Of a DNA stretch of 64,000 bases, positions 1 through 64,000 are shown piece by piece. Origin of the DNA: Blepharisma stoltei ATCC 30299. Lineage: Eukaryota; Protista; Ciliophora. Position 1 is the stretch's first letter; the number at the start of each line of letters is the position of its first letter. Under the pieces are notes generated by a model. The model saw only the letters and a program-made list of their open reading frames with translations. It was not told the origin of the DNA and ran no database searches. The position numbers and the translations under genes were made by a program. The stretch covers positions 186,001 through 250,000 of the forward strand of contig CBFDEM010000024.1 of the NCBI GenBank assembly GCA_965603825.1, given 5' to 3'.

Positions 1-9
1 ATAAACATT

Positions 10-498
10 ATGCTAAAAAACTTATTTATTGTATTGGCTCTAGTAAACATTGGACTAAGTACAGAAACAAGTACCGAAGATACTTCAGTTTCATGTCCTA
101 CCACAACCCCTACAGAAACTCTAGCTGTAATTTCTTGGAACAAAAAAAATGTAAGAGTTTACCATGCTCATGATGGAGTAGTAGATGAATGGTGTTATGA
201 CGGCGGCAGCTGGTATGTTGGATCATTTTCTGCTACTGGAAAAACAGTATCTGCAGTAGCCTGGAACACCGTAAATATTAGAGTTTATGTTGGGGATGGA
301 ACTAATATAGTTGAATATTGCTGGGATGGAAAAGGATGGTATGTCGGCTCATTCACAGCTGAAGGAGTTGTTACTGGATCAACTTCTTGACTAAGTGGTT
401 CAAATATCATTATTAAAGTCTATGTGAAAACACATCTTGGAAATATAGAAGAGCATACTTATAATAAAGGATGGTCTGTTACGTCAACTTTTGGATAG
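10..498 (+). CDS. Secreted fucose-binding beta-propeller lectin (RSL/BambL/AAL family), 3 blades, 162 aa
   Basis: Signal peptide, Thr-rich linker, then repeats SW..VRVY..EWCYDGGSWYVGSF and AW..IRVY..EYCWDGKGWYVGSF. Reading TGA 388-390 as W gives a third blade (TSWLSGSNIIIKVY..EE..KGW) ending at TAG 496-498. Confidence 0.88.
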
Positions 499-910
499 AT
501 TTTTAATTTTATAATAATTAACTCGAAATAAAAATTTGCAGAAATTTAAAAGGGAGTATGAAAAAGGACTTTTGATGCTGAATTTTATTTAACAATAAAT
601 ATGAGTTGCTTTTCAAATAATCTTAGGCTTTCTTTTAAGAAGTGAAAATTCTTTTTCTTAATGCTATTATATGTTATTCATTATAATTGATTGTCTTTTG
701 AAAAATTGCATCTCCTTATTTCAATTATTTAGCAAACTTATTTTCTTCAATAATTTTTTCTTCATATTTGATTAGAAATAGCAATTGAGCTGATCATGAT
801 TTTATTATATTATTAGTAAACTTTCTCTTAATAATGATTAGCTGAATTGTTTCACAATCTTGCCGATATATATATTCTTGTGATTTATTACTGATTTCTT
901 ACTAATAATT

Positions 911-2062
911 ATGAACAACTCAGCAGAAGATAAAAATTCTGTGCAGGACGGCAAGCAGGAGCAGCCCAGCGATGGGCTATCTTATACAGAATCACTTGTA
1001 TCGTTCTGAAAAGAAGGATCATCCATTTCTGAGCACATTTCAAAACTCCAGTCAGAAAGATCTGGCTCATTTGATGTTCTTGAAGAAGGCAGAAGCTCTA
1101 TTGAAGAAATTACCTCGAAATTCAAAGCAATTATCAAAAAAGTTACAGATCCTAAAGAAAAGGCTTCACTACTTTTAGATATGAACAAAATTATCACCAA
1201 AGTTAAGGCCAAGGCTTATGACTCTGAATTCATTAGAAAAAGGGATAAATTAGCTTACGTTTTTTTTACTCTTAGGCTTATCCTTGGGACTTATTTATTA
1301 GGAAGATGGCCTTGCTATTATCCATGGTTCCATGTGATTTCTGCGTTAATTATGATACCAGCCAGATTTTTTTATTTCAGAAGCTTAAGGTATCATTACT
1401 TCTTACTCGATTTTTGTTATTGGGCTAATTTGATTATTGTGCTTTATTTATCAGTATACAGAGATAATCAAATTTTATATAATGTAGCCCTTGCTTTTTC
1501 TACTGGCCCATTATTGGCATCAGTGCCAATATTCAATAATGCAATTGTTTTTCATTCCCTTGACAAAATTACCAGCAATTTCATACATTTAAGCCCTTCT
1601 ATTGCTTTATGGTCTTTGAGAACAGATAGCTGCTCAGCAAACATAGAGCCTTTGCCGTTTTTGGATTACTATTTTTATGCAGTAGCATTTTATTCAACTT
1701 GGGTTATTCCATATACCCTTATTGTGTTTAAATTTACCTTTGAAAGGTGTAAAAGAAAGGATAATCTGACACTATATTCATGGATGATGGAGGACAAAGA
1801 AAGTAATTATTATAATTATGGAGGCAAATTTGGAGAAAAATACAGACCTTTAATGTTTGTCAGTCATCATGCTATTATAAATATACTGTTATTGGGAGTT
1901 GCATATTTGGCTTTGACACATTTTTATATTCATACAGCGTTTATTGGAGTAATTTTATTGAGTTCTCTGTGGAATGCAGCAAATTATTATATTGAATTTT
2001 TCTCGAGAAAATATGTGTCGGATTTAGAAAAGCTTGAGGCATTAAAAGCTAAATTAGAGTAA
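911..2062 (+). CDS. GPC1: Glycerophosphocholine acyltransferase (Gpc1/GPCAT, DUF2838), 383 aa
   Basis: Motifs YHYFLLDFCYWAN, FHSLDKITSNFIH and WNAANYYIE; multiple TM segments. ATG 911 is in frame through one TGA. Confidence 0.85.
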
Positions 2063-2368
2063 TTTCTGTTTTTAAAAAATAAGAATTTGTATTAGTTTTT
2101 TGTCTTTTGGAGTTTTTTGTTAGTTTTATTATTGAAAGCCAATTAACTATTTCAAAAGAAGCCTTAATTTCAATTAAATAATATTAATTTAAAAATCTTA
2201 GTTAAAATTAAAATGAAAATAAATTTAACTAAAAATAAAAAATAAGAATAAAAGCTTAATTGAAGAATAAATGATAGTTAAAATGCAATATTACTTATCA
2301 TAATAATTATAATAGCTTATATTATTTTTAAAAATGCGCTATATGAATTAAATGGTCAATATAAAAAT

Positions 2369-2782
2369 ATGAAAACTTTCAAGTGCTTTTATGAAAGCTG
2401 CTCTCGTATATATTCTACCAAATTTAACCTTGGAAGACATATAAACGTTTTCCATAAAAATAATCGCTTTCCTTGCTCGATATGTGGAGAAAGGCTATCA
2501 TCAGCTCAAAACTTAAAAGACCATAGCTATTGTCACACAGGTCAAAAGCCTTATGCCTGCAAGCACTCAGGTTGCACAAAACGATATAGGCAAGCAAGCC
2601 AACTTTCGGTGCACAAGAAAAAACACCGAAATAATAATACTAGCACAGCCAATTTTTTTACAGAATTAAACGTATTTTTTATTCAGGCAAAAATTTTATT
2701 AAATCTTGATAAAATAATAGTATTTGACATCCCTGATGGTCCTTATAAGAAGAATGATGCAAAACTGCCGCCAATTCTCTAG
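2369..2782 (+). CDS. C2H2 zinc-finger protein (3 fingers)
   Basis: Three CxxC/CxxxxC...HxxxH fingers with an HTGQKPY linker; probable 15-nt intron at 2672-2686. Confidence 0.88.
   Translation: MKTFKCFYESCSRIYSTKFNLGRHINVFHKNNRFPCSICGERLSSAQNLKDHSYCHTGQKPYACKHSGCTKRYRQASQLSVHKKKHRNNNTSTANFFTELNVFFIQAKILLNLDKIIVFDIPDGPYKKNDAKLPPIL
2672..2686 (+). other. Putative 15-nt intron (in frame, no stop)
   Basis: GTATTTTTTATTCAG: GT...AG with A at position 10, as in the other introns; not required to keep the frame. Confidence 0.6.
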
Positions 2783-4342
2783 GGAATTATAAAGAGAGGT
2801 AGTGACAGTTTTGATAAGTAATGATTTTTTTTCTTTAATTTCATATATACATAATTAGATACCTATAAAGATATGAATAATTCAACTTTTTTACCAATAC
2901 TAGCATATATTATCCTTAAATAAGCCATAAAAAGCAATATTTAGGTAATTATTCAACTATGGTTTCCAAGAATTTATTATGAGCTTAGAAGGAAAAGGTA
3001 AGTATGATATAAATTGTTCTATTTTCTTTTTGCAATTTTATCCAATATAAACGATATTGATAAAATTCATCACTAAATATAATTTTAGGACTAATTTTAT
3101 ATGTTATTATATTCTGTTGGTATCTCTTATTATTTGAAGTATAACAAATTTACTCATATTGATTTAAATTTTGTCAAATTAATCATGCTTCTAATAATTA
3201 AACTATTTTATCCTTTTAAATCTACTTCTTATTTCAATTATTATTTAAAGGAATTAGTGATTTTTTATTGTTATCCCTTTAAGCGACATTAATGAATTTC
3301 TCAACATTAATATAGCCCTAATTTAACCTAATAATTAGATTTATTGTAAAATTAATTCTATCAATAATCTTAAAGAGCTATTTAGATCAAATTAATCTAT
3401 TTTTCAATCAAAATTATATAAAATATTGATATTCATCCTTTCCTGATATGCAATTCTACAAATTCTTCAACTTTTGACCTTGAAATTATAATGAACTCTA
3501 ATTTGAATCGGCTTCATTTAAAAAAATCCTGGAAAATTTTCTAAAATCGTGAGTTTATTTTTTTACAAAATCTAAAATAGTGAATATTTAAAAGAAGCTT
3601 TATTAATTTAATCTGCCACATCTCTAATTACACTAGCACCTAAGTTTAAGACAAAGTGAAGTGTAGAAAGTTATAATGAATTTATGGAATAACTAAGAAA
3701 TAAAGTTAGAATGAGCTAACATACAATTTTTTAATTATTGGCATATCAGAAATAGTAAAAAATTTGAAATATTTGTATATTATATCTATGAATATTCCCT
3801 ATTTAAGAATATTCTGTCAACACCAAAAAAGCAATTTATTGAACCCCTTAAATAATAAAGATCTAGGATCTCAGGTTTCGGTGTCACTTCAGAGCTTTAT
3901 TTTAAGATTTAAATTGAATGATAATACTTTAAGGGATTAGAAAGGCAGCTGTATTTGGAATAAGAGGTTTATCAATTATTTGATAAAAAGAACTCATATT
4001 GCAAGATGATATATTAGGAATTTGCTATAAGGATTATTTTAACTAATCATTAACTTGCTTAATTGCTGCTATTCATTTTATTCCTAGTTTATTAACTAAT
4101 GATCTATATTTATCCTCAATCATAATTATTATAATTTTTAAAATTTTACATAAAAAGCTCTGCAAAAGCTTGATTACGATTCATTCGGCGATAGGAACGC
4201 TTGGGGTAAGTTTATGTCCAACTTTATAATCGGACAATAAAAATCGCTCTGAATAAATTTTTCTCAATACTATTTGGCCATTATTGAATATTAATTTTTC
4301 ATATTCTGAGGCAAAAATTATTAAAATAATAATTGTAAAATA

Positions 4343-5131
4343 ATGTGTAAATTCAATCAAGACTGCCCTATTCTTGATGAAAATTGTGAATACTGCAAGA
4401 ACATGCAGCATCAGTCCACGTCCGAATTTTCGTTAAATCCATATAGTATATCGGATATCCAAAGTTTAATGATTCAAGCTATATGCCAACAAAATGAGGT
4501 TATAGCCTTAATTTCCAATCAGTCAAGCGAGTTGACGGATAAGGTTTATAAAATCACTGAAAATATTAAACAAATTCAGTACAATTCCTCCAAATTATAT
4601 GACTGCTCGTCAGAATTTATGAATAATGTTTTTAATCAACCAGAAGGAAATTCAACACCTAAGCTTTTACTGCAGATTTTGTGTGGAGGAAATACTAATT
4701 TTAAATATAAAATTGCATTAATCAATGAAATCCCCAATCCTATTTACAAAGAAAGATCATTTAAAATTCTGGCAAAAATCGTAGATTTTAATGGAAATTT
4801 AGTAACTTTATCACAGCAAGTGCATTTTAAAATAATGCTGTTCACGACTGAAGATCCACCTAAAAATTTAAAGGTGAATGTTTCTGGTCAAAAAATCATG
4901 AGAGGAACAACTGAGACAAGTTCAGATAGCATAATTTCTTTTTCAAAAGTAGTATTTAAAGAAGTTACGTCGCACTTTAAGAACGGATGCTTTTACCTGG
5001 TGATTTTGCCGACAGAATGCAAAGAAATTGAGCCTCTTATTATTGAAAATGTAGCCATTAAAGCAAGAAAAATTGTTTTTAAGGGAAAAAAAATAAAAGA
5101 GATGATTAAGGATAGACTAAAAAATCTTTAA
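4343..5131 (+). CDS. Hypothetical protein, short coiled coil plus C-terminal beta-rich (possibly Ig-fold) domain
   Basis: Uninterrupted 262-aa ORF ending in TAA, with a basic C-terminus. Confidence 0.75.
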   Translation: MCKFNQDCPILDENCEYCKNMQHQSTSEFSLNPYSISDIQSLMIQAICQQNEVIALISNQSSELTDKVYKITENIKQIQYNSSKLYDCSSEFMNNVFNQPEGNSTPKLLLQILCGGNTNFKYKIALINEIPNPIYKERSFKILAKIVDFNGNLVTLSQQVHFKIMLFTTEDPPKNLKVNVSGQKIMRGTTETSSDSIISFSKVVFKEVTSHFKNGCFYLVILPTECKEIEPLIIENVAIKARKIVFKGKKIKEMIKDRLKNL

Positions 5132-5391
5132 ATCATTAGAAATTTTAATTAATTTTAATTTGATAAAAGTTAAACTTATTTTATAATACAATATTGCTAT
5201 CATTGACTTTTTATGGCGCAACTCGACTTAGATAAATATATTTAATTTCAATTACCTAGAGCTATCATAAATTAAATAGGAATTTGCTTCTTATAAGCTT
5301 TTAATTGATAATTACTTTTACCTTTATAGCTCTAATAAACAAGTCATATACAACTTAAGTTTATTTTGTAACACTTATATGGACTTATAAA

Positions 5392-6660
5392 ATGTCAAAA
5401 AATTTCAAACCGCTGCTACACGATTCTTACAATGTTGGAAAACATATAAAATCATCTAAAAAGCGCTTTACTTGGAAATTTGAGCTTGATGGCCAAGAGC
5501 ATGTCGTCGATCTTTACGTTTCAAAAATTTCAGGCAAACGAAAAGTACTTGTTGACGGCGATATCAAAATCCAAGCCAAAAAATCAGCTATTTATGGCAG
5601 CTATCCCTTAAAAATCGGCCGCCATAACCTTTTAATTAACGAGCAAATCGACAGCGTTTTTGATTTGCAAGTAGACAACTGTTCATTTGAAGCAGGGAAT
5701 CAGAGAACTCGGGCTCAAAGTGATTTTAGATACAATGATCAGTACCAATATGAAGCTGAGCCAAATTTACAGCAGGTTTTAGAAGCCAGGGATCCTTACC
5801 AGCCAAGAAAATCTGCTGATCCCTTTGCAGAAAAAAATGAGCCTTATAAAAGCGACTTTAGTTACAATGATCCATTTCAAAATAAAAGCTCCCAAAGACG
5901 GTCATTAATAGCTGAAACAAGAGACCCGTTTGAGAATAGAAAGCTTAATGGCTTATCGGGCGAAAGAAGAGATCCTTTTGAGAATAGAAGGGTTGGATTA
6001 TCAGGAGAAAGAAGAGACCCATTTGAGAACAGAAGAACTGGTAGCTTAGCAGGTGAGAAAAGAGATCCATTTGAAAATAGAAGGGTTGACTCATTCAGAA
6101 AGCGTCCAGAAAATAACGAAGAATGGGAAAGATATGAAGACTTTTTTGACCCAGAAAAATACCCATATGCTGAAAAAGAATTTGGAGTTGAAAGCCAAAG
6201 AAGAGAGTCAAGAGTTATTGAGAGAAGCACAATGCCTGCACAGCCTAGCTCAGCTCCAAAGCCTGTAGAAGAGAAGCCTAAAGAAGCTGCCAAGCCGCAA
6301 GATCAAACTAATTTACTTGATGCTCCATATCAAGCTTCTACATTGCCACATGATATTTTTGTAAGCAATACAAATACAACATCAACCAAGCCAACCAATA
6401 ATCCTTTCAATGGTCAAGCTGCCTTAGCAAATAATTTTGACTGAAATTCTGTAGCGCCGAAGCCAGAAGAAAATAAAACCCAACCTCCCCAAACTAATTT
6501 TCCACCAAATGCATTTCCAATGGGGATGCCTCCACAGATGGGAGCACAAGGCATGCAGCAAGGCCAAATGAACCCTATGGCTGCTATGATGGCTTATAAC
6601 CAATTTATGACAGGAATGATGATGGGACAATACATGAATCCTCAGCAGCCATTTAGATAA
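5392..6660 (+). CDS. FAIM1-like N-terminal domain protein with DPF/NPF motifs and a Pro/Gln/Met-rich tail, 422 aa
   Basis: WKFELDGQEHVVDL..SGKRKVLVDG resembles FAIM1. Reading TGA 6442-6444 through gives a P/Q/M tail ending at TAA 6658-6660. Confidence 0.75.
5914..6084 (+). repeat. Coding tandem repeat, 4 copies of 45-48 nt encoding E(R/T/K)RDPFENR(R/K)
   Basis: Repeated AGAGAYCCNTTTGARAAYAGAA units. Confidence 0.9.
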
Positions 6661-6711
6661 TTAAATATAATTAACTAATTCCTTTTAATGCGGATTATCA
6701 TTTAAAACATA

Positions 6712-7584
6712 TTATTTCTTCATTGTATTTCCAGATCCTAAAGTGTCCCAATAACTTGTCTTGGCGTTTCCAGTTGTTTTCTTAACTCCGTTTACTAGTC
6801 GATGTTTCCTTGGATCATACTCATTTGATGCTTTATCTGTACTTTCCTTTCTAGGCATATTTGTGACAGGTTTCCCATCAAGCCTATTTCCGCTACCTTG
6901 CCAAGTGGCAGTTTTTGATTGCTGCTTACCTTCTTCTTGTTCATATGTTAGTGAAGCCTCTTTTTTCAGCTGAGGCGCCTCTTCACGATAATCCTTAGGT
7001 GGTGCAAAATCAACCTCCAGATCTGTTTGAATTGTCATAATAGCAGGTCCAGGCCTAGTCTCAATAATGTCAATTTCAAAACTTCTCCCTGCAAACTGTA
7101 CTGATATACTATCGCCTTGGCTTAAACATGCATAGCTTCTAAGTGCATTTTCTAATACTGCTTTGGGGTTTGGCAAGTCAATAAATGCAGTGGTATGTGG
7201 CTGGATTTTAACGAAAGTCCCTCTAGGTAACCTAATACTTTCTACACTTACATCGCCGCCTTCAGAAATTCCTAGATGATTCATTAGCTATATAAAAGAT
7301 ACTCAATAAGGAAGCAGACAAGTCCCTTCTTCAGCCGTAAATTCTAGAACACCACAGTGTGTAAATAAGCCAAGCTGGGTATTTGTAAGCTTGAATAGCA
7401 TTGGATAGTCAATTCTGAGATTCACCAATCTTTGAGCTGCTGAAGTTGGCAAAATTACTGCATAAAAAATACTGAAATTTCCTTTCTCGACTTCTGTTTT
7501 CCCAAAGAAACTAGCAGGGAATGCTTTATAGAGCTCAAAATAAGCGCTATGACGAGACTGATGCTGAAATGATTGAAAAAACAT
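6712..7584 (-). CDS. UFD1: Ubiquitin fusion degradation protein 1 (2 introns)
   Basis: YPMLFKL, THCGVLEFTAEEG, LPY[TGA=W]|LMNHL, NPKAVLENALR, DLEVDFAPP. Confidence 0.95.
7288..7302 (-). other. 15-nt intron in UFD1
   Basis: GTATCTTTTATATAG; removal restores LPYW-LMNHL and removes an in-frame TAG. Confidence 0.93.
7458..7472 (-). other. 15-nt intron in UFD1 (in frame, no stop)
   Basis: GTATTTTTTATGCAG; removal gives GNFIILP, matching the UFD1 GGKIILP spacing. Confidence 0.85.
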
Positions 7585-7694
7585 TTAACTTTATAAATGG
7601 CTAAGCAATCAGACTTGCTTGGTAGCTGATTTCTGATTTTGTTATCTTCCTCAATATATAAACTATTCTTATTTTAGGAAGCTATTATAAATAT

Positions 7695-9506
7695 ATGGGA
7701 AATTGCATAGCCGGAAAGAGAGGCAAAAACAATGGAAACCAAATGCTACAAAGATTCAAAACAGCTGACGATGGACTCTACTACAAGCCAAAAATAAATT
7801 CTTCAACTTTAATTTGTTATAGACCCACAGATCGTGCTTTTTGGGACGTGAAAATTGATACAAACCTCATGTTCCAAGCAGGAGCTTTATTTGGAAAAAT
7901 AAGAGTTGGAAAATATATATGTATTGGAGGTGTAGAAAACGGAGATGTTGCTTTTATTATTGATACCACAGAGAAAAAAACAATCCAAATTAATAAGCCG
8001 CCAATGAGTTTGGCATATGGGAGATGCCATGCTTTTCAAAACAAAGTTTATGTGGTAGGATCACTTTGTATAGAAGCTGATGGGTTAGAAAAGCCAGCAG
8101 TGCCACTTGTTTATGATATTAGGACTAATTTGTGAACTGAATTACCAAAAATGCCAGTAAATGTATCATTATGTGGAAGCTTCATTGTAGGTAAAGGTTT
8201 GAATTTAATCGGCGGATTTTTAAATTACCCAAGCCATCCTACATTGTTCAGATCAATGCTGCAGCTTGATCTTAACACTTTAGAATGGGCTCAAAGTAGC
8301 GTCACAACTCCTGTGCTCCATGGTCTTCCTTCTTGTGTTGTTTTAACTGAAAATGCGATTATGATTATAGGAGGCCATGACCCCTGCGAGCATTACTCTT
8401 CAGATGAGTCTAAAAGTACATATATATTTAATGGGAGAGAATTCCAAGCGTTGTCTGATTTACCATCAGTTGGACAATTAAGGTTTTCTGACTCCCCTTT
8501 ATACGCTAAGCAAGAAGTCTTATTATATTCTGATGACGAAACTTTGTTCACTTATGACTTAAACAGTGGCTCTTGAAGCTATTTTGATATAGAAGAAAAA
8601 ATGGTAGGAAAAGACCCACCAATTCAGACTTTTCTTGAAAAAGGGAAATTTGTGTATCATTTTTGTCAAATGGAATGCGAAATAATTGAGTATAATATGG
8701 ACAATAAAACATCGAAAAAAACTGGCCCAGCCAGTTTTCATAATTTTTACAAATACACAGGGCTTTGTATCCTTGGAGATGGAAGATTAATGTTTGCTGG
8801 AGGGCTAAAAGAGGATCATTCTGAAGGAACAGTCTCCTGCTGGACTTTGGATCCTCAGTCAAGACATTCAGAAAATATCGCAGAGCTAAAGTATAAACAA
8901 TATGGGCTTAGACTTGTAGTAATAGATAGAGTGGTATATGCAGTTGCAGGAGTAGAGTCTTCAGAAAATTTATACCCAAGCCCATCAAGAAGCCATTGTC
9001 AGAAATATTCTTTAGACTTAAACCAATGGGTTGATATAGAGCCATTATCATCTACAACTTTTTTACCTGGCGCTTGCCATATGGCAGGAAGAATTTTTTG
9101 TATAGGCGGATATGTAGAGGTAATAGACTCAGCTGTGAATTTGAATTTAATTCAAGTATATTCTATAGCCCAAAACCATTGAGATATTCTTACTATTGAA
9201 TACCCATTTGGAGTTTCTAGCTTAGGAGTGGCTCCGCTTCCTGGGAATAAACTATTATGCTTTGGAGGGCAATGCCAAAATGGCATCAAAATCCCTAATA
9301 CCTATATTTTTGACGGATACAATTTCCAATACATCAGTGATCTCCCAATTCCTGAAGAAGGTGCAGACTCTACAGTGTTTTCTGACCCAACCGTAATTGT
9401 TGGCAACAAAATTTATGCATTTTCAGAAAATAGATATCTTTATTGTTTTGATTTTGGGAGCCAAAGCTGGCATACTGAAATGCCTAATATAAGTGTTAGG
9501 TGTTAG
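7695..9506 (+). CDS. Kelch-repeat protein with N-terminal MGNC acylation motif, 603 aa
   Basis: Four same-frame ORF pieces joined by TGA at Kelch Trp positions (TNL-W, SGS-W, QNH-W); GG motifs; ends in TAG. Confidence 0.88.
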
Positions 9507-9587
9507 AATTTAAAAGGTTTAATGCAAGTTTATATATTATCTTTCTTTAAAAAGGTATAAAGATTTAGCCATTATTTATTAGCAATA

Positions 9588-10304
9588 TTAAACATAGTCT
9601 GGGTTCATCGCTTTCCATATCCTAAACTTATAAATAATACTGTCTAATTTGTGTAGGAACTTAAGCTCAAAGCCTTTCCATTTGATGAGTGATAAAATAA
9701 ATGCTAAAATTGGCTGGTAGATTAGAAAATCAATAAATAGTGATAAAATAAAGACCCAGAGAGCTGATTTCTTGCATGGATTTCCTGAAAACCCTGAAAA
9801 CAGAATAAAATAGCTGGCAGAAACCAAAAATATTACCCCACATAAAAAAAATATAATAAATCATCGGATTTTCATGCGGCTTTCTATATTTCTTGTCACT
9901 TTTACGAACTGTTCTGTGCTTTTAGCTGATTTTAGTCCTTTTCTGCTTACTCTGTTTAAGTTTCCTATAATAGTTATTGTTCCTTCAGACACAGCAACTA
10001 CCCAAAATGCAAGGACTATTAGATAAGCTACTTCATTGATTGATTTTTCCCATAAAGAGACTGCAAGGCATGATAAGGATGCTTGAAGATATAATAAAGT
10101 AAATAAAATCGTGCTTCTAAGGAATCTTGGGAATGTTCTTAATGTTTCATTATAGATTGATAAAATGATGTGGCACTCAAAGAGGAATAACGAGTAAATT
10201 GATAAAAAAGGAGGCTGTGGAAGAGATATAGGAACTGGAAGAGTTTCGAAATCTCGAGTTGTGATGTTTAGAGATGTAAATTCTCTTCTACTTGTTGTAC
10301 TCAT
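9588..10304 (-). CDS. Hypothetical multi-pass membrane protein, 238 aa
   Basis: Two same-frame pieces joined by TGA at 9861-9863; about 4 hydrophobic segments. Confidence 0.7.
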
Positions 10305-10531
10305 TATAAAGGTAATGGCTTTTAAATTGTTTTCTGATAGAAAATGAAAACTTGTTCATGCTCTAGCTACTGGTTTAAGCTGGATTTAAGGCAAATAACG
10401 AAAAGAAGTATCTATTTATTATTCTTTACGATTTTACTTTATCAATCTTTAATTGAACTCTTATCAATTTTTAATCTTTTATTTATCCTAATATTTGTAT
10501 TTTTTAAATTTAATTTAGTTTTTCTTTATGA

Positions 10532-10873
10532 TTAAATTTCAGTTTCGCCAGTGTTACGTGGCGAATCAAGCAATAAATTAGATGAAATCGGTCTCTTGTT
10601 CAGAATCACTATTCTTGGTTCTTTTCTATCAAATGAAAGCTTCCTTATGCAGACTGGCGACTCTATAATATTGTGGGCTGCTTTGACAACTTTTGGGGAT
10701 GAAAACCCTCGATGGGAAAATAAGCTGTCTTCTTGGGAGTTTTTAGAGGGAGGTGTAAGAGGGATATTATAAGAAGAGTTATCATTTGAATAAGCCAATG
10801 AGGGAGATTCAAATAATGATAAATTTTGTTGCTTCTGTTTCGGATTTATGGTTTTTGTGTTATCAGTGTTCAT
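10532..10873 (-). CDS. Small hypothetical SP/TP-rich protein
   Basis: 113-aa ATG-to-TAA ORF with several S/T-P sites. Confidence 0.6.
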   Translation of the reverse strand: MNTDNTKTINPKQKQQNLSLFESPSLAYSNDNSSYNIPLTPPSKNSQEDSLFSHRGFSSPKVVKAAHNIIESPVCIRKLSFDRKEPRIVILNKRPISSNLLLDSPRNTGETEI

Positions 10874-11252
10874 ATTTTTAATTTATGTTTGGAAAATTTA
10901 TGGAATAATATGGATTTCTGATAGAAATGAAAGGAATTTCAGAAATTCTGATATAAAATAAAATTAAATATTCATAAAATTGGCATCTGATAAGATCATT
11001 ATTGAGCATGATGAATTTATGCAGCCATTGGTTTCTAAAAGGGATCAAATATAATATTGCTTTTAAATGATGTTTGATTGTAATTAGATTAGAAAGTTTA
11101 ATGAATTATTTATTATGACTAAATCTTTTTAAGCTCTTATGTTTATATATCAATTCGCTGTTTTATAGCATGTAGATTTTCCTGATTGAAAAAAATTCCT
11201 TATCTAAAACGCATCGCTTTATTCTTTTACTAATAAAATGGCATTATTTAAA

Positions 11253-12029
11253 TTATCTTTTCTGTACTGCTGCAACTCTTTTTTTATTACCATGCATGAT
11301 CACCGTCTGACTTTTCTTTTGCTTTCTGTTACCTAATGTATCTATCAAAGACAGGTTTATCAAAGGAACTTTCCTTTCAATATTACTCGAAGTCCTAGCT
11401 TGCTTCCTTAAGCCTTCGTTGCCAAGTGTCTGTGATCTTACATCTTCTACTATATTTTTCCCACCTTTGTGTCTGTACTCCACAAGTGACCCTTTTCTTT
11501 GAATTTTTCTCATATTGCTTATCTCTATATTTTCAGCTGAATAAGTGGTTAATCTGCTTTCAGCTCTTTCCAATAATTCTTCAATTGGTATAATAGAAAA
11601 TTCTCCTGGATATGAAAATTTAGTGTCAGAGTCATAGCATTTTCATGTAATGCTGCTTGTTTCTAGATCAGAAGCTGTAAGCTTGCCTTTAAGAATTTGA
11701 TTAATTTCTTGAGAAAATAAATCAGGCTCATAAGCAGAATCTGAAAGTGGCTTTGCTTCTTTTTCTATTGGACGAATTCTTTGGGTGGAAGGCTCAGGTG
11801 TTTCTTCTTCTGATAACGGTGGCAGCGGGAGCTCAGGGAAGTGAAGTTCTCCCTCACTTTCAGAATTCCCAAACACTTCATTTAGGTCAAATTGACTATT
11901 CGATGCCATAGAAGCTGCAAATAGAGTCTGTGAAGCTGACTGGGGGAACTGGCTTGCACTTGAGTTTAACGATAATTTTGAAGGGCTTTGTCAATCACAG
12001 CCCATACAAGAAAAAGGTTTTGATCCCAT
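11253..12029 (-). CDS. Hypothetical low-complexity protein (N-terminus MGSKPFSC), 258 aa
   Basis: Single frame from ATG 12029 to TAA through two TGA codons. Confidence 0.7.
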
Positions 12030-12214
12030 TTACTGAGATGAAAAATTAAATTCAAAAAAATTACAATTTTCTTTAATTAATAATTAAATTTTTTTATTAT
12101 TTATTATATAGAATGATTGAAGTTAAATAAATAGAAATTAGAATAAACTGATAACAAATGCTAAAAAGAAATTAATAGATTAAAATAAAGATATATTTAA
12201 ACCATTATTATATT

Positions 12215-13837
12215 TTATTCGAATATTGATGATTTTTTATAGCCCATGCCTTTATATATTGGTCTCTGAGGGGAGGCTGGGAAGTTTCTTGGTAGCTCAG
12301 ATTTACCAATTTTGAAAATATCTCCTGTGCTTGCATTTGAAGTCAAATCTGGCTGACTAAGAGAGCCTCTGAGTTTTCTGTCTGTAACAATAGCAAAAGC
12401 TTTAGAATTCAGTTCACTCCTATCAATTTCTATTACTTCTCCAGTTAAAGGATTAGAAATTTTATTTCTTGGCACTTTTTTTCCAAATTGTGGGAATTCA
12501 TATGTGGCATCGAGCTGGACATCATTGATTTTGTCTGAAACTTCTTCTGGTTTTGGATTTCCCAATGGATACAGCTTCTTTCGTTCGACTTTATAATTTC
12601 TAAGTGACCCTGTAATTGGGTCATGAGATACTGACTTTATATTCGTCTTTGCATTTACCACAGGTGAAAGCTCTGGCTCATTTCTTTTGACGTCCACTCC
12701 ATAAAAAACGGCAGCAGCTTTATCAAGCTCATTCTCCTCATCTTCAATTCCGAAAAATTTCTTTACATTTATATCAAATTCTAGCTGATCTCCTTTTAAG
12801 TCATATTTTCTATTTTTTTCTTTAATCTTTTTATCTTGCAAGCCCACCATTCTTTCTTGTTTCATTTCTTCGAGCTCTGCAAGTCTTTTCTTCAAAGCTT
12901 CAGTCTCTTGCCTTGCTTTTTCTATTTCTAAGTCTTCTTTGGCTTGAACCTGCTGGCTTATCGCTGAAATAAATTTTTCTTTTTCTTCTTTTGCTCTCAT
13001 CACGTCTAAAATTTCTTTTTGTCTTGCTAAAATTTGGCTCTCTTGAAACCTGCTACTTATAGCTTCATCAATTTGTTGGAATTTTTGGTTCATCGGTTCT
13101 AAATATTTCTGCTGAAATATCTGCTGCCTTGCAGCCTGCCTTTTTTCAATTTTCGAGTATTTCTCTCTATAAGCTCTTTCTTTATCCTCTACCTCTTTAG
13201 CATATTTTTCTTGAAGATTTACAACATCATTTTTCCAAGCTTGATTACTTGTATCTACCAAATCTTTCCTATAGCCAGCATTAGTTAAGTTTTCTTTAGC
13301 GATATTATTTTGCTGTTCCCTTAGCTCATTTTTAAGCTGTTGTTCTCTATCCATAGCCAATTTGGCAAGCATTAAAATTTCTTCATCTCTTATTCTTTTT
13401 TCTTTCTTTTCTGCTTCTTTTACATGGCTTTTATAGTTTACATCATTGGCATAGCTATTAGCCAAGTCCTCAGTTAATTTTTTCTTTTGATTAATTTCAT
13501 TCATTCTGTCTTCCTGAAACCGCTGGATTTTTTGTTCAATTTCATAGGCTTCTCTAAGCCTATTTTCATCTCTGACTTTATTAATAATTTCATTCTGCTT
13601 CTTTACATACTCAAAATAGGCTTTTTCTTTATTCCTCAGCTCAATAGGATCCAAAGGCTTAACCCCTTGTACATAATTAGAGGGTGCAGATGGGCTATTC
13701 GGGTACTGATGGATTGTGGCATATTCTTGGTTTTTCGCTGGGACTTGTGAAGTGGCACTGTCAAACTTCTTATAATTGTTCAGGATATATGATGACACCT
13801 CACGAGGAGGTGACCTATAGACATCTTTGCTAATCAT
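12215..13837 (-). CDS. Long coiled-coil protein, possibly ciliary or cytoskeletal
   Basis: 540-aa E/K/Q-rich ORF with C-terminal DPITG and NPLTG motifs. Confidence 0.8.
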   Translation of the reverse strand: MISKDVYRSPPREVSSYILNNYKKFDSATSQVPAKNQEYATIHQYPNSPSAPSNYVQGVKPLDPIELRNKEKAYFEYVKKQNEIINKVRDENRLREAYEIEQKIQRFQEDRMNEINQKKKLTEDLANSYANDVNYKSHVKEAEKKEKRIRDEEILMLAKLAMDREQQLKNELREQQNNIAKENLTNAGYRKDLVDTSNQAWKNDVVNLQEKYAKEVEDKERAYREKYSKIEKRQAARQQIFQQKYLEPMNQKFQQIDEAISSRFQESQILARQKEILDVMRAKEEKEKFISAISQQVQAKEDLEIEKARQETEALKKRLAELEEMKQERMVGLQDKKIKEKNRKYDLKGDQLEFDINVKKFFGIEDEENELDKAAAVFYGVDVKRNEPELSPVVNAKTNIKSVSHDPITGSLRNYKVERKKLYPLGNPKPEEVSDKINDVQLDATYEFPQFGKKVPRNKISNPLTGEVIEIDRSELNSKAFAIVTDRKLRGSLSQPDLTSNASTGDIFKIGKSELPRNFPASPQRPIYKGMGYKKSSIFE

Positions 13838-13920
13838 ATAAATCTCAAATTTACTTTAATTATACCTAAATATGTCTAAAATGGCTTCTTATGGTAATGA
13901 GCTTATAATAAGCTTTATAA

Positions 13921-14292
13921 ATGGTGAAAGTCAAGGCCTACGAACTCAGAAAGAAAGAGCCAGAAGCCCTTCAAAAACAGCTCGAGGAGCTTAAAACTGA
14001 GCTTTCTCATCTAAGAGTCGCAAAAGTCGCTGGAGGCGCCCCATCCAAGCTATCCAAAATCAGAGTTTTCAGAAAAGACGTCGCCAAGGTCTTAACCATT
14101 ATTCACGAGAAGAAAAGAGACCAAATCAAAGCTGCAAACAAAGGAAAGAAATACCTAGCTTTCGACATCAGGCCAAAACTCACTAGAGCTCTCAGATTAA
14201 GATTGACAAAAGAACAAGCTAAGAAGCTACCACTCCGCGTTTTGAAAAAGAAATTAAACTTCCCACAAAGAAAATTCGCAGTGGCCAACTAA
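13921..14292 (+). CDS. RPL35: 60S ribosomal protein L35 (uL29)
   Basis: KVKAYELR, LRVAKVAGG..SKLSKIR, DIRPKLTRALR, FPQRKFAV. Confidence 0.98.
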   Translation: MVKVKAYELRKKEPEALQKQLEELKTELSHLRVAKVAGGAPSKLSKIRVFRKDVAKVLTIIHEKKRDQIKAANKGKKYLAFDIRPKLTRALRLRLTKEQAKKLPLRVLKKKLNFPQRKFAVAN

Positions 14293-14346
14293 ATTTAGCA
14301 TTTTAGAGATAATTCTTTTTAAGTCTAACGCCATATAAAATACAAA

Positions 14347-15264
14347 ATGTCATCAACGCAGTGTAAGGAGTGCAGGGCAGAGAATTTATTTGTGGTGGAT
14401 GAAAAGGAGGGGAATATAGTGTGCACAGGCTGTGGGCTGGTGCAAGCACTGAGAATTATTGATGATACTTCAGAATGAAGAAATCTTACAGAAGAAGATG
14501 GGAGTAAAGGAAGTGATCCTAGAAGAGTAGGAATGCCTAATAATGAACTTTTAGTAGGAAAAGGACTTTGCACAGTCATTTCCGGTGACCCCTCAAGAGT
14601 AGGGCTTTCTATGTGAAACCAACGAGCTATCTTGACAGGGATCGACCGTACCTTATCTACCGGTTTTCACGAAATTGATGATATTTGCCACACTTTAAAC
14701 CTCAGTGACACTGTCGCCGAAGACGCCAAAAAGACTTTCAAAATTGTGACGACTAAAAAAACCTCCCCTTGCAAATCCCATATGGGCTTAATAGCTTCAT
14801 GTGTATTTTTATCTTGCCGAAAATATGGAAACCCTATTCCTATAAAAGAAATTGCGTCCCTTTATAGCCTAAATAAGAAGGATATTCAAAGGTCGTATTG
14901 TATGATCAAGCAAATTATCCCTGATATTGTCAGTACTCAAACAGAAATCGCGTATGTCAAAAAAATTGCCAACGATTTGAATTTGCCACAAATGTTGGTG
15001 AATAAATGCGCGGTTGTGGCACAAAGGATTAAGGACAGCGGGATTATGGAGGGAAAAAACCCACTGAGCTTGGCAAGTGTGGTAGTTTATATGATGAGCA
15101 TTTTGGAAGGAGAAGATGCGTTCAGCTTTTCTGAAATAAGTAAAAGCTCGGGTGTGACCACAAATACAATAAGAAACTGTTATAAGCAAATCTACCCAGA
15201 TAGAGTAAAATTACTCATAGGAGTAATAAATGACTGGGAAATACAGAAACTTCCCAAATTGTAA
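14347..15264 (+). CDS. TFIIB: Transcription initiation factor IIB, 305 aa
   Basis: Zn ribbon CKEC..VCTGCGLV, B-reader IDDTSE[TGA=W]RN..DPRRVG, and two cyclin repeats (GKNPLSLA). Confidence 0.93.
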
Positions 15265-15516
15265 TTAATTAATTTTCCTAATTAAATATAAACTCGACTC
15301 CTTTCGTTTTATAACTTTTCACCAATTTTTATTTACATTTTATTTTAACACATTTGCCACTGAAATGATGCCATATCTCTTTTGGATTTGTTGCCATAAT
15401 TATTATCCACTACTTTAAAAAAATTTTTTAATCTAAGAGCGTCTCTTTGTTTTAAAATTTGCAGATTATTTTAAAGCATAGAATTTTATAAGCCATATTG
15501 TTTAGATATAAATCCC

Positions 15517-15879
15517 ATGTTAGACAGTAATATAACTTACTTCGCCTTTGATTCGAACTCTCCAGATTATTCTGAAGGATTCAAGGCTTATAAATGTGCA
15601 GGCGAAGTATACTGTATTAAGTGCTCTGACCTGTCAAGTCCGCAGACTTCTCCTAAACCTAAAGAATTAATTCATCTTTTCACTCCAATTGACAAAGAAA
15701 AGGAAATGAAATATCAAGCTCTCAATAGAGACCTCTTGAACCTTTTGAATTCTTTAGAAGAGTCAATGGAATCAGTTAATTTAGAAGATCATACACCGAT
15801 TATACCGCATGAAATTTCTCTTAAAATGCCAGCTTCATCATCTCTCCAAAGAAGAAGAGCGAAATCAGCACATTCATAA
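15517..15879 (+). CDS. Hypothetical protein
   Basis: 120-aa ATG-to-TAA ORF with coding-like composition. Confidence 0.6.
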   Translation: MLDSNITYFAFDSNSPDYSEGFKAYKCAGEVYCIKCSDLSSPQTSPKPKELIHLFTPIDKEKEMKYQALNRDLLNLLNSLEESMESVNLEDHTPIIPHEISLKMPASSSLQRRRAKSAHS

Positions 15880-15922
15880 TTTAATTCGATTGTAATAAAA
15901 GATTCTTTGAAAAGCTTTATGT

Positions 15923-16378
15923 TTAACGATAACTCTTTTGTCTTCTTGCTCTTGCGCCTGGACCACCGTATTTCTTAGGCTCTTTTCTTCTAGGATCAGC
16001 AACAAGCAAGGATCTATCATAAGCCAAAATCATTTCTTTTATTTGCCTCTTTGAAGCTTCATCCACATATTTTTGATAGAATGCAATAATTCCTTTAGCG
16101 ATAGCTTGTCTAACTGCATAAATCTGGCTGACATAGCCACCTCCGTGGACTCTAATTTTGAAGTCAACCTTGCTGAAGCGAGATTCCCCAAGGAGAAGAA
16201 TAGGTTCTAATACTTTTACTCTCAGTGTTTGTGGCTCTACCAAATGAAGAGGGACACCATTGACTCTGATCATTCCTTTTCCTTTAGTAATAAGAGCTAC
16301 AGCTTGTGCGTGTTTCTTTTTACCATAGGTTTGGACACTTTCCACTCTTGGAAGGTGGGTATGAGCTGGCTGAGCCAT
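15923..16378 (-). CDS. RPS16: 40S ribosomal protein S16 (uS9)
   Basis: [44 protein letters not shown]. Confidence 0.98.
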
Positions 16379-16517
16379 ATTAATTTATTATCTCATAATT
16401 TTATGAGGGAAATCAATAGGTTTCTTTTACAATCTTTATTAGAAAAATATAGTCAAAATTGGCGTACTTCAATATTTTTGCTTGTATATTAAATTACATA
16501 TTTAAGTTTGATATAAA

Positions 16518-17372
16518 ATGTTGCCGCCAGACTGCCGACTCCCTTTTCTTGTAGCGAGATTTCTACAATTGAAGCATCTGAATATGAAAGCCTCACCCCT
16601 GCCGTTTAAAACAGAAACAAATCCTCTGATAGGCTTAACCCTAGCTGAAGATGACCCATGCACAATCGTGTTTACAGGCTTTTACTCAGGGAACTCCATA
16701 ACAGATGGCTATTACTCCATCCAAGTCTACTTAGACCCAGCCCTCGAAATCCCTCAGAAATGTCTACTTTCCATTATGCACTGGACAATTGATTTCGAAA
16801 ACCAAGCCCCAATGCTGACAATAATTAAAGCTTCCGTGATTTCCACTATTTATTCCCCTCCCAAAGCTATCTCAGTCCCAGTTGAAAATAACCCAAGAGT
16901 TTTTGACTTATTACAGAAATTAAGACATCAAAGAATATTGCTCAGATACGAAATTTTCCCAGAAGCCAGCCAGCAAGAATTTATAGAGAAAAAAGAAAAC
17001 ATTGCGCTTTATAGCGACACGTTAATGTCAGATGCCCCTGATACCTTGCCACAAATGAGGGCCGTTAATACTCCTTTGAAGGAAAATAAACCGATTTCTT
17101 TGGGTTTTGGGTCTAAAAGTAAAGAGAAAACAGCTGAATTAAAAGCAAAAAGAGAGGTGAGGTATATAAACTCACAGGAAGATTTAATGGAAGAGTTGCA
17201 GCCTTCTTTTAGAGATGAAGTTATGAATGAAGACTATGGAGAGGATGAGCTATTTAGAGAGATAAAAGAAGATGAAGGAATTGAATTAAATAAGGTTGAT
17301 ATGGATGTTGGAATTGAAGAATTCCCACCTTGGGCACTGGACTATTTGAAGTTCTTTTATAAAGTTGCCTAA
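16518..17372 (+). CDS. Candidate OB-fold protein, TEBP-beta/TPP1-like, with acidic C-terminus
   Basis: 284-aa ORF; motifs ITDGYYSIQVYL, LLSIMHWTIDF and LQKLRH are colinear with recalled TEBP-beta motifs. Confidence 0.5.
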   Translation: MLPPDCRLPFLVARFLQLKHLNMKASPLPFKTETNPLIGLTLAEDDPCTIVFTGFYSGNSITDGYYSIQVYLDPALEIPQKCLLSIMHWTIDFENQAPMLTIIKASVISTIYSPPKAISVPVENNPRVFDLLQKLRHQRILLRYEIFPEASQQEFIEKKENIALYSDTLMSDAPDTLPQMRAVNTPLKENKPISLGFGSKSKEKTAELKAKREVRYINSQEDLMEELQPSFRDEVMNEDYGEDELFREIKEDEGIELNKVDMDVGIEEFPPWALDYLKFFYKVA

Positions 17373-17542
17373 CTAAAACACTCTTATCATTGAATTTATA
17401 TTACCATTAAGATTAATAAAATCGTAGCATTTAATGAATGGGTATATTTTTTGTTGAAAAATTCAAGTAATTTTATTAGAAACTTCCAATTTTAATACTT
17501 CCCTCCATTTTTTTGTATTAAATTAATCTCAATTATTTTATC

Positions 17543-17944
17543 TTAAAGCTCCTGCTGTGGCTCTTCTTTTGTGCCTGCTGGAAGTAAAGCTTGATGTATA
17601 AATGGAACCGCTCCTCCACAAGAAATTATCGCATTAGCCATCAGTCTGTTTAGCTCTTCGTCATTTCTTACAGCAAGCTGGATATGTCTTGGTAAAATCC
17701 TGTTCTTTTTGAAGTCTTTTGCTGCGTTTCCAGCGAGTTCAAGCAATTCTGCTGCGAGATACTCAAGAACTGATGAAAGATAGACTGGAGCTCCAGCACC
17801 GATTCTTTCGGCGTATTTTCCATGACGCATAAATCTTGAAATACGCCCTACTGGGAATTGTAGTCCTGCTTTTTGAGATCTTGAAGTTTTGCCTGGAGTT
17901 GTAACCTTTCCTCGGCTGCCTTTTGCTTTTGCGAACGTTGACAT
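17543..17944 (-). CDS. H2A: Histone H2A variant
   Basis: [38 protein letters not shown]; C-terminus QQEL. Confidence 0.97.
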
Positions 17945-18188
17945 TTTAAATTTATAAGAAGGGGGTGTTTGAGGATTTTTTATTTTCTATAGCGTGGGGT
18001 ATTTTAGAGGGAGTTTTATAAGAAAATTAATGAAGAAAATACCTTTTGGGAAATTAAATTAGCAATATGCATAAAATTTAATAAGTTAATTATTTATATT
18101 TTCTCTTGTTTATTATATCTAGCCTAGGCTATTTATTTGAATAAAATATAGACTATCAGCTGAAAAGTTGCAAAATTAGCTATAAAAA

Positions 18189-18842
18189 ATGGAAACGATG
18201 ATATCATTATTAGGGACTGTTGGATCAATTATTTCAGTCAGTGTTAGCTTATCCCCAGCCAGTAGAATGATGAAAGTACAAAAAACCAAAAAGTTAGATG
18301 AAGTTCCTTATTTGTTTTTGTTACTAAATCATCTTTGTTCATTATCATGGGCTACTTATGGGTTTATAGGTGGATATGGTGCAATTATGATTAACAATGG
18401 TATATCTACTGTAATTGGGCATTGTTTTATAGGTTGGTATCATCAAATTAAAGGCGATCTCGCTAGCTACATGCTAGTCTACACCACAGCAATTTTTGCA
18501 TCAGCATTGATACTTATTTCTTTTATTCCTATTGACATTATCGGATGGATTTGCCTAATTTCAAATTTCGCATTATATTTAGGGCCTTTAGAAACATCAA
18601 GCAAAGCCTTAGCAGAAAAAAATCCAAATTATATAGATATTTTTATCATAGGAATTTGCCAAGTGAATTCACTGATCTGGATGAGTTATGGGATCCTAGT
18701 CCAAAACAATTTTATAGTAGCTCCATGCCTATTTGGAGCATTTCTCTGCGCTTTTCAAATAACAATTTATGTTTGGGCAAATAATTGGTTTCCTATGCCA
18801 ATTTATGAGAAATTATCTAAACTCTTAGCCAATAAAAAATAA
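18189..18842 (+). CDS. SWEET/MtN3 sugar transporter
   Basis: 7 TM segments in two MtN3 repeats (LSP..., W.TYG, GPL..., WMSYG..N.FIVAP). Confidence 0.88.
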   Translation: METMISLLGTVGSIISVSVSLSPASRMMKVQKTKKLDEVPYLFLLLNHLCSLSWATYGFIGGYGAIMINNGISTVIGHCFIGWYHQIKGDLASYMLVYTTAIFASALILISFIPIDIIGWICLISNFALYLGPLETSSKALAEKNPNYIDIFIIGICQVNSLIWMSYGILVQNNFIVAPCLFGAFLCAFQITIYVWANNWFPMPIYEKLSKLLANKK

Positions 18843-18895
18843 TTAAATTATTCTTTCAATAGCATTTCTTCTTTTCAAATAAAATTATCACTTAA

Positions 18896-20218
18896 TTAAT
18901 CAGCATTTGCCACTTTTTCACTTGTCCCAGGAGCATAATATCCACTCATTCCAATTTCTGTGCCTTCCAAGGTTTCCTTTTGCATTACGTCATCTAAAAT
19001 CAGCATCCCAATAACCCTTAATAGCAAAAACACAATAATAGCCCAAAACATTGCCCAGCCCATTATAGTAAAAACTCCCACAACTTGTGCAGCAAGATTA
19101 TGGCCAGATGATTCTTGCCAAAAAATTCCATAAGTATCTGTTATAAAGCCTGGCAAAAATCCTCCCAAAAATGCAGGGGCTCCAAAAGTTGCAGATACGT
19201 TCATAGTATCATCAATTCTCATCCATCTAAATATCGTATAAAAAAGCGTAAACCAAACTCCAGACATAACTCCTACGATACCTGCCTGCCATACCGCTGA
19301 ATTAAATGCTGATGAGGCTATCATTACTTGTCCTGCTATAAATCCTTGGTAAATAGCTATATAATGGGTATGTAAATCATGCTTGCTCATAGTCATTAAC
19401 ATATAAGCAGTTATAGCTGATAATGAGCCACAAATTCAACTATTGATGGCTCCTATGCCTCGATGAGTATTTGTTGGTGCTAATGAAATGGTCAAGCCAA
19501 AAATTCCGAGCATAGTTAAAGTTGCACCTAATACGTAAATAACATGGCTCTCCATGTAGAAATAATGCTCTGTGCGCTGATCGAATCTTCCTAGTCTTTT
19601 TCCTGTAAGTATTGCAGCTACATACGCAATAGACCCAGCAAATAAAAATACTGTGATTGTGCCTCCTAAATCAATCATTGGGACATCTTTAATTTCTGAA
19701 TAAAGCCACCCTCCACCCCAATTCCAAGCTACTACAACAGGCCAGATCCATGCCATAATTGCGAACGCTATAAAAGGGTATACCAAATATTTGACTTTTT
19801 CTGCTATTGCACAATTCACTATAAAAATTGTAAAAATCCCAGCCAATCCAAAAAAGGAAGCACAAGATCCATGATGTTTATCTCGCTGCTTTAGCCAATC
19901 GTCACCACCAAAGAAGCGTCTTCCTATAAATTCATTATGATATGGGTCGCCGAATGCAAAGCCATATCCTACAAGCCATCATGCTGCAAAACCAATAGAG
20001 AACTGTAGCCAATTTTTAACTATGATATGATTCCCAAAGCCTTTTCGGCATATTCCGTATTCCATCATAGTTAGACCAATCTAAGTAAATGTTACAAGTC
20101 CGAGATAGACATGTATATCTCCTATTGATACCCATGTCAATGGGCAGTTTATGTTAGCAATTTCTGTCTGTGAATTCATTATTGTTGGATGTGATGGAAC
20201 TTGAAAAGTACTTGACAT
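18896..20218 (-). CDS. Amt/Mep/Rh-family ammonium transporter-like protein A (divergent), 435 aa
   Basis: GLTMMEYG, WWLVGYGFAFG, AIAEK, WPVVVAWNWGGGWL, DLGG, GKR, RIDD; one intron and TGA=W. Confidence 0.9.
20081..20095 (-). other. 15-nt intron in Amt A
   Basis: GTAACATTTACTTAG between YLGL and IGLT; carries an in-frame TAG; same position as in the paralogue. Confidence 0.92.
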
Positions 20219-20309
20219 TGTTTTATTTATTATTTTTATCAGAAAATAACTAAAGCCATAATAAATTATTTTTTAAGAGGATATGGTGTCGGGAATTTAA
20301 AAAAATGTG

Positions 20310-20335
20310 TACCATTAAATATGGAATTTTTTCTG
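20310..20335. promoter_or_regulatory. Conserved 26-bp upstream element of Amt A
   Basis: TACCATTAAATATGGAATTTTTTCTG is 25/26 identical to 21923-21948. Confidence 0.6.
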
Positions 20336-20507
20336 TAAACAGCTAAGGAATAGTGAAATTACAAAAAATGATGAGTGAGAATTATTGTGGAAAGTGAAAA
20401 AAGCAGTCTTAATAAAAAACAGAAAAAGAAATATCTTGTAAAATAATGTTTAAGAAGGGTTTGATAATTAAAAAATTATTTTAAATTTATAACATGACAA
20501 ATAATTA

Positions 20508-21809
20508 TTAAATTGCTAAATTTTCATCTTTAAGCTTGTTTTCTTCATTTTCAAGAATTTTAACCTGTAGTTTGTTGTCTAATTTTAAAAGCCCAAAAAG
20601 CTTTAGAAATCCAAATATAATGGCTCCTCACGCTAATGCTCATGGAAAAACTGTTAAAGCAGCTGCTGTTTGGGCTGCAAGAAAATAGCCTTTGCTGTCT
20701 TGCCAAAAACAACCATAAGAATCTGTTATAAACCCAGGGAGAAATGTTCCAAAGCCTGCCGGCATCATAAAAGTCGCAGCAATGTTAATTGGATCATCAA
20801 TTTTCAGCCAATTTCCTACTGAATACCACAAAATAAATCAAATTCCTGTAATAATCCCAACAATTCCTGCTTGTCATGGCGTCGTATTAAATGCAGAAGA
20901 TGCTATAGCAACTTGGCCAGCAATGAATCCTTGATAAATTGATATATAATGTGTATTTAAATCGTGCCTGAACATAAGAATAATCATATAACTTGTTATC
21001 GCTGAAAGCGATCCACAAATTCAGCTATTAACAGCTCCTAATCCTCTGGAAGAGTCAGTTGGAGCAAGTGATACAGTCAAGCTAATAATGCCAAGCATTG
21101 TTAAAGCTGCTCCCAATGCATATATGACGTAATTCCCAATATTAAAAAACTTCTCAGTCAGTTTTTCATATTTTCCAGCCCTTCTTCCTGAAATAACAGC
21201 TCCCATAAGCCCAAAACCACCAGCTACTAAAAATATTTGTATAGTTCCCCCAAAATCTACCATAGCAGCTTCAAATTCTTGAAATTCAATCATAAGCCAT
21301 CCTCCTCCTCCTCAATCTCAAGCTACAACAACTGGCCATATAAAAGCCATAATGCAAAAGGAAATAATTGGGTATACAACAAATCTTACTTTTTCCACTA
21401 TTGCACCATTTATAATAAAAACTACAAAAATTCCAGATAATCCAAAATAAGAAGCACAGGAGCCATGATATTTTTCTTTTTGTGTTAGTCATTCGTCTCC
21501 ACCAAAGAATCGTCGGCCTATAAATTCATTGTGGTAAGCGTCGCCAAATGCAAATGCATAACCAACCAGCCATCATGCTGTAATGCCTACAGAAAACTGA
21601 AGCCAATTTTTTAATATTATGTGCTTTCCGAAGCCTCGACGGCAGATTCCATATTCCAGCATTGTTAAGCCAATCTATTTAGCAGATACCAAGCCTAGAT
21701 ATAATGGGATATCTCCGACGGATAGCCATCTTAAAGGGCAATTTATATTGGGTAAATTAGATGGAGGTTTATAAGGTTCTGCAGGCTCGTAAGGCTCATC
21801 ATAAGGCAT
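20508..21809 (-). CDS. Amt/Mep/Rh-family ammonium transporter-like protein B (tandem paralogue), 428 aa
   Basis: Colinear with paralogue A; many TGA codons align with TGG in A; ends at TAA 20508-20510. Confidence 0.9.
21675..21689 (-). other. 15-nt intron in Amt B
   Basis: GTATCTGCTAAATAG at the same YLGL|IGLT junction as in paralogue A. Confidence 0.92.
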
Positions 21810-21922
21810 TTATATTTTCTGAATAATTATAACTATAAACCATAAGAAAGAAGAATTTCAATAATAAATGATGATTTTTTTATTGCATCGAAATATCTGA
21901 TATGGAATTTTTAAAGAATTTA

Positions 21923-21948
21923 TACCATTAAAAATGGAATTTTTTCTG
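21923..21948. promoter_or_regulatory. Conserved 26-bp upstream element of Amt B
   Basis: TACCATTAAAAATGGAATTTTTTCTG; see 20310-20335. Confidence 0.6.
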
Positions 21949-22345
21949 ATAAGTAATGAAGAAGCTAAGCACTCAAAGAACTTTAACTTTGAATATCCGC
22001 TATTCAACAACTAACAGTATATAATCTGAAATGCCATTGCAGAAATTCAGAACTTCAAACCTAACCTTATAATATCTGGTGTTATTGTATAATTTCATAT
22101 AAATGCAGTTAAATCATTATGAAATAAACTCGGAAAGTTTCTTTAAGAAAGTATAATTAGCCTTTCTAATTTAAAAGTAACATAAAAATGCAAATTAATA
22201 GGTTGCTGTGTGCACAAAAATTGACTAATTGAGTTCTAAATAGAAAAAGAGATAAAATATTCCGTTGTGCAATTAGAATATGTGCTGAGTAACTCTAAAT
22301 CTCGTATAATAAATTCAGTTTTCTAATCCTTATTGCAGAATTGAA

Positions 22346-22579
22346 ATGAATGCTATTTATAAATATATGGAAAGTCAGAATAAACCCGTAGCTGAAGAAT
22401 CAAAAGAAATTGCCCAAGAAACAGAAACTAAAGCTCAAGAAGACCAAGGACCTCAAAAGTCAGGCTTGGTTTGGTCTTCAATGAATGGAGAATTAATCAT
22501 TTCCAATTGCGATTTTACAGGTGCAATCCTCAGTCCTGAAAATAAGAAGCTCATAGATTACCTACAAAGCCTTAACTAA
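22346..22579 (+). CDS. Small hypothetical protein, 77 aa
   Basis: ATG-to-TAA ORF with higher GC than its flanks. Confidence 0.55.
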   Translation: MNAIYKYMESQNKPVAEESKEIAQETETKAQEDQGPQKSGLVWSSMNGELIISNCDFTGAILSPENKKLIDYLQSLN

Positions 22580-22736
22580 GATAATTTTAAATCAAACTAA
22601 GTCAATTCTTCACAGATGTACTTTATTTTTATATGTAAGTTTATAAGGGTTTCTATTTAAAGTATTACTCATATCAAAAATTTAATTATTCATAGATTTT
22701 ATTAAAGCATATACTAATAGCTCAAGCAATCGATAT

Positions 22737-24029
22737 TTATGTCAATTCTCTCATGCTAAAAGAATCTAATGATGAAGCTCTTTTTTTATACGTCAAAATA
22801 AAGATTATCATCATTGCAATCGAACTAGGAATCGAAATAAGGGCCAATAGAGGGCCAGTTGCACTGCAGATTTCTGGAGTTGTAGAAAAGCTTGCAGCAG
22901 CTTTATCACACTCATTGCTAAACCAAGCACCTGATTCTCCGAATCACGAAATTGTTGCTATAACATTAAGTATAGGAATTATTGCAGCATAAGCCTAAAT
23001 ATTATTTACATAATTTGCATAAGGAAACCCATAATTCTTCCCAAAAATTATCATCAGTAATGAATATCCAAATAAAAATGATACCGCCAAAGCTAGTGAC
23101 TGAAAAATGATATAAGCATTCGAAGCCGCATACAATGAGCTATACATTTTGCAGGTTCCTAGATCTTTGTCTATTAAGCACTCATAGCTTGCCAGGCATC
23201 CTCAAGGCAAGTCATTGAAGTTGTCGTTACATTTATTGCAATGTGTGATTGATCCAATTCAGCTTTTATTGACTGCTGCTCGAATGGTTCATTTATCGTT
23301 TAAAAATGAAAATAAAATTAAAACCGCATTTGCTATCATTATGAAAAGCACTATTAAATACCAATAAAATTCTTTCAATCCAAAAATAATTCGATGTTGC
23401 GTTAAATCTGAGTATTGATATAAGTCATCATCTCTATGATAGTAAGTTAAATAAATTGAAAACAAAGCGAGTAAAATAAAAAAACTCTCAAAAATCGCAA
23501 GTTTTGGGCCACTTCGGGCACACACACTCGTTCCAAGAGGATTTTCTGATACTTCGCTGCATCTTATATCATAACTTGCTTCGCTTAAATAAAATCATAG
23601 CGAAACTCCTAAAGTGTGGAAAAACAGCATCAAAGCACCAATCATTGTTAAATAAGCTTCAGAACCAAAATATTTCCCTGCTAAAAGCATTATCAATTTT
23701 TCAAGTAAAATCATTCCCATTACCCCGGATAAAATTTCTAAGCTAATGAACCCTGAAGAAGCTTTATAAATATCATCAAATGACTTGCAAAACCCTATCG
23801 AATTTTCAGCTTGGCAGGCAAATTTCGCAAAACATTCCATCCCTCATGATTCATAAGCTTCGGGGCAGTCTTTACATTTAATCAAGCCTAATTCAATAGT
23901 ATTTTCTCCATAAGCAAGCCCAACCCAATTAGTGCTTGAAATATTAATGATAAATAAAATCAGACAAGTCATTATTAGTCCAATAGGAATTCAAAACGTT
24001 CACCTTGGCCAAATTGATTTTTCTTCCAT
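22737..24029 (-). CDS. Membrane protein with two tandem claudin/PMP22-like tetraspan units, 425 aa
   Basis: One frame with TGA=W and one intron; two repeats of TM-W..G(L/S)..CxxC..C..C..C-TM-TM-W..C..C..GP-TM. Confidence 0.75.
22995..23009 (-). other. 15-nt intron
   Basis: GTAAATAATATTTAG; removal eliminates an in-frame TAG. Confidence 0.88.
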
Positions 24030-24053
24030 ATTATAAAGAAACCAATCTAAAAA

Positions 24054-27000
24054 ATGATTCTGATATTCTTATCATTATTTTTCTTATGCTTTGGGGGCGT
24101 AATCTATCCTAAAACTCCTCGTCCCATAATCGCCTCTCGCAATAACATGAACGCAGCTTCTGATTATACGTTTTATTTTCAAATTTCCAGCTATGCTCCA
24201 AGCAGCTCAATTTTGACGATTACTTTTCCTTATCCTTATCCCTCAGGCTTAGGAATTACTACCTGCTCAGCTCTAAACTGAAACCAAGCATCTATTTCTT
24301 GCTCAGTCAGTGGAAAATCAGCAATTTTAAACGTCGGAGAACTGAGCAACGCAAATGCGAATAACACTTATTCTGTTACAATTTATGGGGTAAAAAATCC
24401 AAGCATGATGGGAGGAACTGGGATGTTTTCTCTGCAAACCAGCACTGGGATTAATATTATTGACTACTGTGACTGATTTGGGGAGCTTGGAATTACATCT
24501 AATATAAAAACAATCAGTTCAGCTTCAGTGTCCTGCACTACTAATTGTAAAGCAGGACAGTCAGGGACTTATGATATTTCTTTTACAAATGCAGAAGTCT
24601 ACGAAGTTGGAGCAAGACTTTACATTTTGTTCCCAACAAGTTTAACGCTATCATCGACTCCATCATGTACGTCGACTCAAATAACAGGAATTACATGTAA
24701 ATCAGCAAATAATTTAGTGACCATTTCCGCTTTAACTTCAGCTTTAAATAAAGGGGCGAACACTATTACATTTACTAGTGTAGGAAATCCAGCTGTCAGT
24801 GGAAATGTAGGGACTTTTGATATTTATAGCTTTCAGCCTGTTGTAAATACGATGTATGACGCTGTATATGGAGTAACTGGGCCAACATTGACAAGCAATT
24901 TTATTACTTCTATAACAGCCTGCCCGACAACTGGTGGAAGCTGCACAGGAAGCTACCCAAATGTAGGGCTCGGGTATACCCAATATTACTATATTAATTT
25001 TGTAACAACAAATCCTATTCCTTACGGTGGAGCGATTCTGCTTACTTTTGTGTCAGGATTCACATTGAGGACTGACTCTTGCAATATTTATTATGGGCTT
25101 TCTAACCAAGGCTACACTGAGGATGACCAAATTTTGTGTAATGTCGACACTGCAGCTGGAACCTTAACAATAACGAAATTCGCTATGTTTTTAGGAGGGA
25201 CAATAAGCTTAAAAGTCATTGCTACAAATCCTACAACTTCAGGGACATATTCATCTTTTTCTGTTTCCACTTATTATGATACTGGGATGACTCAATTAAT
25301 TGACACTGGAACTATGGGCTCTATAGTAGTAGCAAATTTCCCACAGCCGAATAAATGGGACATTACATGAAGTGGTGCATTAACTGTAGGCAATGGGGTG
25401 ACAGCATCTATCATTTTTCAGCCAAAAACATCGTCACTTTCAGCTCCTTCAGTTTCTTTTCAGTTCAATTTCCCCACTGGGTTTTCCTTCAATGGAACTC
25501 CATCTGGGTTATGGCTTCCAAACAACGTGTTTCCTGACTATTCAGCAACTGTAACAGCTTCAGGGAGTCCTTTAGTCATTACTTTTGCTACAGCTGGCAC
25601 TGACAGCATTCCTACTAATAAAGATAACAGACTCCAAATTTTAAGCTCTGGGACTGGAATTGTGCTGCCTTCTATGCCTGGGCATTATTTTATTGAAATG
25701 ATAACTCTTAATGGTGGAAGCCAAATAGAGGGATTTTTGTATGAAATGATTGTATTGCCTGCATCTATGAGTGGTAGTGCAATGACTTATAGTATTGATA
25801 CTGACGTTATGAGCTTATATGAAATTAAATTTACACCTCTAATTGACATCCCGTCTGGATCTGTCCCTGATTTGCCTCAGCAAAGCTGGGGAACTATAGA
25901 TGTCCAGTTTCCAACCATGAATTCTAATTGGCAAAATTTATGGCCAATTGATCTAGGGACTGGTGGAAGTGATGGGACATTGATAGCTTGTAAAGGAATT
26001 TCAAACATTGAGCCGTTTTATGGAAGCAGGATCACTTGCAAACTTTTAACGGCAGCTTCTGTAAGCACTTCTACATATGTTACAGTCAGAATTACAAATT
26101 TCAAAATAATTTATGCATATGTGCCTGTCACAGTCCATATATCAAATATAATTAATCCAGCAACTGCTGATATTTATCCCTATTTAACGGTTGTGAGCTA
26201 TTCTATTACTCAGAGAGTTTACCAAACTTTAAATTCAGCTACTTATACACATCCCTTGACAAGCTATAGTGATAATAACCCATCGTTGCCAATAGTAAAC
26301 GGGAGGTCGCAAGATCCATATGGAGACGGAACTGCATTGATTTCATTTGCGCCTAATACTGTCAATATGGACACAATAATGTCGTTTATCCTATGAACAG
26401 AAGGAGACATTCAAACTGGTGGGACCTTATTGATAAAGTTCCCAAGCACTTATCCATTACCTGACTCTGCAATTAGCTGTTATATAAATTATAAAACAGC
26501 CCATACTTGTTATACATATCCAGTTTCTGGCTGAATTTCTATATTAAACACACAGTTTACCATTTATAATCATGTGGAATATACAGTGACAGTTCATGGG
26601 CTAACAAATCCAGTAGAAGTTGTAGACCCAGCTATGCCTTCAATGGTAGTTATCACAGGATATGTTGAAGAAGAGTATGTGTATTTTCATGATTTTAATT
26701 ATTTTGACCCAGGAGCTATTGATCCTGTTCATGTATTTCCAAGCTCTTATAATGCTTTAGCTACAGATATAACATATACATGACTGTTTACATGTGCAGA
26801 TGATATTCCTGCTGGAGGTAAAATTGTGTTGACTTTCCCTAAGACAAATTATGTTTTAAACACCTATCCGACCCCTACCTGCTTATTCTCAGGGCTTGAT
26901 GACGAAAGTTCAACATCTGCAGTCACTTGTACAGTTATTGGAAATACAATAGAAGTAACAAATTTTGCTACCTATACAGCCGGCAACGAAATACAGATCT

Positions 27001-30000
27001 TAGTATTTAATGTGCTGAATCCAGCGACTACTGGGTATACTGATTATTTCCAAGTCGCCACATATTCTACTTCCGATCTCTTAATGGACGCAGAATATTA
27101 TATCCCTAAAATTTTGATTACTGCACAAGCATCAGTCGGGCTGCTTACTTTTATAGATTTTTATGCCAATCCTAATAATGGTGGGGCGTTAGGGGATTAT
27201 ACAGTTTCTATTCTTCCCTCTGTGACTGTCCCTAATGGGTCTTATATAATCATCACTTTTCCTTCAACAGAGTTTTCTAACATGGCAACTAGTCAAACCT
27301 GCACATTATCTGGAGGGTTAACAACTTTATCAACCTGCTACAGTGATGGGAATAATATTGTCACTGTAATAACAGACGACGACTATGTAAAAAATGCTCT
27401 TTCAGCACCTATAAATATAACTGTTCATGATATTACGAATTTTGCAGCAGGGCTAACTAGTGGTGTGGTTGATGTTGAAATTTATTCATCAGGAGTCTTA
27501 ATTAATACCAGCCCTGAAAATGAATCAAATAGGAAAGTAACGACAGGGCAGGCGCCAGGGAAAATTTACTTAAAAGGGATAACTTCTTCTCCTGATAACC
27601 CTGATGAGCTTGCTATTTTTAATTTAACGTTTTCTCCTGCCACCAGCTTCAATTCTTCATGCTATATTATCGTTGATTTTCCTAGTGTTTTTGCAAGAGA
27701 CCTCAGTGAAAAAATGGTTTGCTCGTCTCCTGAGCTAAGCAATTCTACAGGTACAGGGATTATTTGTGCAGCTAGTGGCTACCAGATGAAAGTTTATAAT
27801 ACAAAAGGCTTTGATGTCAAGAAATTAGAAACTTTTACTATTAGCCTAAACCATTTAAGAAACCCCAAACAAGGAAGTGGACAGTATAATTTTATTTTTT
27901 ATACAGCCTGTGGCTATGAAATGCAGGATTATGGGACTTATTCTTACACTAGAGCTTATCAGTCAACCCCAGCTAATATGTATTTAAGCACTGCGACTAC
28001 AACTGGGACAAGCATTTTATATGCTTCTGAACAAGTTTATTTGGTTTCTACAATAGCTTCTTATTTCCAGAGCACAAGTAATGATTTGGTCTTTATTGAT
28101 TTTCCTCTTGGATATGATGAAGATTTTGTAGGGGATTCTATAGTCTGTAAATCTGACGTTGAGTCCTCACAAAATACCGTCCCATGCACTTATGAATCTA
28201 ATCGTGTAAAAGTTTCTGCTTTTTCTGATAGTGTAAATACACTTTATTTTACTGAATATGGGGTTTCTGTTATTGGAATAGAAAACCCAGACTCTATTGG
28301 CCAAGCACGATTTTTAAAAATGAGTTTATATATGAGCTCACAAGACCTTATATTTGCAAAGACTTTTGACAATCTAAATAGAGCAGACCCATTTTATTAT
28401 AACCAGCAAGGCATTTTGGTGACTATGAACAGTGGAAGTGGGTTTTCATTAAATGCTGGGACAAGGACATGGGCGATGAATGCTAATATAGACACTGGGT
28501 CTCCACAAAGTGTCTCCATAACCCCAACCTTAACATCGTCTACTTGCTATGTGGTACCTTCAAATATAACATTTTCAGCAGGAGATTTTATTAAGACTTT
28601 CCAAGTATCATGTGACATTAGCTCTGTATTAGGCTATTTTTATATAGAATGAAACTATGATGGGACTTGGCCAAGAAACTATTGGTCACCAATCCCGAGA
28701 ACTAAATTCCAAGTAACTGATAATAGAGATGAAACAATTACAATTGGCAGTATAGGAGTTGTACCTCAAGGAGGGGAAAGCTTCCCAATTCCTATAGCAC
28801 TATCACACCCTGTTGACAAACAAATGGTAGTTGCACTAGGAAAAATTGGGATTATGCCAACTGGATCAAGTATTTCTCCGAATTATTTTATTTTTGAAGG
28901 AGGAGATTATGAGAAGACTTTTGTGGTGGGAATTGATAAAACGTCATATGGGCTGACAGGACAGATTTTGGTGGAAAAGTCAGGGGTGGATGAAGTTCAA
29001 TACAGCTTGACTGCAAGTGGGCTTACTTATGCTGTAGGGTCTGAAGAGACTACGCCACCTATTATAGCTGATTATCAAATGACATCTGTAAGCAAAACTA
29101 CTGCTGGACTTACTATTACTGTGGATACTGCCAGCAATGTATATTGGATGCTGTCAAGATATGGGACTCGAGATCCAACTGCGAGTGAAGCTAAAGCAGG
29201 TGCTCTAAGCAATGCAGGAGATTTGCATGATACTCCTGTATTTGGACATATCTACGAATATACCACTGTTGCTACAAACAGGCTGCTATACAATATAACA
29301 GTATCAGGTCTTAAAGCTCAAACAAACTATACCATGCATTTCGTAGTCATAAACCTTGGTGGAGTTGCTGCTACAAAAGTCCCAAACATCGTTTTCACAA
29401 CGACTGAAAGATACAGAATTGCTACTTTTCCTATAAAGTTCAACCAAACTGTTACCCAAACCACAATAGATTTTTGCTTAACTGTGATTGCTTTACAATT
29501 AAGAATTGATTCGAGCAGACTTGGAATAAGAGCAGATTATTCAGGCAGCACTGGAACCCCAGCATCTGATAATAACTATACAAGTGGGAACTATACGACC
29601 TCATCAGGGATTTCTACAAGGCTCCTTGCAGATCCTGTGACAAGCCTCGATGTTTTGATATACCCAGACCCTTATAGTACCAGCACAACTTCTCCTCTGG
29701 ATTATGCAAATATGGTGCAGGACAAAAAATCATCGATCCAGGCCAGTATTCAAGAGTTCGACACTAGCCTTTTTATATCTGGGAAAGAAATTTATGGAAT
29801 AAAGCCTGTTTTTATGACAAATCCGAAGTTCGGGTCAGCTGTGTCAGGAGTCTTGAAGGTTTTAGATATTTCTTTATATGAAAAAGGGATTGTGTTTGTA
29901 TGTGTGACTGAGTATAATTCAAGCGAAACTATACCTGATCCAATTCCATGGCAAGTTGTGAATGGACTAAATTCGACGAATTATCCATGCGAATTTGCTG

Positions 30001-30230
30001 CGAATTTAACTGTTGAAGATGTCCCTGAACAGGTAAGCTTTAGTGGGCTGCAGAAAGATAAGACTTACAAAATTTATTTGTCGGGGCAAAATACTGTGCA
30101 GGAGTATCCAGACTTGATGGATGTAGTCAAAATTATTCCGTTTACTACAAATGGGATGTCTACTCAAACAACATCATCAGGATTTTTGATTGGTATTGAA
30201 GTTGCTGGGCTTATCTTATTAATAAATTAA
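24054..30230 (+). CDS. Large cell-surface protein, 2058 aa: signal peptide, repeated Ser/Thr-rich beta-sandwich-like modules, hydrophobic C-terminus (GPI signal or TM)
   Basis: Six ORF-track pieces share one frame and are separated only by TGA codons (7); recurring I.FP..C...C...I.NP modules; ends in TAA. Confidence 0.88.
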
Positions 30231-30569
30231 AGGTTTTAGTTATTCATGATAATTGCATTTAATTTTTACTAATTAATACTTTTAGAATTTAAATTTTCAT
30301 ATTTCTGGTATACTGATCATTTTAATTTAAAGCATTATTTGTTTTTATAATAAATTAGACAAGTCTAAATGATGAAATTATCATTATTCTGTATCATAAT
30401 TTCCTTTATTTTTCCACTTCTCGTTAATGTCAATCAAAATTTACGATTTCTAATTTTCTACAGCTTTGCTGTTTGGAAATTTAAATATTTTCATTAAGCC
30501 ATAATGAGTTGAAGTTCTGATAAAAATTAAATTAATTATTATCAATATATCATTTAAAACACACATGAT

Positions 30570-31640
30570 TTATCGTAGGGGTGAAATTTGCTGAGTGATC
30601 TCTTCACAAACTGCGACTTTTCTAGGATCAAAAGCAAAGCCTTCAAACAGATCTTGTAAAGATGAATTAAAAGTTTTGCTATCTACGTCGTCATTTCAAT
30701 CAATTTGAGCCCATCTGTCAAAGTTGTCTTCTTTTTTTCTTGGTTTGAAAGGAGCTGGTAATTTTTTGGAAAATAAATCTTTTCAGTTGCAGTCTCGGAG
30801 CCATTGATGATTTTTTACTTCTTGTGGACCATTAAAGCCTAGACGTTCTTCTGGCTTTCTTTGGAGAAGCTTATTTATGAAATCTGCTGCTTCTAAAGAC
30901 CAACCTTCTGGTATATCTTTTCTCTTTATTTGAGCTTGATGGCTTAGAACCATATCTTTTAATTCTCTCCTATTTCGTCCCCAATAAGGTCTGTATCCCA
31001 TCATAAACTCATAAGCAATCACTCCTAAAGCAAAAAAATCTACCCCAGGCCCATGCATTTTTTTACACATAACTTCTGGCGCCATATATCCCGGTGTTCC
31101 TGACGATTCCTTTTCCAGCCCAGGGCTAATTATTTTTGCAATACCGAAATCTGTTATCCTAATGTACCCTTTTGAATCAAGCACTAAATTTTCTGGCTTA
31201 ATGTCCCTGTGTATAATCCCATGCAAATGAATGTACTCTAGCCCAGTTACTATGCATGCCACAAAAAATTTGGTTTGTGCCTCAGTGAACTTTTCAGTTC
31301 TCATTAAATGATACCTTAAGTCTCCACCTGATACATAGTCCATTGCTAGGTACAAGTTGTTGGTGTCTTGCCAAGCATATTCCATATTAACGATAAAAGG
31401 GTGCTTTATGATAGAAAGGAGTTTTCTTTCATTTAGCACTGAGTGGACGCTTTTCTTGTTTATAATCCTAGATTTCATCATTTCTTTGATTGCATAGATT
31501 TGCCTTGTGTTTTTTAACTCTCCTTTCCAGACCCTTCCAAATCCACCCTTTCCAACGATATAAAGGAAAGTAAAATCAGTCACTTTCACTTTTCTTGAGG
31601 TATTTTCTCCATTGAGATTTGCATTGAAGTTGTTGCCCAT
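30570..31640 (-). CDS. AGC-group Ser/Thr protein kinase, 356 aa
   Basis: GKGGFG, AIK, HRDIKPEN, DFG, GTPGYMAPE; the C-tail after TGA gives W..L..KKLPAPFKP and LFEGFAF. Confidence 0.95.
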
Positions 31641-32413
31641 TAGTTTAGTTCCTCAAAGAGTAAATTTTATAAAATGTTTATAATTTTAATGGCTTCAAAA
31701 ATAATGTCAGAACAATTTTGGATAAAATTGAAATTCAACAGAAATTGAACATAAAAATTAAATTGAGCATTAATTTGAAAAGAGAAGGCAATGTGACGTA
31801 CGGAGAAAGAATGAAGACAGATTTCAATAGAGCCTGACTATTTTGTGAAAGAATGCTTACAGATAAAATTTTATAAAAATTGTAAGATGGATTCTTATTG
31901 AAGGATTCAAAGCACAGATAAAATCTGTTATGAAAGAATTTGCAGATGGATTCGAGGAGGCAGCTTTTCCATATTTTAAATACGATGTTTATAAGATGAA
32001 CTTTTTGATTGCTTTAAAAAGTATTTGATATGAAGTATTTAAGCTTGCGCATATAAATGATTAGTTTTAGCTACAAACGAGAAGCTGGGGAATATATTAT
32101 TTGTTTGTTCAAAAATAACTTAAAATTATGAAAATTTATTATTTGATCGTTGATTGATCGATAATTTCTTAATTTCTACTAGATGTGTTTTTTTTTTTAA
32201 TCTAGAATGCTATAAATCTATATTTTCACAGAATCTAATTCAAAATTTATAATTTCTGTTGCCATTTACTTTTTTGAGTCTGATTAAATTCACATCGGTA
32301 AACTTTTTTTAATTTTATTAATAAGTAGTTTTAAAATTAAAAAATTTAGTTTTATCAAAACAATTATTATATTCAATTATACCGAAAATTAATATTAAGA
32401 TAATTAAAATTAG

Positions 32414-33307
32414 TTAAGGTGATAGAAAAGGATGAGAAAAGCTATGAGGTTTTTGTGGAGAAGTAGGAACTGTTGGTGAAGAATTAACTAAATATGCAGT
32501 CAAAGGATTTCTAAGAAAATCATCTGCAATTTTTAATGTACTTGATTCTTCAAATGTGTTTTTTCGCTGCTCGCTTTTTCCTCTAGCCATATATTTCGAG
32601 TATTTTTGAAGCTGCTCAAGTGAGCATGTGTTAGGCTCCTTAACTTCTTGTGTAAAACTTAATGATAAGGTTGAGTCATTTCTTATGTGTTTTGATGTTT
32701 CCTGAAGTTCTGGTTTTTTGTTTTTATTTTCTATTGGTTTTTGTCTTTCAGTATGTGATCCTTTAAGCTCACTTTTATAATTATATAGCGCAACATCTTT
32801 TCTTACTTCATTTTTGATTTTACTTTTAACTTGTTGCAAATATCGTGGGACTTTATTTGATTTTTTATAATCAAAATCACTTAACTTGACAGGAGGTGGC
32901 CTATGGTGAAATAACTTTGAATTTCTATTATTGGATAAGCCTTTAGCTGAGTGAGAAGCCGCCATTTCATGTGTAGGGCTTTGAAAAAATTCCAGGTCTT
33001 CAGATGTTTCAAAATATTCACTGGAATATTTTAATTCACGATGCCTGTTAGCTAGAATTTTATCGGTTCCTATTTGGGGGTTAGTTTCATATCTGTCTTC
33101 AAAAACTGGATTTTTTGACGACTTTTTAATTGTTTTAATTCCTGATATTTTAATCAAAGTTTCATAGTTAAGATTTGATTTAAATCTTTTATGAATCCTT
33201 TTAATTCCATATACACAAGCAGCTTCAATGCACTCTTTTCAGTAAGGTTTTGGATAGAAGTCTAAAAAATTTGCAATGTCTGGGTTTTCATATAATACTT
33301 CTATCAT
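32414..33307 (-). CDS. Hypothetical protein, 297 aa
   Basis: ATG 33307 is in frame with the 247-aa ORF through one TGA. Confidence 0.7.
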
Positions 33308-33626
33308 TTTTATATTTATGCTTAATATGTGCGCTTTAATTTCTTTATTTATTATTGTTAGCGGGATAAGCAGCTTTGAGTTTAGTTTTAATTTTTACAT
33401 TTATTTGAATATGACTAACTATGTTATACAAAATTCTAAATACATATCATTTCTGTGATATTTTTAAACGTATCCACTTATAACACTATAATACTTTTGC
33501 AGCTATATAATATAGCAATTTTACTGAAATTTTGTTTTAAATCAATTTTATAATTAGTATTGCACTAAATCTTAAGAAAAGAGGCAGGTGGCTCCAAGAA
33601 AAGAGTAAAATTAATAAGAATATAAT

Positions 33627-34568
33627 ATGGAAGAAAATTATAAGTTCTGCCCATATCATGGAAAGCCATTGACTGAAGATGGAAAATGTATAAATTGTGG
33701 AACTTTCATTAAAAAACCCAAATGAAAGAAAAATCTATATGAAAAGCAGCCATTTGAAGATTCTTTTGTTGATGAAAGCTTTTTAGCAAGCTTAATTACA
33801 CAAGGAGAAGGTAAAAAGTACGAGTTTTGAAATTTAGTTGAAAATACAACAGAAATTACACATGCTATAAATGCAATGGTTCTATTTTTTGGGTTTTTCG
33901 GATTGGCATATTCAAAAGCACTCTCAGAAGAAGTTCTATTAGGATTTGAATATTTATTTCTATTTTGTGGGTATGCTACTTATACCTACTTAACTCAAAA
34001 TTTTTCTCTTAAGCCTGCAAAGACAGGGCTTTTGCTTTTGGGAACCTTATTTACTTTGTGCCCTGTATTAGAAACTATTAATAAAAATTATGCAGATGAC
34101 ACAATTTTTTTAATGACTTTTATATTTTCGTTATTTCACTTGATTTTTTATGATTATGGGTTTATATCAACTTATTTTACAGGAGAAGCGTCAACTGTGC
34201 CAGGTGTAACTTCAATGAATTGTGCTTTGATTTCTACTCTGCTTCTAAGCTCAAGATTATCTTCACTTAATTATGTATTTTTTATGCTTTCGCTTGCTTT
34301 CATTATTTTTGGATTTTTGCCTTATTTGAGGTGCGCAATTAAACTTAAATCAGAAACTGCATATAGAAGGCTCGGATTTTTTTTGACGTTTTTGAATGCA
34401 ATTTTAATGATGAGGTTTTCATGGCTGCTGAGCGTTTTAGTGTTAGGTTCTTTTTATTTTATTAGGTATATAGGGCCAATGTGACTTATTTCAGTCTATC
34501 ATTATAAGAATGAAGTTAAAGGACCTTGGGATTTGCCAAATATTAAGTCAAGTAATAAAGATGATTAA
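33627..34568 (+). CDS. PIGC: GPI-GlcNAc transferase subunit C (PIG-C/Gpi2), 313 aa
   Basis: K[TGA=W]KKNLYEKQPFEDSFVDESFL, LLLSSRL and C-terminal KNEVKGPWD. Confidence 0.92.
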
Positions 34569-34586
34569 ATAATTAATATCATTAAT

Positions 34587-36026
34587 ATGGAGCTACATAA
34601 GCATCCTCGGAATTCTCTTAGCATAGGCGAAACTGTTACCTTGGAAAAAATTACTATGAGATATCCATTTGTGGCGACCCCAACTACGACGACAAGATCA
34701 CATTCATATCTAAAAATTTACACAACAGCACATAAATCAAGAGAAAACTCTGCAAATCGCCTCAAAACAAGAACTCAAAAATGTGTTACCAGAAGAAATT
34801 CTCTTGTTGATTTGATTCAAGGGAACATTGAAGAAAAAAAGCCAGACAAAGTAAAAATCATTGAGGAAAACAAATTTAATGCGGCAAGACGGAACTTGCT
34901 GCAGGCCAGAAGTGATTTTCTTGAACTTAAGCGAGATTTGTCAACTTATGAATATAATATGACTGAACAAATCAGCGTAACCACAAAATTAGCAAGATTA
35001 AACAAAAAATCATCAAATTTCCCAAAAATTACTTATAAATTGCAAGATTTTTATAAAGATTGCGATATTCATGTAAAAAAATTTCAAATTGACTTAGAAA
35101 AAATAAAAAAATTGCCTATTAGTTTTGATGCAAAAAATGATAGAAATTACATAAAGGAAAAATTAGAGGTAAGGGATTATATTAACTTCAGGAAAATGCA
35201 TTTAAAATACCAGTCTTGTGCATGTATATCTGGAATTCATTGTATTGTTCAAGTTCTATGCAATTCGCTTTATTCAAGTGTCACAGCTGTTGCCCTGCTG
35301 CCAAGTGGCCAAATTTTGAGCACATTTGTGGATAATAAAGTAGTAGTTTCGACATATGGTGATTTAAAAGCTGCTTTTAAATCCAAAATAATCCCAAAAC
35401 TATATTTTACAATTACAAAAAATGACATGAATCTTCATTGAGACCCAAACTATGGGGTTACATTTTATACATTAATTTTAAAAATCAAAGGAGAAAGCCT
35501 TCCATATTCTATGATAAAGCTCTCAGATTTTGAAAAGAAAGAAATTACAATTTGTCATGGAATTTCAGCTATAGAAATCCCATTTTCCAATCTAAAAGTT
35601 AAATCCCTAGAGCGAACGAATTACTTGAAATTGAAATCGATCCTTTCTAAGCATTTAATGTATGACGAAGAAAACGAAGTTATTCAATGAAACTCTAAGC
35701 AGTTTTCGATTTTTGAAAACAAAGAAAAGGATTCAATGTATATGAATATTGATTATATTTATGAAGTATTAGGGATAAGAATGTTTCAGTTTCATTCATC
35801 GTATTTCATGGATGACAGAAGCATAAAAATTGAAATTTGGACTTATAAAGAGCATTATCTAGTCAAAATTTACAAAAATTTAGAATTGGAACTTGAGGTA
35901 GAGTCTGGGTCAGACGACTATAAATTTTTGCACAGTCTTCAGCAAATGGATTTTGTGAGGAATCCAATCACTTTTTCGAAGTCATTAGAGCTTACGACAT
36001 TTTTAAAGAAAATTGATAGTAAATAA
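34587..36026 (+). CDS. Hypothetical protein, 479 aa
   Basis: Same-frame pieces joined through two TGA codons; ends in TAA. Confidence 0.72.
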
Positions 36027-36041
36027 AATTAAATGTATAAT

Positions 36042-36350
36042 ATGAAAAAGCTTATTCTGTTTGCTATTTTTTGGGCTGCTTTTGGCCGTTTTGAGGTCAA
36101 TAAACTTTTTAGTGATGATTCTGGGGAGCTTTATTCAATACAAGCAATTTCTGACCGAGAAAAGCCCTTCATGGAAGCTATTGAAGGATGCAGCATGAAA
36201 TGTGGAGAAATTTGCAGCAGATTTACATCAGGCTCAGCTCTAATTGAGTGCATGAATCTGTGTGGATGCAAAGCTCTTGTCCGAAAAGTTGAGAAATCTC
36301 AAAATGATAATATATATGATAATGAATATCAAAATAGGAGATTATTTTAA
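36042..36350 (+). CDS. Small secreted Cys-rich protein
   Basis: Signal peptide MKKLILFAIFWAAFG; CxxxCxxxC..CxxxCGC; alternative in-frame ATG at 36033. Confidence 0.7.
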   Translation: MKKLILFAIFWAAFGRFEVNKLFSDDSGELYSIQAISDREKPFMEAIEGCSMKCGEICSRFTSGSALIECMNLCGCKALVRKVEKSQNDNIYDNEYQNRRLF

Positions 36351-36540
36351 TCCAATCATTCTTATGATTATATTTATGCTCATGAATAATTTATAATAAT
36401 TAATTAATTTTTTCTGAAGTTATGTTCAATATAAATTTCAATCAAAGATATTAAAAGTTATTAATATTGAAGACTTAATTAAATCCTATTTAATAAGATT
36501 GCTAGAAGCCAGCTAAATCTAGTCCCATAACTGAGATTAA

Positions 36541-37059
36541 TTAAACTTCTTTAATAAACTGTGCATTGTCAATTTCTAGTCCTCTAAGCACAGCTGATAG
36601 TAATTCTTCCTGAAAAATTATTCCACTCCTCTCTAAAATATATTGATACTTATTATGTTTGATATAAAACTGTGAAACTCCTTTACTCCCTACAATTTCA
36701 GAAATAGGTATAGTTAATGTTTGATATTGCTTTCTAAAGCCATATGTTTTAATTTCAATAGTTTTCCCATCTATCAAAAGATTGAGCTCTTCAATCATAA
36801 GATAAGCGCTTTCTCAAGCTTTTTGAGAAAATAATAAGCTGAATCCAAATAAAGCTAGTGAAGCATATGATGGGTAGATTAATTGATAATAAGATATGCT
36901 TCCAACTGATCCCATCATTCCTCCAATAAAAAAATACTTAAAGCTAGATCCAAGATTACTTGAATAAATGAGTAATTTTCCATCATCAGCGAAATAAGAA
37001 GCCTGCTTGGGTACAAAGGTGCCTGCACTTCTAATAATGCATTGAGATATCCTCATCAT
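36541..37059 (-). CDS. Probable mitochondrial 2-TM protein (TMEM70/186/223-like architecture), 172 aa
   Basis: Arg/Ser-rich presequence-like N-terminus, LIY.S, two TM segments, I.EL.LL.DGKTIEIKT; one TGA. Confidence 0.6.
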
Positions 37060-37312
37060 TTTTACCTAATAATTATCCTAGCAAAAATGCTTAGCTATTT
37101 AATTAAATTAACATATTAAGGAGCTTGAAATTAAATACTTATAGCTCGGCATTAAAAAATAAACGTAAATTGATATTACTTATTTTGAAAATAAAAATAT
37201 TCTAATTAAATATTCAAATAAAGCTTAAATATGTTTTTAATTATTTTGAACTTAAATTTTTCGATGCTTAAGCTAATTTCATTCATATTGTATTAATTTT
37301 TAATCATCCTAA

Positions 37313-39239
37313 ATGGTAACTTTTAATTCAGCCTCCAAAACAAAAGAAAAAGAAATCCAAGAAGCAGCTTCTAGAAGAGCAGGCCAAACTTCAAGAAGAA
37401 CTCAGAATTCAAGAAGAGCTCGAAAGAATCAGAAAAGCTGAAGAAGAAAAGAAACGGCTGGAAGAAGAAGAAATCAAAAGGCAAGAAGATGAAAAACTCC
37501 GTCAAGAAGAAGAAGCCAGGCTCTCCCAAGAACGTGAACTTCTTCATCCATGGCTTGAAAAAGTGACCCGCGAGCTCATAAAAATCAAAGAAATTAACAA
37601 AGCTCAAGAAGAATGAAAAAAGTACATTGAGTGTGATCCAATGCCAGATCCCACTATAGAAAAACAAATGACTGCTTATATCACTCTTCTCTCTGAACAA
37701 AAAATCGAAGACTTAGAAGAAGCACTCAATAAGTTCCAGCAAACCGAAAAAATCGTGAAAAATATTTACTACTCATTAGGAGATGCACTAGAAGAATATA
37801 ATTCAGTCAAAAAAATGTGGTGCTATAATTATATTACGACACTAAGGTCGTTAGCAAAAAGAAAAATTGATGAAGCCATTTCAGAAATTCTGATGCACGC
37901 TGATGAGCATTTATTAAAACCTCCAGAGCCTGTTTCGTCAACACTTACAGCAACTTCGAAACATATGAAAGGAGCACTAGATCCAGTACAAGTAAAAGAA
38001 ACTTATATAAAATCACAAAGGGAAGAGATTAGAGTAGGACTGTGGCTGAATTATCAAAATACTGGGCATAAGTTTAAACCGATAGATTTTGATGAGCTTA
38101 CTATGTATGCAGATATGCCTAGACAGTACGCTGATGACCCATGTGTGATGAGAGCGATGTGGACAAATTCTAACTTAATTTCAACTATGATTGAAACCCC
38201 AGAGCTTGTAGTTGGAGGTGTCTATGAAGTGCATATATACAGGTTCCCAGAATTGCCTAAAAATGTAAGAGAATGGAGACTGAGACCTGTAAAAACTCTA
38301 GAAAATATGCTAGTTCAAAGACCATACCCACCAAGCGACTTGATTTCAGGGATGTCACTCTCCAACATTAACCCATTAAAAATGATGTATCAGCTTCCTA
38401 GTAATGTCTACTTGCCAGATCCTAATGGCTACAAAGTCTGTTGGTGGGATTCTACTACATTAAGCTGGAGCAACAATGAAATATCTGATCTGAATTTTGA
38501 TGCTGTCTCAAAAACCATTGCATTTAAAATAAAAAAACTCGCACCTTTAGCCGTTGTGATCCCTAGAATCACTGATTACCCTTATTCCTATTTCTATTTA
38601 AGAGCAGTTTCTGATGACCAAGTTTTGCTTGACATCACTGGAAAAAGGATGCCGTTTTCATTTATTATTACGCCTGGAAACTTAGAGTTCGTAAACACTC
38701 AAAATATCATTGAGCTTAGGTACTTAGAAGGGGTAAAAATGCCGCCTGGAGCGTTATTGTTTGAGCTTTCTACATGTGGAGTTCATTTAATACCTGAACC
38801 CAGAGATTGTGAAGCTTCAGGGATAAAAAATAAAAGCCTTGATGCAGAAGAGCTGGCTATTATGGATTTATCGATGAATATAAGGACCTTTGCTTTTAGA
38901 AGCTCAAAGTGGAATAAAGATGCAAGTGAAGAAATGGTGCTGGTAAGGGTGAGAGAAAACTTGGAATATGACAGTTTCTTTGCAGAAGATGAAGAGCATG
39001 ATTGGAGAACTGTGGCTTGGCATGCTAATAAGTGCCACTTTGTTAATGCGAGAGAAAATGCCAGTGAAATGAATTTGAATATCCCTCAAGGGCATGAAAC
39101 GCACTTTATGCTGCAAATTGCGATGAATGGGAATTGCACAGAGCTAGCTGAAAATAGGATGAATGAACTTAAAAGTGTTGATTTATCAGATACTGTGAAA
39201 AAGACGTTAAGACTATTGAAGATCCTAAGCTTTACTTAA
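37313..39239 (+). CDS. DNAI7: Axonemal dynein intermediate chain 7 (CASC1/IC97/CFAP94), 636 aa
   Basis: ATG, 16-nt intron, then PPKQKKKK; E/K coiled coil; E[TGA=W]KKYIECDPMPDP, GLWLN, VVGGV, WWD..W, FRSSKWN, final LL.ILSFT. Confidence 0.88.
37316..37331 (+). other. 16-nt intron directly after the start codon
   Basis: ATG|GTAACTTTTAATTCAG|CCT; removal puts the ATG in frame with the long ORF. Confidence 0.85.
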
Positions 39240-39332
39240 GATAAAAAATTATTAAAAATATAACTTATTGGTAATAAATAATTTTTTGCTTGAACTTGGT
39301 TTTATTTTAAGTATTGCATTTATATAAATTAA

Positions 39333-39944
39333 ATGCAAAGAAGAAAATATTCAGAAAACATACAAGTTTTCAATCAAATTTTGGAAGAAAAGCGCAGCTT
39401 GGTCGCACTTCAAAGAAAAATTGAGTCTTTGCAATCCAAAAGAAGAAAAATCAAGATTTTAGTCCAAATTTCAAATGTAAAATTTGACAAAAAAAGCGTA
39501 GAGGCGAATGAAATTGAATATACTCCTAATATTGAAAGGAAGTGTATCAAGCCAAATTTTGCATCTTTCTTTGATTTAATGAAGTTCGGCAAGGAAAGAA
39601 AAGAGCGACTTCTAAGACACAGAAAATCTGAGACTCCAGCTATAAAATCTATTAAAAATGAGAGCTTAAGCGAGATTCCTCCATTTATTGGGAGTAAAAA
39701 TATTCCAAGTAAAGAATATTTCAGCCCGCTAAGACCAAAGACACCAACTGAAGCTTATAAACCTTTAATAAACAGCAGGGTAAGATCAGTCCGTTGAGTG
39801 AAAAGAAAAAATATGCCTAATAGTGATTTTTCATATTCTCAATCTCCTGTGCAGGAAAAATCCAACTCCATATTTGAAGATGGGCAACTGGGTTTCTTGC
39901 AAGTTAATAGGAGCAATAAAGTTTGTAAGATAAAAAATATATAA
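39333..39944 (+). CDS. Hypothetical basic protein, 203 aa
   Basis: ORF extends through TGA 39795-39797 to TAA 39942-39944. Confidence 0.65.
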
Positions 39945-40211
39945 GGAATTCAAATTTTATTAATTATTTTTGAGTTTGCTAAAGGCAAATTTGAAATATA
40001 TTTACACTTTGTTGTAGTCTCAAAAGGCAAATTATAGCTTGAATATACTACTGTTAATATCTAAATAATTTGAATTCAAATAAATATATAATTTACTTAA
40101 CTAATAATTTTATTAGATTAATATAAGATCCCTCTATCGATATCATGCAGGCAATACCAGCAAAAGGAATTTCTAAATAAATTTAAGATTATCAAATATT
40201 ACAAAACGGAT

Positions 40212-43200
40212 ATGAAGCTAATTCTTTTCTTAATTCCTTTCGCATTTGCTGCTGATTATGTCATAACTACTGCGAAAGGGGCCACCGAAGTAAATTGTAC
40301 ATACCCTTTATGCTCTCTGTGCAACTCTACCACAGCTTATCAAATAGATGACTTCAGCTCTTTCCAAATCCCCGACTACTTGGCTTCCACATCTGAGCTT
40401 TTGCAAGAAATGATCGAAGAGCTTTCCAGCTATTTAAACGCTTCAACCTACTTAGTTTCAGTAGGAAAAACTGGGCTCTGTGTAGAAGCTAATGATATTG
40501 AAGAAGGGGCAAATCTAGATGACATGTACCTAGACCTTATAGATGTGGAATATAAAGAAATTGTTCTTATTGAAATATTCGATGCAGACGTAGAAATTGG
40601 AAAAGCTATTGGAAGAGCTGAAAGAGGAGCCGGCAATGGGTATGATTGGACCAATCTACAAGTACAGTTTTCGGCTTTTGATAATGCAATTATCAGCAGC
40701 TCTGTAACTTTTGAGCTTGAAGAAATTTGGCATATTTTCGACTCAGGACACCAAGAAACCCAATATTTAGGACTTTCCTATCTTGGAGCTAGCATGGAGT
40801 ATGAAAATGAATTCAGAATTTTCACAGAGTATGACAGAGAAGAAAACCAAGATTTTAATGTCACCATATTCAATGAAGTTGTATTACTAGGAGACTTCGC
40901 AGATGCTTTAGACTATGATTTAAAATGCTCTGAAGTCGAAAGTCCAAGAGGCTTGGATTATGTGTCTTTATTGCTGCCAAATTATGCATTAATGGTGTTC
41001 ACGACAAATTTCACTGAAAGTTTTGTCCAAGTTTTATCTATAATTGAAGCTGATTCCCCTGATTTTAGTATTGCTCAAGGAATTTTAATAGAAAACCCAA
41101 TAGCTTATTTGAATATTTACCACAACACCTCATACTGCCAACTTGATATTAAAGGAGAATGAAATGTTCCAGATACCCCTCAGTTTACAATAGATGTCCT
41201 AAGCAGCAAAAATGAGCCTTATTATGCTTTGGCCCATATAACTGATCCTATTGCAGAAATTTCTTTTACCCAGCTTGAAAACTTATTTAGTCAGCTATCA
41301 GCTGATTTTTCTTCAATTTTTCCTATTTACCAAACACAAACTGAACTGATAAACAGACTTTATGAAATTAAATGCATAAATACCAAGCTTGAGCTCGATT
41401 TCGCCCCAGAAACTTATGTGACTCTTGATTGTGATGGGAAAATTGTCCAGGAATACGACTCTAAAGTAAATGGCTATTTCGGAAGATTCAATACAACAGT
41501 TGAAGATTCATTTAGCTTTAGCGACATTTTACGAGAGTCTCTTGGGTATTTATTAGGGGAAGGGTTTCCTGAGTACTCTAGCATTACAAATATGAACTTT
41601 AATTCAAGCACTTCTGATGTGAATTTAGAGGAGTCTTATTTATCAGCTCCATACATATTTCCTGCAGGGATTCAATTTGCTTATGATATAAACCAAATTA
41701 GTAACTGTACCTCTGATACTAAATGCGAAAATATCGTGGTTTATAACCTAACAGACCCAGTCAATATGATAGGAGAGTATTTTCCTAATGACTTCTTCAT
41801 GTCTGGAGGCATGGATGTGGTGTATGTAGCACATGAAGTATATCTTTATGACACTTTAATGGTGAAATATTTTGAGCCACTGTCTCCAGTCTATATTTCA
41901 GGGCTGCTTGACATTCTTCTAGACTCAGACTCCTTCAGCACTTTTACTGCAAATGTCACCTTAGACGAAGATGGCTCTGACATTTATTATTTAGCTGGCC
42001 GCCTTCAAGAAGAATGAACTACTGTATTTGGCGTCCCAGGGTTGCTTATTTCTTCATTAGATCTCAATTATGAAGTCAAAAATAGAGAAATTTTAACTGA
42101 ATACAACCCAGGACAAGCATCATTTTCATGTGGGGAAAATAAATACTGCTGGAATGGAGAAGCTTATGTAGAGATTGATCATGATAACTATAATTATAAT
42201 CAGCTGGATTTAGTTATGCAAGCTGCTGATGCTGACACGTTCTTTAGAAGTGTTGCAGGGATACAGGCAACGAATTTGGCAAAGACTTTTAATTTTACTG
42301 GCGGGGCAAATATTGATATACAGCTGCTGGAATCGGTAAACACAGAGCAAGGGGTTATAATTGAAGGCCAAGCTGAATTTTTGGGACTTCCATGCAATTT
42401 TTATATAAAAACTGAAATTAATTCAAGCTCATTTATTGCTGATGTAGATGTGGTGCCATTTATTATGGGGTATGGGAATATTTTTGTTATGAATGTGACT
42501 GGGGAGGATATGCATGTAGATCTAGATATAAGCGAAAATTCCACGTATGGGACTATGGATGTTAATGCAAGCTTATGGTCAATAACAGGCAAAACTGAAT
42601 TGGAGATGGATGACACTTTAATTTCATTCAAAACTACCGGGTATCCTTTTAAAGGAAATTACCTAATGAATTTAACAGTAGAAACCGAACCCTCAAGTGA
42701 TATTACAAAAAGCACTGCTTTTGTATACGGAGATCTCTCTTCAGATGACATTGAACAACTGAACTCTGATATGACAAAACTGATAGAAGAATGAATCGAA
42801 CAAGGAACAACTGCCCTTCAAATGTGTGAAAACAGCTTAGACGACCAAGAAACAGTTGTTTCCCAGTCAGAGTCCAAACAATGCACAGAGCCATGCCCAA
42901 CTGAAGAGATTTGTACATCTCCAGTGACATCTTCATGTGTAGACTATTCTTACGCTATGGACTGTCTCCAAAACTCCACTGCCTGTGACTCAGTCTCAGT
43001 TTTATGTTATTCCTACACAGTTTATTGTCTTGAAGAATCTACTTATTGTGTCAGTTACGAAAAAAATATGCCAAATGTTTGCAAAGAATACAAAACTGAA
43101 TGTGTAAGCACAGTCGACACTTGTGATGAATATTACTTAGACTGTGTAGGAGAGCAGACAGGGAATTGTGAAGTCATTGATTTTATATCAACTGGAGAAT

Positions 43201-43661
43201 GTGCTGAGACTGCTTTTAGATGTGAAATGAAAGAAGTTCCTGAAATGCAGTGCGAGTCTAGTTGTGAGTATGAGAAATTAGTACTAAAAGATGAATATCA
43301 GCGATTGGAGTATTATCAGAATGTTAGTGTAGAAACAGAAAGCGAGCTGGGTGGGTTTAGGAATCTCAGCGATTTTGAGAATCTGATTGATATTAAAAGA
43401 GGAAACTTCGAGCTTGAGCTTTATGAATCAGGTATAGGACCTGGAGATATACAAATTACTTTTGATTTATCAGTCCCTGATATATCAACTTATACAATGG
43501 CTGATATAAGTGTCACTATCATATGGAACTTTTTTAATTCTGACGAAAACCTCGACTCTTTAATGTACGAAGTAAAAAAAGCGATCATTGATATGAGCAA
43601 CAGCACGCTCACATACGATTTATTAGAAAAATCTCCATTAGAAGTTTATTTAGAGCATTAA
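40212..43661 (+). CDS. Large secreted acidic protein with a Cys-periodic segment, 1149 aa
   Basis: Signal peptide; four same-frame pieces joined by 3 TGA codons; strongly D/E-rich with many N-x-S/T sites. Confidence 0.85.
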
Positions 43662-43667
43662 CCATAA

Positions 43668-44816
43668 TTAACCCAATTTCATTAAATTTTGTTTGATAAG
43701 GCTGATTTGTTCTTGGCTCCATTCTAATCTTCCGTCTAAATGCATAATTAATTCTTCATCGGTCAGCAATATTAAATTACTCACACTTGCTGGCTGCGTT
43801 AAGTCAAATCTTACTGCTTCAATTGATTTCTTAGAGTTGCTATAAGCTGACCTCAAATTCCATAAAGTCCTTACCACCTGTTCGATTTCTTCAATGTCCA
43901 TCTCTAGTTCTGAATGAAAATGATTTTTTTCTAATAGCTCTAGATGGCGAACAAGTCGCAAAAATGAAGTTTTTCGGTAGTTGTCTCTAATAAAAGGCTC
44001 AAAACTAACTCCTCCAAGCTTGGATAAGACATAAGAAGCTACAGAATTTCCAGTGATAGAAGTTAGTGTTCCAATTGCAGGAATGGGCATTTGTTTTATT
44101 GGGTTTTGTGGATCTAAAAGTAAATACCGAGGTGTTTCTGCTAAATAAACTACTTGTACTCCTTCAGCTATTCCACGCTTCTTTAGGGTTTTACGAAGCT
44201 TGCGGACTGTGTCACAATTTTTGGTGTTAGAGATATCAGCAACTTCAACACGAGTAGGATCAATTTTTCCAGCAGCTGAAGCGGTAGTAATAATATTTAT
44301 TTGATTTTGCAAACAATATTGTATTAAATCTGCTTTACAGCTGACGTTCCCTATACAGTCAACTACATAATCAGGGTTCCCAGCAAGTAAGCTACTAGCA
44401 TTTTCTAATGAGAAATAAGCTTTTTGAATTTCAATTTCACATTGTGGGATTATTTTTCCTATGTGAGCTTTTAGCACATCAGTTTTATGTTTCCCAATAT
44501 CCCTTGTTTTCGCTACTCCATGGCCATTTAAGGCTCCTGCTGTAAGCACGCTGTTATCAATGATTCTCACTTTTTTTACACCAGAGCGTGCCAAAGTTAT
44601 CACACAGTGGCTTCCAATGCCTCCTAGTCCTAAGACAACCACAAAGCTTGACTGGATTTTGTCTTGGCCTTCTTTGAAAAATTGATGATTTCTTACCAGC
44701 TGGTCTTTTAATGGGAAACTTTTCTGCTTTTTTTTCTTCATCAATAGCAGCTTTACTACATAGGAGCCCATGCCGATTCCTATAAGAAACATTATGATCT
44801 CTTTCAATAGTCCCAT
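43668..44816 (-). CDS. ThiF/E1-like tRNA t6A dehydratase (TcdA/Tcd1/2-like)
   Basis: N-terminal TM, QLVRN..FF, VVLGLGGIGSH, PDYVVDCI, AAGKIDPT. Confidence 0.88.
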   Translation of the reverse strand: MGLLKEIIMFLIGIGMGSYVVKLLLMKKKKQKSFPLKDQLVRNHQFFKEGQDKIQSSFVVVLGLGGIGSHCVITLARSGVKKVRIIDNSVLTAGALNGHGVAKTRDIGKHKTDVLKAHIGKIIPQCEIEIQKAYFSLENASSLLAGNPDYVVDCIGNVSCKADLIQYCLQNQINIITTASAAGKIDPTRVEVADISNTKNCDTVRKLRKTLKKRGIAEGVQVVYLAETPRYLLLDPQNPIKQMPIPAIGTLTSITGNSVASYVLSKLGGVSFEPFIRDNYRKTSFLRLVRHLELLEKNHFHSELEMDIEEIEQVVRTLWNLRSAYSNSKKSIEAVRFDLTQPASVSNLILLTDEELIMHLDGRLEWSQEQISLIKQNLMKLG

Positions 44817-44868
44817 AATCTATATAAAAAATTAATTATAATTAAATTAGGCAACTCTGTTATGTTAT

Positions 44869-45867
44869 TTATTCGTAAAGAAATACTGGAGTTTTGCTTG
44901 CCTTCTCAAGGTTCCATCCAAAGAGTAAGTCAATTGAGTTTCCTAAGCTCTTTCCACAGACGTATAAGTCGCTTGAGCAATTAAGGACGTTTTCAATATC
45001 AGCGTCAATAGTAACAAGAGAGTTGTAATAGTTGGCATATAAAGTTTTAAGTCCTGCCTCACTGACAAAGCTTTTCTTAATTGTGGCAAACAAAGTTTCG
45101 AATGGGCATTGGCTTGAAATAAGCTGAAGCTGAGGTTCAATTTCTTTGAATTCTGCAATTAAAGTATCAATGGCTGCAATATCCCAGGTCAAAATTTTTT
45201 CAATTGTAGCATACCCATTGGTGAAAATTTGGGCAAATTTGGTAATATCTGTATAGCAGGCGCCTGGAGTTGAGACTTGACCTTCAAAACCATCAAGTAA
45301 GCCTTTTCCGAATTGGGTGAATTCGTTGATGACGCTTGATTCGCTTGATAGCAAAGCTTTCCCAGTGTATGGTGGCACCATGTACCTCATAGCAGTTCCG
45401 AAGTTCTTGCCTGCTTTTTGGAAGTTAAAACCAAGGAGGTCGAGTGTGGATGCAGCAAGATATGATTCAATGACGTTTCTTTGCATTAAGAGGTTTCCTA
45501 CCACATACCAGCTTCCTTTGTTCTTTAACTCAGCATTCAAGTTTGTGATAATTTGGTTCATTCCACAGCCTGAGGCCATTTTTTCGAGGTCTTTTCCGAA
45601 GGTCTTGATGCTGCTATAAGCATCGAATGGGTGGAATTTGAGGACGCTGGCAATGATATTGACCATGTCGGAGTCAAGCTTTCCTTGTGAGGCTTGATCT
45701 AAGCAGGTTGCTGGAAGAGTGTAAGTTGCACCGGTATAACTGCTCATGAAAGCTCCCACGAAGGTCTTAAAGTCATCGTAGTTTCCTTGGAAGAGTGATG
45801 CTGGGACGGAGGTTTCAGCGCTGGAGAGAGCCACGAAAGCTACGAAAAGGAATAAAATCTTTGACAT
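44869..45867 (-). CDS. Secreted protein with two internal helical Cys-containing repeats
   Basis: Signal peptide MSKILFLFVAFVALSSA (ATG 45867); repeats F..(A/G)(F/L)...C...C...(A/C)GK.(F/L)G; relatively GC-rich codons. Confidence 0.8.
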   Translation of the reverse strand: MSKILFLFVAFVALSSAETSVPASLFQGNYDDFKTFVGAFMSSYTGATYTLPATCLDQASQGKLDSDMVNIIASVLKFHPFDAYSSIKTFGKDLEKMASGCGMNQIITNLNAELKNKGSWYVVGNLLMQRNVIESYLAASTLDLLGFNFQKAGKNFGTAMRYMVPPYTGKALLSSESSVINEFTQFGKGLLDGFEGQVSTPGACYTDITKFAQIFTNGYATIEKILTWDIAAIDTLIAEFKEIEPQLQLISSQCPFETLFATIKKSFVSEAGLKTLYANYYNSLVTIDADIENVLNCSSDLYVCGKSLGNSIDLLFGWNLEKASKTPVFLYE

Positions 45868-46385
45868 TTTATTATTATCGCAGCCCATTTTTGTCATCAG
45901 AATATGTTCAACAGGTTTGAATAGAATTATAAAATTATGCTTTTTATTCTAAGAGAAGAAAATTAGGAGAAGTTAGATGTAAAAATAAGCTTAAATATGC
46001 TGGAGAGGGTCATGGAAAAAGGCTTAAAGGAGATGATTTGTAACGTTGAGATGAGGAAACTTCAGTGATAGTTCAATTTTTTAAGACTTAGCTTTAAAGT
46101 AAAGGATATGGATGGCGATGATGGAATACTTTAAGTACAGCTTAAATAATCGATTTTTTAATATAAATTTGTTAGACGGTAAAGATTTTATAGAGATTAA
46201 CTGGGAAGGACCGTTAATTGCAAGAAAATAAACAACAGTTTAAAAAGCATTCTAATGCATTTTTATTTTGGAAAAGAACCCTAAGTTTATTCGGAGAGAT
46301 TGTAAAAACAGCGTCAACAAAATTTGAGCTAAAAAATTAATTTTTAAATAATTTCCATCTTAAAATACTAGGCGGTGCATAAACT

Positions 46386-47084
46386 ATGGACAACCAAACC
46401 GCCTATAAACTAGCAACCCCTGAAAGATGCAAAAAGCTTATGAATCTTTCCCGCCAAGTGCTAGAAAAAGTAAAAACTAGTGGAGTTACCTCAGGCAACC
46501 AGATAGCAAAAGAAATCCTCAACGATTTATCTGAGAATTCTTATGGGGCCGAATTCAAAAATATCCAGCGGCGGGTCTACGATGCACTTAACGTGCTCCA
46601 TGCCCTAAATGTTATTTCAAAATTCCGAAATGAAATCTCCTACCAAGGCTTCTCAAACGACAAAGAAGAAAAGATCATTCGCGGAACTTTAGATGCTAAA
46701 AAATCTGTTATTGAAGAAAAAAGAAAAGCTTTAAACGAAAATTTAATGCATTATACAGCTTTGAGAAAGCTTTTAAATAGAAATATGAGCCAAGAATTAA
46801 AACCAAATGTTCAGCTCCCTTGTGTTGTAATTAAGGGAAAAGAGATGAAAATTGATATCCAAGAGAATAATGTAATAATAGTGTCAAAAAATCCAATGGC
46901 AATTTACAATGATGCTCATTTGATGGCAAATATGAAGTTTCATCATATTAATAACGAGGAATTATTAGAGAATTTCCCAAAAGAGTTGATTGATACAATA
47001 AATAATGAGGAAGAAGATGTGAAGGAAAAGGATTATAGAAAACTCTGTATTGAAATGTTTAGGAAAGGTCAATGTAATAATTAA
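46386..47084 (+). CDS. E2F dimerisation partner (DP) family transcription factor
   Basis: L..LS..V.EKV...G.TS...A, KNIQRRVYDALNVL, then L..RN..V.LP. Confidence 0.9.
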   Translation: MDNQTAYKLATPERCKKLMNLSRQVLEKVKTSGVTSGNQIAKEILNDLSENSYGAEFKNIQRRVYDALNVLHALNVISKFRNEISYQGFSNDKEEKIIRGTLDAKKSVIEEKRKALNENLMHYTALRKLLNRNMSQELKPNVQLPCVVIKGKEMKIDIQENNVIIVSKNPMAIYNDAHLMANMKFHHINNEELLENFPKELIDTINNEEEDVKEKDYRKLCIEMFRKGQCNN

Positions 47085-47166
47085 AAATTAATACTTTTAT
47101 TGAAACTTCGAATGGCGAGAGGCTGAGCTTAAGGAATATCAGGATTTTTTATTACTATTAAAAGAA

Positions 47167-48375
47167 TTAATTAAGAATATCTCGCTCAATTTGCTTATTC
47201 TGAGCGATAAGAAACTCTAATTCTTTTATACTTGAGCTCGTAAATGTTTTCAAAACAATTTCATACATGTGCTGTTTTCCTTCTTTAAATTTAGGGATAA
47301 CGCCATTCAATAAAGTTCCCGTCACAATATTTACTATCTTTTCAACACATTTTAGCTCTTCTTCAAGATTCGTTATTTCTCTTGAAGTCTTTTCTATATA
47401 CTGTTCTTTGTTCTTCTGCAACAAAATCTGTACAAAGTTCTTTTTCCCTGACTGTATTTTTATCAAATTTTCTCTTTCTTCATCAATTCTGTCTGCAATT
47501 TTCAGTTTTATAGCTTCCAGCATGAATCTTCCCTGAATTGCTTCATTCAGTCCTTCTAAATCCAGAATCTCAGTCCTTACTCAGCCCAATAAAACTGAAT
47601 ATGGGTTTGTTGTCAAATTTCTGGTTTCCAAGTTAATATTTTTTTCTTCAGCATAGACCTGATTGACGCTTTTTAAATCAATAAATAAGTTCTGGACTTC
47701 TTTTTGATAATACTCAAAGTAATCTGTTGTATATTTGCATCAGCCTTCAAATACTTGAAGTTGAGCTAAACAGCCGGAAAAATGCTTTTGGGCATCTTCC
47801 ATTTCTTTGTGGCTTTCTGAATTTGAAACGAAGCTTGTGAATTCTGAAAAAACTTCTTTGTAGAGAGGGGCGAGCTTTTGGAATGGCAGACGACCATAAT
47901 GCCCTACGCATTTGTGAAACTCTTGAGGACCTCGAACGAATTGCTGGACTATTTCTGAGTGGTATATGTAAGGGATTTTGGCTATTTTCATGAGAAAAGC
48001 TTCAAGAAGCACTTTTCGCTTGTCAATAAAATCTTTTCCGAGGTTTCCCTATATGATTTTTACAGTCATTTGTTTTGGAGGAATTTGAGGCATGTAGCAG
48101 CCTGGCCATTGCCTTGATAGAATATCTCTAAGCGCTTTAAAATCTTTATATCGACGACTCGTTTGAATGTTTCCTGTGGAATCAGATCCACTAATAGGAT
48201 ATGTCACAAAATTCCTTAGTGAGCCATTATTCACAGTTGGAGTTCCGAGAGAAATTGTAACGTTTTCTCTTGAATTTTTTGAGGAATTCAGCTTATCTAT
48301 ATTCACATACGAGAAATCTGATTCGATCAAATTATTATAGTTTTCCTCTGTTTCGCTTGATGGGTCAGACTCCAT
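47167..48375 (-). CDS. PX-domain sorting nexin with C-terminal helical (BAR-like) region, 397 aa
   Basis: RRYKDF..LR..L...WPGCYMPQIPPK|GN..FI..R..LLE.FL; one intron and two TGA codons. Confidence 0.88.
48049..48063 (-). other. 15-nt intron in the sorting nexin
   Basis: GTAAAAATCATATAG; removal gives PPKQMT-GNLGKDFI and eliminates a TAG. Confidence 0.92.
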
Positions 48376-48836
48376 TTTAATTAATTTGTCAACTTATAGT
48401 GTTTGAATTGCTTTTAATATTCAAAAAATCATTTGTTGCAATTTAAAAGAAATTAGATTTTGACAATTATCAATAACTGAAGTTAAATTTGATTATACTT
48501 GAGAAAAATATATAAAATTAGAGTCAATTTAATTTAGACGCTCTTTTCATGCTATAAATTTAAGAAAATGCTTGCCATGCTAATAAATTTATCATAATTA
48601 GCTCATTATTATCTATTTAAAGCTCTGAAGCTATGCATTATATATTCAATATTGATTACGCAGTTATTAATTCCATTTTTAAAGAAATTATTAGATTTTT
48701 GGTATTTTATGCAATTATAAACTGATCCAAAATAGTTCAAATATTTTTACATTATTATATAAGTATAAAAATTATAATATATTTATGCCATTTTTATATT
48801 GTAATAGGTGTCCATTTTATGTAAAGAAAAATTTAA

Positions 48837-49274
48837 ATGAATCTCGACTATAACTGCATAAAAAAAGATAAAGACCAACATCATGCAGATTTTTTTCACT
48901 CAAATCCATCTAAGGATGATAAAACAAGCGAACTCTTTAAAGAAAACTTCAAAAACTCACTAGGATATCGAAATTCTGTCAAAATTAAAACTGATTTATC
49001 AATATTTTTCAGCAAAAATCGCAAATCTTCTTCTCCTTTTGAAGTTGATAGCATAAATCTTAAAGAAATCGAATTATTAAGAAAAGCAGGCTTTAATGAC
49101 TTCTCCAATTTAGACAGAACTTGGATAAATGATTCAAGCCACTTAAACTATAGAGAAAACTCTCATAAATACTTTAAAAAAATTAATCCTCAATCTGAAT
49201 ATTTATCAAATTTTCCGAAAGAGGGTAAAATTAGAAAATATGAGAGTTCACAAAATTTTGGAGATGAAATATAA
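48837..49274 (+). CDS. Hypothetical protein
   Basis: 145-aa ATG-to-TAA ORF; no recognised motif. Confidence 0.5.
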   Translation: MNLDYNCIKKDKDQHHADFFHSNPSKDDKTSELFKENFKNSLGYRNSVKIKTDLSIFFSKNRKSSSPFEVDSINLKEIELLRKAGFNDFSNLDRTWINDSSHLNYRENSHKYFKKINPQSEYLSNFPKEGKIRKYESSQNFGDEI

Positions 49275-49519
49275 AGATTACTGAAGACTGAGTGGTAAAA
49301 TTTTAGAGCAGGAAAATTCTACTAATATTAATTAATATAAATTTAAACCAGCATAAAAATGCTTTACTAAAAATTAAAGTGACCCATCCATAATATATAG
49401 GGATTAAATTATCTCAAAAATGCTGCTAATCATATGATTTTTACTCCTTTCTTAATTTTATGAAAATAATAATGAAAACACTAATTTCTTTATAAATATA
49501 TTGTTCTTTATCTGATTTA

Positions 49520-49990
49520 ATGCTTGGTGATAATAACTTTCACAAAAATCTCCTAGTTCCTTGCAAGCACGAACCAACTGTAGATAACCGATATGGAGTT
49601 CACTTTGAATTCAACGATTTATGTAATCGATTGCTTGAAGTTCAAGCTAATCAGCTTAGCCAAGATCTTCAGCCCAAGATTAAAAGAAAACCAATTCGTT
49701 TTCCATCGCTATCTCAAATTCCAAAAAACTATCAAAAACCTCAAGAGGCCGTTCAAACTAAGCCAAAGCGCTTGCACCCTCTTGCTAAAAATATCTTATT
49801 TTCAACTTTTGATGAATCCAACAACCGAACTACGACAAGTATAATGAGGAAGTCAAATTCAATTTCTCCAGCAAAGCAGCGATTTTCCTTAGAAAATTCA
49901 AAGAGCAACAAAAAGCTGCACTCTAAACTTCTAACTGAGAAGCCAATAAAAAGGAAGAGAGCAAGCACTCACATTAGTCTAAAATGCTAA
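49520..49990 (+). CDS. Hypothetical basic protein
   Basis: 156-aa ATG-to-TAA ORF. Confidence 0.65.
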   Translation: MLGDNNFHKNLLVPCKHEPTVDNRYGVHFEFNDLCNRLLEVQANQLSQDLQPKIKRKPIRFPSLSQIPKNYQKPQEAVQTKPKRLHPLAKNILFSTFDESNNRTTTSIMRKSNSISPAKQRFSLENSKSNKKLHSKLLTEKPIKRKRASTHISLKC

Positions 49991-50132
49991 TTACATAAAT
50001 CGTTATATCAACATAATTTTCATAATTTAAGAGAAACATGCGAATGCTTACTTCAAAATCAACCATTTAAAATAACAAAATCAGGAAATTTATGATCTGA
50101 AATACAATAACTATACTAATTCTATAGTAAAA

Positions 50133-51518
50133 TTATAAAATTATATAATCATCACCTTCATTTTGAGCAGGGTGTTGATAATTTTCTCTACAATAGTCAG
50201 GAGTGTGCGTTTTCAATGTAATCAGCCCATTGATCTGATCCTTTCCAGCCTCCATCAGTTTTTCAAATAGAACATAGTCTTCTTTATTCCTTATATAAAA
50301 TCCTAAAGACATTGAGCTCTCTGCTTCACATATAGGCAATATCTTTGGCGAAGAGCAGCTATAACTGGCCTGGTTTTCTCTCAAACTCTCATTAGACTTG
50401 CACACCTTCTGTACTAAATGAGGATCAAGAAAAATGAAGCTTTCTTCTTGGTACCCAACAAAATACAAGGCAGAGCGAGGTTTTCCACCTACAATTCCAA
50501 CAGTCTGAGGCATAGATAAAAAATACTTAACAGCAGAATGAAACTCAGGCTGAATTGTTTTTAAGCCTAGCATAACAGGAAGCATAATTAAAATGCTTGC
50601 GTCTCAATCATAGGCCAAGAATTTTTCAAAACAATCATTGCATTCTTCACTGCTTTCTTCACAATCAAAAGTTTCAAAAGGAATATCTACAAGGGCTGAT
50701 ATAAGCTGATCTCTGTAAATGACTGAGTCCATGAATACTTTGGCTTTAAAATTGGGAATTGGGTTTTTGCTGATTAGTCTTTCAATTGTGTGGCAAATTG
50801 TAGAAGGAGAGTACCAATCTCCAGGGAGTTTATCGAACTCTACTCCAAGCTCTGTTATTTTATGTACAGAAAACGGTGCTGTCATGAGGTTTTCTTGGAT
50901 TGTTTCTAATAAGGAAAAATTATCTTCATAATTAAAGTGTCTCTTTAAAGTGTTTAGAAGCATCATTTGTCCTGCACGAATTGTGCATCCTCACCCAGCA
51001 TCAGTAGTGAGGACTTTTAAATGTTGCTTTTCACTGCCCTTAAGTCTATTTATTGGTCTAAAGCCACTCCTATACGTTACTCAAATTATTTGACTGAAGT
51101 CCCTAATAAACTCTTTATACCCTAGTTCTCCATCTGTTTTATTAATCGGCTGATTAGTCTCAATGATTCTTGGATAATATGTTTTTCCCATCAAAATTGC
51201 TGGAGAATCTTCAAAGTCCAACGTCACCTTATGGGAGACAATATGATGCATATTATACCTTGCGTTTGCACTTGCCTTCGAAAATCAATTAGATTTCAAT
51301 AATTCTACAGGAAAATAATAATCAGGAGTATTTGTCATATAGGGTGGATCACTGTTCTGTTGAAATAATGAAATAGTGATTTCATCTAATGTTGGCTTAG
51401 GCTCGCTTTTTGGTCTTATTGTTTCTTTGCTTTTCGTTTTATGTGAGATATTGCCACCACTTGAGTACATTTGGTTGCCTTCTGTCATATACGGAGTAAA
51501 AAATTCAGGATCTACCAT
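50133..51518 (-). CDS. ATG4: Autophagy cysteine protease ATG4, 461 aa
   Basis: II[TGA=W]VTYRSGF, TTDAG[TGA=W]GCTIRAGQM, GIVGGKPRSALYFVG, FLDPH. Confidence 0.95.
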
Positions 51519-51577
51519 ATTACTGTGAGTTAATAAATTTTAAATATTCTGAGTAATAAAATTTGCATACTTTATAA

Positions 51578-52375
51578 ATGTCAAAAAGAGAAAAAGAGCA
51601 TTTAGTTAGAGTCTGTGTTCTAGGCTCGACATTTACTGGAAAATCGTGTCTATGTAATCGATTTGTTTGTAATAATTTTGAATGGGTTTATGAGCCGACT
51701 ACTGAAGTAAGACCCTATAGAAAACTTGTGAATATTACAGAGGACGAAGAAAATAAACAATATTGTATGATGCTAATTGAAGACTTATTTCCAATTAACC
51801 ACCCCTATTTGCAAAACCCTGAACAAAGCGAAGAAGCCAAGAATATGAGCAATCAATATGATCTTATCTTAGAAAACCGCAGAGAAAGCAAGAAAAAAAG
51901 CAGCGAAAAAGCCTTATATAAAGAACACCCTATACACGCTTATGTATACGTTTTTGACCTGACCGAAAAAACCTCTTTTGATGAAGTCGAAAGAGTAATC
52001 GAATACATCCACACTCGAGAAGAAAAAGAAGCTGGCAAAAAGAAATCTGGTATTGCTGTCAAAATCCTTGTAGGCACCAAAAAAGATTTGCAGAGAAATG
52101 CTGTGCCTTCACAAAAAATAGAACAAGTTAAAAAGAAGTACAATTTGATGTATAGAAAAGTGAGTGCTTTAGAAAACAGTGATGTAAAAGACGTATTTTT
52201 AGACGTCGCAAGAATTGTAATGGATAGCATGTCATCTGGAATGAATGAAGATGAGGACGAAGACATGTTTTTTGGAACAGGCTTTTGAAATTGGCTTGGA
52301 TGTGGAGGAAGGGATGAAAAGAATAAAGATGAAGATGAGGACGAAGAAGAAACTAAAAAATGCAGAATTTTTTAA
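51578..52375 (+). CDS. Atypical Ras-superfamily small GTPase with CAAX (CRIF), 265 aa
   Basis: G1 GSTFTGKS, G2 YEPT, divergent G3 EDLFP, G4 TKKD, G5 VSA; reading through TGA 52286-52288 gives ...KKCRIF-TAA. Confidence 0.85.
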
Positions 52376-52431
52376 AATTTATATTAATTATTTTAAGGCA
52401 TTTTCAACAGTAAAAGTTAAAATCTTATGAT

Positions 52432-52962
52432 TTATTCTGTATTAAGCACAAAATAAGGGTCAAGCCTGAATTTTTGATCAAACCTAATCAGCCATTTATC
52501 AAGCACATCTGCAGGCAAAACTAGCATTCCTTGGTTCATATCAGTATTTTTATTAAAACTTTCCATAAATCTATATAGATTTAAAGCCACTTTTTTGGCG
52601 TACTGTTGTCTGATATCGGAATTCGCTTTGTTTTCGACAAGACCTGCAATATTCGAAATCAATTCTACAGATATAAGCAGTTTAATCAAAGAAGAGGAGT
52701 TTATTGAAGGGTTAAAGCTTCATGCTGTATGAATTATATCACTTGGCCTCTCATTTGCGATTGCTCCTAAAAACTCTATTGTCGCAAATGGAGGGATGCT
52801 GTAAGATAATGCAGCTGCATAACCTTCAGGAAGGGGAGAAGCCAAGAAAAATGTCAAATTGTTGATAAGGCCTGGTGACGGTAAATCTATAGTCCATTGT
52901 GTTTCGCTAATTTGTGTGAAATTATAAATTACAGGCTGACCTGGAATTATAATCCCAAACAT
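52432..52962 (-). CDS. HIKESHI: Hikeshi/Opi10 (DUF775) Hsp70 nuclear import carrier, 176 aa
   Basis: MFGIIIPG, FLGAIANERPSDI, ISVE, W..RF..KF..DP.F; one TGA. Confidence 0.88.
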
Positions 52963-53357
52963 ATTTTTATAATTCTGGAATTTTGATTTTTGAAATTTGA
53001 TACTAAGGAACAACATTATCAAAAAATTGCAATTAATTCAGAAAGTAGTGCTAGATAAATTATTTCATATTATTGTGGCTTAGTCTGAGTTATGTGGTTT
53101 TATTAGCAACTAATGAAATTTATTTTTATTAAAGCAACATGTGATTTATTTTCTCATTATTAATGTTCGAGCTCTTTCATGCCATAAAAATAATATTTTA
53201 TCGGTCTTAATAATGCACAGAAAGAGAGATTTTATTCACTATTCAGTAATCATCGAAAAAATATCTTTATCCAAAAAATATTTTTCACATGATGGCATCA
53301 ATCTGGAAAATTTAAAGGTATCTTAAATAACGTATATATAACTGAATAGTAAAATAA

Positions 53358-54380
53358 ATGGACACGAAACAGATCGAAGAGACCAATCATTTGAAAGAAG
53401 ACGTGTACACCTTAGCCATGTCACCTTTAATCGCGACGGCTCTTAATTCAATGCTTAGTTTTGACGTCCCCAAGCTTTTAGAAACCCCTAAATCAATTGA
53501 TGAATTGGCTCAAGCCACCCTCTCAGTCAAGCACAAATTAGAGCGAACTTTACTGGCTCTTGAAGCTTTTGGCTACTTCTCTTATGACGAGCATTCCAAA
53601 ACTTGGTCAAACTCTCCTAAGACCTCACTATTTTTAGACAAAAATTTTCGTGATGCGATTTATTTTTGTTGTGTCCCTTTTCAATACGAAATTTTGCTGA
53701 AGTTCAGTGATGCCCTACGATGTGACCAGTCTTCTTGCTATCTCCAATTTGGTAGAAATATTTATGAGGAGCTAAGCCAACGGAGTTTAGACAAAAACTA
53801 TTTTCATACAGGTCTCGGAGCTTATACCAAAATGTCAGGAGATGCTTTATTTGATACTATAACATTGACTGGCTTAAATAAAGTTTTAGACGCAGGAGGT
53901 GGAGATGGTACTTTATTATGTGAATTGGCAAAGAGAAATCCAAATATAGAATGCACCGTTCTTGATATTCCTTCATTAAGTGAGCTAGCAACGAAGATTA
54001 TAGAAAGTTATGGGCTTCAAGATAGAGTCAAATTTGTACCAGGAGATTTCAGACAAGAAATACCAAGCGGATTTGACTGCATTTTATTCAAGCAGGCGCT
54101 TAATAGCTGAAGTGATGAAGTCGTTATAAAAATTTTGGAAAACTGCTATAAAGCTTTAGAAAATGGAAAAAAGCTAATTATTATCGAGCACGCAGTGGTA
54201 AAAAGTGATGAAAACTATCGAGAAGTTAGGTACTTAGATTTGATGGGAATATCAGAAATCGAGTCAAGGACGAGAAACCCGGAAGAATTCAAAATGGTTA
54301 TTGAATATGCAGGATTTACAATTGAAAATATCAAGAGGCTTCAAGGTCAATATATGTTTGAAGCCGTAAAATCTGCTTAA
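53358..54380 (+). CDS. SAM-dependent O-methyltransferase (COMT/ASMT-like, Methyltransf_2), 340 aa
   Basis: Dimerisation N-domain, VLDAGGGDG, LDIP, GDF, LNS[TGA=W]SDE..IL.NC..AL..G. Confidence 0.9.
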
Positions 54381-54399
54381 TATATTCGCTTAATTCTTA

Positions 54400-57300
54400 T
54401 TATTTCTTTATAAATAGATCTCTAACTTTTGCAGCATGCTTTTTCTTTTGCACTTTTTTTCTATAATGCATATCTGCCCAACTCACCAAATATTTTTCAA
54501 ACATAAAGGCACATATTCCATAGCCTAAGCAAATTGCTGTTAAAATGTATCTAAAATTTCATGGCAAGTAAGTCAGCTAAATATCCCTTACATCATATAT
54601 ATCTCGTATAATTTCTGCAGGATATAAAATTGAGTACAAAGTAAATGAAATAAGGGCAAGTAGCACAAGAGTAAACCAAAAATTCGTGTACATTGCTTTT
54701 TTTCAAGGTTTTCCAATATTAAAATTGAAGCAGACTACTTCATATTCAAACCAGCTCACAAGAAATAGAACAGTGTTCGGATCACAATGGAAAAAATCAG
54801 TAATTGGCTCTCCTGGCTTATAGTCATTTGGTTTAAAAAATGCCATTTCATTTGCTATAAAATATGTGAGGATCTGAGTAATAGTTTCCAATGCAGTTTG
54901 CCCTATAACTGACGTTAAAACTGCGACTGACATAAGTGAAGCTGTAGGGTGTCTTTTTGATAGTTTATGATATGGCCCTGTTTTACTCATAGTAATAGCT
55001 AATGGAAGCATGGTAACCATGTCAAAAGTTACGAATTGGTTGTTAGTAAGGCAAGACCCCATAGAATAAAGCATGCTCACTGTGATAAATTGGATTGTGG
55101 AGTAGAGGAACATAAATTTGAAGCATTGGGTAGACGTTGTTAAGGCACATCTGCCTTCTTTTAGAACTGTAATTACACAAGAAATATCAGAAATCTGAGA
55201 AGTAAATGGTGCAGCAATAGAAGCTTCTTTTTCGCTTAATGAAATTCCTATGTCAGCTGACTTTAAGGCTCCACAGTCATTAGCGCCATCCCCACACATG
55301 CCTATAAGATAGCCTAGTTTTTGAATTCTTTCTACTAGAAGAGTTTTGTGTTCAGGCGACATCCTTGCAAAAACTCTGCATTTTTCCAATACAATTTTAA
55401 ATCCAATTACTGAGTCAGGATCTCCTTGATCTGACAGTTTTGCCATGTGAGCTAAAGAAGCCCCAGTAAGTGCTAGTGCATAGTTTGCTTCAAATCCCTG
55501 ATTCCTTCAAGGGGGCTCAGCTTTTAATTCATGCTCCTCTGAGTCTCCTTCATGATAAGTTGACCTAAAAACCTGCCATAATAGCCTTTCTCCATGCATT
55601 TCTCCTAAATATACAGTAAACTCAGGGTCAATCATCGTGCATTCTCTAGCTACAGAAATTCCGGTCAGCACAGCATCTCCTGTAGACATGATTGTTTTTA
55701 TTCCAACTTTATGTAAATTTCTAATTACTGGCATTGTTTGTGGCTTTAGCTTGTTCTGTAAAATAATTAGCCCAAGGAAAGTCAAATTGGTTTCTAATTC
55801 TTCTAACTTTTGTGACTTTAAGTCAGAATATTTGATAGGAGGAAGTTCTTTATAAGCACAAGCAAGCACTCTGTATCCTGCACATGTATAATTTCCTAAT
55901 ATAATTTTTATATCACTTGATATTGAGCTCGGCAAGCATTTTTCTATAACAACTTCAGGAGCACCTTTCATATAAAACTGGAAAGAACTTTCTTTCAAAT
56001 TTTTTGTTATCACACCCATTCGTTTTAGCTTAGACGTAAAATGAAAAGTATGCAAAATTCCAAGCTCATAAGGAGCTTCAATCATGCTTATCACATTTCC
56101 TTCTTCATCAAAAACAGGAGGGCTTTCAGATTCTTCTTTAGGCTTCACTACAGCTTTGACAGCAGGCTCATAAATTTCTTCGTCAGGCTCTTCAAATATC
56201 CATCTGGTGCTGTTAAATATTTGTAAATCTTGAGTGTCACCTACAAGTTTTTGGTCTATTGTTGTTAATGAGTGGCAAGAAGCCATGCATTCTACCAAAT
56301 TTTTTGAATTTTTTTCGATCAATTGTGGATTATCACATAAAGCGTCCATTTTATTATCATTGCAAGGCTGAATGCCTACTAAAATCATACCATCTTCAGT
56401 CAAGGTTCCTGTCTTATCAAAGCAATAAATATCAATTTTCCCAGCCACATTTACACGAGGAGGGGCAATGCAGAAAATATGGCTTTTTCGCAAGCGACTA
56501 ATAGCAAAAGCTGTTCCTACATTCATACATGCTGGGAGAGATGGAGGAACTGTGATAGTTATTAAATCCAAGCATCGAACCCATACTTGGTCTAATGGAA
56601 TTCCTATATAAATCATAATAGGCATGCATATTAAAAACCCAGTGATCGCGATAATGGAAAGAACCCCAACAAAAAGCATTGAGTCTCTATAGAATTTAAA
56701 TTTATTTGGCTTTGGGAATAGGATTGATCTTACCATTTTTCCTTTCATAGTGGAGAAACCAATACGAGTAACAATGCCAAGAACATTGGCTCCCCCATAG
56801 TTGCGTGTTTGAATTACCTTGGTGCCTTCATATAAGCTATGTCGCTTATCATATTCTATGCTATAAATTGGCTCGTCCAGATAAGGCAATGGATCTTTGA
56901 TGACTGGTACTGACTCGCCAGTAAGAGTGCCTTCGTCAATTATACAGCCGCCAGATATAAGCACCACATCGCAAGGAATTTCACAGCCTTGAGGGATTTG
57001 AATTAGATCGCCAGGCACTAGTTCTGGGCTTTCGACGTTTTTTCAGCTTCCTTCTCTAAGTACATTTATATTAATGCTGCGCTTGGCAAGGCTATGAATT
57101 GCACTCATCGATTTTCTTGTTTGATATACACTTGTTCCTAATGAAATTAACGTAATACAAATAATAGCCCCCGAGAAATAAAAATATTGTTCAAAGTACC
57201 ACACTCCTACGCTGAAAACCTGAAAAATATAAAACGGATGCAGCACTTCTTCTCATATAAGTTTTGGAATTGTCTTCAGCGGGACAATAATTTGGCATGA

Positions 57301-57804
57301 CCCAAAAAGGGATTTTAATTCAACAATTTCTTCATTTTCGATATACCCATGGCTATATTTATCAATTATTTTTTTATATCCCAAGCTTATATCAAAATAA
57401 AGTGGCTGGAATTCTTTTCCATCAAAATAATACTGCAAATAATGATGCTGAAAGGTCTGAATGGTCCCTAATATTTTAGAATGCTTTATTGCTGTCGGAA
57501 TAAACTCTAAAAAATACTGAGATTTTACTAGGAGGTGTGTGGCCTCTGCCGGGCCAGATCTAGAAAATCGGAATGCGATATGAAAATTTAGAAATCAGCG
57601 ATCAATTAAAAAGAGTATCCCACATGTTAGAATGACCAGAATCCAAAATAGTAGACCACGAATTTTACTGTATCGGTAAGGCTCTATATATTGGATTATT
57701 GAGTCTTCATCAGCATCTCTATGGATTTTGCATATAACTCGTTGTGGATAAGGATTAATAAGTGGAGAGTTTAAACTGGAATTCTTTTCATTGGTGATAT
57801 CCAT
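54400..57804 (-). CDS. P5B-type ATPase (ATP13A family), about 1129 aa
   Basis: PFYIFQ, LTGES, VPPSLP, FDKTGTLT, KGAPE, TGD, MCGDGANDCGALK; several TGA codons and one intron. Confidence 0.95.
54577..54591 (-). other. 15-nt intron in the P5B ATPase
   Basis: GTAAGGGATATTTAG; removal eliminates a TAG and restores the last TM segment. Confidence 0.88.
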
Positions 57805-58066
57805 TATAATGCGCCAGAAACGTGATTAATTCAAAGAATAAAGATGCATTCTATAAATCGGATTTTTGGCTGTGAAACTGTATCAGAAATCAAGCAATTA
57901 AGAGTTATAAGGATTATCTATAACAGCTTCAGCTAAGAAAGTATAATTATACTAAAAATGGAGCTATAAATTTGGCTTATTTGTTTTGCGACTATTTTCT
58001 TTAAAATTTCTTTCAAAATGCTAGATTCCACCTCTTTTAGTATTTCCCATAATAATTCGAACTAAT

Positions 58067-59086
58067 ATGGTTTGGTTGTTTCTTTCCTTTCTCCTCTCCA
58101 TTTCAGCTAAAGATATCAGAGCTGATACATATCTAGTAAACCTAGACGACGCTCCAGAAGCTCGTTGGAGAAATGTAATTGAAGGCAAACTTCTTCAAAT
58201 GAAATCTTTTATCAAGTATATTGAAGATGAAGTTGGCTCAGGCGAAATCATGACCGCTGCAGCACTCCTTAAACTTGCCCACCTTGAAGAGAGCCAGAAA
58301 AAAGAACTAGAAGGAATCTCCAAGCTTTCAGGTTTCAGCTACAACACCATTTTGGTGCTTAATTTCATGTATGAGTTTTACTCATCATGCACATCAATAG
58401 TAGTAAATACACCAGACCACCATGTATTATTTGGCAGAAATCTAGACTATGACTACGCAAAATACATAAACAAGCTAGTTGTGGAGGTTGATTTTATTAA
58501 AAATGGGAAGCTTGCTTTCAAGGCTGTAACTATGGCTGGATTCATTGGAATCCTTACTGGGGTGAAGCCAAATGGGTTTGCAATTTCACTTAACCAAAGG
58601 ACTATGCATGACAGTGCTAAATTTTGGGAGTCACTTTCTATTGTGTCTGGGCATACAGCTTCAGCTTTTGCTATAAGGACCGCATTTGAAGCCAAAAACA
58701 CTTATCAGGAAGCCAAAAACTACTTAAAAAATGTCCCATTAATTGCAGGGAGCTATTTTACTATTGGAGGAGTCAACGAAAATGAAGGTGCTGTAATCAC
58801 CAGAAGCAGAAATTATGCTGCTGATGTGTGGGAGATGAATGAGAAAAGATGGTTTTTAGTGCAAACTAATTATGATCATTGGCTTGTCCATCCAAAAAGT
58901 GATGATAGATACCATCCAGCTGTTGATATTATTGAAAAAGCTGGGGAAGGAAACGTGGATAAAGGAGTCTTATTTAAAGTCCTCGGAACTCCTCCAGTGC
59001 TGGAAATTGATAATTCTACTATCCATTCTACTGTGATGAATCCTTATACAGGAGAGCTTGACAACTGGGTAAGAATTTATGAGTAA
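58067..59086 (+). CDS. Acid ceramidase / NAAA-like Ntn hydrolase
   Basis: Signal peptide, VNLD.APE.RW, catalytic CTSIV, GRNLDY, LVQTNYDHW, DDR. Confidence 0.93.
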   Translation: MVWLFLSFLLSISAKDIRADTYLVNLDDAPEARWRNVIEGKLLQMKSFIKYIEDEVGSGEIMTAAALLKLAHLEESQKKELEGISKLSGFSYNTILVLNFMYEFYSSCTSIVVNTPDHHVLFGRNLDYDYAKYINKLVVEVDFIKNGKLAFKAVTMAGFIGILTGVKPNGFAISLNQRTMHDSAKFWESLSIVSGHTASAFAIRTAFEAKNTYQEAKNYLKNVPLIAGSYFTIGGVNENEGAVITRSRNYAADVWEMNEKRWFLVQTNYDHWLVHPKSDDRYHPAVDIIEKAGEGNVDKGVLFKVLGTPPVLEIDNSTIHSTVMNPYTGELDNWVRIYE

Positions 59087-59280
59087 TAAAATTAATTAGA
59101 CCAAAAATATATAAATAATCCAATCTGATCCTATTTTCTTAATATTTCAGCAAATTCAGTTTAACATCTCCTAAGCTTAATAGACTTCTGTTTTAAATCA
59201 TTTTTCTTCTTTCAAACAACCTCCATTTAAATTCCTTTTCTTTTTTTATAATTCCCCATAGCATTTCCTTATTTGAAATC

Positions 59281-60216
59281 ATGAAAGCTTTATCAGAAGA
59301 CGAACAACTTGAAGCCATCGATAGGGTAAATTCTGCATCAAGCAGTGCTGACCAACAAGAGCTTGAGCAAATAATTACTCAAGTTCTCCCAGATCCTGTA
59401 ACCCCAAAGCTGCAAGTTTGAAAATTCATCTCAAATTTGTGTTCTTGCTTTGCTCCAGTCTACAAGCCAAACCCTGAAAGAACCAAGGAATGCTGGCTCG
59501 CTCCACAAACTCCGAAACAGTTTGGCAAGAAAACGCTGGTTTTGGATTTAGATGAAACTTTGGTGCACAGCAGCTTTAATCCGAATCCGACCAGTGATAT
59601 TATAATACAGGTAGACATAAACGGTATGAATCACTTTGTGTATATTCTCAAAAGACCTGGGGTTAATCAATTTTTGGAAGCCCTTGCTGATGATTATGAA
59701 ATAATAATTTACACAGCTAGTTTATCAAAATATGCAAGTCCTTTGCTAGATTTAATTGATAAAAAGAAAGTTATCAGCGGAAGACTATATAGACAGCACT
59801 GTACCTTTTTTAATGGAACCTATGTTAAAGATTTATCTTTACTAGGAAGAGACTTAGAAAGCGTCGTAATTGTTGATAACTCTCCAATAGCTTATAGCTT
59901 TAATCCAGATAACGCAATTCCGATCTCTTCATGGTTTGAGGATCCAAATGATAGAGAATTATTTGATTTAATTCCAATTCTAAAAGCTTTAGCAAAAGAA
60001 AGCAGCATTCCTAACACCTTGAGAGAATTGAAACAGAGAAAACTTGAAATTACTTTGAATAACCTGATGGAGTTGTGTGGTGGGAAAAATCTTCAGCAGC
60101 AAGTCAATGATGAACCAAAACGAAGTGAGCACAATTCTGCGCAAGATCGCAACAGGGCATATTTCAATTCTCCTATGGGCTCTCAAGCAGAGAAAATCCA
60201 TTTTAATTTTGAGTAA
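59281..60216 (+). CDS. CTD small phosphatase-like (SCP/FCP1/NIF HAD family), 311 aa
   Basis: LVLDLDETLVHSSF, KRPG, YTAS..YA, YVKDLS.LGRDL, DNSP; ATG 59281 is in frame through a TGA. Confidence 0.93.
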
Positions 60217-60294
60217 AATTTTTTCAATATAAAAATAATAGTTTATTTTATTTTATTTTTACTTGAAATTTTATTATAGTTATCGCTATTTATC

Positions 60295-61221
60295 TTAATC
60301 ATCAACCTCTTCTATTTTTCCTTCTTGGCTTTCTTTTGATGCTGGCTTTGCTAGCGTTCCTAATTTACTAATATCAAAAGGCTGTCCAGCATAAGGTGAG
60401 CTATCCCACATTTTCTTTAGTGCTTCTTGTGCTTTCTCTTCATCACTAGTAGGCAGTCCTTTTAATTTTCTATCATGCTCATACATGACCTTTCTAATTC
60501 CCATTTGTGTTTCTTCATCATATTCATCAACTCTTCTACTTGTATCCACTGTTTTTGGGTCAATTTCACTATCACCCAGAATGACACATTTCCATACAGA
60601 ATCTTTAGCTTTTTCTAGAGTAATTACTAGAGCTCCATCGTCAATGGTCCAATAGCACCTTTCTTTATGAACGTAGTCGTATAGCTCACCATTTAATACT
60701 GGATCTTGTCCTTTAATTTGAATGAATATTTTTTTGGCATCGAATTTTACATTTATATCTCTAGCTTTGGCTCCTTTAGGCAAGTCTATTTGTAGAGTGA
60801 TATCGTTTAAATCTTGGCTTCATTTGTATTTTTCTGTAGCTGCACCATTATATGTGCTGATACTGGAGTCAACTATGACAGGCTTGGGAACAGATTTTTC
60901 TTCGATTTTCTTTTCTTCAGTCTGCTTAGGCTCTTCTTTGATTTCTTCAACTTTTTCTTCAGTTTTTGGCTCTGGTTTTGGAGCTGGAGGTTTTGGAACA
61001 AATGGATGCTCTCTATTGTAATCTTCTCTGTGATGTTTGTAAATGCTTCATATCAATTGTTCTGCATGACCTGGTAAAAATCCAACAGGGTCTCCAGGGT
61101 TGGCTAGCACAAAAAAGTCAGTCCTTCGCTTGAGAAACCCAAAGAATTCGTTAAGAATAGCTTGGATTCCGCCCATATCTTGTGCCATCATGAAAAGCAT
61201 GTCATCGTATTTTCCAGACAT
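60295..61221 (-). CDS. NudC-family co-chaperone (CS/p23 domain), 308 aa
   Basis: YDDML..MAQ..GGI...L..FFGFL.RRTDFF, KYK[TGA=W]SQ, CS domain, KVMYE...K.KGLPTSDE. Confidence 0.92.
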
Positions 61222-61312
61222 TTTTAATTATTTATTGCGAACAACTATTTAGTGCAAGCTAAGACTAATTTTTAACTTAATAATAAAATTTATTTATAGT
61301 TTACTTTCTTAA

Positions 61313-62155
61313 TTACATTATTAAGCAGCCTGCACAAATATTCGCTGATCTTCCTGGCTCAATCTTTTTATTGGAATTAGGAAGATTCATTGAGTAATGA
61401 TTATTTTGCTCACTTGTAAAAGATCTTGGCGCTCCTCTTATTGAGGAACTAAGGCTTCCACTATTGACAGACCTAGTTTTCTTTGTTTGAAGAGTCGGTA
61501 TAAGAGCGTTGATATCATCCACAGCTACTGAAACAGTTTTTGCTCCTAAGTAGACTAGCAAAAGTCCTAATAAACTGCCAAATTTTCCATGAGTAATTGT
61601 TGGCTTATGGATAACAAATAGAACCCCTTTATCAATAAGAAATTTTGATATTTGAGATTGGTTTTGCAATTGGCCATTTTCATTAATGATTTCAAATAGG
61701 GTTTCATCCATACTGATAATTTGTTGATACCAGCTATCTCGTCTAGAAAAATCAAACTTAGTTAGAACCACAGAGCTGTTAAAAGGCAAATAAGGATATA
61801 TAGACTTCGTAATAAAAGATGGGCACCCTTCAGCCATTTCTAAGTGATTTTCTTTCCAAGTCTTAATTCCGCCTAATAAAACTCGAACATCTTCAAATCC
61901 TGAAGCTCGAAAGCCTCAATATGCTTTGGAAGCATATTGATGATCACCCAGGTCATAACAAATTAAAGTTTTGTCATCATCTATTTCGATTGATCTCGCT
62001 TGCTTTATGAATTGCTCGCCATCCTCTTCAAGGCTATATAATACTGAGTTTGGGATGTGCTCGCTTGGAAGTTTCAAGCCAGGAACGCAATATATAAGCA
62101 TATATGTATCTGGGCATTTGTATTTGTATTCTTCGAGATCAATAAAGGGGTTCAT
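61313..62155 (-). CDS. Degenerate rhodanese/sulfurtransferase-like protein with C-terminal CAAX (CLIM), 280 aa
   Basis: HIPNSV, ICYD, ASKAY[TGA=W]GF...GFEDVRVL.GGIKTW; ends CAGCLIM-TAA. Confidence 0.75.
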
Positions 62156-62462
62156 CTTTTAAAGTATAATTAAAGAAAATTGTGAAATTTTCAGTTATTA
62201 ATAGATTTAATTATAAATTATTTTTTTCGTAGTTTCCAATTTTGTTCTCTTTTTAGCTAGAGTTGTTAAGAAATATAAGATGGAGGCGAGCTGGCTATGC
62301 TAAAGTCTTAGCAAAAAGACTCTGATAGTCACTTTTAGCATGTGATAATTTTCTAATATATGATACATTTATTATTCAAAATGCTACCAAAAAATTTGCC
62401 TCCGCCATTCATCTATAGCTCTTCAGAAATGGTGTATCCTTGAAAAGGTACATTTTATAAAT

Positions 62463-63830
62463 ATGTTTAGAGCGCTCACGTCAAGACGTCTTTTTAGCAC
62501 AATCCGTGATCTCAGAGCCCGTGAAATCCTTGACTCTCGTGGAAATCCCACCATAGAAGTAGAATTATTTACAGAAACAAGCATGTTCAGATCTTCAGTC
62601 CCAAGTGGAGCATCCACAGGAGTATACGAAGCAGTAGAGCTCCGTGATAAAGATTTTTCAAGATATCTTGGCAAAGGAGTACTAAAAGCTGTTGATAACG
62701 TGAAATCTATTATAAAACCAGCAATTTTAGGCAGAAATGTCACAGATCAGCAAAATATTGATAAGTTCATGGTCGAAACTTTAGATGGGACCTCCAATGA
62801 ATGGGGCTGGATCAAAAATAAGCTTGGGGCAAATGCTATTTTAGGTGTTTCTCTCTGCTTAGCAAGAGCAGGTGCTGCAGATGCCGGATTGCCTTTATAT
62901 GCATATATCGCCCATCTTGCAGGCAAGCCAATTGATAAATTTATTCTCCCAGTCCCATCCCTTAATGTCATCAACGGTGGTTCTCACGCTGGAAATAATC
63001 TCTCAATGCAAGAATTCATGATTCTTCCAACTGGAGCCCCTAGTTTCCGAGAAGCTCTTAGAATCGGTGCAGAAGTTTACCATTCCCTCAAAAAAGTAAT
63101 TAAAAAGAAATACGGCCTTGATGCCACTAATGTAGGAGATGAAGGTGGATTTGCCCCAAACATCCAAGAAAACGTTGAAGCTTTCATTCTTCTATTAGAA
63201 GCCATCGAAAGCTCAGGCCACGCAGGAAAAGTCAATCTCGGAATGGATGTGGCTGCTTCTGAATTTTTTGTAGCTGATCAGCTTAAATATGATTTAGATT
63301 TCAAAAACCCTAAAAATGATGGAAGATATGTCATAAAAGGCTTTGATCTTGCTGATATGTATCTTAAATTTGCTGAAAGATTCCCATTAGTCTCAATTGA
63401 AGACCCATTCCATGAAGACGATTGGAGCAATACTAAGCTTCTGACTGATAAAATTGGAGAAAAAGTCCAAATTGTAGGGGACGATTTATTGACAACCAAT
63501 CCTGTCAGAGTAAGAAAAGCAATTCAGGAAAAAACATGCAACGCTTTACTATTAAAATTAAACCAAATAGGAACCTTAACTGAATCAATTGAAGCTTGCA
63601 CGCTAGCTCAACAAGCAGGATGGGGAGTTATGGTAAGCCACAGAAGTGGAGAGACTGATGACTACTTTATTGCTGACCTGTGTGTAGGGCTTGGGACTGG
63701 ACAAATCAAGACTGGCGCTCCTTGTAGATCAGAAAGACTTGCTAAGTACAACGAATTGCTGAGAATAGAAGAAGAGCTAGGGGACAGAAGCAAGTATGCT
63801 GGCGATAACTTTAGGAACCCTCAGCTTTAA
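62463..63830 (+). CDS. ENO: Enolase with a presequence-like N-terminal extension
   Basis: [24 protein letters not shown] insert, [16 protein letters not shown]. Confidence 0.98.
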
Positions 63831-63882
63831 TTTAATAATATAGGAGAACTGGAGACATTTTAAATAGTGATTTATCTATAGA

Positions 63883-64000
63883 TTAATGCTGCTCTTCCTC
63901 CAAAAGTTTGTCGTATTGGACTCTGTCTAGTAATTTGTCTAATTCTCCAGGCTGATCGAGTCTAATTTTTGCAATCCACCCATCAGATTCTGCCTGCTGG
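63883..64000 (-). CDS. GCSH: Glycine cleavage system H protein, 3' end (partial)
   Basis: ...AESDGWIAKIRLDQPGELDKLLDRVQYDKLL..TAA resembles the H-protein C-terminus (GW..K.....ELD.L.....Y). Confidence 0.7.
   Translation of the reverse strand, partial: QQAESDGWIAKIRLDQPGELDKLLDRVQYDKLLEEEQH

What the first reader, a model, noticed from the sequence alone, without database searches (positions are those of the whole stretch)
18896..21809. Tandem Amt pair in which both pore histidines are replaced by Phe
Seen: canonical DFAGGTVVH appears as DLGGTITVF and DFGGTIQIF; canonical DDxxxxxxVHG appears as DDTMNVSATFG and DDPINIAATFM; the W.GW.GFN motif appears as MLGIFGLT and MLGIISLT. Both ORFs are intact and share the substitutions. 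Established: the twin-His motif is nearly invariant in Amt/Mep/Rh, the usual natural exception being Glu at the first site, and it governs selectivity. Inference: a twin-Phe subfamily that has another substrate, forms a hydrophobic gas pore, or acts as a non-transporting sensor or regulatory subunit. This is the best candidate here for an undescribed system.
Basis: partly seen in the sequence, partly recalled or inferred. Interest (0 to 1): 0.8.

Follow-up and report, generated by a model that had tools for sequence, protein, structure and literature searches.

The report
Ciliate Amt family with rebuilt pore
Two expressed, conserved Blepharisma genes belong to an apparently undescribed family of ammonium-transporter relatives in giant (heterotrich) ciliates that have lost almost every residue known to be needed for ammonium transport, so they probably do a different job, such as passing a neutral gas or sensing.

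Summary
Observation confirmed. Both genes (Blepharisma stoltei, TGA=Trp) are whole once a 15-nt intron is spliced, as RNA contigs show. Both are under purifying selection (dN/dS 0.08-0.22) and carry Phe at both AmtB His sites. The predicted fold is Amt (Z 46.7).

The real unit is wider than a twin-Phe pair. It is a clade of about 50 sequences (named sources: Blepharisma, Stentor, Fabrea) with H318→Phe in 51 of 52 and Tyr/Phe/His at H168. It also lost the Phe gate, W212 and S219. It includes all eight Amts found in this genome; only three Rh genes keep both His. Outer-pore sites are relaxed, while mid-pore and cytoplasmic-vestibule sites hold new conserved residues. Sister lineages lost the gate but kept both His.

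The two Stentor 'ammonium transporters' induced with carbonic anhydrase after wounding are members (Tyr/Phe). Canonical NH4+ transport is unlikely. Best guess is a passive neutral-gas (CO2) conduit (0.4); rivals are a plugged sensor or scaffold (0.3) and altered ammonia export (0.22). Function is untested. RhCE is a His-less precedent. The scan noted His-less paralogues elsewhere in this genome.

The parts
18896..20218 (-). g1: Amt-fold gene, 435 aa after splicing, Phe/Phe at the His sites
   Evidence: Pfam PF00909 152 bits on the 390-aa database model P0004; transcript contigs
20081..20095 (-). 15-nt intron in TM1 of g1; ends in an in-frame TAG
   Evidence: 15 letters left out in run X2, retained in one X4 contig; same position in all 8 paralogues, Stentor, Fabrea and the orthologue
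20508..21809 (-). g2: Amt-fold gene, 428 aa after splicing (public model CAG9319948.1, amt_3), Phe/Phe
   Evidence: AlphaFold2 model pLDDT 84, pTM 0.87; Amt fold
21675..21689 (-). 15-nt intron in TM1 of g2
   Evidence: spliced in runs X1 and X2, retained in one X3 contig
19646..19648 (-). g1 F186 = AmtB H168 site
19184..19186 (-). g1 F340 = AmtB H318 site
21231..21233 (-). g2 F188 = AmtB H168 site
20769..20771 (-). g2 F342 = AmtB H318 site
20931..20951 (-). g2 H282..Q288: family-conserved polar residues at the AmtB S257/S263 positions of the cytoplasmic vestibule
20291..20335 (-). conserved non-coding block upstream of g1, candidate cis-regulatory element
   Evidence: 84% identical to the g2 copy over 45 nt; also upstream of the orthologue in L027
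21904..21948 (-). second copy of the block, upstream of g2 (covered by transcript contigs)

Best explanation
These are repurposed Amt proteins that no longer capture and deprotonate NH4+. Shown: Amt fold; loss of the S1 site (F107, S219), the Phe gate, W212 and the His pair; a more hydrophobic, slightly bulkier mid-pore (Phe at I110, Tyr/Phe at H168, Phe at H318); a conserved polar cytoplasmic vestibule (His, Gln, Asp, Asn). Inferred: with no His bridge there is no proton wire, so ions are excluded and only a small neutral molecule could pass, down its gradient. The most likely cargo is CO2, in acid-base or waste-gas balance together with carbonic anhydrase, while the three twin-His Rh proteins export ammonia.
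For: Residue tables. In engineered Amts, double loss of the His pair, F215A, or double loss of the Phe gate each stops ammonium transport (PMC3647058; PMC7447429; PMC10433425; PMC6856177). Site rates in the clade: mid-pore median 0.20 and inner vestibule 0.15 against 0.53 for other TM sites (p 6e-4, 0.011); outer S1/gate 0.43, not different. Stentor members SteCoe_3746 and SteCoe_3760 (both Tyr/Phe) rise together with a carbonic anhydrase after bisection (PMC9371601). CO2 passage is reported, though disputed, for Rh proteins (PMC10794816). Rh genes with both His are present.
Against: No transport assay exists. Conserved bulky mid-pore residues fit a plug as well as a channel. The co-induction is a 12-gene cluster that also holds ribosome-biogenesis genes, and concerns Tyr/Phe Stentor paralogues, not g1 or g2. 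Membranes are often permeable to CO2 without channels, and the reported CO2-passing Rh proteins keep both His. Pore-lining assignments come from AmtB by alignment, partly from my own knowledge.
Confidence: 0.4

Rival explanations
1. Non-conducting pseudo-transporter: the aromatic residues plug the pore, and the conserved cytoplasmic His/Gln/Asp/Asn site binds a partner protein or protons, so the protein is a scaffold or sensor, like RhCE.
For: RhCE lacks the His pair, has a hydrophobic block and recruits ankyrin (bioRxiv 10.1101/2022.02.10.479914). RhCE has Tyr at the first His site and Met at the outer gate Phe, as most clade members have Tyr and an aliphatic residue. Mid-pore volume is about 100 cubic A above that of the nearest canonical Amts. 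The inner vestibule is more conserved than in canonical Amts.
Against: No transducer domain (tail about 40 aa or less; Pfam finds only PF00909). The ammonium-receptor N1/N2 signature is absent. No twin-His Amt partner was found in the genome. RhCE works beside active RhAG in one trimer.
Confidence: 0.3
2. Still an ammonia pathway, but a low-affinity outward NH3 valve: the outer capture site is dropped and the new inner His/Asp site recruits or deprotonates NH4+ from the cytoplasm.
For: Ciliates excrete ammonia (own knowledge). Constraint has moved from the outer to the inner vestibule. D160 and W148 are kept. Single His→Ala mutants still pass ammonium, and four paralogues keep H168. NeRh50 transports without an S1 site.
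Against: Most members lack both His and both gate Phe; each double loss abolishes transport in tested Amts. Three Rh genes already cover export.
Confidence: 0.22
3. Carrier for a larger neutral organic solute (amine, urea-like compound or short acid), using an entrance widened by loss of F107, W212 and F215.
For: Smaller residues at the entrance; eight diverged paralogues with different first-site residues; distant fold similarity to urea transporters, Z about 12, which all Amts share.
Against: The entrance is the least constrained part, unlike a specific binding pocket; the mid-pore is bulkier, not wider.
Confidence: 0.06
4. Decaying genes under relaxed selection.
For: Long branches; low transcript depth and some intron retention.
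Against: dN/dS 0.22 for g1/g2, 0.13 and 0.08 against the orthologue, 0.07 for the youngest paralogue pair; family kept and expanded across genera; new invariant residues.
Confidence: 0.02

Closest known systems
Amt/Mep ammonium transporters (PF00909; E. coli AmtB, A. fulgidus Amt-1, AMT1-type eukaryotic Amts)
   Same: 11-helix fold (Z 46.7, rmsd 2.1 A over 360 residues to 2B2F); D160, W148, D309/D310 kept; the clade roots among AMT1-type eukaryotic Amts in the quick tree
   Different: No twin-His, Phe gate, W212 or S219; new conserved pore residues; far below the TIGR00836 cut-off (142-151 against 343 bits)
RhCE/RhD (Rh30)
   Same: Natural loss of the twin-His motif; Tyr at the first site and loss of the outer gate Phe in RhCE
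   Different: Rh branch, independent origin; RhCE assembles with transporting RhAG, whereas no twin-His Amt was found in this genome. Phe at RhCE's second site is my recollection, not shown by a tool.
Ammonium receptors Ks-Amt5 and Sd-Amt1
   Same: Top sequence and Foldseek matches in PDB; Amt scaffold reused for something other than uptake
   Different: They keep the His pair and Phe gate, have an N1/N2 pocket and a fused kinase or cyclase (PMC11152129); none of these is present here
Fungal Mep1/Mep3 (His→Glu)
   Same: Natural change at the first His site
   Different: Polar change at one site with transport retained; here both sites become aromatic and the gate is gone
Paramecium Amt (CAD8209179.1) and gate-less twin-His sister lineages
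   Same: Likely ciliate relatives that already lost F107 and W212
   Different: They keep both His; the Paramecium link is a long-branch placement

Membership tests
Amt/Mep/Rh superfamily (PF00909) | Profile score over the curated cut-off | tested here: met
   145.5 and 151.9 bits against 23.2
Amt/Mep/Rh superfamily (PF00909) | 11-helix Amt fold | tested here: met
   Model of g2; TM-score 0.75-0.78, Z 45-47
Amt/Mep/Rh superfamily (PF00909) | Trimer formation | not testable with these tools
   Monomer prediction only
Canonical ammonium-transporting Amt | Twin-His H168/H318 (or Glu/His) | tested here: not met
   Phe/Phe in g1 and g2
Canonical ammonium-transporting Amt | Phe gate F107/F215 | tested here: not met
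   Ala/Leu in g1, Ser/Leu in g2; Phe in 0 of 52 clade members at either site
Canonical ammonium-transporting Amt | S1 site (F107, W148, S219) and W212 | tested here: not met
   Only W148 kept; S219→Leu, W212→Ile
Canonical ammonium-transporting Amt | D160 | tested here: met
   Asp in 50 of 52
Canonical ammonium-transporting Amt | Ammonium transport | not testable with these tools
   Needs an assay
Ammonium receptors (AmR) | N1/N2 signature QX6EX15NX2D[F/T]X54-60TX2[S/T] | tested here: not met
   No clade member matches; Q→Leu and D→Gln
Ammonium receptors (AmR) | Fused transducer domain | tested here: not met
   Short tails, PF00909 only
Rh proteins | Closer to Rh than to Amt in sequence or fold | tested here: not met
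   No Rh among PDB sequence hits; Rh folds rank below Amts; the true Rh genes are separate loci L001-L003

The most novel reading that the evidence does not exclude
Heterotrich ciliates converted their whole Amt repertoire, step by step (gate lost, then H318, then H168), into channels for a non-ammonium neutral solute such as CO2, used among other things in pH recovery after wounding. This would be an Amt-branch family with a new substrate and a natural series of intermediates.
Probability: 0.35. Interest if true: 0.85.

Novelty: new variant of a known kind. Interest (0 to 1): 0.68.

Why it matters
Papers on the transport mechanism state that His→Glu in fungal Meps is the only natural variation of the twin-His motif (PMC7447429). 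Here is an expanded, selected clade without the His pair, the Phe gate and the S1 site, with living intermediates (His/His gate-less, His/Phe, Tyr/Phe, Phe/Phe). That gives ready-made natural variants for two long-running questions: what the His pair and the gate are for, and whether this fold can be a CO2 channel. It also questions the reading of the Stentor wound-response 'ammonium transporters' (PMC9371601), and Stentor allows RNAi tests. If the proteins still move ammonia, current mechanism models would need revising.

Tried and rejected
Stop-codon readthrough (TAG as Gln, since the TAG aligns with the conserved TM1 Gln): rejected, the 15 nt are spliced. Pseudogene: rejected. Misalignment of the His sites: rejected by three alignments. 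Heterotrimer with a canonical Amt: no such gene found (these searches give lower bounds). Regain of His at the first site in L004-L007: favoured by the tree (97/94 support), but retention was not rejected (AU p = 0.08), so left open. The careful 93-row tree did not finish; its quick version is used. A second structure prediction from a six-row alignment failed (pLDDT 38) and was ignored. ESM Atlas searches returned only ordinary bacterial Amt clusters. Ten literature searches found no description of this family; the library lacks most subscription journals, and Javelle 2006 could not be read. RhCE's second-site residue could not be displayed. One search failed on a TGA codon; one search was a script error.

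Full report
VERDICT. It is one corner of a larger finding: a ciliate clade of Amt-fold proteins that rebuilt the whole ammonium pathway. What they do is untested.

SOURCE AND GENE STRUCTURE. Paralogues and the g2 product are filed as Blepharisma stoltei proteins. With TGA read as Trp, g1 (20218..18896, minus) and g2 (21809..20508, minus) each have a single internal stop, a TAG near codon 45. That TAG ends a 15-nt GT..AG intron. Transcript contigs lack exactly these 15 letters at 20081 and 21675, while others retain them. The runs are only guessed to be RNA, but poly-A ends, very high histone depth, an empty intergenic bin and the splicing itself support that; all four come from one study. The spliced products are 435 and 428 aa. 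The first codons of g1 are not covered by contigs, so its start is inferred. All eight Amt paralogues in the genome have this intron at the same place, as do Stentor, Fabrea and an orthologue from another TGA=Trp species.

THE SUBSTITUTIONS. Against E. coli AmtB, both His sites align without gaps: H168 = g1 F186 / g2 F188, H318 = g1 F340 / g2 F342. An AlphaFold2 model of g2 (pLDDT 84, pTM 0.87) has the full Amt fold (Z 46.7 to A. fulgidus Amt-1). I had no model coordinates, so pore statements rest on alignment to AmtB positions taken from the cited papers and partly from my own knowledge.

THE FAMILY. The genome search gave eight such Amts and three Rh genes; only the Rh genes keep both His (counts are lower bounds). 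Database searches gave a sharply bounded group (34 hits below 1e-70, then a gap to 1e-29). Among 52 members, some of them close variants, H318 is Phe in 51 and Trp in one; H168 is Tyr 30, Phe 15, His 6; no member has Phe at either gate site. Named sources are B. stoltei, B. japonicum, Stentor coeruleus and Fabrea salina, all heterotrichs. The rest are metagenome contigs. In a careful tree this core is one clade (100/99), and the first site changes at least eight times across the 37 rows, so Phe/Phe is a repeated state and not the defining one. g1, g2 and their orthologue L027 form one Phe/Phe branch.

THE STEPS. I ran the full profile search because the range claim rests on absence. It found a wider group that has lost the gate and W212 but mostly keeps both His, with His/Gln, His/Phe and Tyr/Phe side branches. 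Their contigs are compact eukaryotic DNA in the standard code; two of five show an excess of 15-nt intron motifs, the others are unplaced. Paramecium Amts keep both His but have lost F107, W148 and W212. The simplest order is gate first, then H318, then H168. Whether His in L004-L007 is kept or regained is open (AU p = 0.08). Outside the clade 152 of 161 Amts keep both His, and three unrelated ones lack both, so total loss is rare but not unique.

SELECTION. dN/dS is 0.22 between g1 and g2, 0.13 and 0.08 against the orthologue (dS near saturation), and 0.07 between the youngest paralogues. Variants seen in g1 transcripts are 9 silent to 6 replacement codons. Site rates within the clade show where constraint lies: outer S1/gate positions are no more conserved than other helix positions (median 0.43 against 0.53, p 0.28), but mid-pore (0.20, p 6e-4) and cytoplasmic-vestibule positions (0.15, p 0.011; four sites) are. 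In canonical Amts the outer sites are the most conserved (0.10) and the inner ones less so (0.57). One inner site (Gln at S263) was used to pick rows, though the same rows form the tree clade. New near-invariant residues are Phe at I110, Thr at V317, Gln at S263 and His at about S257. The mid-pore is more hydrophobic and about 100 cubic A bulkier than in the nearest canonical Amts, though not bulkier than AmtB itself.

A FUNCTIONAL CLUE. In Stentor, 12 listed genes rise 120-240 min after bisection; they include a carbonic anhydrase and two 'ammonium transporters', SteCoe_3746 and SteCoe_3760, which the authors tie to pH recovery (PMC9371601). Both are members of this clade with Tyr/Phe. A third member, SteCoe_30696, is in the posterior-half regeneration list. 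This is a correlation in a mixed cluster, not evidence of substrate.

MECHANISM. In tested Amts, H168A/H318A, F215A or loss of both gate Phe stops ammonium transport, and non-polar His variants were inactive for methylamine. These proteins combine all of those losses, so canonical NH4+ transport is unlikely (about 0.85 against). That the mid-pore and inner vestibule stay constrained says the pore region still matters. I favour a proton-uncoupled conduit for a small neutral molecule, CO2 first (0.4). A plugged scaffold or sensor like RhCE is close behind (0.3): RhCE also has Tyr at the first site and no outer gate Phe. An outward ammonia valve with new chemistry remains possible (0.22). The known Amt-type receptors do not fit: their signature and transducer domains are missing.

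NOVELTY. A new variant of a known kind. [quoted passage not shown] I found no paper describing the clade, within a library that lacks most subscription journals. Public annotation simply calls them ammonium transporters.

METHOD NOTES. No self-joined spliced model was sent to any search tool: searches used stop-free pieces by reference or protein records returned by the tools (P0005 is the public spliced model of g2). Spliced translations were assembled only inside scripts, from the stored files, for alignments, trees and dN/dS. Two earlier first-reader notes describe His-less Amts on other pieces of this genome; they are not independent support.

Noticed in passing
window 20291-20335 and 21904-21948; L027 about 6230-6275: A 45-nt non-coding block 75-140 nt upstream of both genes (27 of 28 identical in its core), found only at these two places in the genome and kept upstream of the orthologue in another species, although silent sites are near saturation. 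Candidate cis-regulatory element.
   Followed up: partly
window 18189-18842 (+): SWEET/MtN3 sugar-transporter gene convergent with g1; the same neighbourhood is kept in L027, where only one Amt copy is present and a 670-aa gene lies between.
   Followed up: partly
L004-L007 (G000 C48, C22, C58): Four paralogues keep or have regained His at the first site beside Phe at the second; natural single-His variants.
   Followed up: partly
L008 and L010 (G000 C41:124556-127400 approx.): A second tandem pair of the same family, Tyr/Phe.
   Followed up: yes
proteins P0129, P0201, P0235: Unrelated Amts that also lack both His (Phe/Tyr, Tyr/Tyr, Asn/Asn); P0129 and P0201 group with animal Amts. Independent cases worth a survey.
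   Followed up: no
proteins P0209, P0320 (Paramecium): Paramecium Amts keep both His but have lost F107, W148 and W212.
   Followed up: partly
L001-L003: Three Rh50-type genes with both His; the outer gate Phe is Tyr in two of them.
   Followed up: partly
window 20081-20095 and 21675-21689: Both introns are retained in some transcript contigs, which would stop translation after about 45 codons; an ATG follows five codons later.
   Followed up: no
proteins P0123, P0125, P0127, P0131, P0139, P0140, P0155: Very long proteins (1500-2800 aa) that carry a twin-His Amt domain; other domains not examined.
   Followed up: no
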